Origin: Nitrosopumilus sp.
GTDB taxonomy: Archaea; Thermoproteota; Nitrososphaeria; Nitrososphaerales; Nitrosopumilaceae
Length of the DNA stretch: 64,000 nt
Assembly: GCA_965223425.1 (NCBI GenBank)
Contig: OZ245003.1
Span: forward strand, 544,001 to 608,000
Direction: 5' to 3'
In this document: positions 1-64,000 of the stretch, one piece after another
Position numbering within the stretch: position 1 is the stretch's first letter
How the letters are laid out: every line of letters starts with the position of its first letter
Notes under the pieces: model-generated
The model's input: the letters and a program-made list of their open reading frames with translations, nothing else
Database searches by the model: none
Told to the model about the DNA's origin: nothing
Made by a program: the position numbers and the translations under genes

Positions 1-2
1 CA

Positions 3-3000
3 ATCAACGCATCATACAGCATCCCCGCAGCATCCTGCACAGACCACAAAGACGGCGACATCACCAACACCGGGATTCTAACTGCCATCTCGTCTGGAGG
101 CCAGCCAGTCGATACAATAGACACCTCCTCTGCAGGCACATACGATATAACGTACTCCTGCTCAGACTCTACCGGCAACACAGTAGAGCACAACGTGACA
201 GTCACAATCCGGGCTGCCGAAGTTGACAACACGCCGCCTCACATAGTGCTAAAGACGCCGCCCCTGACCCTGTTTGTTCCGGCCGGAGCCGCCTTTGCAG
301 ATGCCGATCCCGGCGCCCTCTGCATTGATGGCCAGGACGGAACCACAGAAAACACGATCACCGTGGATGTCACCGCACTTGACACGGCCGTTCTTGGCAA
401 CCACACGGTGACGTACTCCTGCACGGATTCAGGAGGCCTCCCATCCAACACCATATCAAGGACAGTCAGCGTGTACGGATTCACCGTAAACGGAAACACT
501 ACCGACTTTGCAACTGACATCACCACCTCTGATAAATACGAGCCATACGCAATCCTAGACATTACGAATATCAAGAACGCGTCACCCAGCACAAAGTATT
601 ACGATACAGACGGGCAAGACACCGCCCCCTTTAACGGAACAACGCTCCAGGCGGGAACCTGGAGCGTGACGTATACCGTCTCTGGCCACGACGACGTGTC
701 AGATCCGATCAACTTTGAAATCGAGGAAATCATAACCGTGGCTACTGCACCGCCGGACGGCAACGTCCCCCCAACTGCGAGAATCAGCGCGCCTGCCACC
801 GCAGACGAGGGAGCAACAGTAACCCTTGACGGGACCGGCTCGACAGACACTGACGGCACCATATCATCATACGCGTGGACCACCGACGATGCGTCCATCG
901 CAATAACTGATGCTGACCGGCCAACTGCATCATTTACGGCGCCCCAGGTCACAGAAGACACTCCTCTGCTCATCACGCTGCGTGTAACTGACAACCAAGG
1001 CGCTCCAGGCTCTGCACAGTATACCCTGATCATAACTGACAGCGAGTCTCCTGTAGTACCTGACACCACGCCTCCAACATTTACGGTAGACGGCCACACA
1101 GGCGACTTTGAGACGTCCCTAACAGAAGGCCAGACCTACAGGAACGGCAAGATAGATAACATCAACGAGACTGGCAGCCATCCGACCAGCACGGAGATAA
1201 GGTACTACAGCGGCACCGGCGATGTCATCACCACCACTGACGAAAACGAGATCAACTCCATTAACAATACCAGGCCTGCCATCGGAGGCTACACCATACA
1301 GTACCGCGTCTCTGACTCGGCCGTTTCACCAAACACCCACACAATCACAGAGACACTCACCGTGCGCGCACCTGACACGGTAACCATAGGGGCAATCGTC
1401 TCGACTACCGGCTCCATCTCGTCACTTGGCATACCTGCAAATGACGCCATACACCTGGCAGTAAACGACTTTAACGACAGATACCTTGCGCCAAAGGAGG
1501 CCGCATGGAGGCTTGCAGTGTCTGGGTATGATGACGGGTCTACTTCTGAGGGCGCAATTGCAGCACTGGAACTGCTTGCAGGCAGCAACATAACCTCCAT
1601 TGTGGGGCCCCTCACAAGCGATGCGCTGTCTGCAGTAAAGGGCCACGCCCTGTTTGATGAGCCGCCAAGGCTTGCCATAAGCTACGCATCCACTGCGCCT
1701 GCGGAGGATCTCAAGCAGAAGGACGACCGCGTCTTTAGGACAGTCCCTGATGATTCCAACACAGTCAGTGTATACGTCAGCCTCTTTGAGGCAGACTCCA
1801 TCGATTACGTGATTCCGGTGTTCCGCAACGACGCGTGGGGGATAGCACTGAACCGGACCCTTGCAGATGAAATTGATGATCATAACAATAACAACAACAA
1901 CAACAACGAAATAACCGTACACGGCGGAATACTGTACGACCCTGACACCGTGTCACTTTCTGCCAACACAACGCTTGCCTTGCTGAATGACACGCTAAGC
2001 CATGATTCCGTCAGTGAAAAGGCCCCCGCAGTGGTGGTGTTCGGATTTAGCGAGACCCTTGACATACTCGACGAGGCTGCAGCCACTGCAAACCTGCCTG
2101 CAGCAAAGTGGTACGGCAGCGACGCCGTGGCGCCATCAAAGCTGCTTGAGGGCAACACCCCACAAGACGAGAATCGCAGGGCATTCCTTGAGCGCACCGA
2201 CTATAACGTGCTCACCCTTGCAATAGACCAAAACGAGGCAAACAAGAGGATAGACAGCTCTGTGGACAACGCTGACGTATACTCTTATGCGGCATACGAC
2301 GCAGTATACATACTCGGCACTGCCATACACCTCAACGGCGGCCCTGCAGGCAATATGGTCAACGAGGGCCTGATTGGCAACATCACGCAGGTAGCAGACA
2401 ACGCAAACGGGCACTACACAGACCCTGCCATGGGCAACACCGAGCTCAACGAGTACGGCGACCTGAAGCAGGCTGATTACTTTGTCCTCTCCCTTGATCC
2501 TGGCAACGACAGAACCCCCGCATCCTTTGAGCCAGAATTCCGGTATGATCACTCATCAGGCACCCTTGGGAGCCTTGTCTCCTCTGGCGGCGGTGGCAGC
2601 AGCGGAGACGTCTCTGCCCCCTCAATCCGCACGGGCTTTGATGCAAACCAGTACCCCCTGGTATACGACGGGGTAAAGTACGGCCCTGACACGATTGACT
2701 CTCCCCACACTGCCACGATACGCGCAGGCAGCGGCGAGAGGCTTTTCAGCACCCTCACAGTATACGAGGACGGCGGGGCGCAAAACGTGCGGCACGTCGA
2801 CATGTTTGTCGCACACGACGGCAGGACAATACACAACGACGGCACGGAAACCCACGTGACCTACGATTCGGGCAACGTCCGGATAACTGATCCGCACGGC
2901 CTTATTGCCAGCGCCACTGTGGATGCGTCTGCCATTGATGCCACAAAGGCGCAGTTTGAGTTTGCCATAACCTTTGCCAAGAAGGTCCCGCTCTCTGACG

Positions 3001-3494
3001 TGCTGTACCGCCTGTGGGACACCGGCAGAAACGCGCTTTACATCCACCTTGAGGACGCCCTTGTGGTGTCTGAGGGAAGGAAAGGCGGCAGCAGCAGTGG
3101 CGGCGGAGGCGGTGGTGGCAGCGGAGGCGGTAGCAGCAGCAGCAGCAGTACCGCCACCCCAGCCACCGGCAGCGGCAACGGCACAACAACAACCGCTACT
3201 GGCAACGGCACCGCAGCTGACACTGCAGACAAGCAGCAGCAACAACAACCCCGACAGGGCTTTACCGCAGAACAGCTTGACACCCTAAAGCAGTGGGGCG
3301 GATTTGCGTCCCAGTCCGCATCTGACTCGCAGCTTTTAGCCCAGTTCGGAATAGAGGGCACCAGCATCCCCCCATACTTTAAGCAGACAGCAAAGTGGTT
3401 CCTCGATGCAGATGACGGCGATGGCGGCCTGACTGCGCAGGAGTTTGTCGCAGCGCTGTCGTACCTTGGGCAGCGCGGGCTGCTGCTAAACTAG
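3..3494 (+). CDS. Large modular surface protein, 5'-partial: Ig-like/DUF5011-type repeats, PKD domain, LivK-like periplasmic-binding domain, low-complexity linker, thaumarchaeal C-terminal domain
   Basis: Frame is open from position 3, upstream of the GTG at 195. Repeated C.D..DG..T...D....G.(Y/H).(I/V)TYSC.DS.G units; PKD motif VTLDGTGSTDTDGTISSYAW; TIGAIVSTTG...IVGPLTS...FRTVPDDS...YAAYDAVYILG matches type-1 binding proteins; C-terminal IPPYFKQTAKWF. Clearly more GC-rich than the flanks. Confidence 0.8.
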   Translation: MNASYSIPAASCTDHKDGDITNTGILTAISSGGQPVDTIDTSSAGTYDITYSCSDSTGNTVEHNVTVTIRAAEVDNTPPHIVLKTPPLTLFVPAGAAFADADPGALCIDGQDGTTENTITVDVTALDTAVLGNHTVTYSCTDSGGLPSNTISRTVSVYGFTVNGNTTDFATDITTSDKYEPYAILDITNIKNASPSTKYYDTDGQDTAPFNGTTLQAGTWSVTYTVSGHDDVSDPINFEIEEIITVATAPPDGNVPPTARISAPATADEGATVTLDGTGSTDTDGTISSYAWTTDDASIAITDADRPTASFTAPQVTEDTPLLITLRVTDNQGAPGSAQYTLIITDSESPVVPDTTPPTFTVDGHTGDFETSLTEGQTYRNGKIDNINETGSHPTSTEIRYYSGTGDVITTTDENEINSINNTRPAIGGYTIQYRVSDSAVSPNTHTITETLTVRAPDTVTIGAIVSTTGSISSLGIPANDAIHLAVNDFNDRYLAPKEAAWRLAVSGYDDGSTSEGAIAALELLAGSNITSIVGPLTSDALSAVKGHALFDEPPRLAISYASTAPAEDLKQKDDRVFRTVPDDSNTVSVYVSLFEADSIDYVIPVFRNDAWGIALNRTLADEIDDHNNNNNNNNEITVHGGILYDPDTVSLSANTTLALLNDTLSHDSVSEKAPAVVVFGFSETLDILDEAAATANLPAAKWYGSDAVAPSKLLEGNTPQDENRRAFLERTDYNVLTLAIDQNEANKRIDSSVDNADVYSYAAYDAVYILGTAIHLNGGPAGNMVNEGLIGNITQVADNANGHYTDPAMGNTELNEYGDLKQADYFVLSLDPGNDRTPASFEPEFRYDHSSGTLGSLVSSGGGGSSGDVSAPSIRTGFDANQYPLVYDGVKYGPDTIDSPHTATIRAGSGERLFSTLTVYEDGGAQNVRHVDMFVAHDGRTIHNDGTETHVTYDSGNVRITDPHGLIASATVDASAIDATKAQFEFAITFAKKVPLSDVLYRLWDTGRNALYIHLEDALVVSEGRKGGSSSGGGGGGGSGGGSSSSSSTATPATGSGNGTTTTATGNGTAADTADKQQQQQPRQGFTAEQLDTLKQWGGFASQSASDSQLLAQFGIEGTSIPPYFKQTAKWFLDADDGDGGLTAQEFVAALSYLGQRGLLLN

Positions 3495-3855
3495 GGACGC
3501 CAAAAGGCACCACCTGCCAGTCAAAGACAGATGCCCGCCGCAGATCATCAGGAACGCGGCCAGGATCCGCATTTGTCTGACACACAAGGTTTTATCAAAC
3601 CCCTGTGCAGTCCCCAGTTGAGCCTGCAACCGGATTGCGGCACATCATCATCATCATCCCATATGCGTTGTTTTCCCTGGCCGTTCCAAACAGCAATATT
3701 CTTTTCAAGATATTTGGCTGCAGTATTCTAGATGCTTTGCAGGCTGCCAAGAGGGGAGACTCTCCACTGCAGAATCACACACGCCCAGAATCTGCAGGAT
3801 CGAATTACTAGTTACAGTTCAGAGGAGAACCTGGTACTTTTGTGAAGGCTTTCTC

Positions 3856-3957
3856 CAGCTAAGTGAAATGAAATGTGCCCTAACTAAGGAAACCACTCTC
3901 ATGTGCAGAACCAACCGCTGATCTGATCTCAGATTTGAGGCACATTTCGCTTAGCTG
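3856..3957. repeat. Inverted-repeat-bounded ~100 bp element (MITE-like or structured RNA)
   Basis: CAGCTAAG-TGAAAT-GAAATGTGCC (3856-3879) versus GGCACATTTC-G-CTTAGCTG (3939-3957); no clear target duplication. Confidence 0.45.
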
Positions 3958-3992
3958 TTTAAAATTAAATATTGATACGCCTGTCTTATAGC

Positions 3993-4490
3993 ATGCAAGT
4001 GATTCTAAGACAATTAGGTGACTGCAATATAAGACGTGCAGAACCAAGCGATCTGATTCCTGTTATGGAAATTAATTTGAAAACACTTCCTGAACACTAT
4101 TCTGATTATTTCTATGAAAGCTTGCTTGCAGAAATTCCTGAAGCATTCATCATTGCCGAAATTGGGGGAAGACATGTTGGCTATATCATGTGCAAGACTG
4201 AATATGGTTTTTCAAATTTTAAAAAACTGGGATTCGTCAAAAAAGGCCACGTTGTTTCCATTGCAGTTCTTGACGAGTATAGAAAAAAAGGAATCGGACG
4301 GGGATTAGTTGAAGAGTCTGTCAAGGGTGTAAAACTGAAAAACTGCGATGAATTCTATCTAGAGGTGCGATGCAGTAATAATGAGGCTGTGCGATTATAC
4401 GAAAAGCTTGGGTTTGTTATCAGACAGCAACTAAATACCTACTATCGGGATGGCGAAGATGCATATCTTATGGCAATTGAATTAGGTTAG
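3993..4490 (+). CDS. ard1: N-terminal protein acetyltransferase (Ard1/RimI, GNAT)
   Basis: NLKTLPEHY, GHVVSIAV...YRKKGIG, LEVRCSN..A..LY, YY.DGEDAYLM; ATG at 3993. Confidence 0.9.
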   Translation: MQVILRQLGDCNIRRAEPSDLIPVMEINLKTLPEHYSDYFYESLLAEIPEAFIIAEIGGRHVGYIMCKTEYGFSNFKKLGFVKKGHVVSIAVLDEYRKKGIGRGLVEESVKGVKLKNCDEFYLEVRCSNNEAVRLYEKLGFVIRQQLNTYYRDGEDAYLMAIELG

Positions 4491-4528
4491 TTCAAACCAA
4501 TAAATAACTCACAAAAAAATTCCCTGCC

Positions 4529-4747
4529 ATGAACAAACGTAATGGAATGGGAATTACCATTTTCGTACTTTGTATAGGCGGGTTCTTTCTTTATGCATAC
4601 CTGCTGATGCTCTCTGAGTGGAGCCCTATCGTATTGCAGTTGTCAGTTTTGATGATTGCAGGGGGAATACTTGGAGTGATTGCATGGATTGGATATGTTA
4701 TGGCAACAACAAAACCATCGCCTGCATCAATCACATCTGATGATTAA
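4529..4747 (+). CDS. Small two-helix membrane protein
   Basis: 72 aa with two hydrophobic segments. Confidence 0.7.
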   Translation: MNKRNGMGITIFVLCIGGFFLYAYLLMLSEWSPIVLQLSVLMIAGGILGVIAWIGYVMATTKPSPASITSDD

Positions 4748-4748
4748 A

Positions 4749-5585
4749 TTATTTGGAAATCCTAGCATCTACTACTGTTTGATAATACCTGGGACCTACC
4801 GCTCTGACAATTTTTGAGCCAAGAATTTCTGATTTTACTGGTGTGACTTGTGTATAGTGTTCCTCTGAAAGTCTTCCCGCGTCGGATTTTTTATCAGCAT
4901 GAATGTGTGAATAATAGTGAATGGTTCCCCCATTTTTGGTTGCACTAATTGCATCTTCTAAAAACTCATCAGATCTTTCAGGCAGCAACATCAATGTTCT
5001 GTCTGATTTGCCAACTAGTTGCTCTTTGATAATTTTAGAGGCGTCACCATTTATTGAAATTATTTTTCCAGCAAGCTTGTTTAATTCAATATTTTTCTCA
5101 CATAGTTCTGACGCAATTGGATTGATGTCAATGCTATAAACAGTACATTTTTTCTTTTTTGCAGCCATTATGGAGAACATTCCGACTCCTGCAAACATGT
5201 TAGTCATTGTTTCCCCATCCTCAATCAAGTTTGCAATTCTTTCTCTTTCTGTGGATAGACGGGGTGAAAAGAATGCATTTTCTACATCCACTGCAAATTT
5301 ACAGCCAAATTCCTTGTATTCTGTTTCAGTATTGTCTTCCCCTGCAATAACCTCTAAATTTCGTGTACGAAAATCCCCCTCTACAGATGATGCCTGATAA
5401 AACACACTTCTGGCTATTTTTACCTCACTTAGCAAAGTTTCACCGATGATTTTTTTCTTTGATAAAAGCGAATCAGGAATTCTTACTATGATTATGTCTC
5501 CTATCTGATCAAATGCTGCGATTAGCTCATCACTCTCTTTTGATGTAAGCACGCTTTCCAGTGATTTTTTTAACATTCGAGTCAT
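4749..5585 (-). CDS. trm5: Trm5/Met-10+ family tRNA methyltransferase
   Basis: FDQIGDIII, FFSPRLSTERER, MFAGVG SAM motif, IDINP. Confidence 0.85.
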   Translation of the reverse strand: MTRMLKKSLESVLTSKESDELIAAFDQIGDIIIVRIPDSLLSKKKIIGETLLSEVKIARSVFYQASSVEGDFRTRNLEVIAGEDNTETEYKEFGCKFAVDVENAFFSPRLSTERERIANLIEDGETMTNMFAGVGMFSIMAAKKKKCTVYSIDINPIASELCEKNIELNKLAGKIISINGDASKIIKEQLVGKSDRTLMLLPERSDEFLEDAISATKNGGTIHYYSHIHADKKSDAGRLSEEHYTQVTPVKSEILGSKIVRAVGPRYYQTVVDARISK

Positions 5586-7369
5586 TTTTTGTAATAGAAA
5601 TTTCCAGATGATTTTTGGGTTTTGTCCAACCTGCTTTCTAGTTTGTTTATGCGAGGCCTAAGACTCTTCTCATCTCTTCTAAACGACACGTCAAGTGATT
5701 TTAGGAATCTATTCATGGCATCTGATTTTGGCATTGGAGATGTGGCCTGACCTGCTGCCCCTGACTCCCCTTCAAATATTACCATTGTATCAGAAATCAA
5801 GTCCATTAGCTGCAAATCGTGGTCAATCACTATCGCTGATTTTCCAAAAGAGCGGACAAATTTTTGTAAAAATTTTGCAACTGCAATTCTATCCTCCACG
5901 TCCAAAAATGCTGAGGGCTCATCTAGTGCATACAGATCTACTTTTTGCAACAGGCATGATGCGACTGCCACTTTTTGCAGTTCTCCTCCGGAAAGATTCT
6001 TGATAGATTTATTGTAGAGTTTTTTGATTTTTAACGGGTTTAGTATCTGTTCTTCTTCGAGACTTCCTTCAACTGGATTGCCATTTGCCTTATCTAATAC
6101 TGATACAACTTCAACGTCAATATCATTTTGAAGATATTGCGGTTTGTATGCTATCTTTATTTTTTTATCAATACTCCCAGTATCTGGTTTTTCAACACCG
6201 GCAATCATCTTCATCATGGTGGTCTTTCCAAGAGCATTTGCTCCCATTATTCCCAAAACTTCTCCTTTTCTTACTTGTCCAGGCTCAATTGCTACTGAAA
6301 ATGACGAATATTTTTTCTCCAGTTTTGGATATGTTACAACATCACTTCCTTCCTGGAACGTATCTGTAGGTGAGGACGAGACATCAAATGAAAATCTCTT
6401 ATCTCTAAATCTGACATTTTCAGTTGGCAGGTATCCATCAAGAAAAACATTGATTCCAACTTTGGTGGATAGAACACTTGAAACGATTCCATATGCGGCT
6501 GGTTCGCCATACAGCACTTCGATATAATCACTAAGAAAATCCAGCAATGTCAAATCATGCTCAACTACCATCACGCTCTTTCCAATTTTTGCTAGACCTT
6601 GTATTACACGGGCAACCCCTGTTCTTTGAAAAACATCATTGTATGATGATGGCTCGTCAAAAAAGTAAAATTCTGTATCCTTTGATGCAGCAGCAGCTAC
6701 TGCTATTCTTTGTAACTCCCCGCCACTTAGCTCCTTTAGGTTCTGCTCCATAGAATTTCCTAATCCCAATTCTTTGATCAGTTCTCTAGATACGCCTCTT
6801 TCATCGTATTTGTCAATGAGTTCTTTTCCTGTTCCCTCAAATGCTTGTGCAATATGATGCACTTGCTGTGGTTTTATTGATACACGAATTTGGTTTTGTT
6901 CAATTTTTTCAAAATGCTGTTTAAGCTCGGTTCCACTGTAATGTTTTAAAATCTCATCCCACTCTGGTGGGTTTTCATATATTCCGAGATTTGGTTTGAG
7001 GTTTCCTGATAGTATGTTCACAACAGTACTCTTTCCCATTCCGTTTCTTCCTAGCAGTCCAACAACCTCGCCTTTTTTTGGAGTGGGTAGCTTGTACAAT
7101 CGAAATGAATTGGGTCCGTATTGATGAATTTTGTCTGTGGCCAATTCACTAGCTAGATTTACAATTGTTATTGCATCAAAAGGACATACTTTGACACATA
7201 TTCCGCAACCATTACAGATGTCCTCATCGATCTGAGCTTTGTTTGTCTCTTCACTTAGAACGATACAGTCTGCCCCTGATTTGTTAACCGGGCAGTACTT
7301 TATGCACTCCAAACCACACTTTTTTGGCTGGCATAACTCCTTGTCTAGAACAGCAACCCTGTGTGTCAT
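5582..7369 (-). CDS. rli1: ABCE1/RLI1 ribosome-recycling ATPase
   Basis: N-terminal Fe-S cysteines (C..KKCGLEC...CP, CNGCGICVKVCP) and two ABC domains with LSGGELQ. Confidence 0.97.
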   Translation of the reverse strand: MTHRVAVLDKELCQPKKCGLECIKYCPVNKSGADCIVLSEETNKAQIDEDICNGCGICVKVCPFDAITIVNLASELATDKIHQYGPNSFRLYKLPTPKKGEVVGLLGRNGMGKSTVVNILSGNLKPNLGIYENPPEWDEILKHYSGTELKQHFEKIEQNQIRVSIKPQQVHHIAQAFEGTGKELIDKYDERGVSRELIKELGLGNSMEQNLKELSGGELQRIAVAAAASKDTEFYFFDEPSSYNDVFQRTGVARVIQGLAKIGKSVMVVEHDLTLLDFLSDYIEVLYGEPAAYGIVSSVLSTKVGINVFLDGYLPTENVRFRDKRFSFDVSSSPTDTFQEGSDVVTYPKLEKKYSSFSVAIEPGQVRKGEVLGIMGANALGKTTMMKMIAGVEKPDTGSIDKKIKIAYKPQYLQNDIDVEVVSVLDKANGNPVEGSLEEEQILNPLKIKKLYNKSIKNLSGGELQKVAVASCLLQKVDLYALDEPSAFLDVEDRIAVAKFLQKFVRSFGKSAIVIDHDLQLMDLISDTMVIFEGESGAAGQATSPMPKSDAMNRFLKSLDVSFRRDEKSLRPRINKLESRLDKTQKSSGNFYYKK

Positions 7370-7464
7370 GTCGTAATTCGGTATTTTCTTTGCTTTATAC
7401 CTATTTTGAGCGTCTTGAAATGCGGCGTTACGTTAATAGATGAGAATCTGACACCAATTTTCAA

Positions 7465-7578
7465 GCCGGCCATAGCGTTAGGGTGCGACCCAATCCCTTT
7501 CCGAACTTGGAAGTCAAACCTGACGTCGCTGTTGTGCTACTAAGATGCGAGAGCCCTTGGGAAGCAACAGTGCTGGCA
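7465..7578 (+). rRNA. rrf: 5S rRNA
   Basis: GGCCATAGC...CCCTTTCCGAACTTGGAAGTCAAAC... 5S signature; terminal helix GCCGGC/GCTGGC; ~115 nt. Confidence 0.92.
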
Positions 7579-7626
7579 TTTTCAATCAATCTTTTAATAT
7601 CTAATAAATTTGGTTGATGTAATCCG

Positions 7627-7755
7627 ATGCCTAGCTGTTCTGTTTGCGGTAAATTGTGCGATAATGATATTAGACTACTAAACCATATGATGGAAAAACA
7701 TGGTTGGAGAAATCCTAATGTTGGCAAGCCCGATAGAAATAGCCGAGGATACTGA
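7627..7755 (+). CDS. 42-aa C2H2 zinc-finger microprotein
   Basis: MPSCSVCGKLCDNDIRLLNHMMEKHGWRNPNVGKPDRNSRGY: CxxC-x12-HxxxxH; below the ORF-track cutoff. Confidence 0.7.
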   Translation: MPSCSVCGKLCDNDIRLLNHMMEKHGWRNPNVGKPDRNSRGY

Positions 7756-7757
7756 TT

Positions 7758-9230
7758 TTACAGATTTTGTAAATAGTCTAGAATCAGTCTTACGCCAAAG
7801 CCGGTAGCCCCTTTTGGATTGTATGGTTTTTCTTTAGTGGCTACTTGTGTCCATGCAACCCCTGCAATGTCAATATGGGCCCATGGAGTTTTCTCAATGG
7901 CATTTTTCAAAAATGCCGCAGCTGTAATGGTTCCTGCCGCTTTACCTGTTCCAACATTTCTCATGTCTGCAACATCTGATTTTATCATGTCCATGTAGTC
8001 TTGGTTTAATGGAAGCTCCCAAACTTCTTCTGTAGTTCTCTTGGAGGACTCGTTGATTTTCTTTGTCAGTCTTTCATTGTTTGAAACCATTCCTGCAACA
8101 TTGGTGCCTAGTGCTATGATGCATGCTCCAGTTAAGGTTGCAAAATCAATGATTGTCTTTGGTGAATAGTGTTTTTCCCCATATGCTAGCGCATCAGCTA
8201 AAATCAATCTGCCTTCAGCATCCGTGTTCAGAACTTCTGCAGTCTTTCCATTGTACAACTTTATGATGTCTCCCGGCCTGTATGATTCCCCGCCTGGCAT
8301 ATTTTCCACTGATGGAATTATTCCAACAACGTTAACTGGTAGTTTTAATTCAGAAACTGATTTCATTATTCCAAGAACTGTGCATCCTCCACATTTGTCA
8401 AACTTCATCTCATCCATCTTTTCTCCCGGTTTTAATGAAATTCCTCCCGTGTCAAACGTTACTGCCTTGCCAACCAAAACAGTTGGTTTTTCGTTTCTTG
8501 ATCCTCGATTATGCTCTAAGATAATTAGTTTAGGTTCGTTTTTACTGCCTTGTCCTACTGCTGTAATTCCGCCAAAACCTCTCTTCTTTAATTCAGGTTT
8601 AGAAACTATGTTGCATTTCATGTTGTTCTTTTTAGCAATTGTTTTTGCAAAACTTGCTAATGTAGCTGGCGTACATTCATTTGGAGGCAAGTTGGCTATG
8701 CTTTTAGTAAATATTGCACCCTCTGCAACAATTTGAGCTATTTTGATTGCATTTGCAGTTTTCTTTGATTTGGCAACTATGATTGTAAGTTCTGGAGAGT
8801 TGCCTGTTTTTTCTGCCTTGAATTTATCAAATTTGTAGAGTGCCATTTTAGAACCTTCCACAATCTGACTGATTGATGAGATTTGATCAGTCACAAAACT
8901 TGGAGGCGTAATTATTGAAAATTCTTTTAGTTTTAACTCTCTTGCTTTTTGTGCAATTTTACCTGAAACAAACCTAATGGTGTCTTTTGTTAATTTTTCT
9001 TTTTTTCCTAGTCCTGCAAGTAGAATTCTTTGGGATGACTTTTTATCCGGAACTGGAATTACGCTTAATTTTCCTAATTTACCTTCCATGTCCCTTAGTG
9101 ATTGGTTGATTGCCGAGAAAGTTTTAGTATCAAATTTTCCTAATCCTGGAACTTTGTTTGAATTTTCCAGTACAAATCCACAAAGAAGCTGTGTTTTCTT
9201 TTTTGCAGAACTCTCAATTTTTACCTTCAT
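7758..9230 (-). CDS. pepA: Leucyl aminopeptidase (M17)
   Basis: GKAVTFDTGG, MKFDKCG, NTDAEGRL. Confidence 0.96.
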   Translation of the reverse strand: MKVKIESSAKKKTQLLCGFVLENSNKVPGLGKFDTKTFSAINQSLRDMEGKLGKLSVIPVPDKKSSQRILLAGLGKKEKLTKDTIRFVSGKIAQKARELKLKEFSIITPPSFVTDQISSISQIVEGSKMALYKFDKFKAEKTGNSPELTIIVAKSKKTANAIKIAQIVAEGAIFTKSIANLPPNECTPATLASFAKTIAKKNNMKCNIVSKPELKKRGFGGITAVGQGSKNEPKLIILEHNRGSRNEKPTVLVGKAVTFDTGGISLKPGEKMDEMKFDKCGGCTVLGIMKSVSELKLPVNVVGIIPSVENMPGGESYRPGDIIKLYNGKTAEVLNTDAEGRLILADALAYGEKHYSPKTIIDFATLTGACIIALGTNVAGMVSNNERLTKKINESSKRTTEEVWELPLNQDYMDMIKSDVADMRNVGTGKAAGTITAAAFLKNAIEKTPWAHIDIAGVAWTQVATKEKPYNPKGATGFGVRLILDYLQNL

Positions 9231-9266
9231 AATGAATGCCTACTTTCAAAGTCTTATTTAGATTTA

Positions 9267-9644
9267 CTAAAGATCTATTTTTTTACTATTTGTGAGCAAA
9301 CTTGATGATCTCACAAATACTGCCTTTACAGTTTTACATTCTTGCTGACAATTTTCATCCAAACCCATAGTTGATAATTTTCTTGTTTTTTTACACAAAA
9401 TTGATTTTACTAATGGAAATAAAGCTGCTCTGCCGCCGTATGCTCTTTTTTTATCTATAAACCAAAACATGTCCAAAGCTGATTCATCCAGTATTTCATT
9501 CCTAATCTTCTCTCCAAGCTCTGAATAATGTCCTACCATTGTAATTTTACCTCTGGCAAAAAACTCTACAAATTTTGCAAATTTCATGCACAAGTAACAT
9601 TGATTATCAAAAACCACAATTGGGGTAATTTCTTTTATTTCCAT
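9267..9644 (-). CDS. DUF393/DCC-like thiol-disulfide oxidoreductase family protein
   Basis: VVFDNQCYLC (DxxCxxC) at the N-terminus. Confidence 0.65.
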   Translation of the reverse strand: MEIKEITPIVVFDNQCYLCMKFAKFVEFFARGKITMVGHYSELGEKIRNEILDESALDMFWFIDKKRAYGGRAALFPLVKSILCKKTRKLSTMGLDENCQQECKTVKAVFVRSSSLLTNSKKIDL

Positions 9645-9720
9645 ATTATACTATAACGGCGATCAAATTAAAATTTTACAGAAGTAGATTTTTATTCAAT
9701 TTATAAAGATAACAATCGAG

Positions 9721-11388
9721 ATGGGGCTTGATTATTATCAAACTAAGAAAAATATACTTCGAGCCCGTAAATTAGTAATCAGGGGTACTAATATTGCCGG
9801 CTCAGGCCATCCAGGTGGTTCCTTTTCCATGGCAGAAATCCTGGGTTGCTTGTTTAGCAAACATCTAAAATTCGATCCTAAAAATCCACAATGGGAAGAT
9901 AGAGATCGCCTAGTTTTATCTAAAGGACATGCCTCCCCCGGCTTGTTTTCTAATATGGCAGTTGTAGGATATTTCCCAGAATCTGAAATTGAAACCCTAA
10001 GAAAGCTTGGCAGCAGATTACAAGGGCATCCTGATCTAAAATGCCCTGGTGTAGAATTTTGTGGGGGATCTTTGGGCACCGGACTGTCTTATTCTATAGG
10101 AATTGCACTTGCTGGCAAACTCGATTCCAAAGATTATCATGTTTATACGGTTATAGGCGATGGTGAATCCGACGAAGGTCAAATTTGGGAGGCCGCAATG
10201 ACAGCTTCAAAATACAAAGTTGATAATCTTACAGTTTTTCTTGATAGAAATTTCATTCAACAAGACTCTTACACGGAAAAAATCATGCCACTGGATGCAA
10301 AATTAGAAGGCGATGATCTTTCTGAAATGTGGAAAGACGCATCCCGTTGGAAAACAGGTGACAAATGGAGATCATTTGGTTGGAATGTGCTTGAAATTGA
10401 TGGGCATAGAGTTGAACAAATTGATGCGGCAATTGCAAAAGCAAATGCTACCAAGGGAGTGCCAACCATGATAATATCTAGAACGATCAAAGGTAAATCA
10501 GTTGAACACATGGAAGACAATCCACAGTGGCATGGAAAAGCTCCAGATTCTGATGTAGTTCCTATAATTAACCTTGAGTTAGATTCACAATTTATGATTG
10601 CCCCGTCTATAATTGCCGGTGACATGACAAATTTAGAAAATGAAGTTAAAAGATGTGTTTCTGGCAGAGCTGATTACATTCATCTTGACGTAATGGATGG
10701 CCAATTTGTTCCAAACAAAACTTTTGATCATACAAAAATTAAAGAGCTAAGACCATTAACTTTAACCCCCTTTGATTCTCATTTGATGATAAATGAACCT
10801 GTAAAGCATGTTAGAGATTACATTGATGCAGGCAGTGACATTATTACAGTACATGCTGAAGTAACTGACGAATCTAGTTTTGGAGAAATTCATGATTTGC
10901 TACAACAAAACCAAGTTGGTATTGGATTTGCAATAAATCCTGATACTGATTTGCCTGAATGGTCATACAAATTCTTAGACTCGCTTGATCAATTAATCGT
11001 CATGTCTGTTGTGCCAGGAAAATCTGGTCAAAAATACATTGAAGAAACCCATGCAAAAATGACTAGACTAAATTCACTTCTAAAAGAACATCATTTTTCA
11101 GGCTATATTGAGGCTGACGGGGGGGTAAATCTTGAAAATATCGGATCTATATTTGCAGATGGTGCTCGCGTATTTGTTGGAGGCGGTGCCATTATTGGAC
11201 AACAAGATGTCCGAATGGCAATCAGGGATTTCAGAACCGAGGTCTTAAAATCTAGAAGACGTATTTTGCTTGATAAAGCAAATGAGCTGGGTGGATCCAA
11301 TTTAGTAAACAAATGGATTGGTCTGCATGTTGTAGGAGAAAAACAAGAACAAATTAAAAAAATTGCACGGGAGGCAGGATACATTTGA
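9721..11388 (+). CDS. Transketolase N-terminal subunit fused to ribulose-phosphate 3-epimerase
   Basis: SGHPGGS, LSKGH, GDGE TPP motif, then IAPSI...HLDVMDGQFVPN, HLM, DGG of RPE. Confidence 0.93.
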   Translation: MGLDYYQTKKNILRARKLVIRGTNIAGSGHPGGSFSMAEILGCLFSKHLKFDPKNPQWEDRDRLVLSKGHASPGLFSNMAVVGYFPESEIETLRKLGSRLQGHPDLKCPGVEFCGGSLGTGLSYSIGIALAGKLDSKDYHVYTVIGDGESDEGQIWEAAMTASKYKVDNLTVFLDRNFIQQDSYTEKIMPLDAKLEGDDLSEMWKDASRWKTGDKWRSFGWNVLEIDGHRVEQIDAAIAKANATKGVPTMIISRTIKGKSVEHMEDNPQWHGKAPDSDVVPIINLELDSQFMIAPSIIAGDMTNLENEVKRCVSGRADYIHLDVMDGQFVPNKTFDHTKIKELRPLTLTPFDSHLMINEPVKHVRDYIDAGSDIITVHAEVTDESSFGEIHDLLQQNQVGIGFAINPDTDLPEWSYKFLDSLDQLIVMSVVPGKSGQKYIEETHAKMTRLNSLLKEHHFSGYIEADGGVNLENIGSIFADGARVFVGGGAIIGQQDVRMAIRDFRTEVLKSRRRILLDKANELGGSNLVNKWIGLHVVGEKQEQIKKIAREAGYI

Positions 11389-12359
11389 ATGAACCAACAA
11401 TGACTGACATGCGTTCAGAATATTCTAAATCTTTGATTCAAATTGGAAAAGAAAATCCAAACGTCGTTGTTTTAGGTGCTGATACCACTGATTCCCTAAA
11501 GACTTCGGGTTTTGGCAAAGAATTTCATGAAAGATTCTTCAATGTAGGTATTGCTGAGGGAAATTTAGTTACTGTCTCTGCTGGATTGGCAGCCTCAGGA
11601 AAAATTTCTTTTGCAAGTACCTATGCAATATTTCTGCCAGGAAGAGCAGTCGATCAAATTCGAAACAACATTGCATATCCCTCACCGCCAGGAAAAAAAG
11701 GACTTGATGTGAAACTGGTCGTTTCTCATGGGGGTTTATCTGTTGGACCTGACGGTGGCTCGCATCAACAAATTGAAGACATTGCAATAATGAGGGCCAT
11801 TCCAAATTTCCGAGTTTTCATTCCAGCTGATACCGTTGCTGTTTCTAAACTGACTCGTTTAATGGCAAATGAGTATGGCCCGTTTTACATGAGAATGGCA
11901 AGATCAAAGACACCCTTAGTTCATCCAGAATCTCAAGATTTTCAAATTGGAAAAGGCATTACACTAAGAGATGGCTCTGATTGCACAATTGTTTCATGTG
12001 GAATCACTGTTCGCATGGCTTTAGAGGCAGCTGAATCGTTACAACAGGAAGGAATCTCATGTAGAGTTTTGGACATGTTTTCAATCAAACCGATTGACAA
12101 TGAACTTTTAGAAAAAGCTGCAAGAGAAACGGGGTGTATAGTTACTACTGAAGAGCATAATATTTTTGGCGGCATGGGCTCTGCAGTTGCAGAGTCTGTT
12201 TCTGAATCATACCCTGTACCAATGAAACGAATTGGTGCCCAAGACATGTTTGGAGAGTCTGCCAGAGATAAGGAGGTTCCTTTACTCTTAGAAAAGCATG
12301 GCATAACATCTTTTAATATGGCAAAACAAGTTAAAGAGCTTAGGAGTAAAAAACTATGA
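11385..12359 (+). CDS. Transketolase C-terminal subunit
   Basis: FNVGIAE, GPDGGSHQ, EEHNIFGGMGS. Confidence 0.95.
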   Translation: MNEPTMTDMRSEYSKSLIQIGKENPNVVVLGADTTDSLKTSGFGKEFHERFFNVGIAEGNLVTVSAGLAASGKISFASTYAIFLPGRAVDQIRNNIAYPSPPGKKGLDVKLVVSHGGLSVGPDGGSHQQIEDIAIMRAIPNFRVFIPADTVAVSKLTRLMANEYGPFYMRMARSKTPLVHPESQDFQIGKGITLRDGSDCTIVSCGITVRMALEAAESLQQEGISCRVLDMFSIKPIDNELLEKAARETGCIVTTEEHNIFGGMGSAVAESVSESYPVPMKRIGAQDMFGESARDKEVPLLLEKHGITSFNMAKQVKELRSKKL

Positions 12360-13021
12360 AGATTTTTCTTGACACTGCAAATCTAGAATCTATTAAAAAA
12401 TTTAATGATATGGGACTACTAGACGGAATTACAACTAATCCCTCTTTGCTGTCTAAAGAACAGGGCAATCCCAAAGATGCAATGGAAGAGATTACAAAAA
12501 TTATCAAGGGCGATGTAAGTCTTGAAGTCGTAAGTACAGAATATTCTGGAATGATGGAAGAAGGAAAACGCCTTCGTGAATATGGGGATAATGTTGTCGT
12601 TAAAGTTCCTATGACTTCTGATGGTTTGAAAGCGTGTAAATCGCTTTCATCAGAAGGCGTTCCTGTTAATGTTACTCTGATATTTTCTCCAAACCAAGCT
12701 TTACTTGCCGCAAAGTCTGGTGCGAAATATGTCAGTCCATTTATTGGACGGCTAGATGATATTGGACAAGACGGCATGCATTTAATTAAAGAAATTAAAG
12801 AAATATTTTCTAATTATAATTTCGGAACTGAGATACTTGTAGCAAGTGTTCGTCATCCGGTACATGTAGTTGATGCTGCAAAAATTGGGGCAGATGTAGT
12901 GACTCTCCCTCCTGCCGTCTTAGATAAGATGCTACAGCACCCATTGACAAAAACTGGCTTGGAAAACTTCCTTGCTGATTGGGAAAAGCTGAAATCCGGA
13001 AATCCTGATGTCAAAATCTAG
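12356..13021 (+). CDS. tal: Transaldolase (TalC/Fsa type)
   Basis: IFLDTA, GITTNPSL, VVVKVP, YVSPFIGR. Confidence 0.93.
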   Translation: MKIFLDTANLESIKKFNDMGLLDGITTNPSLLSKEQGNPKDAMEEITKIIKGDVSLEVVSTEYSGMMEEGKRLREYGDNVVVKVPMTSDGLKACKSLSSEGVPVNVTLIFSPNQALLAAKSGAKYVSPFIGRLDDIGQDGMHLIKEIKEIFSNYNFGTEILVASVRHPVHVVDAAKIGADVVTLPPAVLDKMLQHPLTKTGLENFLADWEKLKSGNPDVKI

Positions 13022-13078
13022 TAACTTTGGATGATACCATCTAAGAAAATCTTAAAAATGAAAAATTGAGTTACTTTT

Positions 13079-13333
13079 CTAGGACTTTTTTCTAGAAGCA
13101 GTTCCTCTGCCTGAAACTCTAGTTCCTGTGTATTTTGGTCTCTGTTTTGGTTCAGGGGTGTCGCTTAATTTTCTTCTGCCAGTTCCTCTGCCAGATGAGA
13201 CATATGTCCCCTTGGCTGCGTGTTTTCTTGCTTCTTGAATTTTCTTAAATTCTGAACCAGTCCATTTTGAGGCATCGCTATCGACCTCGATAGTTCCTGT
13301 ACCTCTTCCGGTTCGTATTTTTATTTTGACCAT
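13079..13333 (-). CDS. Small basic protein with three GRGT repeats
   Basis: 84 aa, K/R-rich; TGRGTG, SGRGTG, SGRGTA. Confidence 0.7.
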   Translation of the reverse strand: MVKIKIRTGRGTGTIEVDSDASKWTGSEFKKIQEARKHAAKGTYVSSGRGTGRRKLSDTPEPKQRPKYTGTRVSGRGTASRKKS

Positions 13334-13357
13334 AAATTAGGTTGAATCTGCTTGTAT

Positions 13358-14377
13358 TTAACTACTAATCCATCCAAGCTTTTTGAAATACGCAAACATA
13401 ATGATTGCTGGAATTGCAGATGCAAGAATAATAATTATGAAAGTTGTAAGCGATCCCAAAAACATAGAATCGTCCCCGATCGCAGGTAAGTTGACGTTCA
13501 TTCCATAAAACGTTCCAATTACAGTTGATGGGATTGCCAGTGTGAAGATAATGGTTAGTAAGCCAAGTACTTTGTTTGTCTTTTCAGTACTTAACACAAA
13601 GTCTGTGTCTTTATAAATTTCCATAGTTTCTCTTGATTCCTCTAGTGTTTCAATTACTTTGTCTATGTGATCAATCACATCATCAAAATATAATGCAAGT
13701 TCTTCATCCTCTCTTTCTGAAAATCTTTCAACATTTTTTGCAATCTCTAAAACAAATTTCTTTAATGGATTGGCTATTCTTCTTAGCCTGTTAATTTCCC
13801 TTCTAAGTAGGGCAATACTTCTTGCTACTGGTTTTGCCTCATCAAACACTCTGTCCTCCATTTCATCCAAATTTGCAATAATCTTTCTAGAAGTATGTAG
13901 AAGATCATCTACAAGCACATCTATAATTTCATGAAGCAATGATCCAGAAGATTCTCCTAACAACCTGTCTTTTTTTTGCTGGTCTGAACCTGTTTTGCAT
14001 ATTTCTGCTAACTCTACCAGGGGCTTTAGATCTCCTTGGTGTACTGTAACTATGATATCCTTGCCAAGAAATATGGATAGCTGACTGTTTTTTGATATTC
14101 CTATTTTTTGTGCTAATGGCGGGAAATGTAGAATTACAAAGAAATGATCATTATAGCTATCCAATTTTGGAAGTTCAAATTTAGTCATACAGTCTTCAAT
14201 GTTTAATTCATTAAAATTGAATTTTTCAGCTAATTTCTCAACATCATTTCTGTCTGGATTTTGTAAATTCATCCATGTGAATTTCTCTCCTTGAATGGTC
14301 TCAATTTTCCTTTCAATGGAATCCTCTATTGATTTTCTACCTGAACGCAATCTTTTGGTGATGAATCCTTTTCTCAA
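13358..14377 (-). CDS. corA: CorA Mg2+/Co2+ transporter
   Basis: FYGMN motif between two C-terminal TM helices. Confidence 0.93.
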   Translation of the reverse strand: MRKGFITKRLRSGRKSIEDSIERKIETIQGEKFTWMNLQNPDRNDVEKLAEKFNFNELNIEDCMTKFELPKLDSYNDHFFVILHFPPLAQKIGISKNSQLSIFLGKDIIVTVHQGDLKPLVELAEICKTGSDQQKKDRLLGESSGSLLHEIIDVLVDDLLHTSRKIIANLDEMEDRVFDEAKPVARSIALLRREINRLRRIANPLKKFVLEIAKNVERFSEREDEELALYFDDVIDHIDKVIETLEESRETMEIYKDTDFVLSTEKTNKVLGLLTIIFTLAIPSTVIGTFYGMNVNLPAIGDDSMFLGSLTTFIIIILASAIPAIIMFAYFKKLGWISS

Positions 14378-14481
14378 GTCGAAAAGTACCCTAATACAGC
14401 AAATTTAAAGCGATCGTTATCGCTGTATGTAAAAATTATTGTCAAGTTGTAAAATTAAAAAATGCTCTTGAATTGAGGCTG

Positions 14482-14562
14482 CTACTTAAATGGAAGCAAA
14501 TAATTCATTCCAACCCATGTTAATCCAATGGATATTGCCATTGCAAGCCACCAATACCTCAT
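14482..14562 (-). CDS. Possible 26-aa hydrophobic peptide
   Basis: MRYWWLAMAISIGLTWVGMNYLLPFK, a single TM-like segment; very short. Confidence 0.3.
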   Translation of the reverse strand: MRYWWLAMAISIGLTWVGMNYLLPFK

Positions 14563-14653
14563 ACTTGAAATCCCAACTGGTTGATAATAAATCTAGTCTA
14601 ACCCTCATCAAAAGTTAAAGATTATTACAGGATAAACAGTTTTTCTTTTTTGT

Positions 14654-14726
14654 GGCCTTCGTAGTACAGTGGTTAGTATAGAGGATTGTGGATCCTCGGA
14701 CAGGAGTTCGATTCCCCTCGAAGGCC
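14654..14726 (+). tRNA. tRNA-His(GTG)
   Basis: Acceptor stem GCCTTCG/CGAAGGC with encoded G-1 and C73; anticodon arm GAGGA-TTGTGGA-TCCTC; GTTCGATTC T-loop. Confidence 0.95.
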
Positions 14727-14977
14727 CTCTTAGTTTACTTTAAGATCACACATGTGTATGTGCTGCTTATGAATCTGAAACTTTGCTCAACTGGCCTTAT
14801 GATTATGATTCTTTACTAGCCAATGTTTCCACTTGAACCTGTTTTGAACATCAAAAGGGAATTATAAAATTAATTCAAGACTCTAGCAGTTAGTCCGGCA
14901 GACTTGAACGTATTTACTGGTTAATTGGATGCCAAATAGACACGAATTCTAATATCTCATAACAAATCATCATTGTT

Positions 14978-15470
14978 GTGGTGAGCCAATCAGTAGTTAT
15001 TGGAATTGCCATTGGGTATTTTTTGCAGGATTAGTAGTAGGTATTGCAATTTTTCAGGCTTTGGATCAACTAATTCAAACTACAAATAAAGAATTAGAAA
15101 GACACAAGATGGCAGAACAACTTGCAGTACAACATCTTGAAACATTTGATGAGTTAGATTTTGATGTTTTTACAGATTAGAAATGGGAAAGATTACATGA
15201 AAGCCACTCACAGGATATTGTAGTACACTGGCCAGATGGACAGACTACAGAAGACATTGAACCTCACATTGAGGATTTGAAAGCTATGTTTGATGGTCAC
15301 CAGATACTAGAATAGAACAACATTCAACCAAATAGCATCAGGACAATGGACAAAGTGATTGGAGTTATTGAGGGCGCATTTACAGAACCTATACCATTAC
15401 CAGATGGAACTTCAATTCCACCAACTGGAAAATCTTACAAACTTACAATGACTACAGTTACCGAATATTG
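14978..15470 (+). pseudogene. SnoaL-like ester/polyketide cyclase pseudogene
   Basis: QHLETFDELDFDVFTD*KWERLHESHSQDIVVHWPDG...PLPDGTSIPPTGKSYKLTM: in-frame TAG, frameshifts, 3' truncation. Boundaries are approximate. Confidence 0.75.
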
Positions 15471-15491
15471 GCTGTCATGAAAGTCTAGTTT

Positions 15492-15995
15492 TTATTTTCG
15501 AACTCTCAATTTTGCTTTTTTTAATGCAATAATTCCAGGTATTATGAAGGCCATTCCATAACTAATTTCCACCAAGCTACTAATCAATATTATCCAGTCA
15601 TTTTCTTGTTCAAGTTGTTCAAGAATTAATACGGACTGAAGACCACCCAGTATTAAAGGAGAACCAAAAAATATCAAAACTCCTGCAGCTATAATGAGCA
15701 TATATTTTCTAGTTGGGATTTTTTTTACTCTCAAAATTATATTTGATACAATAAATATCAGCGAGATAACTCCCAACATAATTGGCCCTGCAACAAATAT
15801 TGAATTAAACGCTAAGAGCATTCCAGGAAAATCACGTGCATAACTAGGAGACAAGTCTGAATCAAGATCAACTGCACCTCCACCATAATCTGTATCTGAT
15901 TCTAATCTCAAGTTTATCGAATATACAAAAGCAGTAAAAATAACCAAGGATAAAAAAATACAAAATGCAATTATTGTTAAAAATTTAATTTTCAT
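15492..15995 (-). CDS. Multi-pass membrane protein (cassette-array gene)
   Basis: 167 aa, about 4 TM segments; starts MKIKFL and ends RK* in junction motifs. Confidence 0.8.
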   Translation of the reverse strand: MKIKFLTIIAFCIFLSLVIFTAFVYSINLRLESDTDYGGGAVDLDSDLSPSYARDFPGMLLAFNSIFVAGPIMLGVISLIFIVSNIILRVKKIPTRKYMLIIAAGVLIFFGSPLILGGLQSVLILEQLEQENDWIILISSLVEISYGMAFIIPGIIALKKAKLRVRK

Positions 15996-16446
15996 TTTCT
16001 AACTCCATAGAAGTTCGTTTTTCAAAAATAATACCTACACATTCCTCAAATTTTTCTGTAGATACTTCATCAGGTAATCCCACATCGTTAATAATATAAA
16101 ATCCATCAAATTCTTCATCAAGTAAATTAGAATATCTGGTGAGATGTTCAAGTATTAGCTGGTTGCATCCAAGGCTATATAGGTCATTTTGGTTGCACCA
16201 TTCTTGACAGTAATCCTGATCGGTAATCTATTGAGAATCTGTTTCATTATCCTGTATTTCTGGATGCCAAAGAATTTCAAAATATTTCTGAATTTCATAT
16301 GTTACATATGGACCACATCCGCCATGTGAACCCAACGAACTAGGAGTTGGGCCGTCAACTAAAATACATACACCATGACCAGTAACCCCTATCCAACTTA
16401 CAAAAATTAAAGAAATTACAATTATTATTTTGATTCTTGTTTTCAT
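15985..16446 (-). pseudogene. Secreted protein (cassette-array gene) with a single in-frame TAG
   Basis: MKTRIKIII... stops at TAG 16228-16230, but the frame continues ITDQDYCQEWC...KRTSMELENEN* to 15985 (154 codons in total). Confidence 0.7.
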
Positions 16447-16449
16447 TTT

Positions 16450-16575
16450 CTATGTTCCCCAGAAAAAATCCCAAAAACCAAGAAGTTTACTGCAATGTTT
16501 ACACCTTATTTGACCATTAATTTCAATAAAAGAATGAAAGATACCAATTTCGCACAAAAATTTAGCTAGACTCAT
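16450..16575 (-). CDS. 41-aa Cys/His microprotein (possible zinc ribbon)
   Basis: MSLAKFLCEIGIFHSFIEINGQIRCKHCSKLLGFWDFFWGT; its stop abuts the AAAATG junction. Confidence 0.5.
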   Translation of the reverse strand: MSLAKFLCEIGIFHSFIEINGQIRCKHCSKLLGFWDFFWGT

Positions 16576-16920
16576 GCTGTTTCGTTTGAATATATCCTTA
16601 TAACAAATTCTACTCTTGAATTCAAGTTTGAGATTCAGACATATGTGTTATAGTTGGCTCACAGGCCCCTCATTGTTGTAAAATTTCAACTGTTTGTTTG
16701 ACATCTCCACCTGAATCTGCATATGCCTTTAATTTGATTTGTTGAATAGTCATCAGCATTCTTTCCAATCTCAACAATTTTGACAGTCAAAAATTCTCGC
16801 TCAATACAAATATCTAAAAGTTTTTCAGTCTTTTTCATCCCTTCAACCGTAGGCTGTAATTGAGACAATGCAGTGATTACAGGATTCTTGATTTATTTGA
16901 GGTCCCGTTAAACCAAATGG

Positions 16921-17310
16921 CTAATCATAATATTCATCAACAAAACAGTCTTTTTCTGAAAGATATGATAATACATTTTCTCTAACTGTGTATTGGCTTT
17001 GGATTCCATTGGGAGTGCAATGGAGAAAAATATTTGATGGAATGCCAAACTGATATGTTATCTTTAGCACTACCCATTGATCTTCTGACAGACCAGATTG
17101 AAATCCAATTTGATACGAATATGCTCCATCTGGGAATACCAAGACACCATAATGGCCATATTTTTCATAAAACATGTTGACTTCGGGGATTTGTTTTAGT
17201 TCTTCGACATGATTACCTGGCCAATCATCATATGGTTTTATTCTTACAGTAAATACAAGAATTACTATTACAAAAACAATTGCAATTATTATCAAAAATC
17301 TAGTCTTCAT
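16921..17310 (-). CDS. Secreted/membrane-anchored protein (cassette-array gene)
   Basis: MKTRFLIII plus hydrophobic signal; 129 aa. Confidence 0.8.
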   Translation of the reverse strand: MKTRFLIIIAIVFVIVILVFTVRIKPYDDWPGNHVEELKQIPEVNMFYEKYGHYGVLVFPDGAYSYQIGFQSGLSEDQWVVLKITYQFGIPSNIFLHCTPNGIQSQYTVRENVLSYLSEKDCFVDEYYD

Positions 17311-18350
17311 TTTCTTTTTCTCAAAAAAATCATTAAACCAAAAAAAGAACCCGTACCAATTACTATTGCAATAACTATTGTACTTGGGTAAAATCCAGAT
17401 TCCTGAAATATGGGAGTTTCAGAACCAAATTCCATACCAGGAGCATATTTGTAATCACATAATTTTCGATTATCATACCAAGTTCCATCTAACTTGTCAC
17501 ACTCGGATTTATTATTTACCAAAAGAATACCTGTTTGAATATCATAATTTCCTATTCTTTCACATTGATCGTTTTGTATCATACCAGAACCTCCCCGACA
17601 TAATGGTTTTTCATATTCATCTAATTTAGCATGTTGTGTTTGAGATTCATTAATTATTCTTGAAAAATTAACATTTGATTTATGTTCAGCATATACGGCA
17701 TCTTCTACTAAAAGTCTAGTACCTCTTGATTCATCCGTTATTGTAAAGAAAACTTTTGATTCAAAAATTCCACTAGCATTATCAGTTTCAGACATTGTTA
17801 GCTGTATGCCATTATGATCAATATCGGACCACACATGAATATCAAAAGAATCTATTTTTTTGTCATCTAGGTTCATATATTTATCAATTATTCTAACAAT
17901 ACCCGCATCAGTTGACAAATAGTTATGTTTATCCCACTTTATTTTTACCCCGTCATCAATTGGCGCAAGCCATTTATCACAAAGAGAATCATCTCGATGG
18001 TTTTCAAAGCTGGATATGGTTTGAGAATCTACCCATTTGACCATTCTATATTGTTTCATACCATCTACCACAAACTCTGTACAAATTATTGCAGGCAATT
18101 GTAATTCTACATCTTCACTATCCCAGTTTCTATCAGACATTTGCCAATCCCCATAGTTGAACTCAATGTTCCTGGCGTAATTTTCCATAATTGATTTTTC
18201 AGTAAGGGGAGGATCAGTAACTACAGAAAAAGAGTCAAAGCACGGTCCTGCAGTTCCAAATAATGGAGCAGCGCAAGATGCATAGGAGTATGGAATTGCT
18301 GCAAATCCAATCATTACAACTACAAGTAATATTGAAAGTCTAGTTTTCAT
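17307..18350 (-). CDS. Secreted protein with S-layer-like domain and C-terminal anchor (cassette-array gene)
   Basis: MKTRLSILL signal; VWSD...ETDNASGIFE motif also seen in the 54470 ORF; C-terminal TM plus RKRK. Confidence 0.82.
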   Translation of the reverse strand: MKTRLSILLVVVMIGFAAIPYSYASCAAPLFGTAGPCFDSFSVVTDPPLTEKSIMENYARNIEFNYGDWQMSDRNWDSEDVELQLPAIICTEFVVDGMKQYRMVKWVDSQTISSFENHRDDSLCDKWLAPIDDGVKIKWDKHNYLSTDAGIVRIIDKYMNLDDKKIDSFDIHVWSDIDHNGIQLTMSETDNASGIFESKVFFTITDESRGTRLLVEDAVYAEHKSNVNFSRIINESQTQHAKLDEYEKPLCRGGSGMIQNDQCERIGNYDIQTGILLVNNKSECDKLDGTWYDNRKLCDYKYAPGMEFGSETPIFQESGFYPSTIVIAIVIGTGSFFGLMIFLRKRK

Positions 18351-18673
18351 TTTACCAATCTTGGATTAAATCGGTTTTTTGAGGAATAGTATTCAAACAT
18401 GGATTCTGATACAATATTTTCACATTCAACTCTAATTGTATAATAACCGTTTTCAAACATGGCCCGTCCTCCACAGGCAAATATAAAAGTCTCAGTTTCA
18501 TCAGGAGTTGTCTTTAGTATTGTTGAATCAATTTTACGACTAGTGGGACCATGAATACTAAGAGTTGCAGCATTTACAAAATGATGATTAAACCATACAT
18601 GAATTTTTATTTCATCGTCATCAGCGTAAAATTGTTTATCAATTGAGATTACAATTCTAGAATCTTCTTTCAT
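18347..18673 (-). CDS. Small Ig-like/beta-sandwich protein (cassette-array gene)
   Basis: IDKQFY..DDEIKI...GYYTIRVE pattern; ATGA overlap with the next gene. Confidence 0.7.
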   Translation of the reverse strand: MKEDSRIVISIDKQFYADDDEIKIHVWFNHHFVNAATLSIHGPTSRKIDSTILKTTPDETETFIFACGGRAMFENGYYTIRVECENIVSESMFEYYSSKNRFNPRLVK

Positions 18674-18720
18674 TTTCTCTTATCCCAAATTATAATTCCA
18701 GAAATTATTGTACAGGGGAT
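18670..18720 (-). pseudogene. Orphan 3' tail of a lost cassette gene
   Basis: Reads IPCTIISGIIIWDKRK*, like the TM+RKRK* end of the 17307 gene, and overlaps the next ATG. Confidence 0.5.
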
Positions 18721-18864
18721 CTTTTTGAATTTGAATCATTCTTATCGTCATCACCATCTAATTTCCTTGATCGTGGCACATAAGATTACGCCCATAACTA
18801 TGCCCAAAATTGTAAGGGTCTTGAATTAATTTGACAAGTCACCTCGAGGGCCTTTTCATTTTAA

Positions 18865-19212
18865 TTAAAAAATACCAAATTTGCTAGACTCCATTTCTTC
18901 TTTAATGGCAAGTCTGAACCGTGGAGACTTGTTTTCTGTATTCTTGGCTAACCAAGAAAGAAATTTTTTTTCCATTCCCTTTCCCTTCAGTCTATCAAAA
19001 TCTGCTCCCATCATCTCTGCTAACTTTTCAACCAATGATCTGTTTACGCTTAACACAAAAAAATGCCAGCCAAAAGCAAATTCCGAATCAGTCATCACAA
19101 AGTCTTCTTGACCGTGGACCATTTCTTCTAAAAGGGATAATTGACGCGTCAGCGCTTTGCTTGTTTTGTCATAATCCACTGCAGATACATTGATGTTGAT
19201 TCTCCCATCCAT
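18865..19212 (-). CDS. Hypothetical protein
   Basis: 115-aa ORF with host-like codon usage. Confidence 0.75.
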   Translation of the reverse strand: MDGRININVSAVDYDKTSKALTRQLSLLEEMVHGQEDFVMTDSEFAFGWHFFVLSVNRSLVEKLAEMMGADFDRLKGKGMEKKFLSWLAKNTENKSPRFRLAIKEEMESSKFGIF

Positions 19213-19243
19213 GATTTTTTCACGTCAAAACAAAATAAAAGGC

Positions 19244-20014
19244 TTATACTTGTTCCTCTTTCAAAAGATGTTCAAAATCTATGTCAAAATGCATTTTCAT
19301 TATGTTGATATACGTTTGAATTGATTCCGGAATTTCTTCACCACATGCTACCCCTAATTTTTTTGCGTTAATCCAAATTACCAGCGTTTGTATAATTGTT
19401 AAAAATCTATCGTTGCCAATCTCTGGGGATCCGATAGATTTTGTGTATCTTTCAGCAAACTCCCATGCTGTTACAAAATCTACGCATTTTACACCAAAAA
19501 CTGCTAGTAACTGCTCCTGCATACTTGATGCCTTTTTGAATGGTATTTTGTTGATAATATATGGGAAATCTACCTTGTCTGGAATGCAATCTGGAAGCGG
19601 CCCCCAAATTGTAATTACTTTTGTCTCTGGTTTTAGTTTTTCAAATTTTTCCAACATCTGATTAATTATGTCCCCATCTGTAAACCAAAACAAAATTACT
19701 GAGGCATCTGACAAGTCTGATTCTTCAATATTTTCACAGATTAACTGTCCTTGAATGTTTTTCTCTTCAAGACTTTCTTTTGCAAGTTGGATTTTTTTAG
19801 GATTATTGTCTATCCCTACAGCTTTTTTTACTTTGAACTGGTTTACTGCCATCTCAATTCCTTTTTCATTACCACAGCCCAAATGATAGAAAATGTCTGC
19901 CTCCCCTAAATTTACAAATTTAAAAATTTCATTAAATGCCTTTTCTGGCAGCTGAACATCCTCTCCACTAAGCAAGTTTTTTGGAAGCGTTTCCAAATAT
20001 TCCTCAATTTTCAA
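19244..20014 (-). CDS. Class I SAM-dependent methyltransferase-like protein
   Basis: FYHLGCGN, AVGID motifs. Confidence 0.8.
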   Translation of the reverse strand: MKIEEYLETLPKNLLSGEDVQLPEKAFNEIFKFVNLGEADIFYHLGCGNEKGIEMAVNQFKVKKAVGIDNNPKKIQLAKESLEEKNIQGQLICENIEESDLSDASVILFWFTDGDIINQMLEKFEKLKPETKVITIWGPLPDCIPDKVDFPYIINKIPFKKASSMQEQLLAVFGVKCVDFVTAWEFAERYTKSIGSPEIGNDRFLTIIQTLVIWINAKKLGVACGEEIPESIQTYINIMKMHFDIDFEHLLKEEQV

Positions 20015-20039
20015 TAATGTTCTTCTTACCTGGGAGGAT

Positions 20040-20318
20040 TTATTCTCTTATGCTTTCTAGTTTTGAAACTGCTTGCCATAACTGTGTCCGTACGTATGAA
20101 GGCATGTTCGGATCTTGCGTTACATCGTCTAACAGACTAATTGTATTTGCAGCTCTTACTGATAGAGAATATTCTTCATTATTCAAATCTGCAACCAGGT
20201 CTGTAATTGATTTTTTTATTGTTTTTGGAGTAGAATTGCTTGAAGCAATTTGATTTAATGTTTCAATTGCTTCTTTCATAGATTCTTTATTTCGAGTTTC
20301 ATCTACCATTTTTTCCAC
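20040..20318 (-). CDS. UPF0147 family protein
   Basis: VRAANTISLLDDVTQDPNMPSYVRTQLW. Confidence 0.9.
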   Translation of the reverse strand: MEKMVDETRNKESMKEAIETLNQIASSNSTPKTIKKSITDLVADLNNEEYSLSVRAANTISLLDDVTQDPNMPSYVRTQLWQAVSKLESIRE

Positions 20319-20345
20319 CTTTTCTTAAAAATTAGAAGTATATAG

Positions 20346-20654
20346 TTACATCTCTAGAAATACAGTATCTGATTCTATTACGATGCTATACGATGTCAAA
20401 TCTCTAATTTTTGCTGGGAATTTAACCAGGTTTCCTGTTTTACAATCAAACTGAGCTCCATGCCAACCGCATGTAACTGTGCATCCATCCAATTTCCCTT
20501 CAGAGAGACTTGCTCCTGAATGCGTACAAGAGTCATCTGTTGCATAGTATTCACCGTCAATATTTGCCACTAGGACATCTCGGCCATCAATGGATGCCTT
20601 TATCATTTTTCCAGGTGTAATATCTGATGTTTTACCAACGATCACTTTTCCCAT
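20346..20654 (-). CDS. Rieske-type ferredoxin
   Basis: CTH...CGWHGAQFD Rieske ligands. Confidence 0.92.
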   Translation of the reverse strand: MGKVIVGKTSDITPGKMIKASIDGRDVLVANIDGEYYATDDSCTHSGASLSEGKLDGCTVTCGWHGAQFDCKTGNLVKFPAKIRDLTSYSIVIESDTVFLEM

Positions 20655-20687
20655 GACAGTTTTTATCTGATAATTCTTAATATTTTT

Positions 20688-21485
20688 TTGTATAGGGCGA
20701 ATGTGATGATTAGAGATGCAACTGCTTTAGATAAAATTCCAATCTTGAAATTTTGTAGGGACACTTTTTCTTGGGGTGACTATGTGGATCAGGTTTGGGA
20801 TTTTTGGCTATCTGAGGGTCATTTGTTACTGTTTGAAAAAGAATCCCCCGTTGGAATGTGTCATGCCCTTTACACAGATGATCAAATCTGGATTGAAGGA
20901 ATAAGAATTGATCCTAATTTTCGAAGACAAAAGATTGCATCTGAATTAATAAAACATGCCGAATCAATAGGAAGAAACAAGTCTATTTCATTTTCCCATA
21001 TGCTAATTGATACTAAAAATACTTCATCCCTCTCTTTGGCCTCATCCCTAGATTATGATATTTTTCAAACTTGGAATTTTTACTCTCTCAAACCAAAAAA
21101 GAATTTGAACTATGATGATATTCAATTTGAAAAATCCCTTGATCCTCAACTCTATTCCCACTATGTAAAATCTTGGAGATGGCTTCCTATTGATGATTCT
21201 GCCTTGTCTGCATTTTATGAGCAAAACCAAATTGTAAAATCTTGTCTAGACGGCAATGCCTCAGTTGGAATCCTTACTGATTCTGAACATTTTGATAGTA
21301 CACTCATTGTTACATTGTTCTCAGGCTCACAAAATACCACACTACAAATAATTTCATTTTTACAAAATTATGGGTTTGAAAATAATTATGAACGAATACA
21401 AATTTTAACCAGAGAGAAACTGTCAATTTTTGATTCAGTGGAACACAGATTTTCATTTCATCTTATGAAAAAATCCTTAGACTAG
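20688..21485 (+). CDS. GNAT N-acetyltransferase
   Basis: WIEGIRIDPNFRRQKIA acetyl-CoA motif. Confidence 0.85.
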   Translation: MYRANVMIRDATALDKIPILKFCRDTFSWGDYVDQVWDFWLSEGHLLLFEKESPVGMCHALYTDDQIWIEGIRIDPNFRRQKIASELIKHAESIGRNKSISFSHMLIDTKNTSSLSLASSLDYDIFQTWNFYSLKPKKNLNYDDIQFEKSLDPQLYSHYVKSWRWLPIDDSALSAFYEQNQIVKSCLDGNASVGILTDSEHFDSTLIVTLFSGSQNTTLQIISFLQNYGFENNYERIQILTREKLSIFDSVEHRFSFHLMKKSLD

Positions 21486-22351
21486 TTTGATTTAACAACT
21501 TTTATTGTATTGTTTAAAATTCCAAGACCTTCAATCTCCATTTCCACTTTGTCGCCATCTTTCAAAAACACTGCGTTTGGCCTGTTTAGCATTACTCCTG
21601 CAGGAGTCCCAGTAGAAATAATATCCCCCTTTTCTAGAGTCATGACTTTGGAAATTTTCGAAATAATTTCTGGAATTTTAATGAACATGTTATTTGTGGA
21701 TGAATTCTGTCTCAACTCTCCATTGACTTTTGTTGTCAGTTTTAGATTTTGGGCATCCTTAATTTCATCAGCTGTTGTAATCCATGGCCCACACGGTGCA
21801 AATGAGTCAAAACTTTTTCCTCTAGTGAATTGCTTATCTTTGGATTGAATGTCTCTGGCTGAAACATCATTGAACACCATATAACCAAATACTGTGTCTG
21901 CTGCATCATTCACGCTGATATTTTTGCAGTTTTTGCCAATAATCATGGCCAATTCCACTTCATAGTCTAACTGTGTAATAAAATCTGGACATACAATATC
22001 TGACTGAGCGCCAGTTAATGTAGTTCGGGGTTTTATTACAATGGAGGGATCTTCGGGCGCCTGTAATCCCTGTTCCTCGGCATGATCAACATAATTAAAT
22101 GCCAAACAAACTATTTTGTTCGGATTTGGTATGGGCGATAATAATTTAAATTTCGAAATATTTTCTTCGTATGGCAAGTCATTGATTTTATTTTTAATTT
22201 CATTGTACCATCCATCAAAAAGAAAATTCTTTACATTATGTGGAATTGGGATTCCGGTAGAGAAGGTTATTTCATCTTTTGTTGCCACCTTGTCTCCTTT
22301 TATGAAACCATATGTTTCATTATTTCCATCTGAGAATCGTGCTATTTTCAT
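21482..22351 (-). CDS. Fumarylacetoacetate hydrolase family protein
   Basis: NYVDH, LDYEVEL, NDVSARD, GKSFD, GDIISTGTPAGV. Confidence 0.93.
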   Translation of the reverse strand: MKIARFSDGNNETYGFIKGDKVATKDEITFSTGIPIPHNVKNFLFDGWYNEIKNKINDLPYEENISKFKLLSPIPNPNKIVCLAFNYVDHAEEQGLQAPEDPSIVIKPRTTLTGAQSDIVCPDFITQLDYEVELAMIIGKNCKNISVNDAADTVFGYMVFNDVSARDIQSKDKQFTRGKSFDSFAPCGPWITTADEIKDAQNLKLTTKVNGELRQNSSTNNMFIKIPEIISKISKVMTLEKGDIISTGTPAGVMLNRPNAVFLKDGDKVEMEIEGLGILNNTIKVVKSN

Positions 22352-22357
22352 TATTGA

Positions 22358-24067
22358 TCACTTGTGTGTAAAAATTGCTTGATTTTGCGAATCTTTTCTG
22401 CAATATCCAAATCTAACAAATTGAATTTCTTCTCCTTCTTTTAACTGTAAATATTGCGGTTCTGTATAAACGTCTAATTCTTCCAAACTATCTGTGTTAA
22501 ATTCTTCTCCATTGAATAACATTTTTGGAATGATCATTTTAATTTCATGTGCTGTTTTTTGGGGAACCCATTGAATTTTTAGTATGTCGCCTGCTTCACC
22601 CTCTCCGACAAATTCTCCTTCAAGCTCTGCCTCATTTTTTGTTATGGATATGTTTCCTAATCCTAAAAGTCTAATTTGCATTCCTTTCTTGATGTTTTGC
22701 GCATCGTCTCCAGAAATATAGAAATTTCCGTCAATCTCAATTTTTCTTTTTCCCATGTCGTTTATTGGATGATTAGGAATTTCAACTGATGATGTAGACA
22801 AATTTTTCACTGTCAATTTTTTCGCATTGCTTACCATGAATAATCTTATACTTTTTGAATCAACAAATTTTCGATTAAACGCTTCTAATGCATCAAATGG
22901 TGCTAGTGTGTTTGCTTTGGTCAATCCTAACGATAAAATGAATTTTTTAATAGCCTCAGGCTTGATTCCTCTCCTTCTTAGGGCCTCTAGGGTTGGCAGT
23001 CTAGGATCGTCATACCAGGAAACTTTTCCCTCCTCAATCAGAGGCTTGATAATTCTTTTTGAAATAGGCATGCCTTTGAATTCTAGTCTGGAGAAAAACC
23101 CTTGGTACGGCTTTCTCATTTTTAGCGTGTCTAAAATTGCATCTATGAGTTCTTCTCTTAATTCAAACTCTTTTGAGCGAAACGCATGTGTAACCCCATC
23201 AATACTGTCTTCAATGGCAACTGCCATGTCATAACTTGGCCAAATTCTGTATTTTTCTCCCAGTGTGTAGTGTTTTTCATCAATAATTCTGAACAGTACC
23301 GGATCTCTCATGACTGCATTATCTGCTTTCATGTCTCCACGAAATCTTACAACTGCCTCACCTGGTTTGAATTTTGCACTCATTTTTTCCCAATTTTTAT
23401 TGTTTTTTTCAATATCCACCATACTGCATTTGCATGCTTTTCTTTCTCTTCTGTTCTTGCTAATGTCGTCTCTTTTACAAGTGCAAACATATGCTTTTCC
23501 AGAATTAATTAATTCCATTCCTTTTTCATAAAATAATTCCATGTCATCTGAAGTATTTTTTATTGTGTCAATCTTGATTCCCAACCATTCTAATCCTACT
23601 TTGATTGCTGCATGATATTCCATTCTTTCTGCTTCGGGATTTGTATCATCCATTCTAAGAATAAATTTTCCACCGTACATCTTTGCATATTCTGAATTAA
23701 TTATGGCAGCCTTTGCATGTCCTATGTGAGGATATCCATTTGGTTCTGGAGGAAATCTTGTAACAACATTTCCTTGCTCTGCATCTTTTAATTCTGGAAG
23801 GCCCTCCCTTTCTACAATTTTTTCCCTAGGCGCTAAAATTTCTGGAAAGCTTTCTTCAATTTCCTTTTTTTGCTCTTCAGGTGATAATTGATTTACAGCA
23901 GTGACAATTTCAGAAATATCTCCTGTAATCTCTTTTACTTTAGTTCTAAATTCTGGTTTTGTTCCCAAAATTTTACCTAAGACTATCTTGTCTTGAGTTT
24001 GACCTTCATGCTCAAACGCGTTTTGAAGGGCCATTTTTCTAATTTCTTTTTTCAGTTCTTCCTCCAT
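22358..24067 (-). CDS. gltX: Glutamyl-tRNA synthetase
   Basis: TRFPPEPNGYPHIGH, RMDDTNP, ISKR. Confidence 0.96.
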   Translation of the reverse strand: MEEELKKEIRKMALQNAFEHEGQTQDKIVLGKILGTKPEFRTKVKEITGDISEIVTAVNQLSPEEQKKEIEESFPEILAPREKIVEREGLPELKDAEQGNVVTRFPPEPNGYPHIGHAKAAIINSEYAKMYGGKFILRMDDTNPEAERMEYHAAIKVGLEWLGIKIDTIKNTSDDMELFYEKGMELINSGKAYVCTCKRDDISKNRRERKACKCSMVDIEKNNKNWEKMSAKFKPGEAVVRFRGDMKADNAVMRDPVLFRIIDEKHYTLGEKYRIWPSYDMAVAIEDSIDGVTHAFRSKEFELREELIDAILDTLKMRKPYQGFFSRLEFKGMPISKRIIKPLIEEGKVSWYDDPRLPTLEALRRRGIKPEAIKKFILSLGLTKANTLAPFDALEAFNRKFVDSKSIRLFMVSNAKKLTVKNLSTSSVEIPNHPINDMGKRKIEIDGNFYISGDDAQNIKKGMQIRLLGLGNISITKNEAELEGEFVGEGEAGDILKIQWVPQKTAHEIKMIIPKMLFNGEEFNTDSLEELDVYTEPQYLQLKEGEEIQFVRFGYCRKDSQNQAIFTHK

Positions 24068-24087
24068 TCTGAATCTACCTATTATGA

Positions 24088-25068
24088 TTAAACACTTCTT
24101 TTAACTACAAAACCCAATAACGCAATTAATTCTGTTTTGGCAGAGCCTGAGTATTTTGCCAATGATTTTTCCGCTTTTTCTGCGTACTTTAGAGCCTGTT
24201 TTCTGACGTCTTCTTCGATTCCAAGAGACCGAATTACCCCCACAGCCTTGTTTAGATCATTTTTTGTTGCCTTGGGATTTCCAAATGATTTTAAAATTAT
24301 TTTTTTATCTTTACCTCTCGCTGACTTTATGGCCATTAGAATTGGAAGTGATTTTTTGCCTTCCCTGAGATCATTTCCTACGGGTTTCTTTGTAACCTTG
24401 GGATCTCCCATTACTCCTATAATGTCATCAGTTATCTGAAACGCAATTCCCAGGTTTCTTCCAAATGATGAAAGATTTGCAATATCACTGGATTTGTTTG
24501 TAGCACAAATAGCTCCCATTGCACATGACACATCAAACAATGCGGCCGTTTTCTTTCCAATCATTGTAATGTAGTCTGTTTGTGATGGAGTTTTCTTTTC
24601 TTCGGCCATCTTTACATCTAACAACTGTCCTTCACATACATCCACACATGCTTTTGATAATCTGGAAACCAATTTTGTAGTCGCGTTTGTAGATAATTTT
24701 GAATCAGAAATTGTTTGGAATGCTTTTGAAAATAAAACATCTCCTGCTAAAATTGCAATTGGCATCCCAAATTTTTCATGTACCGTTGGAACACCGTGAC
24801 GCATTTCGTCATTATCCATAATATCATCATGCACTAAAGTAAAATTGTGAACCATTTCTACAGCACTTGCAGCTGGCATTGCATTGGAAATCCTTCCTCC
24901 TAAAATCTGGCAACTTCTAATTGCCATGTATGGCCTTAGTCTTTTTCCGCCGTGAATAATAAGATGTTCTGCTGCGTCGTAGAGTTTTTTTGGATTGCCT
25001 TTTAGTTTAGAATTTAGATACTTGTTTACTGTTTTTGCGTTTTTTTCAATTTGCTTAGTTTTTTTCAT
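24088..25068 (-). CDS. Geranylgeranyl diphosphate synthase
   Basis: GGKRLRP, HDDIMD, FQITDD. Confidence 0.95.
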   Translation of the reverse strand: MKKTKQIEKNAKTVNKYLNSKLKGNPKKLYDAAEHLIIHGGKRLRPYMAIRSCQILGGRISNAMPAASAVEMVHNFTLVHDDIMDNDEMRHGVPTVHEKFGMPIAILAGDVLFSKAFQTISDSKLSTNATTKLVSRLSKACVDVCEGQLLDVKMAEEKKTPSQTDYITMIGKKTAALFDVSCAMGAICATNKSSDIANLSSFGRNLGIAFQITDDIIGVMGDPKVTKKPVGNDLREGKKSLPILMAIKSARGKDKKIILKSFGNPKATKNDLNKAVGVIRSLGIEEDVRKQALKYAEKAEKSLAKYSGSAKTELIALLGFVVKRSV

Positions 25069-25705
25069 TTACTAGTCTCCACTTGTCTTTTGGTAAATGA
25101 GTCTTGATTGCCTCGATCAATACCTCGTGAATCTCACTATTCGTCCACGCAGATAAGACATTTCCGTGTTTTTCAAGCACAGTTTGGTCAGATTTATCAA
25201 GTAATTCTAGTGCAATAAGCATCCATGGACAATAAATTTGAGGATTTATCTTTAATTCTGAGAGTAACTCTTTTGCAGAAATCCATTTAATCTCCTCAAT
25301 TTCACCTTCCACTTCTTTTAGTTCTGAAGAATTGTCAATTATTCCAATTAATGTTCCACAAATTTCATTTTCAGAACCTACATCTTTGTAGGGCACATGA
25401 TATTCAAATTTGTGTAAATAATCCAATTTCCCCTCAATTCCTAGTTCTTCTGGCATTCTTCTTTCTCCTGATGATGCGTATGTTTCTGACTCTCTTGGAT
25501 GACTTGCAAACGTACCATCCCACCTGCCTGGCCATAACATCTTCTCTTTTGCCCGCCTTGTTAGTGCCAGTCTATTCTCTTTATCAAACAATAAAGCAGT
25601 AAATGCTCTATGCAGTCTTCCATTTGGTAGATGACACCTTGCTTTTTCTTCAGTACCTATCGGACTGTCGTTTTCATCAACTAAAATTACAAATTCTTCA
25701 GACAT
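25055..25705 (-). CDS. idi: Type 1 isopentenyl-diphosphate isomerase
   Basis: VILVDEND, LHRAF, ASHP, ENEIC, CPW; likely ATG at 25705. Confidence 0.9.
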   Translation of the reverse strand: MSEEFVILVDENDSPIGTEEKARCHLPNGRLHRAFTALLFDKENRLALTRRAKEKMLWPGRWDGTFASHPRESETYASSGERRMPEELGIEGKLDYLHKFEYHVPYKDVGSENEICGTLIGIIDNSSELKEVEGEIEEIKWISAKELLSELKINPQIYCPWMLIALELLDKSDQTVLEKHGNVLSAWTNSEIHEVLIEAIKTHLPKDKWRLVNEKN

Positions 25706-26450
25706 TTCGTTTACCCCTAAACAGCGTTCCTTCATATTTTCTATTTTTAATTGCTTTTGCAATTCTTTCTGGTTTGTTGCCATTTACAAAAAATACGTTT
25801 AATCCCATCTTTGAAATTTTTGAAGCCTCATCAACCTTTCTGGTCATTCCTCCAGTTACATCCATCTTGTTTTCTGAAATTAAGGGACGTTTGCCTTTTA
25901 ATTCATAAATTAATTTTTTTGATTTAAGATCAGAATACAACCCATCTTCGTTTAAGGCAAAAATACAAAGTCTTGGTTTTAGAATCTTTGCAAGATGAGT
26001 CATAATTTTGTCCCCCGATAAAATGTACGTTTTTTTCTGTCCGTACCATAAAGCATCTCCATATGTGACTGGAATCAAGCCTGATTCTGCAATTTTCTTA
26101 CTTTCATTCACTTTTTTTAAAACTGGTTTGTTTCCTGACATAAAATCAGCTGGTGGAAGACAATACGGATTCAATCTATTTTTTAATAATGCATCCAAAA
26201 TCATCTTGTTTAACTCGATCATTGAATTTTTTACAATTGAAACTCCCCTAGGATCATATTTTTTTCCTTTAGTATGCATGTCATATTTTGCAGACCAATA
26301 ATGTCCATAGGAGCCCCCACCGTGAACAATTATGATTGGCTCATCAATTTTCTTCAAGGCCTTGGCAAGTTTGTCCATTGCCTTTCTTCTAGCTGATAAC
26401 GGCTTTTCTTTATTTGTGATAACCGAGCCGCCAAATTTTATTAGAATCAT
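25698..26450 (-). CDS. ipk: Isopentenyl phosphate kinase
   Basis: KFGGSVIT.K, VHGGGSYGH, SGD, DVTGGM. Confidence 0.92.
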   Translation of the reverse strand: MILIKFGGSVITNKEKPLSARRKAMDKLAKALKKIDEPIIIVHGGGSYGHYWSAKYDMHTKGKKYDPRGVSIVKNSMIELNKMILDALLKNRLNPYCLPPADFMSGNKPVLKKVNESKKIAESGLIPVTYGDALWYGQKKTYILSGDKIMTHLAKILKPRLCIFALNEDGLYSDLKSKKLIYELKGKRPLISENKMDVTGGMTRKVDEASKISKMGLNVFFVNGNKPERIAKAIKNRKYEGTLFRGKRNV

Positions 26451-26534
26451 GCTGTTCCAAATTATGTAGTCAATTAAAAAGTAATGGAGTCATTTTTGTA
26501 AGATTTATAACCTGTTTTAGTAGATGTAAGTAAT

Positions 26535-27566
26535 ATGTCTACTATTTTGAACAAATCCCGAAGCAAGAAGAGTATTGAGGAAAAGATACAGACAAAATCC
26601 AGTGGCACGCAAAAGAACTTTCAAGTGATAATAAAGAACTTTGAGGACTTTTGTATGGAAAAATATCACCTCTCATGTGATGGTATTATTGCAGAATATG
26701 CAAAGGTTGATGATAATCAGATATATGATTCCTTGCAGGACTGGATAAACTGGAACCATAACAGAGGAGTTCACTCTAACACCCTGCCCATGTGGTTCTC
26801 TTATCTGAAGAAATATCTGAGATACAGGGGGATAAAGATCATAGCCGAAGATGCCCGAGACAATATTGACTTTCCACATAAGATAAAGGAGGAGAAATAT
26901 CCGTTGACACGAGGGGAGATCAGAAAGATACTCGATACTTGCAGTAGCAAGAACAGGTTTAGGATAATGGCACAAATTTCAAGCGGGCTGAGGCGTGGAG
27001 AGCTGCTACGACTACGAAAAAAGGATCTTGATGTGACAACAGAGAGGATTACAATAAATGTTCCTGCACAGATTACCAAAACAAAAAAATCACGGATTAC
27101 CTTTTTCAGCATGGAAACCCAAGATATGATAATTGGCATGTTACATGGCCTAAATGATGATGACTTTGTATTTGGAAGCAAGAATGGCAGAAATCAGTAT
27201 ACTGGAAGCTCATATCAAAAGGCACTAGTCAACTGTCTGGAAAAGATTGGCTTTGACCAAAAATATTCTTCTGGAACCCACAAAATATCAACTCACAGCT
27301 TCAGGGCATTTTTCATAACCAAGGTGTCACGACATGATCCAAATCTTGCCAAATACTTTGCAGGACAGGAACAGACAGGAGATCTGTTAATGTATGACAG
27401 GCTTACACTTGATGAGAAATTACAGAGATATATCGAATTTGAGACTGACTTGCTGATTTTTGATGAGAAAAAAGAGACCTTACAGGAAAGAGAGATTGCA
27501 CAACTCAGAACAGAAGTTGAAACGTTGAGGGAATTTAAAAAAAATTCGTTAAAAGAGGAATCATGA
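26535..27566 (+). CDS. Tyrosine recombinase/integrase
   Basis: SSGLRRGELLRL, TKTK, STHSFR, LMYDR catalytic motifs (AGQ at the usual LGH position). Confidence 0.93.
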   Translation: MSTILNKSRSKKSIEEKIQTKSSGTQKNFQVIIKNFEDFCMEKYHLSCDGIIAEYAKVDDNQIYDSLQDWINWNHNRGVHSNTLPMWFSYLKKYLRYRGIKIIAEDARDNIDFPHKIKEEKYPLTRGEIRKILDTCSSKNRFRIMAQISSGLRRGELLRLRKKDLDVTTERITINVPAQITKTKKSRITFFSMETQDMIIGMLHGLNDDDFVFGSKNGRNQYTGSSYQKALVNCLEKIGFDQKYSSGTHKISTHSFRAFFITKVSRHDPNLAKYFAGQEQTGDLLMYDRLTLDEKLQRYIEFETDLLIFDEKKETLQEREIAQLRTEVETLREFKKNSLKEES

Positions 27567-27630
27567 ATGACTCAAAATATCGTAATTCATGATGTGGGTA
27601 TTAAGGATCGTCAAATTAGATTAAACAAAT

Positions 27631-28272
27631 ATGTGGGAATGTCTTTTCCTGGGAATCTCTGAAATGACATTTCTTAACAACAAAACTATTGGCATAACAA
27701 TGCTGATAATCATCGTATCTGTCTTGTCTTATTTTGCAATGTGGGATTATATGAGAGAGGGTGAGTTTCTGGGAAAATGGGCCTCCGCAATTACAGTAAT
27801 CTCTGTTGCCGTATCTCCAATATGGTATTTTTGGACGCGGTATCAGGATAAAAAAGATGAACAAGACCGTGCTTCAAGAAACCTGTATGGTGAATTAAAG
27901 GATGCATTAGATGGGTTGGATGATACCAAATATTCAGATGACGTAGTGACAATCACTTTTAATGAAAAATCCCCCGTCTTTATGAACAGGGATATGAACC
28001 ATGACATTTATGACAGTCTTGTAAGTTCCGGAAAAATAAATTTCTTGACATACGAGCTGCAGCAGGGGATCCAAGATATCTTTAGAAGAATTAAACAGCA
28101 CAACTACTATGTTACATTAGTCATGGAATTATCTGATAAAGAAAACAGGGTTAACAAAAAAGCTCTCAAATATTGCATATCAATGGAATCTACCGAAGAC
28201 AAACTGTTAAGAGATATACCAGATATGATGAAAAAATTAGAAAACGATTTTAATATAAAATCAATCTCGTGA
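27631..28272 (+). CDS. Element cargo: membrane-anchored hypothetical protein
   Basis: Two N-terminal TM segments then a helical domain; the start is probably the MTFLNNK ATG. Confidence 0.75.
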   Translation: MWECLFLGISEMTFLNNKTIGITMLIIIVSVLSYFAMWDYMREGEFLGKWASAITVISVAVSPIWYFWTRYQDKKDEQDRASRNLYGELKDALDGLDDTKYSDDVVTITFNEKSPVFMNRDMNHDIYDSLVSSGKINFLTYELQQGIQDIFRRIKQHNYYVTLVMELSDKENRVNKKALKYCISMESTEDKLLRDIPDMMKKLENDFNIKSIS

Positions 28273-28462
28273 TTTTGGTCTAGGTTTACCTTGGGTAATT
28301 GTCACGCCTTCTGAATTGGTCCCTGATTCATATCTTGGCATTGACCGACTCCCCTGTCTGTTATTCGTATCTTTTGCAATTTTTCCTGATTGTTCTTTTG
28401 CCATACTCTTGGTATGGCTGTATTATGTTTAAAACTTTTGGGAAAAACAATTCAGGCCAGGC

Positions 28463-29215
28463 ATGTATTGGCAGGCAAAACCAGTCATTACTGGTAGATT
28501 TTTAACCCACCTCTACTCTTTTGGATGCATGCAAAGGCTGACTAGACTGGAAAAAAAGGTTGTGGATTTTCTAGGAGACAAGTACAAGCATGTCACGACT
28601 CAATACAAGGAGGTCAATGACACAAAGCGACTCTCAAAGACAAAATCAGACATCATAGCCAAGATAAAAAATAACATAGAGGGATTCATGACCATGTCTG
28701 ATATAATCAAGGTCTCAAGTATCACGCCAGACAGGATTAGCCAACAGGGACATAATTCTGAGAACAAGAAATACATCAGGGAACTACACTCTTCTCTTTC
28801 AAGGGATCTGATAGAGGCAACAGTGGGTTTTAACTTGGTGGCACAGCCTGATACTTTGGAATATTTCAAAGAGGTTCAAAGAGACATTGCACGTGATATC
28901 TTCAGTCCTACATTTACCTATATGCTGATACGAGCAATCTTTGCGTTTCATCCGACAGGCATAATATCACAAAATCTTGGAGATCATATGACATATTCCA
29001 ATCCACGTGAGCTGGACTCTGAGCATTACAGGGAACATCACAAGCTATACTATCACGAGCTTGCAACAATACTGGTAGAATCAGGACTAGATGAGATTAA
29101 AAAAGACCTGCATCCGGACAAGGACAGGGCAATAATTAATCACCTAGATTTGACTGTAAACATGATACAAAAACTCAATTACAACGTTGAAAGAGTCAAA
29201 CCGGATTCATCTTAA
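28463..29215 (+). CDS. Element cargo: hypothetical protein
   Basis: Long ORF; the start is probably MQRLTRLE; no family recognised. Confidence 0.7.
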   Translation: MYWQAKPVITGRFLTHLYSFGCMQRLTRLEKKVVDFLGDKYKHVTTQYKEVNDTKRLSKTKSDIIAKIKNNIEGFMTMSDIIKVSSITPDRISQQGHNSENKKYIRELHSSLSRDLIEATVGFNLVAQPDTLEYFKEVQRDIARDIFSPTFTYMLIRAIFAFHPTGIISQNLGDHMTYSNPRELDSEHYREHHKLYYHELATILVESGLDEIKKDLHPDKDRAIINHLDLTVNMIQKLNYNVERVKPDSS

Positions 29216-29536
29216 CTGCAATCCATCTCGTGTTTTATTCCTCTGATGTTGTGATTGGTTCATTTTTATCAAGTTTTTCCTTGATTGTTTTCTAATTCTC
29301 AATATAATATCTAGTAGCGTCTTCTACAGAAATGATTACATCCTTTAGTGTTTCATAGGGATCCTGAATTAGTGTGATCTTTTGTTGTATGGATTTTTGT
29401 TCATCTTTTACGTCTTCCACAATATCCAAACTGTCTGTTACAAGATGTAATCATGTTGCAAGAACTAGAATCAAAACCGTTACATTGCATGCATGTCTCT
29501 AATTTTAACACTTGTTGCAGTTATTTTAAAATTAAA

Positions 29537-30484
29537 TTAAAAAGTATCCAGTCCTTCAAAATCGATTTTTACTGAAAAGCATTCGTAATTCTTCTCTTTG
29601 AATTGATTAATGGAAGCTTCCAAATTTGATTCATCAGTTAAAGCAAAGATGCATCCTCCGCCCCCTGCACCTGTAATTTTTGCCCCAAAGGATGATTTTT
29701 GTCCTATTTGGATCATATTTCTTAATTTTTCATTTGAGATCCCTATGGTTTCCAAATATTCTTGATTTTGAATTATTTTTTTACCTAATTCCTTGGTGTT
29801 GTTACTTTCTAATAATTTCAAAACATCTTCGACTAGTTTTGATTCATTATCACATAGTTTTGCAAACTCCATTTCATTTTCTTCTTTGAATTTTTTTACT
29901 CCTGAAACTATTGATTCTGTGGAATGTTCTATGTTTGAATTTGCGACTATTAGATGAAAGTTAGGCTCAGATTCTATTTTTGCAAATCCATTTTTTTTAT
30001 CATATTCTATGATTCCCCCATATGTACAAACAGTGCAATCTGCACCCGAAGTATTTTGAAAAATTGTTTTTTCAGCTGCAATTGCCAGTTCGAGAATCTC
30101 CTCTTTTGTTGGTTCTGTAAATAATCTGGAAATTGCCGCTGCACCTGCAACGCAACACGCAGACGATGAGCCTAAACCCACCCCTAACGGAATATCTGAT
30201 TCTACGATAATTTTAATTCCCATAATTTCATTTTGTGCTTGTAACATTTTATCTGCTAAATAATAAAATGGTTTTAATGGAGAACTTGTTTCTGAAATAG
30301 GTTTGTTTGGTTCCAAAACCAAATCTCCTATATTTGATTGAATGAAAATTTTTCTCTCATCAATTTCTTCGGCAGTAACTGTGACTCTTTTATTGATTGC
30401 GCAAAGAATAGCTTTTACTCCATATACTACGAAATGTTCTCCAAAAAGAATGACTTTTCCTGGTGCAGAGGCTTTGGATTTCAA
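29537..30484 (-). CDS. mvk: Mevalonate kinase
   Basis: APGKVILFGEHFVVYG, PLGVGLGSSSA, KITGAGGGG. Confidence 0.95.
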   Translation of the reverse strand: MKSKASAPGKVILFGEHFVVYGVKAILCAINKRVTVTAEEIDERKIFIQSNIGDLVLEPNKPISETSSPLKPFYYLADKMLQAQNEIMGIKIIVESDIPLGVGLGSSSACCVAGAAAISRLFTEPTKEEILELAIAAEKTIFQNTSGADCTVCTYGGIIEYDKKNGFAKIESEPNFHLIVANSNIEHSTESIVSGVKKFKEENEMEFAKLCDNESKLVEDVLKLLESNNTKELGKKIIQNQEYLETIGISNEKLRNMIQIGQKSSFGAKITGAGGGGCIFALTDESNLEASINQFKEKNYECFSVKIDFEGLDTF

Positions 30485-30507
30485 GTGAATACTGTAATTT
30501 GATTGAA

Positions 30508-31131
30508 TTATTCGGTTTCCTCTTCTATGATCTTTGTTTCAAAATCATCGATTTCATACTTCATTGGATCATCTTCTTTTAGTTCGCCTCTTTCAATGAG
30601 AATTTGGCGTACCAATAACCAGTAAACTGTTGCAAGAGCTTTTCTCCCTCTGTTGTTTGCTGGAATAATCACATCCAGTTTCGATGTAATGTTATCTGTA
30701 TTTGCAATTCCTATTACGGGAATACCTGCATTAGTGGCTTCTGTAACTGCTTGTTTGTCAACTTGTGGATCTGAAATTAAGACTAATTTTGGTTCAATGT
30801 AGTATGGTAATGAAGGATTTGTCAAAGTTCCTGGCATGAATCTGCCAAGGAGCTTCTTAGAGTCTAGCATCTCACAGAATTTCTCAATTGGTGTTTCTGC
30901 ATATTGCCTGCCTGAACATACAATCAGTTTGTCTGTTCCTAATCTGTTGATGAATTTTGCAGCGGTTTGAATTTTCTCTAATGTAATATTTAGATCAAGC
31001 ATGTAAAGTCCTTCAGGACTGGCTTTTGTGATGAATGGTTTCATGAATTTGGTCTTTACTTGAGTTCCTACTCTGATTCCAGTGGATAGGACCTTCTTTT
31101 TGATGTCTGTTGCTTCAGTTTGTTGACTCAT
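30508..31131 (-). CDS. rps2: 30S ribosomal protein S2
   Basis: GRFMPGTLTNP, IPANNRGRKAL. Confidence 0.96.
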   Translation of the reverse strand: MSQQTEATDIKKKVLSTGIRVGTQVKTKFMKPFITKASPEGLYMLDLNITLEKIQTAAKFINRLGTDKLIVCSGRQYAETPIEKFCEMLDSKKLLGRFMPGTLTNPSLPYYIEPKLVLISDPQVDKQAVTEATNAGIPVIGIANTDNITSKLDVIIPANNRGRKALATVYWLLVRQILIERGELKEDDPMKYEIDDFETKIIEEETE

Positions 31132-31138
31132 AGCGATT

Positions 31139-32377
31139 TTAAATCTCTGCCATGCCGCATATTAAATCATGCTCTGATAGGCGTAATAATTCATTGAGTT
31201 TTGCAACTCTTTCTCCCCCCACTACGCCAACTTTGAGCATTTTTGATTTTGTTGCTAATCCTATGTGTGATATTTGTGCATCAATAGACTCGCCTGATCT
31301 ATGTGATGTGATTAATTTGACATCATTTTGATTTGCAACATTGGCAAATTCAAGAGCATCATAGAGGCTACCTGCTTGATTTACTTTTAAAATTGCCGCA
31401 TTGCATGATTTTGAATCAATCGCTTTTGTCAGAATATCTTTGTTTGTGACTGTCAAATCATCTCCCGCAATCATTGCATTTGGAAATTTCTTTGTTAATT
31501 CTGCCATATCTTCAAAAGCTTCCTCATGCACTGCATCTTCTGCATAAACTAACTTGTATTTTTCAATAATATTTGCAGCAAAATCAATTTGTTCTCCAGT
31601 AGAATTTTCAAATCCAGCCCTGTCGTAAATGTACTTTTGTTTTTCTTCATTCCATTGTATAGATGATGCAAAATCCACTCCAAGCGATACCTCTTTTCCC
31701 AACGTAAATCCCAAGTTTTCACAGGCCTTTGCAGAAACTTCTAGTGCCTTTTGATTCTCTAATTTTGGTGCCCATCCGCCTTCATCCCCTCTACCGTTAG
31801 TAAAATCAGGGTCTTCTTTTTCTAAAACATTGCGTAACTCTTTGTGTACTTTCAAATTAGTTTCAATCGAGTCTTCTATGGTTTTTGATCCTGTCGAACA
31901 AATCAAAATCTCTTGAATGTCCGGCGTTCCAGGTCCTGCATGTGCTCCACCGCCCAAAACATTGCCTAGTGGAAACGGAAATTTGAATGATGTTTCTGAT
32001 GATAATGTTTGAAATAAATGCTGTCCTGCAGCTTTTGATGCTGACTCCATTGATGCGATAGTCACTGCAAATGCAAGGGCTCCGCCAATATCTGAATAGT
32101 TTGAAGAGTCATCCAAACTCTTTAGAATATCATGTATTCCTTTAAGATCTGAAGATTCTAACCCAATAAATTTTTGAGAGTTTTCTTGCAGAATTCTTAG
32201 ACTATCTTCTGGTTTTCCATTAGGAAAACTAACTGCTTCATAATTTCCGACACTAGCACCTGAAGGTGCGCAAGCTCTTCCTAAAAATCCACCATCTGAT
32301 TTAACATCTACTTCAATTGTTTTGCTTCCTCTGCTGTTGTATAGAATACGTCCTTCAATCGAGGAAATTTTGGTCAA
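31139..32377 (-). CDS. eno: Enolase
   Basis: NSRG..TIEVDV, APSGAS, GDEGG, LKVNQ, SHRSGES. Confidence 0.95.
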   Translation of the reverse strand: MTKISSIEGRILYNSRGSKTIEVDVKSDGGFLGRACAPSGASVGNYEAVSFPNGKPEDSLRILQENSQKFIGLESSDLKGIHDILKSLDDSSNYSDIGGALAFAVTIASMESASKAAGQHLFQTLSSETSFKFPFPLGNVLGGGAHAGPGTPDIQEILICSTGSKTIEDSIETNLKVHKELRNVLEKEDPDFTNGRGDEGGWAPKLENQKALEVSAKACENLGFTLGKEVSLGVDFASSIQWNEEKQKYIYDRAGFENSTGEQIDFAANIIEKYKLVYAEDAVHEEAFEDMAELTKKFPNAMIAGDDLTVTNKDILTKAIDSKSCNAAILKVNQAGSLYDALEFANVANQNDVKLITSHRSGESIDAQISHIGLATKSKMLKVGVVGGERVAKLNELLRLSEHDLICGMAEI

Positions 32378-32378
32378 G

Positions 32379-32615
32379 TTACTCTAACTCGGATTGAACT
32401 TCCTGTTTTCTTTTCTGAATTGCTTCATAAAATGGAATTACTTGTTGAATTGTTTCGACTGTGGTCAAAAGCATTCTTCTACAACAATATCTTTCAATTC
32501 CTAAAGAATCTAGAGCTTTTGCAGGATCTTCGCCAGACTTTACCTTATTTTGATAATCATCATATTTGTCGGCAATTAAATTTCCACACGTAAAACATCT
32601 GACAGGAATTAACAT
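32379..32615 (-). CDS. rpoN: RNA polymerase subunit N (Rpo10)
   Basis: MLIPVRCFTCG...RYCCRRM; ATG at 32615. Confidence 0.96.
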   Translation of the reverse strand: MLIPVRCFTCGNLIADKYDDYQNKVKSGEDPAKALDSLGIERYCCRRMLLTTVETIQQVIPFYEAIQKRKQEVQSELE

Positions 32616-32667
32616 ACGAACGAAAAAGTAATCAAGGATTATAAAAACCATACAAGAAAATTTCCTT

Positions 32668-32752
32668 GCGGGCGTCGCCCAGCCTGGCCAAAGGCGCTAG
32701 CTTGAGGGGCTAGTCTCTCAGGAGTTCGTGGGTTCAAATCCCATCGCCCGCA
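32668..32752 (+). tRNA. tRNA-Leu(GAG)
   Basis: GCGGGCG/CGCCCGC acceptor stem; anticodon arm CTAGC-TTGAGGG-GCTAG; long variable arm; GTTCAAATC. Confidence 0.95.
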
Positions 32753-32767
32753 TACAAATTTTGAAAG

Positions 32768-33382
32768 TTATTTCTCTAGTTTTCGTAAAGTTTTGATTAA
32801 TTCAGTTCTTCTTTTCTCTTCGGTAATTGCAGATCTCACATCATCCACAAGAATTCTATTTACATCAATTTTTCTTCGAGCCTCTTTTACAACTTTATCA
32901 TACACTGAAAAAGTGTAAAGCTGGAGATACAAATTTTCCATAACTTCAAAAACTCTTGTGGCCTCGTCAATTTCACCAATTCTAATTTTATCAAATACCA
33001 TTCTTTTCAATTCGCCCACACAATCCAGCAACCCTAAAACATAAGATTCTGGCATTACTGATAATTTTTTATCTGAGGGGATTTCTTTTTTTTCAACAAC
33101 CGCAATTAGACATGCAGCTTCTACAAATTCTTGTTCTGGCGTAATCAGGTATCTTCCAAGTTCTCCAGTTGCCTTTGTCTTGTATTTCTTCAGAGATTTC
33201 TCTGCCTGACTCAGATTCTTTTTCCCAGTCTTTAGATCTCCTTTATGGACTGCGATGATTGATCTGCTGCAAAGAATGATTATTTCTCTTGTATTTTTTA
33301 GTAGAAACTCTCTTGCATCCTGGATGTTACCTAGAGATTTTGCAATTTTATTTAATGATGGTTTTACGTTCTTTAACGTCAT
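32768..33382 (-). CDS. Translin family protein
   Basis: QEFVEA, YVLGLLDCVGELKR, RRKID. Confidence 0.88.
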   Translation of the reverse strand: MTLKNVKPSLNKIAKSLGNIQDAREFLLKNTREIIILCSRSIIAVHKGDLKTGKKNLSQAEKSLKKYKTKATGELGRYLITPEQEFVEAACLIAVVEKKEIPSDKKLSVMPESYVLGLLDCVGELKRMVFDKIRIGEIDEATRVFEVMENLYLQLYTFSVYDKVVKEARRKIDVNRILVDDVRSAITEEKRRTELIKTLRKLEK

Positions 33383-33455
33383 GCTTGGTGTTATCTAGAG
33401 ACTAGGATAAAGTCGTTTGCTATATTTTTTATTATATTTTCACGCCTCTGAAATT

Positions 33456-34520
33456 CTATTTAAAAAAGAAATTAAGTATCTTCTTTAATCCTGCCGCTGA
33501 TTTACCATTTACGTCTATAGTATGTGTAGGTTTTTCAACAAAAATTCCTTGTGGACGATACAATAGTATTGCCAGTAAGATTACTCCTAACAACAAAAAG
33601 TCAAGCCATACAACATCGAATGGGACAAATCCCTCAAACGAATCTTTGAAAAATATGATAAACTTTCGTAATGTCACAAAAACTAATGTTCCAATTATTA
33701 CTCCTTTGTTGTTTGCAAGTCCTCCAATGAGAATCATAAGGAATGGCCAAAATGTCCAACTTGCTCTATCGTATGCAAATGCAATGGTACCACCAACATA
33801 AAATGCGTATAATGCACCACCAATTGCTGCCAGTGCAGCTGAAACAATTATTATTTTAATTCTAATTTGTGTAGCGTTTTTCCCAAGAGCTTCAACTGCT
33901 ACTTCATTGTCACGAACAGCTCGAAGCATTCTTCCAAGTGGGGAACGAATCATTTTTTCACTAAACACAAAAACAACAATTGCAATTAGCACTAATCCTA
34001 GCGTAGCTACAGGAAAACGCATCTCATCAGGTAAAAATGATAATGGATCCGGCACCTGAACTCCAAGCGTCCCCCCAACTAACGGAGTAAAATTATTTCC
34101 AATAATTCTAATACTTTCACCAAAAGCTAGCAGCGTGATTGCCAAATAATCCCCGCGCAATCTAATTGCAGGATATGATGTGAGTAATCCTACTCCTCCG
34201 CCTACTCCTGCAGCAATGCCTAATGTCAAAAAGAAAACAACAAAACCAATGCCCGTGTTGTCAACTAACCACAGATTGATCTCAGAAACTATTGCCAAAT
34301 TATTTGTGATATAGTCCCCTTCAATTCCTGCCATGTTTGCAAAAATTCTTCCAGGAATTGATGCAGCTACAAATGCACCCGCCCCCACTGCTAATACCTT
34401 ACCAAAGTTTGGAATTCCGGTATACCCAAATTCCATATTCAAACTAAGATTGACAATAACATAGATTGCAAATATTGCAAGAAGATCTACGATGAAAATT
34501 GTTTCAGCTTCTAGAACCAT
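33456..34520 (-). CDS. livM: Branched-chain amino acid ABC permease
   Basis: GYTGIPNFG, RLRGDYLAITLLAFGE, LRAVRDNE. Confidence 0.92.
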   Translation of the reverse strand: MVLEAETIFIVDLLAIFAIYVIVNLSLNMEFGYTGIPNFGKVLAVGAGAFVAASIPGRIFANMAGIEGDYITNNLAIVSEINLWLVDNTGIGFVVFFLTLGIAAGVGGGVGLLTSYPAIRLRGDYLAITLLAFGESIRIIGNNFTPLVGGTLGVQVPDPLSFLPDEMRFPVATLGLVLIAIVVFVFSEKMIRSPLGRMLRAVRDNEVAVEALGKNATQIRIKIIIVSAALAAIGGALYAFYVGGTIAFAYDRASWTFWPFLMILIGGLANNKGVIIGTLVFVTLRKFIIFFKDSFEGFVPFDVVWLDFLLLGVILLAILLYRPQGIFVEKPTHTIDVNGKSAAGLKKILNFFFK

Positions 34521-35430
34521 TTCTCCTCAACTTTGACCAATTAATTCCTGCAAGTCCTCGTGGTGCTAAGAATAAAGTCACAACAATGAATATCAGCGGA
34601 ATGAGTGGACGATATGCAATCAGCCAAGAACCAATTTCTCCAGCTAAAAATCTTGTTCCTAAAACTTCGGTTAATCCTACAAGTATGCCGCCAGCTATTG
34701 CACCATAAATGCTCAGAAAACCTCCTGCTATACTTGCAGCAAATATGCTAGGTATTAACTGCGGTCCAAGGTTGGGATCTCCTTGAAACCACAATGACAT
34801 CAACGCTCCTGCTACTCCTGCAAATCCGCCGCCCATTAACCAAGAGACACCGTAAACTAGTTTGACGTTAATCCCAACTGTTCCTGCAAGATCTGAATTT
34901 TCAGTTGCCGCCCTCATTGCAATGCCAAATTTAGTTTTCTTCAGCATTATGTGCAATGTAATTGCCAAAATAGCAATAGTAATTGGTGCTATGAAAACTA
35001 TCAGGGGAAGCCCCATAAATTCTGCATCATAACTGCGTAACGTAAATTCTCTAGATGTAACCTGGAATGTCTTTACAATATAATCTGCGAAGATGTTTAG
35101 CATTGCAATCATTATCAAATCAAATGCTAATGTGGCAATCATCTGAATTGCCTGCGATGCTCCTTTTCGAATCAATGGTTTTAAAATAAAGGTGTATAGT
35201 ACAACAGCTATTATCCCCGATATTACAAATGCAATTGGAATTGCGATATATGGAGTAGTATCCCAAACTCTTGTTGCAACCAGTGCAATGTATACGCCAA
35301 TTGTTGCAAATGAGGCATGTGCAAAATTTGGAACTCTAGTTGTAAGATATGTAAGTGTCAGACCAATACTCAGAAGAGCCAAAAGACTAGCAAAAATTAT
35401 TGCGTCAGAAAATATGGGGTCAAATGCCAA
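34504..35430 (-). CDS. livH: Branched-chain amino acid ABC permease
   Basis: SIGLTLTY...NFAHA, FGIAMRA; likely TTG start at 35430. Confidence 0.9.
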   Translation of the reverse strand: MAFDPIFSDAIIFASLLALLSIGLTLTYLTTRVPNFAHASFATIGVYIALVATRVWDTTPYIAIPIAFVISGIIAVVLYTFILKPLIRKGASQAIQMIATLAFDLIMIAMLNIFADYIVKTFQVTSREFTLRSYDAEFMGLPLIVFIAPITIAILAITLHIMLKKTKFGIAMRAATENSDLAGTVGINVKLVYGVSWLMGGGFAGVAGALMSLWFQGDPNLGPQLIPSIFAASIAGGFLSIYGAIAGGILVGLTEVLGTRFLAGEIGSWLIAYRPLIPLIFIVVTLFLAPRGLAGINWSKLRRNGSRS

Positions 35431-35483
35431 ACTATCCCTTTCATATGGAAAACCCTTAATGTCTTTATACCTCTGTAGTTTTG

Positions 35484-36239
35484 ATGGCATTTTTATCAAT
35501 TTCTGGTATTCGAAAGCACTTTGGTGGAATGACAGTTCTTGATGGAATTGATATGGAATTAGAAGCAGGCAAATTGTATCAACTAATTGGCCCAAACGGT
35601 AGTGGAAAAACCACTCTCATCAATGTAGTGTCCGGTCTTTTAAAACCGGATGATGGGACAATCATTTTTGATGGAAATGATATTACTCAAAAAAGACTCT
35701 TTGAAACTTACAAGACCGGTCTAGTTAGAACTTGGCAAATACCACAACCATTTGTTAGTCTTACAACTATGGAAAACTTTTTGATTTCAAGCAATAAAAA
35801 TTCTGGAGAATCATTCCTAATGGCTCCCTTCAAGTCAAAATGGAAAAATGATGAGAAAGAAATCACCGATAATGCTGTTGAGATTATGGAGATGGTAAGT
35901 CTCATAGAAAAAAATAACACTCTTAGTCAGAATCTTAGTGGTGGACAGCAAAAACTTCTCGAATTAGGTCGTGCAATGATGTCTGGCGCTAAGATGATTA
36001 TGATGGATGAGCCCATTGCAGGTGTGAATCCAACTTTAGCACATGAAATATTTGATAAAATTTCAAAACTTTGCAAGAAACAGAAACTAACATTTTTGAT
36101 TATAGAACATCGGTTAGATATTGCATTGCAATATGCAAATCATGTGTTTGCAATGGACAAGGGAGTAATAATTGCAGAAGGAAATTCTGATGAAGTAATA
36201 AAACACCCAAAAGTTGTGGAATCATACCTGGGAGGATAA
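35484..36239 (+). CDS. livG: Branched-chain amino acid ABC ATPase
   Basis: GPNGSGKTT, LSGGQQKLLE, VVESYLG. Confidence 0.92.
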   Translation: MAFLSISGIRKHFGGMTVLDGIDMELEAGKLYQLIGPNGSGKTTLINVVSGLLKPDDGTIIFDGNDITQKRLFETYKTGLVRTWQIPQPFVSLTTMENFLISSNKNSGESFLMAPFKSKWKNDEKEITDNAVEIMEMVSLIEKNNTLSQNLSGGQQKLLELGRAMMSGAKMIMMDEPIAGVNPTLAHEIFDKISKLCKKQKLTFLIIEHRLDIALQYANHVFAMDKGVIIAEGNSDEVIKHPKVVESYLGG

Positions 36240-36971
36240 ATGTCACAAAAAACTATTGAATCAATCATTCATGTGGATGCCTTGGATTCCGGATATGTAA
36301 ATAGCCATATTCTTTTTGGAGTGGATTTTGAAGCAAGAGAAAAAGAGATTACTGTAGTGGTTGGTCCAAATGGAAGCGGAAAAAGTACCTTGCTCAAAAG
36401 TATCTTTGGTTTGTGTGCAATCTATTCTGGAGAAATTAGTTTTCACGGTCAAACTATAACCGGGCTTGCACCACATGAAGTGGCAAGAAAAAAAATTGCA
36501 TATTTGCCTCAAGTAGACAACGTGTTTTCCAATCTAACCATTAGAGAGAATCTGATCATGGCAAGTTATACTCTTGATTCAAAGACTATTTCCCAGCGAT
36601 TATCTGAAATATTTGAGACATTTTCAATACTAAAAAAATATGAAAAATCAAAAGCAAATACTCTTAGTGGCGGTGAACGCCAAATGCTTGCAATGGCTAT
36701 GGCGCTAATTAGGCAACCAAAAGTTATGCTGTTTGATGAACCCACAGCAAGCCTTTCACCAAAACTAGCTAATGAAGTACTATCAAAAATTAAACAGATG
36801 CGTGATGATTTTGGAATTACAATAATTTTAGTTGAACAAAACGTAAAACGTGCGCTTAAGCTAGGTGATTACGTGTATCTTTTGGCAAACGGTAAAAGAG
36901 TTTTCAAAGGAAAACCTGAAGAGTTGCTGTCACATCCAGATCTAAGCAAACTATACTTGGGAATTAATTAA
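36240..36971 (+). CDS. livF: Branched-chain amino acid ABC ATPase
   Basis: GPNGSGKST, LSGGERQMLAM, VEQN. Confidence 0.92.
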   Translation: MSQKTIESIIHVDALDSGYVNSHILFGVDFEAREKEITVVVGPNGSGKSTLLKSIFGLCAIYSGEISFHGQTITGLAPHEVARKKIAYLPQVDNVFSNLTIRENLIMASYTLDSKTISQRLSEIFETFSILKKYEKSKANTLSGGERQMLAMAMALIRQPKVMLFDEPTASLSPKLANEVLSKIKQMRDDFGITIILVEQNVKRALKLGDYVYLLANGKRVFKGKPEELLSHPDLSKLYLGIN

Positions 36972-36983
36972 TTAATCATTTAA

Positions 36984-37232
36984 TTATTTTTTACAACCAA
37001 TTCCGTCTTTACCTCTATCAAACCCATGAGGTAATGCAACATGGGTTTTTGTATCTGAAATTCTCTTGAACCCACCGTATCCTGTCGTGTTGCCTCTTTT
37101 TTTATTGAGAATTGATGATGAACCAGCTGTGTTTTTTGTAGATAGAGTACGAGTTGTGGTAACAGTTCGGATTTGTGGAGTCGGGTGTGTAAAATACGTC
37201 AGAATTACGGATTTTACGATCAATTCAGGCAC
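36984..37232 (-). pseudogene. Gene remnant ending in an Excalibur-like Ca-binding motif
   Basis: C-terminus PHGFDRGKDGIGCKK resembles the D.D.DG.GCE motif; cut off upstream by the IS. Confidence 0.4.
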
Positions 37233-37283
37233 AACGCTTCATAAATCCGAACTGTTACGAGTTGTGTGTTAGTTTAGTGATAT

Positions 37284-38675
37284 CAGTAGTTGGGATTGTA
37301 CCGTTCCAAAACAGCCCACAAATCACCCGTAGTAAGCACATAAATTTTTGGAACATTTAGCATGAATTTCATTCGTAAAAAACCAGATTTTCATTCCAAA
37401 ATTTTGTGTGTGAACTACGGTAGGCGGCGGCCACCTGGCATACACACATGCTGCAAACACGCGGATCATCCTGTTTAAAACTCCGGCAAGCGTCACATGA
37501 TAGCCTTTTCTGCCCGCCGTGCGACGCAGGCCTATCCAGATGTTGTTTAGCACCAGTGACAAAACAAACAAAAGCATCCGTACGGAGGGGTTCCTGCTGG
37601 CAGTGCGCGGGCGTATGCTCTTTGCAGACCTGTACCCCGTTTCAATTCCCCACCGTTTTTTGTACTGCTCTGGGATGTACTTGACAACGTCCCTTTCATT
37701 CTCGCATGGCAGCGACGTTGCAAATGCGCGATACCTGTCAAACATGGTGCCGTCTTTTTTCCTGGCGTCATCCCTGATCAGAACCAGGTTGAACGTGAAC
37801 TTTTCGGAGCCTGATTTTATGGTGTACCTAGAGACATCACCGCGCTTTCCTTGGGCGTGCTGTACAATGGCGCGCTTGATGCCGGCATTCTTTTTTGCCG
37901 GCATGATAAAATGCCTGTGAAGCGATCTGACAGTCCGCATCACGTCTGTTGCGTAAAACTCCCTGTCAAGAAGGTAAAGATTGATTCCAAGGTGCAGCTT
38001 GGAGCACTTTTTGATGGTTTTACGCACGAACTCGCCGTTGGATGTACCCCGGGTGACCGGACTGAAGCACAGGTTGGCCTCCTTGCCGCCCTGCACTATC
38101 TTGGATGTCATGTATGACTCAAACCTGTACGTTCCTGACTCGTATTTTGACTGTATGAGGTGTTTGAGGTCGGGGTTTTTGTCATGGTGCGGAATCTTGT
38201 GCTTGTCTATTGCAGCCACTGCCGTTTCGTTGCTGATGCGTCGCCTCATGCTGCGGCATGCCGTGTTGACCGTATCATGCATCATCTGGTCGCAGAAGCG
38301 GTTCATCTTGTCCTGCTTTATGATGCGCAGCTTTTTGAGCAGCCAGCTGCCCGACGGCATGCGGATGCCGGGAGAGCCGAGATCGCGTGCGCCGTTGGCG
38401 TATCCGTTGGAGCTGGCCATGACCAGAAGCATGTGCGCTGCATCCCTGAGGCTGTACAGCGTGTTGTGTCTTGTGCCAAAGGCAAGGTTCAGGTGTTGCA
38501 GTGCGGACTGGAAGATTTTAAATCCCTTGATGTCTTGATTCTGTTGGTGTGTTTGCCCATCTTTTTCGTACATGTTAAGGTGGGTGAGCATGCCTTGTAT
38601 TTGGATCTGGTTGATCGTGTTTTGTTCTCAAAATGATCAGTTTGGGCTATCCAAAATGTACAATCCCAACTACTG
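37284..38675 (-). mobile_element. ISH3-family insertion sequence
   Basis: Perfect 18-bp TIR CAGTAGTTGGGATTGTAC (37284-37301 / 38658-38675); higher GC; no exact target duplication. Confidence 0.9.
37323..38591 (-). CDS. ISH3-family DDE transposase
   Basis: AAIDKH, LLDREFY, YKKRWGIETGYR. Confidence 0.9.
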   Translation of the reverse strand: MLTHLNMYEKDGQTHQQNQDIKGFKIFQSALQHLNLAFGTRHNTLYSLRDAAHMLLVMASSNGYANGARDLGSPGIRMPSGSWLLKKLRIIKQDKMNRFCDQMMHDTVNTACRSMRRRISNETAVAAIDKHKIPHHDKNPDLKHLIQSKYESGTYRFESYMTSKIVQGGKEANLCFSPVTRGTSNGEFVRKTIKKCSKLHLGINLYLLDREFYATDVMRTVRSLHRHFIMPAKKNAGIKRAIVQHAQGKRGDVSRYTIKSGSEKFTFNLVLIRDDARKKDGTMFDRYRAFATSLPCENERDVVKYIPEQYKKRWGIETGYRSAKSIRPRTASRNPSVRMLLFVLSLVLNNIWIGLRRTAGRKGYHVTLAGVLNRMIRVFAACVYARWPPPTVVHTQNFGMKIWFFTNEIHAKCSKNLCAYYG

Positions 38676-38798
38676 GTATAAGCATCAGCCTTTGATTATA
38701 AGTAATTGTATTTAAAATCTTCAATTGCAAGCTTTTGTTTGGTTTGTGGGATCAAGCTGACTTTGTTGACAAAGCGATCCAAGACTTCATGGAACCGG

Positions 38799-40391
38799 TT
38801 AGCCATACCTGCCATGTATTTTGTTATGACAAACTTCAAATTTTCCAAGTATCTCGTTTACATAAATCACTTTTTCATGATTTGCTCCCGGACTGGTTAA
38901 CTCATTTACGTACGCATCATATGATTTACTTCCAAATTCACTGACACCTATACCGTATTTGTTCTGTAAATCTGCTTCAACTCCAAGAAACACCACTTGA
39001 TAATTAAAGTAAGACGATCTATCGTTCACTTGTCGACACGCTAAAATTAATGTCTCATAGACAGAAATCATATCAGGATATATTTTTCGAAAACTATAGG
39101 TGTTTTCTGGAATGTTTTGTACAATGGATATGGAATCATCGCTCTGGGTATATTTTCCTAATAACACCCATTCTCCGCCTCTAATTCCCCATACCTCATA
39201 ATCTGCCTGAGCCAGGTCTCCTGCTTCATTTAGTTTTGTTGGACCAATTGAACCGCTATAATTTTCAGCAATCTCTGGAATTTTTGCTTTAATTACACTC
39301 ACATCAGTACTTTGAGTTTCAAGTATTGCAAGTCCTATAATCCAGACTGCATCATATGAGGAATGAACAAATGTGTTAGGTGCTGTACCAAGAGTTTCGG
39401 TTAGATGCGCTTGCACTTTATCATATGTTGGATTTTTAGATGCTGCAAATTGAACTGTCGTAAATTGTACATTAGTTGAAAATTCAAACCCAATTGGATC
39501 ATCTATTAGTTTGTGCTCTTTGGTATTTGCCCCTGGCCCAAACCATCTGACATCATCTAAAACATCGTGCTCAGATGCAGATTGTGTAAACTGTAAAATT
39601 TCTGCAAATCCCAAAAACAATACGGCAACTTTCTCTGAGCCATACTCGGCAACATATCCCTGAACTTTCTCAGCTAATAGGGAGGTTGATGCTGAAAATT
39701 CTGGGGATTCGGGATTATAACGGATTCCCTCGTCTGCCTGACCCCCTCTTTCTGTAAATGAATTAGTTGTGGCCTCTTTTAGCCCATCACCCCATGTGTC
39801 TCCTCTCCAAACAGGAACTAGCACTTCAATTTCTTCATGTTGAAGCAGTGCTCCAAGTGCGGTTCCTTGATTAGAGTCATCTGGAACTAGACGAAATACA
39901 CTGTCATTTGGAATAGCTAATGCTGGTGCAGAAGAGCAACAGCTAACAAGCAGCATATTGTTAGAGTCTGAATACCCCTTGATGTTTCTAATGTTGGAAC
40001 TGGTTTCAGGACCGACTACCATTCCAATTCCTTTAGCATTAAGCGCAGTTAGCTTCTCTAGTGCAATAACAGGGTTTGTTGCAGAATCTTCTGAAACCAT
40101 TTTGAGATGCCATGAAGCTCCAATCTCTTCTAGATGTTTGTTAAACTCAACTACTCCCAACTCAGATCCTGCAAGATTTTCTATTCCGTGAGTTGCCAAA
40201 TCCCCTGTAAGTGGAAGAATCAATCCAATTGTTACTTCGCCGGATAATCCTGATGTTTCTTCTACAACCGGTGCTTCTGAAATCTCAGTTGGAACGTTTT
40301 CTACATCGTCATTACTTGATACTCCAAAAGCGACACCAATGGCAATTATAATTACTGCAATACCAATTCCTATCTTTTTCCCAGAGCCCAT
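38799..40391 (-). CDS. Branched-chain amino acid ABC substrate-binding protein with ~100-aa C-terminal extension
   Basis: N-terminal TM anchor, IGLILPLTG, VVGPETS, FRLVPDDS, SYDAVW, LNEAGDL; adjacent to livHMGF. Confidence 0.9.
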   Translation of the reverse strand: MGSGKKIGIGIAVIIIAIGVAFGVSSNDDVENVPTEISEAPVVEETSGLSGEVTIGLILPLTGDLATHGIENLAGSELGVVEFNKHLEEIGASWHLKMVSEDSATNPVIALEKLTALNAKGIGMVVGPETSSNIRNIKGYSDSNNMLLVSCCSSAPALAIPNDSVFRLVPDDSNQGTALGALLQHEEIEVLVPVWRGDTWGDGLKEATTNSFTERGGQADEGIRYNPESPEFSASTSLLAEKVQGYVAEYGSEKVAVLFLGFAEILQFTQSASEHDVLDDVRWFGPGANTKEHKLIDDPIGFEFSTNVQFTTVQFAASKNPTYDKVQAHLTETLGTAPNTFVHSSYDAVWIIGLAILETQSTDVSVIKAKIPEIAENYSGSIGPTKLNEAGDLAQADYEVWGIRGGEWVLLGKYTQSDDSISIVQNIPENTYSFRKIYPDMISVYETLILACRQVNDRSSYFNYQVVFLGVEADLQNKYGIGVSEFGSKSYDAYVNELTSPGANHEKVIYVNEILGKFEVCHNKIHGRYG

Positions 40392-40469
40392 TTTCTAATT
40401 ATTTTAGACACAAGTATTTATTAAATTCTTTTCAAAGCCCTTATTTTGGATATGATTTTCACGTAAATT

Positions 40470-41123
40470 ATGGAAATTACAGTTGATCAAATGTACAATA
40501 TTGAAAATAAAGGTCATGATATGGGATTTTTGAAAAAATTTATGATGGAAAATGCAGGAGCTGCTGCCGTAAAACGATTGGTTGAAAAACTTGATAATGT
40601 TGAATCCAAAAATGTTCTGATTTTTGTTGGAATGGGAAACAATGGAGGAGATGGCTTGGTAATGGCAAGACATCTTACAGGTTATGGTGCCAAAGTTACA
40701 GCTATGCTTCTAGGAAGCCCTGAAAATATCAAAACTGAAGAAAGTAATTGGAATTGGTCTATTCTGCAAAAAATGCCATCTGTTACGTTAATGTCAGGGG
40801 ATTCTCTTGATTTTGATTTTGATTTCAAACCTGATGTCATTATTGATGGTATCTTGGGCACTGGTATAACCGGAGAGATTCGTGAGCCGTATGCATCTGC
40901 CATTAATTACATCAACCAGACAGATTGCTACAAGCTTGCAGTAGATGTTCCATCCGGATTAGATCCGCAAACAGGGGAGACTGCAAACATCTTTACAAAA
41001 TGTGACATGACAGTTACATTTCACAAAATGAAACAAGGAATTCCTAAAAGAAAAGATTTGACAGGAGAATTGTTTGTAGAAAAAATTGGAATTCCTCTTG
41101 AAGCTGAGGAGGGTATTTTATGA
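40470..41123 (+). CDS. nnrE: NAD(P)H-hydrate epimerase (YjeF N-domain)
   Basis: MENAG, GNNGGDG, DGILGTG, AVDVPSG. Confidence 0.93.
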   Translation: MEITVDQMYNIENKGHDMGFLKKFMMENAGAAAVKRLVEKLDNVESKNVLIFVGMGNNGGDGLVMARHLTGYGAKVTAMLLGSPENIKTEESNWNWSILQKMPSVTLMSGDSLDFDFDFKPDVIIDGILGTGITGEIREPYASAINYINQTDCYKLAVDVPSGLDPQTGETANIFTKCDMTVTFHKMKQGIPKRKDLTGELFVEKIGIPLEAEEGIL

Positions 41124-41731
41124 AAGTTCATCAAATTCAAGTTGGCAATATGCAGAACTTTACTTACATTGTTGAAGATGAAGATACCAGTGAAGCAATT
41201 ATCATTGATCCATCATGGGATCTTATGGAATTAGAAATGGTGATAAAAAGAAATGATCTAAAAATAAAATATATTGTAAATACTCATCATCATTTTGATC
41301 ATACTCAAGGAAATGAAGCAATGAAAGAATCAACCAAGGCTCCTATCATTCAACATGAGACATCTGAATTACAACATGACATAGCTGTAAAAGATGGAGA
41401 TTACATCGAATTTGGAAACTCAAAATTAAAAGTCATTCATACTCCTGGACATTCTAAAGATAGCATATGCCTGATAGGTGATGGCAAAATTTTTTCAGGT
41501 GATACCTTGTTTGTAGGAAACTGTGGTAGGGTTGATTTGCCTGGTGGGAGTGCAAAAGAGCTTTATCATAGTCTTTTTGATGTTCTCTATTCTTTAGATG
41601 ATGATTTAGTCATGTATTCGGGCCATAATTATGGTCATTCAGATACGTCCACTATGGGACAGGAGAAAATCACCAATATGGTGATGCAAAAACGAACTGA
41701 ACAGCAGTTTGTTGAAATGATGGGCCAGTGA
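41120..41731 (+). CDS. Metallo-beta-lactamase fold hydrolase (glyoxalase II-like)
   Basis: THHHFDH, HTPGHS, FSGDTLF. Confidence 0.92.
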   Translation: MKVHQIQVGNMQNFTYIVEDEDTSEAIIIDPSWDLMELEMVIKRNDLKIKYIVNTHHHFDHTQGNEAMKESTKAPIIQHETSELQHDIAVKDGDYIEFGNSKLKVIHTPGHSKDSICLIGDGKIFSGDTLFVGNCGRVDLPGGSAKELYHSLFDVLYSLDDDLVMYSGHNYGHSDTSTMGQEKITNMVMQKRTEQQFVEMMGQ

Positions 41732-42801
41732 TCTTTTTGGAAAATTTTGAACTGTTTGGGAATGTTGAAAAGGGTCAAATTTTTCTTGAAAGTGTAAAAT
41801 CTAAAAAATTTCTTTTTTCATTTGTGATTTCATATACTGAAACCTGCGAAATTCCTGGAATTACTTTTGCGGGCGCAGACAAGGACTCAATTCAGTTTAC
41901 TCCTCCAGCTGATGCAGAATATCTTCATTATGGTTATTGTAAAACAATTGATAAAATCCCAATGACTCCTGATGGAAAACCAACTCCTGGATTGTTGACC
42001 AAGACTGCATTGGAATTATCAAGCATTCCTCATTTAACAATTAATGCTGGTAGTAAAATCGCTCCCCAACTACCTTTCATTGATACTGGATTGTCTTTTG
42101 GAAAAAATATTTCAGCACAAGATGCTATGACAGATTCTCAAGTATCCCATGCCGTTGATTATGGTAGAATTGCTGGAAGAAGTATGGCGTCTTTAACTGA
42201 CTGTTTGATAATTGGTGAAAGTATCCCTGGCGGAACTACTACTGCATTAGCTGTATTGAAAGCCTTAGGTTTTGATGCTAAGGTGAGTTCAAGCATTCCA
42301 AACAATCCTGTCGAATTAAAAAATCAAGTTGTTGATTCTGCACTTGGGAGAATTGATTCTGATCATCCTTACAGTGTTGTTGCAAAAGTTGGAGATCCGA
42401 TGATTCCTTTTGTTGCAGGAATGCTGAGCTCGGCTTCTGATGTTTCTAAAGTTATGCTGGCAGGCGGGACTCAAATGACTGCTGTATTGGCATTTGCGTC
42501 AAAAATTGGATTTAATCAAGAAAACACTGCAATTGGAACAACATCATACATCACAAATGATGAAACAGCAAATTTCACGAATTTAGTCGAGAAAATTGCA
42601 GATATTCCAGCAATTTCTGTAAATCCGGACTTGGAGAATTCGCAATATCCTGGTCTGAAGGCATTTTCAGAAGGATTTGCAAAAGAAGGTGTAGGGGCCG
42701 GTGGCAGTATCATCTCATCTATGCTCAAAACGGGAAACAACTCTGCAAAATTTTTAGAAATGGCAGAAAAAGAGTATCGCCGATTGTTTACTTTACAGTA
42801 A
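41728..42801 (+). CDS. cobT: Archaeal nicotinate-nucleotide-dependent phosphoribosyltransferase CobT
   Basis: IPGITFAG, GESIPGGTTTA, LAGGTQM, KEGVGAGG. Confidence 0.9.
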   Translation: MIFLENFELFGNVEKGQIFLESVKSKKFLFSFVISYTETCEIPGITFAGADKDSIQFTPPADAEYLHYGYCKTIDKIPMTPDGKPTPGLLTKTALELSSIPHLTINAGSKIAPQLPFIDTGLSFGKNISAQDAMTDSQVSHAVDYGRIAGRSMASLTDCLIIGESIPGGTTTALAVLKALGFDAKVSSSIPNNPVELKNQVVDSALGRIDSDHPYSVVAKVGDPMIPFVAGMLSSASDVSKVMLAGGTQMTAVLAFASKIGFNQENTAIGTTSYITNDETANFTNLVEKIADIPAISVNPDLENSQYPGLKAFSEGFAKEGVGAGGSIISSMLKTGNNSAKFLEMAEKEYRRLFTLQ

Positions 42802-44548
42802 CTGACTTTGCTAAATTTCTAGGATAGTCAGGATCTGTATCTTTTTCAAGTGCCGCATAGTAAGATAACAACTGTATTGGAATGATTTCTGAAATTGGAT
42901 ACAGCACTTCATCTATTTTTGGCATTTCTATCCAATAATCATAAACATCACTTTCTATATCTGAAACCCCGATAATTTTTGCCCCACGAGCTTTAATTTC
43001 TCTTGCACTTGTCAGCGTATCTGAATACGTTGAGTCATTTGGATTGATAATTATCACAAATACGTTTGAATCCATTAATGCAAGAGGCCCGTGTTTTAAC
43101 TCTCCCCCTGGAATTCCTTCTGCATGGATGTATGTTAGTTCTTTAAGTTTTAGTGCTGCCTCTATTGCAATCGGATAGTTTACCCCTCTGCCTAAAACGT
43201 AAATGTCTGAAATTTCCTTTAGTTCCTTTGCGACCTGTTGAATTTTTACCGGATTTTCTAATATTTTCAGAATTGATTCGGAAAACTTTTCAAAATTAAT
43301 TGTTATGTCATTGCCACTCAATTTTTGTACAATTTTGTAGAGTATTACTAGCTGTGACGTGAAACTCTTTGTTGCAGCAACTCCTATTTCGGGGCCACAA
43401 TTCATTCCAATTACTACATCTGCTTCACGTGCAAGCGATGATGTTGTTAAATTGACAATCGATATTATTTTACAATTTGCCTGTTTTGCGATTTTGACTG
43501 CCTCTAAAACATCTGCACTTTCTCCGCTTTGAGATATTGCAATTAGAATCGAATTCCTCTCTATTGTGTCTGGTGAGAATTGGAGTTCGCTTGACATGAC
43601 TGGCTCGGCCTTGATTTTGGCATATTTTGATAGAATTTGCTTTGCAATTAATGCAGAGTTGTAGCTTGTGCCACTGCCTGTTACATAGATATTTTTTGCA
43701 TGTTTGATATAATCCGATGTTTTTTCAATTGCATCTGTTGTCTTCTCCCCAGCTTTCAGAATTGTTTCATGCTGTTCATAAATTTCTTTTAATGTAAAAT
43801 GTGCATAATCTCCCTTGTATGCATCGCCAAACTCTTTTGAAACTTTTGTTATTCCATATTTTGTATGTTCGCCATTAAAATCTAAAATCTGGAACTTTTC
43901 TTTATCTAAAATAACAAAATTACTATTTTCTATGTATATTGCATCATCTGTATATTCAATAAATCCCAGTACGTCACTTGACAAAAAGAAATCATCTTGC
44001 CCAACTCCTATTATTAGCGGTTCATGAAATCTTGCTGCTGCAAGTTGTCCATTTTCAAACATCGCAACAAACGCATAATGTCCTTCAAGTTCCGCAACAA
44101 CTTTGATCATCGTTTCTTTAACGTCTCCAGTTTCTTCATAATTTTTTTGAAGTAAATTTGCAATTACCTCACTATCTGTTTCACTTTTGAAACTATATTC
44201 TTCATCTTCTAATTGCTTTTTTAATTCTTCAAAATTTTCTATAATTCCATTATGTACTATTGCAATTTTTCCAGAATTACTCGGATGTGGATGTGCATTA
44301 GCATCAGTGACTTTACCGTGAGTTGCCCATCTGGTATGGCCAATTCCTACTTTTCCTGGCAAAGCGTCTAACTGAACTTTTGCATTTACGTCGCTTACTT
44401 TTCCAGTGCCTTTCTTTAATTCAATTTGATTCTCAGATTCTGTTGCAACTCCAACACTGTCGTATCCACGATATTCCATTCTTTTTAATCCATTTACAAG
44501 AATGGGTGCGGCAATTCCTTTTCCGTAGTAACCAATTATTGAACACAT
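42788..44548 (-). CDS. glmS: Glutamine-fructose-6-phosphate aminotransferase
   Basis: N-terminal Cys, EYRGYDS, HTRWATHG, PRNLAKSVTV. Confidence 0.97.
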   Translation of the reverse strand: MCSIIGYYGKGIAAPILVNGLKRMEYRGYDSVGVATESENQIELKKGTGKVSDVNAKVQLDALPGKVGIGHTRWATHGKVTDANAHPHPSNSGKIAIVHNGIIENFEELKKQLEDEEYSFKSETDSEVIANLLQKNYEETGDVKETMIKVVAELEGHYAFVAMFENGQLAAARFHEPLIIGVGQDDFFLSSDVLGFIEYTDDAIYIENSNFVILDKEKFQILDFNGEHTKYGITKVSKEFGDAYKGDYAHFTLKEIYEQHETILKAGEKTTDAIEKTSDYIKHAKNIYVTGSGTSYNSALIAKQILSKYAKIKAEPVMSSELQFSPDTIERNSILIAISQSGESADVLEAVKIAKQANCKIISIVNLTTSSLAREADVVIGMNCGPEIGVAATKSFTSQLVILYKIVQKLSGNDITINFEKFSESILKILENPVKIQQVAKELKEISDIYVLGRGVNYPIAIEAALKLKELTYIHAEGIPGGELKHGPLALMDSNVFVIIINPNDSTYSDTLTSAREIKARGAKIIGVSDIESDVYDYWIEMPKIDEVLYPISEIIPIQLLSYYAALEKDTDPDYPRNLAKSVTVK

Positions 44549-44821
44549 GATATTCTCACTGATAGTTGGGGTTATTTACTGATGCGTTCCTATAATTTTA
44601 CGAATTATCAAATTTTGTGCATATATTGAATTTCATTTGGGCCTATCTGATCAGCTATTCATTCACACAATTTTTCAAGACATTGAGGCTAAAGGATCTA
44701 ATATTTTGGGATTTTATTTTAAATTTTAGAGATATTATTCCCCACTCAACTCTATTTCAAGAATCTACCTATAACCCCGATAACTGCTGGATGTTAGCTA
44801 CTGATAGTCTTATTTTTTCGA

Positions 44822-45394
44822 TTATTCTGTTGAAGGGCTCTCATCTTTTGATGTTTCTTCAGCTGGTGCCTCTACTGCTTCAGGCTCTGGTTTTGTCTTT
44901 TCTAGCATTCCAGGAATTTTAGATTCAGGTGCAAAATGTATGCTGTCTTCTTCTCCTACTGTAACTGTGTATGATGGAATGTCCACTTTTCTTTCCCCAA
45001 TCATTATGTGTCCATGAATTACTGCTTGTCTTGCTTGATATGGTGTTTTGAATCCAAGTTTGTTTGTAACAATAGTTTGTAATCTACGTGAAAGTAAATC
45101 ATTCACGTTTAGATTAAGTACGTCATCTAGTGTTGCATCGTTAGTTACTAATCCAATTTTGGCAAGTGATTTCATTAAAATTGGCTCTTTTTCTTCTCTG
45201 ATCTCTTGTCTTAATGCAAGTAATGATCTTGCTTGATGTCTAACTCGCGATAATTCTGTATGTGCTTTCCATAACTCCCTTTTAGTTCTTAATCCAAATG
45301 TACCAAGTGTTTTTAGCTCTTCCATCTTTAATTCATAATTAAGAGGCCTCTTTGGTTTTCTCCAAACTCTACGTGGATATTTTGGATCTCCCAT
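44822..45394 (-). CDS. rps4: 30S ribosomal protein S4
   Basis: [21 protein letters not shown]. Confidence 0.96.
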
Positions 45395-45403
45395 TCAAAA
45401 CAC

Positions 45404-46003
45404 CTATTCTTTTTTCTCCTTTGGCGCATCTTTCTTTTCTGCTGCAGGTGCGTCAGCTGCTGCTGCTCCCTCAGCTGGTGCCGCTGCTCCCTCAACTGGT
45501 GCTGCACCTTCTGCTGCTGGGGCCCCTTTCTTTACCGGTGCTGCTAATCCTCCTTTGGCGACACCAACTGCGCCACCTTTTCTGCCTGAAGTTCTAGTTC
45601 TTTGCCCTCTAACTTTTAGACCACTTAGATGGCGGTAACCCCTCCAGCTTGCAGTAATTCTTTCTCTTTCAATATCATTTCTTAATGTAAATGGAATGTC
45701 TGATGTCAACAAATGCAAGTTTGCTCCGGTTTCAATATCTTTTTGTCTGTTAAGAAACCATGTTGGGAAATTTCCCCCAACTGGATCTGTAATTAATTTT
45801 TCAATTGCTTGAACATTTTCTTCAGTAAGGTTTCCAATATTGGAGTTTGTGTTAATTTTTAAAGTATCACAAATTGCTATGGCAAAGTTATATCCGATGC
45901 CTTTAATCTGAGTTAGCCCTACAAGCAATTTTCTCTCCCCTGGGATATCGTTTCCAACAATCCTTACAATGTGTCTGTATTCTTGGCTGCTCAAGTATTC
46001 CAA
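45404..46003 (-). CDS. rps13: 30S ribosomal protein S13
   Basis: [21 protein letters not shown]; Ala-rich tail. Confidence 0.96.
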
Positions 46004-46063
46004 AATTCAAAGAAGCCCCGATAAAAACCATACTAGGCGTCAAATAATTAGATGCTTTTCAAA

Positions 46064-46216
46064 TCATCTAAAGTCTTCATCATCTGTCCAGTCATTGCCT
46101 TGGGCATTCCATTGGTTACATTTACAGCATTTTTTGACTCCTCTTTGGGCATCAATATCTATGCAAAAACAGTGCTCTCCCTTCCCAGACGGATCTTTAC
46201 TACATAGTTTTTGCAT
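46064..46216 (-). CDS. 50-aa Cys-rich microprotein
   Basis: MQKLCSKDPSGKGEHCFCIDIDAQRGVKKCCKCNQWNAQGNDWTDDEDFR; fills the intergenic gap. Confidence 0.6.
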   Translation of the reverse strand: MQKLCSKDPSGKGEHCFCIDIDAQRGVKKCCKCNQWNAQGNDWTDDEDFR

Positions 46217-46305
46217 AATCTTCTGAATACCTTTTTCCTAATTATCTTATTGGAATATATCTTACTTGAAAAGTTATAAATTTCTAAATCTTCCATTTTA
46301 GAGGA

Positions 46306-46617
46306 ATGGCTGAAACTATTGATCGGGAAAAAATTGTAGATTGTATGTTTGATCCCGTAACATCTTCATTATTGGCAGAACTGGAGGACGGTGAAAAAGA
46401 ATGCTCGTTTTTAGCCCAACAATCATCCATACCTGAATCTGAAGTTCTTGAAAGGCTATCTTATTTGATAGAGCATGGATTTATTTCTAAGAATTCTGAT
46501 GATGGAAAATGCATACTTGCTGCCAATTTTGAAAAACTCAGTTCCATTGTTGAAAATAATGAAAATTTTGATGCTGCCATTGACGGTCTTGAAAAGATGG
46601 ATAGTTACCTAAATTGA
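46306..46617 (+). CDS. Winged-HTH-like protein
   Basis: DP....LAEL..GEK...LA......V..RLSYLIEHGFI ArsR-like pattern. Confidence 0.7.
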   Translation: MAETIDREKIVDCMFDPVTSSLLAELEDGEKECSFLAQQSSIPESEVLERLSYLIEHGFISKNSDDGKCILAANFEKLSSIVENNENFDAAIDGLEKMDSYLN

Positions 46618-47112
46618 TCTCATTCTATTTCTAATTCCGTAAATTCCTACTCCGACTAATCCAACCATTCCTATAACAAGCACATACACTGAGATAAAAC
46701 CAAGTGACTTCTTGCCAGCGTCTGGAAGTGGTCCTATGGCTCCAAATACTTGGGTTTCCTTACTACTTGCACTTTCAACTATCAGTTTGTAAGTTCCACT
46801 TTCAACAACATCAAATTCTTTTTCAACAGTTTCTTCATTAATTAATTGAGCAGTTATTTCAATATCAAATGGATTTAAAATCTTGGCAGAAAATACATCT
46901 TCTTTGAATTCCATAATCTGTACTGCAAAAACCCCTATTGATGTCTCTTGCGCATCAAACTCTGCTGAAATTGCTAGCATTTGATTTGAATTTATCATTC
47001 CATTTCCCTGACTGACTCCTTCTAAGACTATTTGATTTCCTATAACTAACAAGATCAATCCTATTACGATTAATGCTCCAGCAATGACTATCATTATTCC
47101 TGATTTTTGCAC
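46609..47112 (-). CDS. Membrane protein (N- and C-terminal TM)
   Basis: Hydrophobic termini flanking a beta-rich domain. Confidence 0.75.
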   Translation of the reverse strand: MQKSGIMIVIAGALIVIGLILLVIGNQIVLEGVSQGNGMINSNQMLAISAEFDAQETSIGVFAVQIMEFKEDVFSAKILNPFDIEITAQLINEETVEKEFDVVESGTYKLIVESASSKETQVFGAIGPLPDAGKKSLGFISVYVLVIGMVGLVGVGIYGIRNRMRSI

Positions 47113-47183
47113 AAACTGTGATTGATTTTCTTTAGTTTAAACGTAATTTTTCCTAAAACCTGTAATGGTCTTGTGTAACAAAG

Positions 47184-47225
47184 TTAGATTGGACTAAAAA
47201 AGTTAGCTTAGGTTAAATTTAAATA
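47184..47225 (+). promoter_or_regulatory. Two tandem imperfect palindromes (DtxR/MntR-like operators) next to a TATA box
   Basis: TTAGATTGGACTAA (47184-47197), TTAGCTTAGGTTAA (47203-47216), TTTAAATA (47218-47225), upstream of the MCO-ZIP genes. Confidence 0.55.
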
Positions 47226-47253
47226 AAGAATTCCTTCTTCTTCTTTACGTATC

Positions 47254-48309
47254 TTGAAAATAACGCGTTCTAATGTCATGCTCTTAGCAATTTCAGCAAT
47301 TATTGGACTTTCTGCGGTTGTAATTTTTCCACTAATCTCAGAAGCGCAATCTGAACAGAAAACATTTGTAACACATTCAGGCTCTGTTGTGCAGACATCT
47401 GGAGAAGTTATTGATCCTCTTTATGCTGTATCTGCTGTAGAGTTTGATCCAGATGAATTCCTGAGAAATTTTGAATATGGCAGAGTATCTGTCTCTGAAA
47501 GTGGACAAACAATTAGAGATTATACAATTATAGCTGAAGATGATAAAATTCAAGAAATCGCCCCTGGTATTTTTTATAATGTCTGGACTTTCAATGGAAC
47601 TGTTCCGGGTCCGACTATAAGAGCTACAGAAGGAGATCTTGTTAGAGTTCACTTCATCAACAACGGTTCAAAAGAACACACAATGCATTTTCATGGAATT
47701 CATCCAGCTATGATGGATGGAGTCTTTGAACCCGTAGGTGGTGGAGGCGGACAGTTTGTATATGAATTTGAAGCCGGTCCTGTCGGAGTTCATCCATATC
47801 ATTGTCATATTATGCCACTTGAGGAACATATCGTACATGGTCTTTATGGTGTGTTCATTGTTGATCCAAAAGAAGAGCGCCCACCAGCTGATGAGATGGT
47901 AATGGTTCTAAATGGCTTAGACACTGATTTTGATACTGAAAATAACTTCTATGCTGCAAACACCATCCCATTTTACTATCAACACCATCCCATTCAAATT
48001 AACACCCATGAATTAATTCGAGTTTATGTCGTCAATATGGTGGAATTTGATCCGATAAATAATTTTCATCTTCATGGTAATTTGTACAAATACTATCCTA
48101 CAGGTACAGATGTCGTTCCATCATTTTACACAGATATGATAACACTATCACAAACTGAGCGTGGAATTATGGAGTTTGAGTACGAATATCCTGGAAAATA
48201 TCTATTCCATGCCCATAAAGTAGAGTTCTCAGAGAAAGGTTGGGTGGGAATTTTCCTTGCCAAGGACAATCCAGAAAGAAACACACAGGAAACAGAATAT
48301 GGAACTTGA
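47254..48309 (+). CDS. Two-domain multicopper oxidase
   Basis: Signal peptide; HTMHFHG, YHCH...HIVHGL, FHLHG, FHAH. Confidence 0.92.
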   Translation: MKITRSNVMLLAISAIIGLSAVVIFPLISEAQSEQKTFVTHSGSVVQTSGEVIDPLYAVSAVEFDPDEFLRNFEYGRVSVSESGQTIRDYTIIAEDDKIQEIAPGIFYNVWTFNGTVPGPTIRATEGDLVRVHFINNGSKEHTMHFHGIHPAMMDGVFEPVGGGGGQFVYEFEAGPVGVHPYHCHIMPLEEHIVHGLYGVFIVDPKEERPPADEMVMVLNGLDTDFDTENNFYAANTIPFYYQHHPIQINTHELIRVYVVNMVEFDPINNFHLHGNLYKYYPTGTDVVPSFYTDMITLSQTERGIMEFEYEYPGKYLFHAHKVEFSEKGWVGIFLAKDNPERNTQETEYGT

Positions 48310-49477
48310 TGATAATTCATCGAAAGGAAAGGTTATTGCAAGTGGAATAATTCCATTTGCTTTTGTAATTCTTATGCTGGTTTACATTTTTGGTCCTGGC
48401 GCTGATTTGCTGGACTTGGGAGTTCCGCTACCTGAAATAACTATTGAAAAAGTAGATTTTGTAAATTCAGAAATTCAGGCCACTGTTAGAAACACCGGAC
48501 CGATTCCCGTTGAAGTGGCTATGGCAGACGTAAATGATAGAATTCAACCTGCTGCAGTAGAGCCTGATAGATTTCTTGATAGGTTTGAGACAACTTTGGT
48601 TAGAATTCCATTTGAATGGAATGAGGCTGAACCCTACATAATTGGAATAACAATTGAGGATGGAACACGATTTGAAAAAAAAGTTGAAGCTGCTGCTCCC
48701 GCATTAGAACCTACTTTAGATCTTGCTATCTTTTTTGCAATTATTGGAACTTATGTTGGAATTATTCCTGTTATGATTGGTTTATTGTGGCTTCCTTTTA
48801 TCAAAAAGATAAGCAAACAAAAATTCCATTTCTTTTTGGCATTGACTGCAGGATTGTTGCTTTTCTTAGCAATTGATTCTATTGAAGAGGCAATAGAAGT
48901 TTCTGATGAAAGCTTGGCAGGAAGCTTCAATGGGGCTTTACTTATTGCAACAGTAATTGTATTGTCTTTTCTTGGATTATACTATTCTGGAAACAAGCTT
49001 GTCAAACGGGCCAGTTCTTCAAAACTTGCAAAACCAGTTGCAATCGCATTAATGATTTCTATTGGCATAGGCCTGCATAATTTTGGCGAAGGTCTTGCAA
49101 TTGGTGCCGCAGTTGGACTGGGCTCTGTTGCATTTAGCACGTTTCTGATTGTGGGGTTTGCATTGCATAATACGACTGAAGGTATTGCCATTGCCGCACC
49201 AATGTCAAGAGGAAAGTTAATGGTTGGAAAATTGGCTGCAATGGGCATGATTGCAGGGGCTCCTGCTATTTTTGGCGCGTGGATTGGTGGTTTTTCCTAT
49301 TCTCCGTTTACTTCGGTGATTTTTCTCTCAATTGGTGCTGGTGCAATATTTCAGGTAATTGTTGTAATAATGAAATGGATTAGAGATGAAGGCGATAACA
49401 ATCTTTCAAGTGCTTCAGTGGCATCTGGTTTTGCAGTAGGAATGTTAGTTATGTATCTAACAAGCATCTTAGTTTAA
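48299..49477 (+). CDS. ZIP family metal transporter
   Basis: IGLHNFGEG, ALHNTTEG; ATG at 48299. Confidence 0.92.
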   Translation: MELDDNSSKGKVIASGIIPFAFVILMLVYIFGPGADLLDLGVPLPEITIEKVDFVNSEIQATVRNTGPIPVEVAMADVNDRIQPAAVEPDRFLDRFETTLVRIPFEWNEAEPYIIGITIEDGTRFEKKVEAAAPALEPTLDLAIFFAIIGTYVGIIPVMIGLLWLPFIKKISKQKFHFFLALTAGLLLFLAIDSIEEAIEVSDESLAGSFNGALLIATVIVLSFLGLYYSGNKLVKRASSSKLAKPVAIALMISIGIGLHNFGEGLAIGAAVGLGSVAFSTFLIVGFALHNTTEGIAIAAPMSRGKLMVGKLAAMGMIAGAPAIFGAWIGGFSYSPFTSVIFLSIGAGAIFQVIVVIMKWIRDEGDNNLSSASVASGFAVGMLVMYLTSILV

Positions 49478-49783
49478 TTCGATTCGTATCTGATATATCA
49501 GTCATAAATTTTTGAAAGACTCTCAGTTCCTACAAAACATCACGCTCTACAGACCTTGATGCAAAATTTGGGTGATCCGCAGCAGCCTCGAACTAATTTG
49601 ATATTTTCTTTGGTAAATACTTGAGAACATGGATTTTGGATAGAAAATAAAGGTCATTTTTTAGTATTTGTAAGAGTATGGCCTGAATGGAATTTGCGTC
49701 TCAAGCATAGAACTTTAGATTTCAGACATTTTTACATAGAATTTGCACCAAAAAGATATAATCTATTTTGACTATCTAATGTT

Positions 49784-50215
49784 ATGGGCAAAGTACTTGT
49801 TCTGACACTTCTGTTATCTGTTCTGGCAACAGTGATGATCTTTGGTTCTGTTTCCCCCATCTTTGCAGGTTCTGACGGTGAATCCTATAAAAAATACCAG
49901 GTAGTTTCAATCGGCGATGCAGTAGGAACTATAGAGATCTCTGAGGACACCAACATCGACGACGTCAAGGATCAGGCCATATCAGAAGAAGATGCAACGG
50001 AAGGATATGATGTCGACAAAGCCAAACTCAAAAAGGCCGTAAATGACTCAGACCAGTACTTTCTCGTGTGGAAACTGGTAGACTTTACAGATTCAGGAAC
50101 CATGACAATATATGTTCTTGATGCAGGAACCGGGGAGCAGCTGATCGAACCTGTCATCAAAGAAAAAGGCATGTGCACCAAATCCCAGTCTACCAACAGT
50201 GGAGACAATGCATAA
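49784..50215 (+). CDS. Secreted protein, PepSY-like C-terminus
   Basis: Signal peptide; LVW......IYVLDAGTGEQL. Confidence 0.7.
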   Translation: MGKVLVLTLLLSVLATVMIFGSVSPIFAGSDGESYKKYQVVSIGDAVGTIEISEDTNIDDVKDQAISEEDATEGYDVDKAKLKKAVNDSDQYFLVWKLVDFTDSGTMTIYVLDAGTGEQLIEPVIKEKGMCTKSQSTNSGDNA

Positions 50216-50881
50216 AACTATCTTGCCTAACCCGGTTCTGTGAAGTTATCGGGAGTTACATGTCAATTCCCAAAATGTACAAGCCTCCAAACCGCAAGAT
50301 ATTCGCTGAAGGCGATAAAGCCAATATCACAGAAATATGCGCCGAACTCTGACCTAATGGATATGGCGGCTACATTCACAAAGATGGCCAATCATTGCAT
50401 CAAGATAGGGTTGAAAGAAGACACTCACAATATGAAGAGGCTGTCCATGTTATGTTGTCATGAATTACGTAACTATGACATTTTATCAACATACAAACTA
50501 AATGCAATATCAAGGGCTGCAGGCATATTATCAAACAGAAAACAATCAGTCAAACGAGGTGTCAGAATAAGAGGCCCAATAGTCAAAAATCCCTTTATGA
50601 CAAACTGTTACGGCATAAAACACAACGGTGCACTACTAACAATCCCATACAAGAAACATAACCCAATCAACATTTTACTCAACGATCACGCCCAAAAAAT
50701 CCTGTCTGATCCCGCCCTGACGGTGCGCTCGTTTTCACTGACTGCCCTCAACATCAGTCTTTGTGTTTCAAAAAAAGTACAAGAGATAGAGTGCACCAAG
50801 AAAGTTGGAATAGACAGAAACCTAAGAAATGTGACGTGTGGGAACGGGGAAGGGGTGACAGTCTACAAGACAAACAAACTG

Positions 50882-52023
50882 TAGTTAGCACATTAAATAA
50901 TTGAATATTTTCACAGGCAGGATCTCCTTTCTGGCAAACAGCTTGCGTACTGACTGCTCCATCTCATCTAGCGTGCCAAACACTTTTGCAGACAGTACCC
51001 GTTTTATCACCCTCCACTGCATCTCAATGGGATTAAGCTCCGGCGTGTACGGCAGCAGGTACTCCAGAACTATCTCGCCGTTGTATCTTTCCAGAAACTC
51101 CTTTACCTTTTTGGATTTGTGATATGACGCATTGTCTACAAACAGCAGCACCTTGCCGAATCTTTTGTGAACCCGTTCCAAAAAGTTGCAAAAGCTGTCG
51201 CTGTTTGACTTTTCATAAAACATAAAGTAAAATGCGTTTGCCGCCAAAGCTCCAAAGATGTATCTTCTTTCGCGTGACAAAACAGAGGGGGATGTGGCGC
51301 GCTTGCCGCGCCTTCTCCACCCGTAGCCGGGCCTGTTTGATGCCTTTTGAATCGAGGATGCATCGCCGGCCAGTACGGTGTATCCCTGCGCCGACTTTTC
51401 TGCAACGAGTTTTTTTGCCCGCTCCTGAAACTCTTTTTGCTTTCTTTTTGAGGCTGATCTTGGGTTTTTTGGACGCGCCTTGCTCCACGAAAAGCCCATC
51501 TCCCTGACCAGCTGCAGCGCGCCTGTCTTGCTGTACTGCACGCCGAACTTTTTCTTGATGTGCAGCCTTACCAGGTTGGAATCCCACAGGCTGCTCTCAA
51601 AGCCGCATGATTCCGGCCCCGCATCCAGGTCTGCTGCAAGCTGTCTTGCCTGCGGCCCGCCTATCAGGTGCTTTCGTCCCCTGCCGCTGCGCTCGAACCT
51701 TGCGCGTATTCCCTCGTCCTGTGCGCGGTTGAGCCATGCAGATATGGTGGACTTGGGCCTTCCCAGCATCCTTCCAATCCTGTCTAGCGGCACGCCGTCC
51801 TTGCGCTGCATGTACGCAAGCAGCCTGTCGCGCCTTCTGGGATCGGTCTCTTTTTTGTATGCCCTTTTGAGGTCTGCAACGCTGGTGTTTGGCAGAAATT
51901 TTGCCCCCCTTGCAACCTGTCTCTTTTTTTGTTTGTACATGCAGTGTGTGCGGTATGGCCTGTCTTGGATCTTTTGGCCAAAAATAATTGTCAAAATGGT
52001 TCAGGTTTTTTATGTACTTACTA
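50882..52023 (-). mobile_element. IS630-family insertion sequence
   Basis: Imperfect TIR TAGTTAGCACATTAAA / TAGTAAGTACATAAAA (13/16); flanked by TG on both sides. Confidence 0.85.
50885..51994 (-). CDS. IS630 transposase (intact, single frame)
   Basis: HTH plus winged HTH; AGDASS, FVDNASYH, LPYTPELNPIEMQW. Confidence 0.93.
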   Translation of the reverse strand: MTIIFGQKIQDRPYRTHCMYKQKKRQVARGAKFLPNTSVADLKRAYKKETDPRRRDRLLAYMQRKDGVPLDRIGRMLGRPKSTISAWLNRAQDEGIRARFERSGRGRKHLIGGPQARQLAADLDAGPESCGFESSLWDSNLVRLHIKKKFGVQYSKTGALQLVREMGFSWSKARPKNPRSASKRKQKEFQERAKKLVAEKSAQGYTVLAGDASSIQKASNRPGYGWRRRGKRATSPSVLSRERRYIFGALAANAFYFMFYEKSNSDSFCNFLERVHKRFGKVLLFVDNASYHKSKKVKEFLERYNGEIVLEYLLPYTPELNPIEMQWRVIKRVLSAKVFGTLDEMEQSVRKLFARKEILPVKIFNYLMC

Positions 52024-52048
52024 TGTTATCCATAAAGGAGAACACAGT

Positions 52049-52147
52049 AGACCTTATGCGTAATCGATCAAACTAATATTGCTAGATGATTTTTACCTTA
52101 GTAAACCAATTTGATTTTGAATTCTTAGTCGATTACGCATAAGGTCT
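52049..52147. mobile_element. MITE (~100 bp)
   Basis: Perfect inverted repeat TAGACCTTATGCGTAATCGA (52048-52067 / 52129-52148); AGT (or TA) duplicated at the flanks. Confidence 0.88.
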
Positions 52148-52770
52148 AGTACACGCCAGGGCAGGCTTCCACAGAAATGACCGCAGGAAGAAAAATCAGT
52201 TCTGGAAGATAAAACAGCGAAGAATGACCAATAGAACAAAACAATACATCCACAGAATATCAAAGGATATTGTGGATAATGCCGTCAAAGAAAAGGCTGC
52301 AATCGTTCTAGAAAACCTGAAAGGAATTAGAAAACTCTACAAAAAAGGAAATGGTCAGGGCAACAAGTACAGGCGCAGATTGAACGGGTGGCAATTCTAC
52401 GAGCTGCAACGCCAAATAGAATACAAAGCCCAACGGGTCGGGCTCCCGCCAGTCGAGACAGTAGACCCAAGAAACACGAGCACGCAGTGTCCGCAATGCG
52501 GAAAGAGACTCCAAGAGGACATGCAACAGCATCGTAAACTGTCGTGTAATAATTGCGGTTTGTTTATGGACAGGGATATTGTCGCTGCCATGAACAACAT
52601 ATCACGCAAGCCGCCCCCCAGGTTTAGGGGCAGTAGAGATGACATATGTGAAGCGCAGTCCGGCACTTTTGAGCCGGCGATGACGGAATCCGGCACACCA
52701 TTGGCAATCCGAATAGTCGATATGTCAAAGTCGAGTTATAGGGGTCAACTCCCGATAACTTCACAGAACC

Positions 52771-53085
52771 GGATATGACTCTGGCAGGATAAACACACAA
52801 ATTCTGTTTCTTGTGGGGGGAGCTGCCCAGATCTTCTGGGTCGTTCCAATGGTAAGAAGATGGGGACAAGTCTGGTATGGCATAGGCCTTGGAGGTACAA
52901 TCGTCTTTATCGCAATCTGGGTCATTACTAGGATCCCTGAGAACTTTATCACCGGAAGAGGGGGACGGATAAGCGACAATGGAATTCTGACCGAGGTGTT
53001 CCAGTTTGCCTTTGTTGGAATCGCAATTGCAATTCTTGTACTGCTGCAAAGTTGTTTTGATAACAAATCCAAGAAGCAAGCATAA
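52771..53085 (+). pseudogene. Membrane protein, apparently 5'-truncated at the element end
   Basis: Frame is open from the element boundary (GYDSGRINTQILFLVGGAAQIFW...) with no ATG before the TM segments. Confidence 0.55.
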
Positions 53086-53153
53086 GAATTAAAAAAGATA
53101 AAAAATCATCTTCAAAATCTTTCATTTTTTATAGACAATGAAATGATGTATGT

Positions 53154-54512
53154 TTAGTTTGGTTCTGGATGTATTGTTATTACAGCATTTTTGATTTCTG
53201 CTCTAATAATGTGCTCTATCTCTGATGTCAAATCATGAACTTTTTCAATTGATAGTTCCTTGTCAAACGAACAGTCGATGTCTATTTTGAGAATATTCTC
53301 AAAATTCAGTGATACTATACGCCCAATTTTTTTGATTTCGGAGTATTTCTCTAAAATTATCTTAATTTTTTCCTCAGTTACTTTGTCTTCCAAACTTAGA
53401 TTCTCAGGCACTGTTACAAATGGTTCCAAGTGGATTGTAGCGTGCTCAATTTCAGGAATATTTTCATGAATTTTTTGCTCTATAATTTCAGAAATTTTAT
53501 GGGCCGATAACAGATTGATTTCTCTATCTACCATTGCATGCAAATTAGAATACGTCTTTCCTCTAGTTTTATGCGTACTGACATTATGTACTCCTTTTAC
53601 CCCCTCAACCCCTTTTGCAATGTCTAGAATTTTTGCATCTAATGGAACATCCTTCCAGTTTGGCTCAAAATGAATTGTAATTGCTGCATTAGAAATTTTA
53701 TTTTTTATATTTCTTTCAACTTTATCACTAATCTCATGTGCTTTATCAAAACTAGTATCCCCCCTTAATGAAATTGTAATGTCTGCAAAAATTGTATCTC
53801 CTGATTTTCTCATAAGTATTGGGTTTGCATCAATTACTCCATCAGTTGAAGTTGAAATTTCTCTAACGTTTTTTACGAGTTCAGGTGAAATAATGTCTGT
53901 TAAATCAAGAGCAGTTCTGTACACTAGTTTTACACTAAGCACTGCCAATAATCCTCCTAGAATTAACGCTGCTGTAAAATCTCCATAATAGAATCCATAT
54001 GATACCAAAACTATTCCAACGATTGCTACTAGTGTAGAACCAAGATCCATAAATGCATGATAAAAATCTGCTTTGAGAGTTGCGCCTCCGATTTTCTTAA
54101 TTGATCTTCTTAATAGAATAATCCTGAAAAAATCAACGCCAATTGTGTATAATCCGCCAATTATTGCAAATAATCCCGGTAGAATACTTGGTGGTGGACT
54201 TTGTAACCTGTTGATTGATTCGTAAATGAAAAAACAGGCAATTAGAAAAATTGCTATTCCCCCAATCAGTCCCCCCAATGATTCAATTTTTCCATGTCCG
54301 TAAGTGTGTTCAGCATCTGGCGGCTTGATTGCCATTCTTGCTGCCAAAAGTAAAACAAGAGTTACGACACTGTCTAATAATGCATGAATACTGTCTGTAA
54401 CTAGCGCTAGACTGTTTGAAATTAAACCAAAAACTAACTCTACTAAAAATGCTGAAAAAATAGCCAAGAGTGAAATTTGTAATACCTTGGTTCTTTGAAC
54501 AAACATTTCCAT
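53154..54512 (-). CDS. Cation diffusion facilitator (FieF-like) with repeated C-terminal dimerisation domains
   Basis: SLALVTDSIHALLD, HTYGHGKIE, three IH.EP repeats. Confidence 0.92.
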   Translation of the reverse strand: MEMFVQRTKVLQISLLAIFSAFLVELVFGLISNSLALVTDSIHALLDSVVTLVLLLAARMAIKPPDAEHTYGHGKIESLGGLIGGIAIFLIACFFIYESINRLQSPPPSILPGLFAIIGGLYTIGVDFFRIILLRRSIKKIGGATLKADFYHAFMDLGSTLVAIVGIVLVSYGFYYGDFTAALILGGLLAVLSVKLVYRTALDLTDIISPELVKNVREISTSTDGVIDANPILMRKSGDTIFADITISLRGDTSFDKAHEISDKVERNIKNKISNAAITIHFEPNWKDVPLDAKILDIAKGVEGVKGVHNVSTHKTRGKTYSNLHAMVDREINLLSAHKISEIIEQKIHENIPEIEHATIHLEPFVTVPENLSLEDKVTEEKIKIILEKYSEIKKIGRIVSLNFENILKIDIDCSFDKELSIEKVHDLTSEIEHIIRAEIKNAVITIHPEPN

Positions 54513-57500
54513 ATTTTTTGATATTTCTTATCATGTATTACAGGTTTCTGAGAAGAAATGCTACGACAACGTTATTTGTGATAATGCGAGATTTTGAAAT
54601 GTTGGATGGGAAATACTGGTATTTATTGGCAGTTTGGTCAGTATTTTCACTAATCCCAACTATGGATGTTGAGGCATCAAGCAATCCTAACTTGTTTGTA
54701 TCTGCAGAAAACCCTCAATTTGACAATTATTTTTCCGGCTCTATGGTAGTTGAAGTTGTGATTTATGATCCAAATCTGCAAGATATTGATGAGGGAAAGG
54801 GGGAACCTGATGTCACCCTCAACGGTAAATCATTGCGCATGGCTCAAGCAGTTGATGGTAATTGGTATGCTTATTTTGCAAATGTTGAAAAGGCAAAAAT
54901 TGCAGATTCAACAGTAGGCCTAGCTGGAAAAGGTTTGGATTTTGGAGTTTTCTGTAGCAGGGATACCCCTTCTTCTGTTCTTGGAATTTCTCTTTCAGAA
55001 ACTGATGGATTTGCAGTTCCGCAATCTGATGGGTTAACAGGCTTTACTAATGGCGCTTCTTCATTTACATCTTGTGCCGGATCTCCAGCTGGTTCTGAAA
55101 AATTGAATAATGTGGTTAGAAAAGCAAAATCAATTAACACAAATTCCAATATCCTTCCTGGACAAATCGGTCTAGACTCAGATGCATGGCCATTGATCCA
55201 ACTTTACTCTTTTGATCAGGTTACAATTAAATACAATCCTGGCGGTTCATCACAAAAAGTTTCACTTGAGTATGATGAAATTCAGAATATTTCTATGAGC
55301 CTTGATAGAGATCTTTATCCCAGTAATTCTGAAGTCTTCTTAACCATTAATGACTTTCAATTAAATCAGGATCCTACAGATGAAGATTCTTGGACATTTG
55401 GCGTTGGTTCTGGCCCATCAACATTTTATCAGGCATATGACAATTCAGGTTCTAGCTCTGCTAATGGCGGTGCAGGTTTGGTAGATTTGATCCCAACTCT
55501 TTCTAGTTTGGGATTTGAAGACAATGGAGAACTTTCTGTAAACTTGGGCTCCGTACTGGGATTAAAACCAAATGACAAACAGCCATCTACTAGCGTTTCT
55601 AATGGAGGTTCCCCAATTTTTACAGAAATTCTTACTTTGGTGGAAGATGGTCCAAATTCTGGTGTATTTGATAATGGTGATAATGCCGCTCAATCAACTT
55701 TGGGCATTTTAGCTGATGCACCTAGAGGCCAGGCTGGATCAATAACCTACAATAAACAGTCCATGTCTGTTCTAACAGGTTCTTCGACTGCTACTGTGTC
55801 CTTTGCAAATCCTAGTTTGACAATTGGCGATGGTTCCCAATCTCTAAAACCTGGAACCGAATTTCCTGTAGTTTTAGTTGATCCTGATCAGAATATCAAT
55901 TCTGGTTCACAAGATGACTTGGATGTATTTAGAGAATCATCCATAATTCCGACATTGAGGATTGGAACCCCCATCACTCTTGCAAAATCATCTGATGTTG
56001 ATTTTTATGATTTATCCACTAGTGCATTAACCGCAGGGGATTCTGCGAATTCGTCTGTTCCTGACACAAACTCTGCGCGATTAATTGTCGATACTTCTAC
56101 AGTCTCAAATGGCGATTTTGAGAAAATTTCCATAAACCTGGGAATTACAGCCTCAGAATTGCAGTCTCTCTTTATTGATACATCTCTTTCAAACTATGAT
56201 GGTACTAACTGGCTGAACTATGACTTGCGTTCTTTTGCAAATGATCTTAGAGTTTCTGATTTCACCGATACTACAATGGAGCTTTCATTTGGCTCCCTTG
56301 GGAGCTCATCTGTTACGATAGTTGATTCTGGTGATTTGTCCTCACCTAGCGGTTTAGTTCGATTAGATGACTCTGACATTTCACCTATTTCAAGTAAAAG
56401 CGGCACTGTCTATCTTGTAATTAATTTTGATTCGACAAATGATAGTGCAAGTGTTGGAACTGTTTCAAGTGAGACAGATTCACAGCCTATAGTATTTGAT
56501 TTCTTTTCATTTGGAGTTGTTAATTCTAACGATGTGAATAATGCTATCTATCGTTTTGAATTAGAAGAAACCTCTGACAATTCTGCTACTTTTGATGGAA
56601 CTGTGGAGTATTCTGTTGCAAACCAACTAAACATTTTAGATCCTCTGTTTATTCAGACTATGCAACCAATTAGTGATCAAGTGAAATTTATTGTCACTGA
56701 CAGACTAATAGACGATGAAGGAATATCCATCTCATATTATGATTTGGATCTAGTGGGAGTTTTCACAACAACTTCTACAAAATCTGATATTCACACCGCT
56801 TCAGGTGTGTTATCAACAAACTCCCAATCTTATCGTTTTGGTCAACCTGTAACAATCACATTAAATGATCCTGATCTTAATTTGAAAAGTGATCTAGTTG
56901 ACATCTATTTTGTAATCAACGATCCGCTTTCTGCAAATGTTGATACTGTTGGAAAAGATGGAACCATTTTACTTGAAGTTTTACTCAAAGATATTCGCTA
57001 CAAACGTTGTACTGTAAACGGTGTTGAACAAGGAGGTTTGGGCTCTACTGGATTTACTCTTGTTGAAACTGGAACTAGCACAGGAATTTTTGAAGGCGTG
57101 TTTAAAATGCCTTCAAAAATATGCAATAAATCTGGAACGCAGTTAATTTCTTCAGCAGGTGGCAGTCTTGATGTAAAATACTATGATTCACGGGATGCTT
57201 CTGGCAATTCCAACATATTCAGCCTACTTGACAGAAAGTCGACATCTTCATTCCACAGTTTCCCGCAACTAAGTGCATATGAGGTTGCAAAACCTCCCTC
57301 AGGAGGCGTTGAAGAAATTGTACTTTCAGGAAGTATTGAAAACCCTAGAAGAGGAGTCCCGTTAGCAGTAGCTATTACTTATCCTGACGGGAAATCTCAA
57401 AACTTTGGTTCAAGTCTTATCAGTGGAAATTACAAATCTGTAATCTCAATTAATGAAAATTCTTTATCTGGAGTTTATACAATAGAGTTGTCTTATGACA

Positions 57501-57805
57501 GCTCTCATGTTGGAACAGTTTCATTTGTAGTTTCAATTCCTGAAATCCCTAGTTGGATTAAAAATAATGCAAAATGGTGGTCTTCTGCCATAATTTCTGA
57601 TTCTGAATTCATTGATGGCATTGAATATTTGATTGAAGAAGATCTTATCGCACTTTCCTCTACAGAGAGTGTGCCCTCTGCCGAACAAGAGATTCCTGAT
57701 TGGATTAAAAATAATGCAAAATGGTGGGCCAACGATCTAATTTCTGATGAAGATTTTATAAAATCAATGCAATACTTGGTCAAAAAAGGCATAATTCGGG
57801 TATAA
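54470..57805 (+). CDS. Large secreted/S-layer-associated protein with two C-terminal IPxWIKNNAKWW repeats
   Basis: Signal peptide (true start likely near 54584-54600); repeated D.D.N and ET...G.F.G motifs; thaumarchaeal C-terminal repeats. Confidence 0.85.
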   Translation: MKFVIPWFFEQTFPYFLIFLIMYYRFLRRNATTTLFVIMRDFEMLDGKYWYLLAVWSVFSLIPTMDVEASSNPNLFVSAENPQFDNYFSGSMVVEVVIYDPNLQDIDEGKGEPDVTLNGKSLRMAQAVDGNWYAYFANVEKAKIADSTVGLAGKGLDFGVFCSRDTPSSVLGISLSETDGFAVPQSDGLTGFTNGASSFTSCAGSPAGSEKLNNVVRKAKSINTNSNILPGQIGLDSDAWPLIQLYSFDQVTIKYNPGGSSQKVSLEYDEIQNISMSLDRDLYPSNSEVFLTINDFQLNQDPTDEDSWTFGVGSGPSTFYQAYDNSGSSSANGGAGLVDLIPTLSSLGFEDNGELSVNLGSVLGLKPNDKQPSTSVSNGGSPIFTEILTLVEDGPNSGVFDNGDNAAQSTLGILADAPRGQAGSITYNKQSMSVLTGSSTATVSFANPSLTIGDGSQSLKPGTEFPVVLVDPDQNINSGSQDDLDVFRESSIIPTLRIGTPITLAKSSDVDFYDLSTSALTAGDSANSSVPDTNSARLIVDTSTVSNGDFEKISINLGITASELQSLFIDTSLSNYDGTNWLNYDLRSFANDLRVSDFTDTTMELSFGSLGSSSVTIVDSGDLSSPSGLVRLDDSDISPISSKSGTVYLVINFDSTNDSASVGTVSSETDSQPIVFDFFSFGVVNSNDVNNAIYRFELEETSDNSATFDGTVEYSVANQLNILDPLFIQTMQPISDQVKFIVTDRLIDDEGISISYYDLDLVGVFTTTSTKSDIHTASGVLSTNSQSYRFGQPVTITLNDPDLNLKSDLVDIYFVINDPLSANVDTVGKDGTILLEVLLKDIRYKRCTVNGVEQGGLGSTGFTLVETGTSTGIFEGVFKMPSKICNKSGTQLISSAGGSLDVKYYDSRDASGNSNIFSLLDRKSTSSFHSFPQLSAYEVAKPPSGGVEEIVLSGSIENPRRGVPLAVAITYPDGKSQNFGSSLISGNYKSVISINENSLSGVYTIELSYDSSHVGTVSFVVSIPEIPSWIKNNAKWWSSAIISDSEFIDGIEYLIEEDLIALSSTESVPSAEQEIPDWIKNNAKWWANDLISDEDFIKSMQYLVKKGIIRV

Positions 57806-57806
57806 T

Positions 57807-58841
57807 GTGGTCAATTTTTCTTTCATTGAATACATAAATACTCTCAACTCATCATTCAAAATGAAAATGAGGTTTAAGGGCTTCCTAGCGTTTACGTTGT
57901 TATCACTTTCAATTTTATCTTACGGTACAGGTGGTTCTGCTTTTGCAGCTACTGATCATAATCCCGCATTGGCCGTTTCTTCTGACTGGGATGTTTATTC
58001 AAATGGCGCATCTGTTGTGATTAACGGAACTATTTCAGATTATGATCCTTCTTCTGGAAAAGGACTTATCTATACTGTAACTTCTCCTGATAATAACATT
58101 GTAACCATTGGGCAACCAACTCCAAGTTCTGATGGCTCTTTTGAAGAAACCATAATCGCTGGTGGTCCACTATGGAAGCTGGCTGGAGATTATAAATTTG
58201 AATTTCGTTATGGTGCAGACACATCTAAAATTACAATTAATTATGTTGGCGGAGAGGACGTTCAACCACCCCCACCACCACCCGTCGAACCAGAACTACC
58301 AGTCGAACCAGAACTACCAGTCGAACCAGAACTACCAGTCGAACCAGAACTACCAGTCGAACCAGAACTACCCGTCGAACCAACCTGTGGAGCTGGAACT
58401 GAACTAGTAGATGGTATTTGTCAAGTTATTGCTACTGATCCGCCACCACCAAGTGGTGGCGGTAGTTGTTTAATTGCAACAGCAGCTTATGGAACTGAAT
58501 TAGCACCACAAGTTCAGCTCTTAAGAGAAATTAGAGATAACACCGTGATGAGTACCTCATCTGGCATGTCATTTATGACAGGCTTTAACCAAATATACTA
58601 TTCATTCTCACCAACAATTGCTGACTGGGAAAGAGAGAATCCAGTATTCCAAGAAGCAGTTAAAGCATTCATTACTCCAATGATTTCAACACTATCGATT
58701 ATGACACTAGCTGAGGATGGTTCAGAAGTTGAAGTTTTAGGACTCGGAATTTCTGTGATTGCACTAAACTTGGGAATGTATATTGCAGCGCCTGCACTGA
58801 TTGGATTCAAAGTTTACAAGCACATTAAATCTAGAAACTAG
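57807..58841 (+). CDS. Secreted protein with CFI-box-CTERM-type domain
   Basis: GGSCLIATAAYGTELAPQVQLLREIRD motif, C-terminal TM, PVEPEL repeat linker; the start is probably MKMRFKG. Confidence 0.88.
   Translation: MVNFSFIEYINTLNSSFKMKMRFKGFLAFTLLSLSILSYGTGGSAFAATDHNPALAVSSDWDVYSNGASVVINGTISDYDPSSGKGLIYTVTSPDNNIVTIGQPTPSSDGSFEETIIAGGPLWKLAGDYKFEFRYGADTSKITINYVGGEDVQPPPPPPVEPELPVEPELPVEPELPVEPELPVEPELPVEPTCGAGTELVDGICQVIATDPPPPSGGGSCLIATAAYGTELAPQVQLLREIRDNTVMSTSSGMSFMTGFNQIYYSFSPTIADWERENPVFQEAVKAFITPMISTLSIMTLAEDGSEVEVLGLGISVIALNLGMYIAAPALIGFKVYKHIKSRN
58281..58382 (+). repeat. 18-bp coding tandem repeat (PVEPEL, ~5.7 copies)
   Basis: CC(A/C)GTCGAACCAGAACTA repeated in tandem. Confidence 0.95.
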
Positions 58842-58891
58842 CTATCTAATTTCATTAGTAGGTTATTATACTGAGGCACATTAGGTAGTCT

Positions 58892-59215
58892 ATGAAAATT
58901 GAGTATGAAGAATTTGATACCATTGAAGACATCTTCATGTATATGGCATCAGCTGCCCCTCCAATGAAAAACACAATGCCCATTAATTCCTACAAGGGAT
59001 ATGTAATGTCATTTATTCCACTTAGTCCAACTACCGGAGAAACATATCTTGTGATTTATTCAAAGGGCTCCCTTGAACCCGGAATCTATGAATTTGATGT
59101 TACGTCAAAATCTTACAAAAAAGTCGAAGGTATTGAAAGGGCAGACAAAGTTTACTTTATCTCTCTGACACCAAAGCGCAACACTATAGCAGATGTTGCT
59201 ATTGAAAATCTATAA
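58892..59215 (+). CDS. Hypothetical protein
   Basis: 107-aa ORF preceded by a TATA-like TTATTATA. Confidence 0.75.
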   Translation: MKIEYEEFDTIEDIFMYMASAAPPMKNTMPINSYKGYVMSFIPLSPTTGETYLVIYSKGSLEPGIYEFDVTSKSYKKVEGIERADKVYFISLTPKRNTIADVAIENL

Positions 59216-60790
59216 TTTCTTTGTTTGAATCCTGGGGGCAGACACTGATCTGCTTCTTGCATATTTGTCAATTATCTCGTCAGGAGTTCTTCCATTGAAG
59301 AGGTCTTTGCACAATCCTCTCAGATATCTCATAATTGCCCAAGTTCCTGCCTTGATAATTCCGTATATGAAGACCTTCATTGGCGGCCCATACGTCTTGT
59401 TTCTGAGAATAATTGGAATAATATCATTGATCACTCGCAGATTATTTTCCCAACATTTCCAAAATAGCGTAAATTGCGCTTCATTCAAGTTTCCAAAATG
59501 CATCGAGTTTTTTTCACTAAAGTCTTGATAGAGTAATGGCGCCACTAAACCCCTAAAGTCCATCTCCCTAAAATCACTCATCATGTCTATTGTGTATTGA
59601 GTGTCATCAGGTGTTTCATCAGGCCAGCCAATAATGATTGTTGCAGCTGGGAACCAATTATTTTCATTTAGAATCTTTGCGCCCTCTCTTACAACACTGC
59701 CCCATTCTTCAGTCGAGAATGGTTTTGTTTTTACACCAAGATGTTTCTTCACCATTGCTGGTGCTACTGTCTCAATTCCCAGGTTAGTTGCAAGCCATCT
59801 TCCGGTCTCATCTTGTTTATTGATGTGTGAGATTTGTCGCATCAGTGTAGGATCTGCTGCAACTGCTGAAAATGTCATATGTGTGGTTCCAATGAAGTTT
59901 GCCCCCAATCCTTTCAGTCCTTTCCACAAATCAGTAATTGCTTCCCTGTTTGGAATAAAGTCTCTATTGTCACACCCATAAAGTAGCATCTCATCAGAAT
60001 GTAGCCAAACAGAATCAAATCCATAATCCAGGTTGGTCTTTGCCTCATGCTGCAGTCTTTCTAATGGAAGATCTTTCTTTGATCTTTTGTTTACGTCACA
60101 AAAGTCACATCCTCTCCCACATCCCCTCATCGCTTCAATCAGGGAATTAATTGTGGGGCCTTCAATAACTGGAATATTTTCAAGGTTCCTAACAAAGCAA
60201 TGCATTAATTCTGGAGCATCGCCTTTCTCTAAATCTTGGAACAAGTCTACGGCTAGCTCATCTGCCTCGCCTACAACAACTGTATCTAGTCCATGAATTT
60301 TCATTCTATCTGATTTAGCTAATTCCCATGCACCGTTACCTCCAACTACAACTTTGAAGTCATGTTTCTTTTTGAGTTGAATAATACTGGCACACATTTT
60401 TTTGAATTTCATTGCAACATAGGATAGTTTTTCTGGTGACATTGTTGTCGTTACAGGAGCCATTCCTAATGGATCCATTACGTTGATTCCTACAACTTTG
60501 GTGTCAGGACCGATGGATTTGTGTAACATTTCTGGGTGTGCAAGAAAGACATCCTCTCTTTTGTATCCCCCTTGAAGTAATGAACTCTCTACCCTTCTCA
60601 ATCCCACTTGAGCGACTTTGACTTCTCCTGTAATTGGATCTGTCTCAACTGAGGGACAGAAAACTTTGTCAAAAACCCATTCAGGAAGAACTTCGTATGG
60701 TCCACATGCGATAAAACCGTACAGAAAATTTCCTCTATAATTTGTCATTAAACTACGATCTGCAGTAAGTACAACACGTTTGCCAGCCAA
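59210..60790 (-). CDS. B12-binding-domain radical SAM protein
   Basis: VVVGG...VVGEAD, RGCGRGCDFC. Confidence 0.9.
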   Translation of the reverse strand: MAGKRVVLTADRSLMTNYRGNFLYGFIACGPYEVLPEWVFDKVFCPSVETDPITGEVKVAQVGLRRVESSLLQGGYKREDVFLAHPEMLHKSIGPDTKVVGINVMDPLGMAPVTTTMSPEKLSYVAMKFKKMCASIIQLKKKHDFKVVVGGNGAWELAKSDRMKIHGLDTVVVGEADELAVDLFQDLEKGDAPELMHCFVRNLENIPVIEGPTINSLIEAMRGCGRGCDFCDVNKRSKKDLPLERLQHEAKTNLDYGFDSVWLHSDEMLLYGCDNRDFIPNREAITDLWKGLKGLGANFIGTTHMTFSAVAADPTLMRQISHINKQDETGRWLATNLGIETVAPAMVKKHLGVKTKPFSTEEWGSVVREGAKILNENNWFPAATIIIGWPDETPDDTQYTIDMMSDFREMDFRGLVAPLLYQDFSEKNSMHFGNLNEAQFTLFWKCWENNLRVINDIIPIILRNKTYGPPMKVFIYGIIKAGTWAIMRYLRGLCKDLFNGRTPDEIIDKYARSRSVSAPRIQTKKL

Positions 60791-60820
60791 CTACAGAACT
60801 TCGTTAAAGTATGCTATATA

Positions 60821-61615
60821 TCATTTACGAGATTGGTTGACCTCACTTTTCCTAACAGATCTGTTTGCAATATTTGCTGCAATTCCTCCGGCTGCAATCC
60901 CGTTATCAATATTTACTACTGATAATCCCAACGAACAGCTTTGAAGCATTGATGCAAGAGCAGCTATTCCTTTTTCTCCATATCCATATCCCACTGATGT
61001 TGGAATACCTATGATTGGAATGTCCACCATAGTGGAAACCAATGTGGCCAAAGCTCCCTCCATTCCGGCAGCTACTATGATGCAGTCCACATCTTCTTTT
61101 ATCATTTCTTTTAAAGCCGGAAAAACTCTTTGGATTCCTGCAACCCCGACATCATAACTTGTTATGCATTTACAATTCATGGCCTTACATACCAATCTTG
61201 ACTCTTCTGCTACCCCAATATCTGATGTTCCTGCTGTGATTATTCCTACCCTTCCTCCCTGAAATTTTATGGATTTCTTAAACAACAGCAATGATGATGA
61301 ATTTTTTCCTGTTTCCACTTTGACTTTTAATCTCTCTGCGAAGGATAATATTTTTGGATAGTCTTTTTTCTTGATTCTTGAAATAATTACTGAGTTGGTT
61401 TTTTCCAGAGTCTTCTTTGCAATTTTTTTGATTTCATCTAGCTCTTTAGTTTCTGCAAAAACTATCTCTGGAATTCCCCGTCTCTTTCTTCTGTTGATAT
61501 CGATTTTAGCAAAGCCTTCGACTTCTTCAATAGAGTATAATGAAAGGAGTTTTTTTGCATTATTAACTGAAATTTTTCCTGATTTCAATGATTGCAAAAT
61601 CTCATGAATTTCCAA
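60821..61615 (-). CDS. larB: Nickel-pincer cofactor biosynthesis protein LarB
   Basis: AGTSD.GVAEE, DVGVAG, AGMEGAL, PTSVGYG, VVNIDNG. Confidence 0.93.
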   Translation of the reverse strand: MEIHEILQSLKSGKISVNNAKKLLSLYSIEEVEGFAKIDINRRKRRGIPEIVFAETKELDEIKKIAKKTLEKTNSVIISRIKKKDYPKILSFAERLKVKVETGKNSSSLLLFKKSIKFQGGRVGIITAGTSDIGVAEESRLVCKAMNCKCITSYDVGVAGIQRVFPALKEMIKEDVDCIIVAAGMEGALATLVSTMVDIPIIGIPTSVGYGYGEKGIAALASMLQSCSLGLSVVNIDNGIAAGGIAANIANRSVRKSEVNQSRK

Positions 61616-61648
61616 TGATAATTTTTCTTTGTTTGTATAAAAAAAGGC

Positions 61649-62563
61649 TTAGATCCCAATGCCTGAGATGGCACTTTTTACGCTCTCAACTGCTTTCCCA
61701 AACACTTGTTTTTCTTCATCATTTAGGTCTAATTCGATAATTTTTTCTACGCCTTTCTTTCCGATAACTGCTGGAACCCCAATTGTAACATCTGAATGAC
61801 CATATTCCCCATCAATATATGTCGCAACTGGAATGACTTGTTTTCTGTCTCTTACAACTGATTCAACAATTGCAGAAATTGCATTTCCTGGGGCATGCAC
61901 TGTTGCACCTTTTAACTCGATAACTTTTGCTGCAACTTGTTTTGTATTTTGAACTAACTCTTCCAATTTTTCTTTTGAAAGAAATGACGTTAATGGAATT
62001 CCTGACACTGATGAAAATCTGGGTAATGGTAGCATATTTTCTCCATGCTCTCCAATCACCAGAGCTCTTATGGAATCACGAGAATGACCTGTTGCTTCAT
62101 GGATAAACTGCCTAAATCTTGACAAGTCAAGCATTCCACCCATTCCAAACACCCTGCTTCTGTCAAATCCTGAGGTTTTGTATGTGATGTATGCCATTGG
62201 ATCAAGTGGATTTGTTACCGGGATGATCATGGAATTATCTGCATATTTTTTGATATTTTCTACTACGCTTTTGACAATTGAGGAATTAATCTTCAAAAGA
62301 TCCATTCGCGTCATTCCTGGTTTTCTTCCAGAACCTGCAACAACTACCACTACATTTGAACCCCTCATGTCCTCGTAGTTGTTAGAACCTCTTACTTCTA
62401 CATCAATTCCTTGCTCTGATAGCATATGATTGATGTCCATTGCTTCTCCTTGTGGTAACCCCTCAACAACATCTAATAACAAAATTTGATCGTCTAACCG
62501 TTTTAATGCAGAGAATAATGCCGCATCTCCTCCTACTTTACCTGAACCAATTATAGTAATCAT
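61649..62563 (-). CDS. mdh: Malate dehydrogenase (LDH-like)
   Basis: [26 protein letters not shown]. Confidence 0.95.
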
Positions 62564-62653
62564 GAATGACGCTGTTGATTTTCAATAATTAAATCTAATG
62601 AAATTCATGACCAATTAGGCGAATTTATAAGTATTTTTGATAATTTTTAATCA

Positions 62654-63877
62654 ATGGTTTTAGTAATTGATCCACAGATTGCAGGCATATCTGGAGACAT
62701 GCTTCTTTGCTCTTTAATGGATTTAGGTGCTGACAAAAATAAAATAATCAATGGAATCAAACAATCTGAAAAATTTTTCTCAAATTCCTCTATTAAAAAA
62801 CTTGATTTTCAAAAAATCCAAAAACACGGTGTTCAAGCTATGCAACTAGTTTTAGAAATTGAAGAGGATGTGCATGAAAGAAAAGGTTTGGAAATAAAAA
62901 AAGCAATCATTGATTCTACACATGCCCTTGGACTTTCAGAAAAAGCAAAAACATTTGCAAAATCTTGCATTGATACACTGATTTTTTCAGAATCTGAAAT
63001 TCATGGCATTTCTGAGAATTCTGTTCATTTCCATGAGGCCTCTAGTATTGATACACTTGTAGACATAGTTGGTATAACCATTGCATTAGAAGATTTAGGG
63101 CTGTTTGATGAAAAAATTGTCTGTTTGCCTATATCTGTTGGTGGTGGATCTATAACCTTTTCACATGGAACCATGTCAAATCCGGCAGGAGCGCTTCTTG
63201 AAATTTTTAAAGACTCAAATTTGATAATCAAGGGCAATGCTGCAAATGACGAACTCACAACTCCTACAGGTGCTTGTATTTTAGTGAATTTGACAAATAA
63301 TGCTGTGGAGTATTATCCTTCCATGAAAGTTAATTCCATTGGTTATGGTGCCGGACAAAAAGATTTTGAAACCTTTGCAAATGTTCTAAAAATCGTTCAA
63401 GGCTCTGAAAATGATTTTGAGATTGACTCAGTAAAGATTTTGGAAACAAACGTGGATGATGTTTCAGGTGAAATATTGGGAAATCTAATTGAAAAAATTA
63501 TGGGAAAAGGCGCAAAGGACGTTTCAATTTTTCATGGAATTACAAAAAAAGGACGGCCTACGAATCTTGTATCTGTAATTTGTAATGATGAAAATGTTGA
63601 TGAAATAGTTGACACACTAGTACTTGAAACTGGAACCTTGGGGATTCGAATTTCTGATTCTAATAGATTCACTGTTCCTAGAACCGTTCATAATGTCTCT
63701 CTTACTTTGAATGGACAGTCTTTTGCAGTAAATTACAAAAAATCCTCTTTTAAAGGAAAAACCGATTTTAAGATCGAATTTGATGATTTGAAGAATATCT
63801 CTAACATGCTTGACAAGTCCATCAAGGAAACAGAATCAATATTAAGAAAAGAGATTGAAAAATTGGAGAATTCATAA
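62654..63877 (+). CDS. larC: Nickel insertion protein LarC
   Basis: AGISGDM, VHFHE, ELTTPTGA, LETNVDD, KKGRP, ETGTLGIR. Confidence 0.94.
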   Translation: MVLVIDPQIAGISGDMLLCSLMDLGADKNKIINGIKQSEKFFSNSSIKKLDFQKIQKHGVQAMQLVLEIEEDVHERKGLEIKKAIIDSTHALGLSEKAKTFAKSCIDTLIFSESEIHGISENSVHFHEASSIDTLVDIVGITIALEDLGLFDEKIVCLPISVGGGSITFSHGTMSNPAGALLEIFKDSNLIIKGNAANDELTTPTGACILVNLTNNAVEYYPSMKVNSIGYGAGQKDFETFANVLKIVQGSENDFEIDSVKILETNVDDVSGEILGNLIEKIMGKGAKDVSIFHGITKKGRPTNLVSVICNDENVDEIVDTLVLETGTLGIRISDSNRFTVPRTVHNVSLTLNGQSFAVNYKKSSFKGKTDFKIEFDDLKNISNMLDKSIKETESILRKEIEKLENS

Positions 63878-64000
63878 TGACAAAACTTGATGATCTTATA
63901 GGTTGGTTTGAAGACAAGCATAAAGTGATGATAGCTCTTTCTGGCGGTGTTGACAGTGCGCTTGTTGCATATGCTGCATTTCAAAAATTAGGAAATTCTG
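63877..64000 (+). CDS. larE: LarE sulfur transferase, 3'-partial
   Basis: MTKLDDLIGWFEDKHKVMIALSGGVDSALVA PP-loop directly after larC. Confidence 0.8.
   Translation, partial: MTKLDDLIGWFEDKHKVMIALSGGVDSALVAYAAFQKLGNS

Follow-up and report, generated by a model that had tools for sequence, protein, structure and literature searches.

A short sequence that ends one gene and starts the next recurs at the boundaries of unrelated, mostly surface-directed genes in co-oriented arrays of Nitrosopumilus and related archaea, and homology between the arrays of different species breaks off at this junction gene by gene. The most likely explanation, toward which we lean, is that a translational-coupling and signal-peptide start doubles as a short homology patch for whole-gene exchange. 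Judging from the sequence, a stop and a start within a few bases of each other, set in A-rich, unstructured surroundings that include a Shine-Dalgarno-like GGAG, would couple successive genes by termination-reinitiation. Since every gene boundary carries this short sequence, and many genomes share it, the sequence would also act as a homology patch through which general recombination could delete, duplicate or exchange whole genes in register, a mechanism that we infer from the observed pattern. The outcome would be cassette-like, gene-by-gene mosaics made without a dedicated recombinase, and the module would keep its stops in three frames because its partners change often.

The array from which the junction was defined lies on the minus strand of the window, a 64,000-nt stretch of a Nitrosopumilus sp. 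genome. Its first gene (18347..18673, 108 aa) starts ..agagaaaATGAAAG, lacks a signal peptide and ends at the TGA of an ATGA overlap; an orthologue in genome G023 (L017 4918-5244, 66% identity) has different neighbours, and in locus L038 the 108-aa gene sits downstream of a member of the 347-aa family. Junction 1 (gtAAAATGAAAACTAGACTTTCA, 18333..18354) comprises this TGA stop and the start of the 347-aa gene (17307..18350), which encodes a predicted type I membrane protein with an S-layer-type beta domain. Junction 2 (agAAAATGAAGACTAGA, 17299..17314) is again an ATGA overlap, reads ..LRKRK(stop) in the +1 frame and is 90% identical over 43 nt to the RKRK junctions of L039 and L041. The 129-aa gene that starts there (16921..17310) is a truncated form, since its homologues have 217 aa in G017 and 425 aa in G100, and homology is confined to residues 31-123. 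The 474-bp stretch that follows (16447-16920) is not intergenic: it belongs to a frameshifted internal fragment of another array gene (16728..16926), matching residues 51-117 of a 258-aa L033 protein in two frames (tblastn E 1.3e-15). Junction 3 (agAAAATGAAAACAAGA, 16435..16450) has TAG AAA immediately before the ATG and uses ACA, so that it carries no +2-frame TAG. The 153-codon gene behind it (15986..16446) is broken by an in-frame TAG at 16228-16230 and ends ..ELENEN(stop); an intact 152-aa orthologue in G017 (82% DNA match) has W where the TAG falls, as judged from a read-through alignment with X at the stop. That ..ELENEN(stop) end overlaps junction 4 (agAAAATGAAAATTAAA, MKIK, 15984..15999), from which a 167-aa protein is read (15492..15995) that has four hydrophobic segments by eye, ends ..RVRK(stop) and shares 66% identity with a 170-aa G007 protein whose N-terminus and neighbours differ.

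The array closes with a terminal junction (AAAATAAAAACTAGACTTTCA, 15478..15498) identical to junction 1 (18333-18353) at 20/21 positions (95%, repeat family D8). Its start position, 15495, has ATA instead of ATG and no ORF stands behind it, which makes it an orphan junction; the TAA stop for the upstream gene is retained. The window array is a decaying remnant: one gene carries a nonsense mutation, another is truncated, a third survives as a fragment and the terminal junction is dead. The initial annotation had overlooked both this decay and the tRNA-His-linked insertion in which the array lies. Among the assembled contigs of four runs, one spans the locus with zero differences and may be where the window's DNA comes from. 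No RNA run containing the locus was listed. Pfam and NCBIfam searches of the window's ORFs returned nothing above cut-offs, and Rfam on 14000-19500 gave a tRNA and one chance-level match at the 17310 junction (RF00180, 19.6 bits vs a gathering score of 41).

The pattern GAAAATGAAAACTAGA (≤3 mismatches) matches the window seven times vs 2.28 expected, a count reached by 0 of 100 shuffles, and five of the seven matches fall in 15484-18354. A tighter junction pattern gave five window matches vs 0.38 expected, every one in the locus (minus strand, 15478-18354); a pattern scan of the whole genome (2.64 Mb) likewise returned five, four of them in the array locus and one a full copy elsewhere. A repeat search independently grouped four gene-start junctions as one 54-nt family. 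All six junctions that the initial annotation had quoted are present at their minus-strand positions (starts at 18673, 18350, 17310, 16446, 15995 and 15495). The 18673 site has only the upstream half and ATGAAAG in common with the junction, true ATGA overlaps are found at 18350 and 17310, and the start at 15995 is overlapped by 11 nt by a frame continuing from a 72-aa ORF. The 108-aa product from 18673 has no hydrophobic N-terminus. The claim that the genes share no body similarity stands for the window, whose five products have no mutual BLASTP match; genus-wide, however, 96 of 114 such proteins have body similarity to one or more others encoded in the loci retrieved. Frequent occurrence of the motif at ordinary starts had been set beforehand as a test that could overturn the idea; MKTR is the N-terminus of 2 of 2562 ORFs of at least 120 aa in the window's genome, and the idea withstood it.

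Foremost, and unnoticed in the initial annotation, the junction is stop/start punctuation with a Shine-Dalgarno-like element. The module spans about 35 nt and is laid out as (G)GAG, an A/T-rich spacer, AGAAA, ATG AAA ACT AGA and the first hydrophobic codons, with GGAG often, not always, at its head; it encodes the start and the positively charged MKTR N-terminus of a signal peptide or signal anchor. For the upstream gene it offers TGA in ATGA, TAG in aCTAGa and often a TAG or TAA right before the ATG. Relatives' junctions were collected from 28 array loci picked via the motif, with genes called by a simple ORF heuristic. Of 93 MKTR starts, 80 have an upstream ORF ending between -9 and +10, in the co-directional close arrangement (ATGA in 34, the +8 TAG in 22, within 9 nt before the ATG in 24); the other 13 lack an ORF upstream, and 39 of the 93 carry stops in each of the three frames. 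In 38 of the 93 junctions (41%) a Shine-Dalgarno core is present at -18..-4, peaking at -13, compared with 5-7 at control offsets; the 16S rRNA 3' end reads ..CACCUCCU. The ..RKRK(stop) and ..ENEN(stop) tails of upstream genes are the same junction DNA read in two frames, so the K/RK endings that the initial annotation had listed as a trait of the genes are the junction itself in another frame. The same arrays also contain a second conserved start (..gttagtcatattATGAAATATTTTGT, MKYFVI..).

Codon choice within the module goes beyond what the protein needs, as a proposed check of the synonymous positions of MKTR bears out. Thr3 is encoded by ACT in 84 of 93 starts, whereas the share of ACT in their gene bodies is 42%; this ACN count is free of the bias that motif-based choice of loci places on the AAAA and AGA counts. 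Arg4 is AGA or AGG in 93/93 starts and CGN in none (37% CGN in the bodies). Ratios of AAA to AAG for Lys and of AGA to AGG for Arg are at background in the junction, so the constraint preserves exactly TAG. ACT is retained in 62 of the 71 junctions in which this TAG does not serve as the stop. This preference cannot be put down to a general CTAG bias, since the tetranucleotide is neither avoided nor enriched in the window's genome (observed/expected 1.05). Conservation extends only from about -12 to +22 with no dyad, and beyond codon 7 it is limited to second codon positions, which mark hydrophobic residues. The weak dyad symmetry ascribed to the junction earlier comes down to the CTAG tetranucleotide alone.

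The scan of other genomes for clustered junctions that had been suggested was positive. The junction core is found in 64 of 121 genomes of the genus, with at least four copies in 24 of them and a maximum of 19, and the copies are clustered and co-oriented; a reversed-pattern control gave 0-1 matches per strand. Across the order, clusters are confined to family f1 (genus g1, plus G247 (g20), G273 and G284 (g22)), and genomes outside it hold at most two core matches each, singletons that mostly carry ACA. Given this distribution, the junction is no ordinary start sequence. Orphan junctions make up 17 of the 107 strict cores in relatives.

Arrays of different species have only gene-sized segments in common. 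The comparison set holds one genome per species, and the comparisons are therefore between species. Four segments with 89-97% identity end between -5 and +13 of a junction with unrelated neighbouring DNA, and one of them is a two-gene copy between two arrays of one genome, bounded by junctions at both ends. Overall, 74 of 192 similar-segment ends lie within 20 nt of a core vs 5.2 expected, which places homology breaks at the junction as had been proposed; another 73 of the 192 lie inside genes, so the junction is not the only place of recombination. Selection for intact genes would, whatever the mechanism, account for part of the breakpoints at gene boundaries. Homology of the 347-aa gene to L038, L039, L041 and L044 sets in 2 to 3 nt before the ATG (window 18352-18353). 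Gene order is not fixed: ten orthologue-like pairs between genomes have unrelated neighbours in all 16 assessable cases (upstream 9/9, downstream 7/7). The proposal that genes move as units by recombination at a short site thus holds as a pattern, and its integron-like part does not. Local gene conversion was considered separately and rejected: junction flanks are no more alike within than between genomes (0.474 vs 0.476 upstream; 174 of 300 permutations reach the observed value) and so give no sign of it.

The window array lies within a 4.1 kb insertion (14728..18838) relative to G017 and G006, which also contains fragmentary plus-strand ORFs and a multi-copy 75-nt element. The insertion begins exactly at the 3' end of a plus-strand tRNA-His (GTG) gene (14655..14727; ARAGORN; Rfam RF00005, 59.9 bits), where left-flank homology with relatives stops (at window 14726-14729 for both G017 and G006). 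The left-flank alignment with G017 runs to 1187340 (window 14726) and the right-flank alignment sets in at 1187327 (window 18839), the two overlapping by 14 nt; at the same site G006 has a 270-bp gap, and the stretch there measures 2.7 kb in G007 and 54.6 kb in G021. The arms of a 33-nt imperfect inverted repeat (14859..14891 and 18808-18840; pair I1, 79% complementary) lie close to either end of the insertion, whose right edge has a degenerate direct repeat of the tRNA-His 3' end on the plus strand (18835..18852; 14/18 bases by eye). A tRNA-linked element with a far-border tRNA repeat and an internal integrase was not recovered, the repeat being 14/18 and 14728-18838 holding no integrase. Among 27 loci from relatives only 2 contain a tRNA gene, so the tRNA link is not general.

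A somewhat unlikely alternative to the homology patch is that the arrays are a fast-evolving paralogous family in operons, in which the needs of the MKTR signal peptide and of initiation keep the junction, recombination has no role there, and the mosaic reflects ordinary birth, loss and divergence. The restriction of conservation past codon 7 to second codon positions, the enrichment of Shine-Dalgarno cores, the shuffled domains common to the bodies (96/114 match another member), the lack of within-genome homogenisation and the second conserved start are all in keeping with it. However, it fits poorly with the retention of ACT in junctions with an unused TAG (62/71, against 42% in gene bodies), with the mostly ACA-bearing singletons outside the family, with segments of 89-97% identity that end inside the core next to unrelated DNA and with the existence of orphan junctions. 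Upstream tails use junction DNA in two frames, so no single protein accounts for the conservation of the sequence before the ATG. A further reading, which we consider unlikely, makes the junction a selected exchange-and-punctuation site: any gene carrying it, placed behind any other and in any frame, would be terminated, restarted and exported, and the family would share a pool of surface-protein cassettes moving between arrays and species. This platform would be integron-like, with an in-frame coding junction in the place of attC and IntI, and possibly served by an unrecognised enzyme.

A dedicated site-specific cassette system, in which a trans-acting recombinase would excise and insert single genes as circles at the core, integron-like without attC hairpins, is improbable. 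It would accommodate breakpoints inside a 15-20 nt core, orphan junctions at array ends (in relatives and at 15478-15498), the near-identical 21-nt repeat that brackets the MKTR part of the window array, the junction-bounded two-gene copy and the ACT/TAG constraint beyond protein need. However, numerous segment ends fall within genes, Lys2 and Arg4 vary synonymously at background ratios, unexpected for a protein-binding site, and the core has no dyad beyond CTAG. The absence of attC hairpins noted at the outset was borne out, eight 81-nt junction stretches folding on both strands no better than shuffles (z -0.92 to +0.66). So was the lack of an adjacent recombinase: the closest PF00589 gene (26535-27566) is 8 kb off, beyond GluRS and other housekeeping genes. 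This integrase had no tblastn match below E 3 in the 28 array loci (294 kb), and Pfam on 150 of 173 array-neighbouring proteins found no family in more than two, with no recombinase or transposase among the 25 families listed (36 further families were present); a recombinase tracking the motif, as had been envisaged, thus does not recur near arrays in these data. In the assembled contigs of four runs, the sole data for this purpose, no circular or deletion joint was seen; two joints reported in X5 have sides of 23-31 nt, are out of register with the junctions and come from contigs at other depths. The arrays do have co-oriented cassettes in differing contexts with boundaries at the recombination site, and they have neither an integrase beside them nor attC hairpins, so a site-specific integron-like enzyme system is not supported. 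It is highly improbable that an integrated mobile element or provirus carries the array as cargo, with the junction a feature of that element's genes. The position of the insertion at the tRNA-His 3' end, the repeats near its borders and the variable content of this site in G007 and G021 would suit such an origin, as would, as a weak lead, a small Cys-rich protein heading several arrays, whose atlas neighbours are mostly viral hypothetical proteins; an atlas search with it returned hypothetical proteins only and Pfam none. However, the insertion holds no integrase or other mobile-element gene, few of the relatives' loci contain a tRNA, no recombinase recurs near the arrays, and arrays lie among housekeeping genes, e.g., ALAD and PGK in G017.

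Multigene families of surface proteins that recombine and keep their 5' ends conserved include the mycoplasma variable lipoprotein loci, and the arrays resemble them in joining a conserved expression and signal-peptide module to highly variable bodies in tandem genes with recombination-made variation. Mycoplasma-type systems rely on inversion or expression-site switching and encode related proteins, whereas the genes here apparently keep one polycistronic orientation and have largely unrelated bodies or shuffled domains. Termination-reinitiation coupling at overlapping stop/start sites (ATGA, TGATG) is described for archaea and bacteria (PMC6728339, PMC10666635). As in such pairs, the genes here run in one direction, and stop and start overlap or lie within a few bases, ATGA being the commonest form (34/93); the likeness is one of sequence. 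Unlike in such pairs, one sequence of ~17-35 nt recurs at dozens of boundaries between unrelated genes, with stops in up to three frames and synonymous-site conservation. Integrons have been reported in Archaea too (10.1101/2022.02.06.479319). Like integrons, the arrays are co-oriented, tightly packed and made of unrelated genes that vary gene by gene between genomes, with breakpoints at a repeated boundary sequence. Unlike integrons, they have no adjacent IntI, attC hairpin or attI, the boundary lies within coding sequence, where it forms the tail of one gene and the start and signal peptide of the next, and almost every product is a secreted or membrane protein.

Few microbes match the ammonia-oxidising archaea in abundance, and the flexible genes of these archaea are mostly unannotated and thought to shape virus and grazer interactions at the cell surface. 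Marine Thaumarchaeota have hypervariable genomic islands enriched in cell-surface and defence genes (PMC3990693), and VARTIG is a hypervariable Ig-domain module of Thermococcales (PMC8416519). Both resemble the arrays as flexible surface or Ig-like loci that differ between close relatives, whereas the available text of these two reports describes no shared junction or gene-wise exchange. No description of the junction sequence was found in the literature searched, including main-text passages of PMC3990693 and PMC6563490. A reusable stop-start-signal sequence with whole-gene exchange, if true, would explain island diversification without visible mobile-element machinery. For annotation, ..RKRK and ..ENEN tails and very short 'MKTR' ORFs are junction by-products; the motif is a simple marker for finding such arrays, and the module a natural three-frame stop and restart linker.

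S-layer-domain homology in the window array was found for the 347-aa gene only, its largest. The protein has an N-terminal signal helix and a C-terminal TM helix followed by RKRK; its AF2 model (mean pLDDT 66.9) places helices at residues 2-17 and 322-346. The best Foldseek match is 8c8k_A (E 8.5e-10), and profile A1 aligns with residues 1503-1595 of this N. maritimus S-layer protein (E 1.7e-27). Those shown of its 145 homologues are all 'hypothetical protein' entries from Nitrosopumilus or Nitrosarchaeum, and the partners of the gene differ among metagenome loci.

All six junction sites quoted in the initial annotation of the minus-strand surface-gene array (15478-18720) were recovered at the quoted positions in the window; the typical stop/start sequence of the junction, ATG AAA ACT AGA, encodes MKTR. 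The junctions introduce ORFs of 108 aa (18347-18673), 347 aa (17307-18350), 129 aa (16921-17310), 72 aa (16228-16446), and 167 aa (15492-15995), all on the minus strand. With up to three mismatches allowed, the consensus matches the window seven times against 2.28 expected, a count reached in 0 of 100 shuffles, and five of these matches fall in the array locus; a tighter pattern returned five matches against 0.38 expected, all within that locus. Across the whole 2.64 Mb assembly, the array locus accounts for four of five junction matches, the fifth (C1:250426, on the same contig) being a truncated ORF of 43 codons. The motif is not frequent at ordinary starts genome-wide, MKTR opening only 2 of 2562 ORFs of at least 120 aa. 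This rarity, together with the excess of matches over expectation, indicates that the junction is neither chance nor an ordinary start feature of this organism, which encodes an archaeal AmoA. A 41-aa candidate ORF with a CxxC motif (16450-16575, minus strand) ends in a TAG that directly abuts the AAA ATG of the junction at 16446.

The anatomy of the junction was examined in 93 MKTR starts, in which conservation extends from approximately -12 to +22; beyond +22, only T-rich second codon positions persist, the mark of a hydrophobic segment. The upstream ORF terminates at the TGA of ATGA in 34 cases, at the TAG of aCTAGa in 22, and no more than 9 nt ahead of the ATG in 24, with no upstream ORF at the remaining 13. 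Stops in all three frames are present in 39 of the 93 junctions. Two frequent tails of the upstream proteins, (W)RKRK-stop and ELENEN-stop, represent one DNA stretch read in two frames, so the sequence before the ATG is not kept for any single protein. Codon usage at the start itself is highly selective: Thr3 is encoded by ACT in 84 of 93 cases (42% in the remainder of these genes) and Arg4 by CGN in none (37% in gene bodies). The ratios of Lys AAA/AAG and Arg AGA/AGG (80:13 each) are as in gene bodies, with the AAAA and AGA counts affected by ascertainment through the locus-selection pattern; the ACN position was free in that pattern, and the ACT count is therefore not an ascertainment artefact. 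Synonymous choice preserves exactly the +2-frame TAG, which is retained in 62 of 71 junctions where it does not serve as the stop. Retention of this unused stop is best explained by frequent change of upstream partners and hence of the frame in use. A Shine-Dalgarno core compatible with the 3′ end of this genome's 16S rRNA occurs at -18 to -4 in 38 of 93 junctions (peak at -13), compared with 5-7 of 93 at control offsets. The genome-wide frequency of CTAG is not unusual. In the same arrays (loci L013, L027, L031, L034, and others), larger secreted proteins open with a different conserved start module, gttagtcatattATGAAATATTTTGT (MKYFVI..).

Most array products display the charged MKTR start followed by a hydrophobic stretch, a predicted Sec signal or signal anchor. 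Pfam and NCBIfam assigned no family to any array ORF of the window. The 347-aa protein has 145 relatives, and among the 120 matches listed every name given is "hypothetical protein", from Nitrosopumilus or Nitrosarchaeum. Its structure model (mean pLDDT 66.9, moderate confidence) starts with a helix, continues through beta domains, and closes with a C-terminal helix (residues 322-346), the N. maritimus S-layer protein being the top structural match. A profile of the family aligned with residues 1503-1595 of that S-layer protein (E 1.7e-27), and relatives have large surface proteins that also contain this S-layer-type domain. Array neighbours in relatives encode two serpins (best E 3.4e-115) and two proteins with BNR repeats. 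Small Cys-rich proteins of 77-86 aa form a family of eight members in seven loci (L015, L018, L021, L024, L025, L027, and L028); they lack a signal peptide, and their gene is often the first ahead of an MKTR gene run. No Pfam match was obtained for this family, and the neighbouring atlas entries are hypothetical proteins, largely from viruses.

A DNA search retrieved gene-sized matches confined to the window's own genus (17 of 24 of its genomes, and none of 16 other genera), along with many 40-65 nt matches limited to the junction and signal-peptide codons. Of 121 genomes in the genus, 64 contain the core pattern AAAATGAARACNAGA; 24 of these 64 have at least four copies, the highest number being 19. 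The copies cluster and share one orientation, and a reversed control pattern gave 0-1 per strand. Among 201 genomes of the order, core clusters were found only in the window's own family, namely its genus and three genomes (G247, G273, and G284) from a further two genera; genomes outside the family contain at most two core matches each, mostly with ACA rather than ACT. In 27 array regions retrieved, a simple ORF heuristic called 460 genes, 121 of which start with MK[TIN][RKN].

Comparison of these loci established a pattern in which whole genes appear to have been exchanged at the junction. Arrays of different species are similar only over gene-sized segments. Among the clearest cases is a two-gene segment of one relative, G125 (1127 bp, 97%), that occurs in two arrays on separate contigs; both of its ends lie within junction cores, and an orphan junction, without an ORF behind it, follows one copy. 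Genes of 149 and 172 aa common to G125 and another relative, G073 (89-93%), occupy segments ending at -5 to +13 of junctions, next to unrelated neighbours. Similar segments (minimum 200 bp and 75% identity) have 192 ends, of which 74 fell within 20 nt of a core, compared with 5.2 for random positions (maximum 15 in 1000 trials); 45 lay at other gene edges and 73 inside genes. Homology breakpoints do map to the junction as the initial annotation had anticipated, with this further share inside genes. Nor is gene order fixed among relatives: in ten orthologue-like between-genome pairs, neighbours were unrelated in 9 of 9 assessable cases upstream and 7 of 7 downstream. The 347-aa gene was located at 16 metagenome loci with partners that differ in nearly every context; the 108-aa gene lies upstream of it in the window and downstream in L038. 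Homology of the window to L038, L039, L041, and L044 starts 2-3 nt ahead of the 347-aa gene's ATG (18352-18353) and ends near residue 236, which makes the C-terminal third of the protein a different module. Orphans constitute 17 of 107 strict cores in relatives' loci, with 6-31 codons behind each. Junction flanks within one genome showed no greater likeness than between genomes. In L016 (from G007), two identical inverted ORF pairs (2428-3156 and 8922-9650) bracket a 6 kb segment encoding a 1167-aa surface protein and a homologue of the window's 167-aa gene, an arrangement that may be composite transposon-like.

The original proposal was an integron-like cassette system, in which genes are moved as units by recombination at the junction. 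Like integron cassettes, the array genes share one orientation, are heterogeneous, and are exchanged at a repeat on their boundaries, and the exchange pattern upholds this part of the proposal. The dedicated enzyme system is not supported: both defining features of integrons, an adjacent integrase and attC hairpins, are absent, with no integrase homologue in 28 array loci and no folding of junction DNA beyond that of shuffles. A survey of 150 of 173 neighbouring proteins (at least 100 aa, not starting with the MK motif) revealed no family more than twice and, among the 25 families listed, no recombinase or transposase. No credible circle or deletion joint was detected in the assembled contigs. 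We favour a model, based on junction anatomy and on the literature about termination-reinitiation (PMC6728339, PMC10666635), in which the junction would serve primarily as a translational-coupling and export-signal start. Being the same at each boundary and from genome to genome, it could double as a short homology patch for general recombination, which would delete, duplicate, and exchange whole genes in register. The arrays resemble multigene surface families in which the 5′ ends are conserved, the difference being that array gene bodies are largely unrelated. The literature searched contained no description of this junction. We regard the arrays as a hypervariable surface-gene island whose reusable coding junction is unusual; they are of genuine interest for the evolution of archaeal genomes, although the window's copy is decaying.

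On several counts, the window's array is a decaying remnant. A single 153-codon gene comprises the 72-aa ORF plus the open frame that follows it; this gene aligns over its full length with an intact protein of 152 aa from the relative G017 and has a TAG where that protein has Trp. Similarity of the 129-aa gene is limited to residues 31-123 of homologues of 217 and 425 aa, and an apparent 474-bp spacer contains a frameshifted internal piece of a different array gene (E 1.3e-15). The last junction (15478-15498, minus strand) shares 20 of 21 positions with the 347-aa gene start and has nothing behind it; ATA replaces ATG, which leaves the upstream gene with a TAA stop. The block at 14728-18838 is missing at the equivalent site of G017 and G006, where the CorA/tRNA-His flank abuts the 115-aa/methyltransferase flank; the corresponding site carries 2.7 kb in G007 and 54.6 kb in G021. 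The left break is the tRNA-His 3′ end; near the block borders lie a 33-nt inverted repeat and a repeat of the tRNA end that matches, by eye, at 14 of 18 bases. No integrase was found inside the block, and housekeeping genes intervene between the array and the tyrosine-recombinase gene at 26535.

Several other features were noted around the array and elsewhere in the genome. An element of ~75 nt just upstream of the array (18712-18792), containing a TGATGA box, has at least six further genome copies (79-85% identity), very high contig depth, and many loose ends; Rfam returned no match. On the plus strand at 15090-15480, three short successive ORFs that look like pieces of one broken gene converge on the array end, with DNA matches in two relatives (G003 and G023) and no Pfam match for the last ORF. 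A 60-nt sequence ending in GGATCACCTCCC is nearly identical at ~20 places on the window's contig, one at about window position 50570, and recurrent ORF starts in the genome include MCSL (27 times), MYKQ (23), MPVR (21), and MKYN (20). Together these look like an expanded insertion-sequence family, and such a candidate expansion may explain the large genome and patchy GC.
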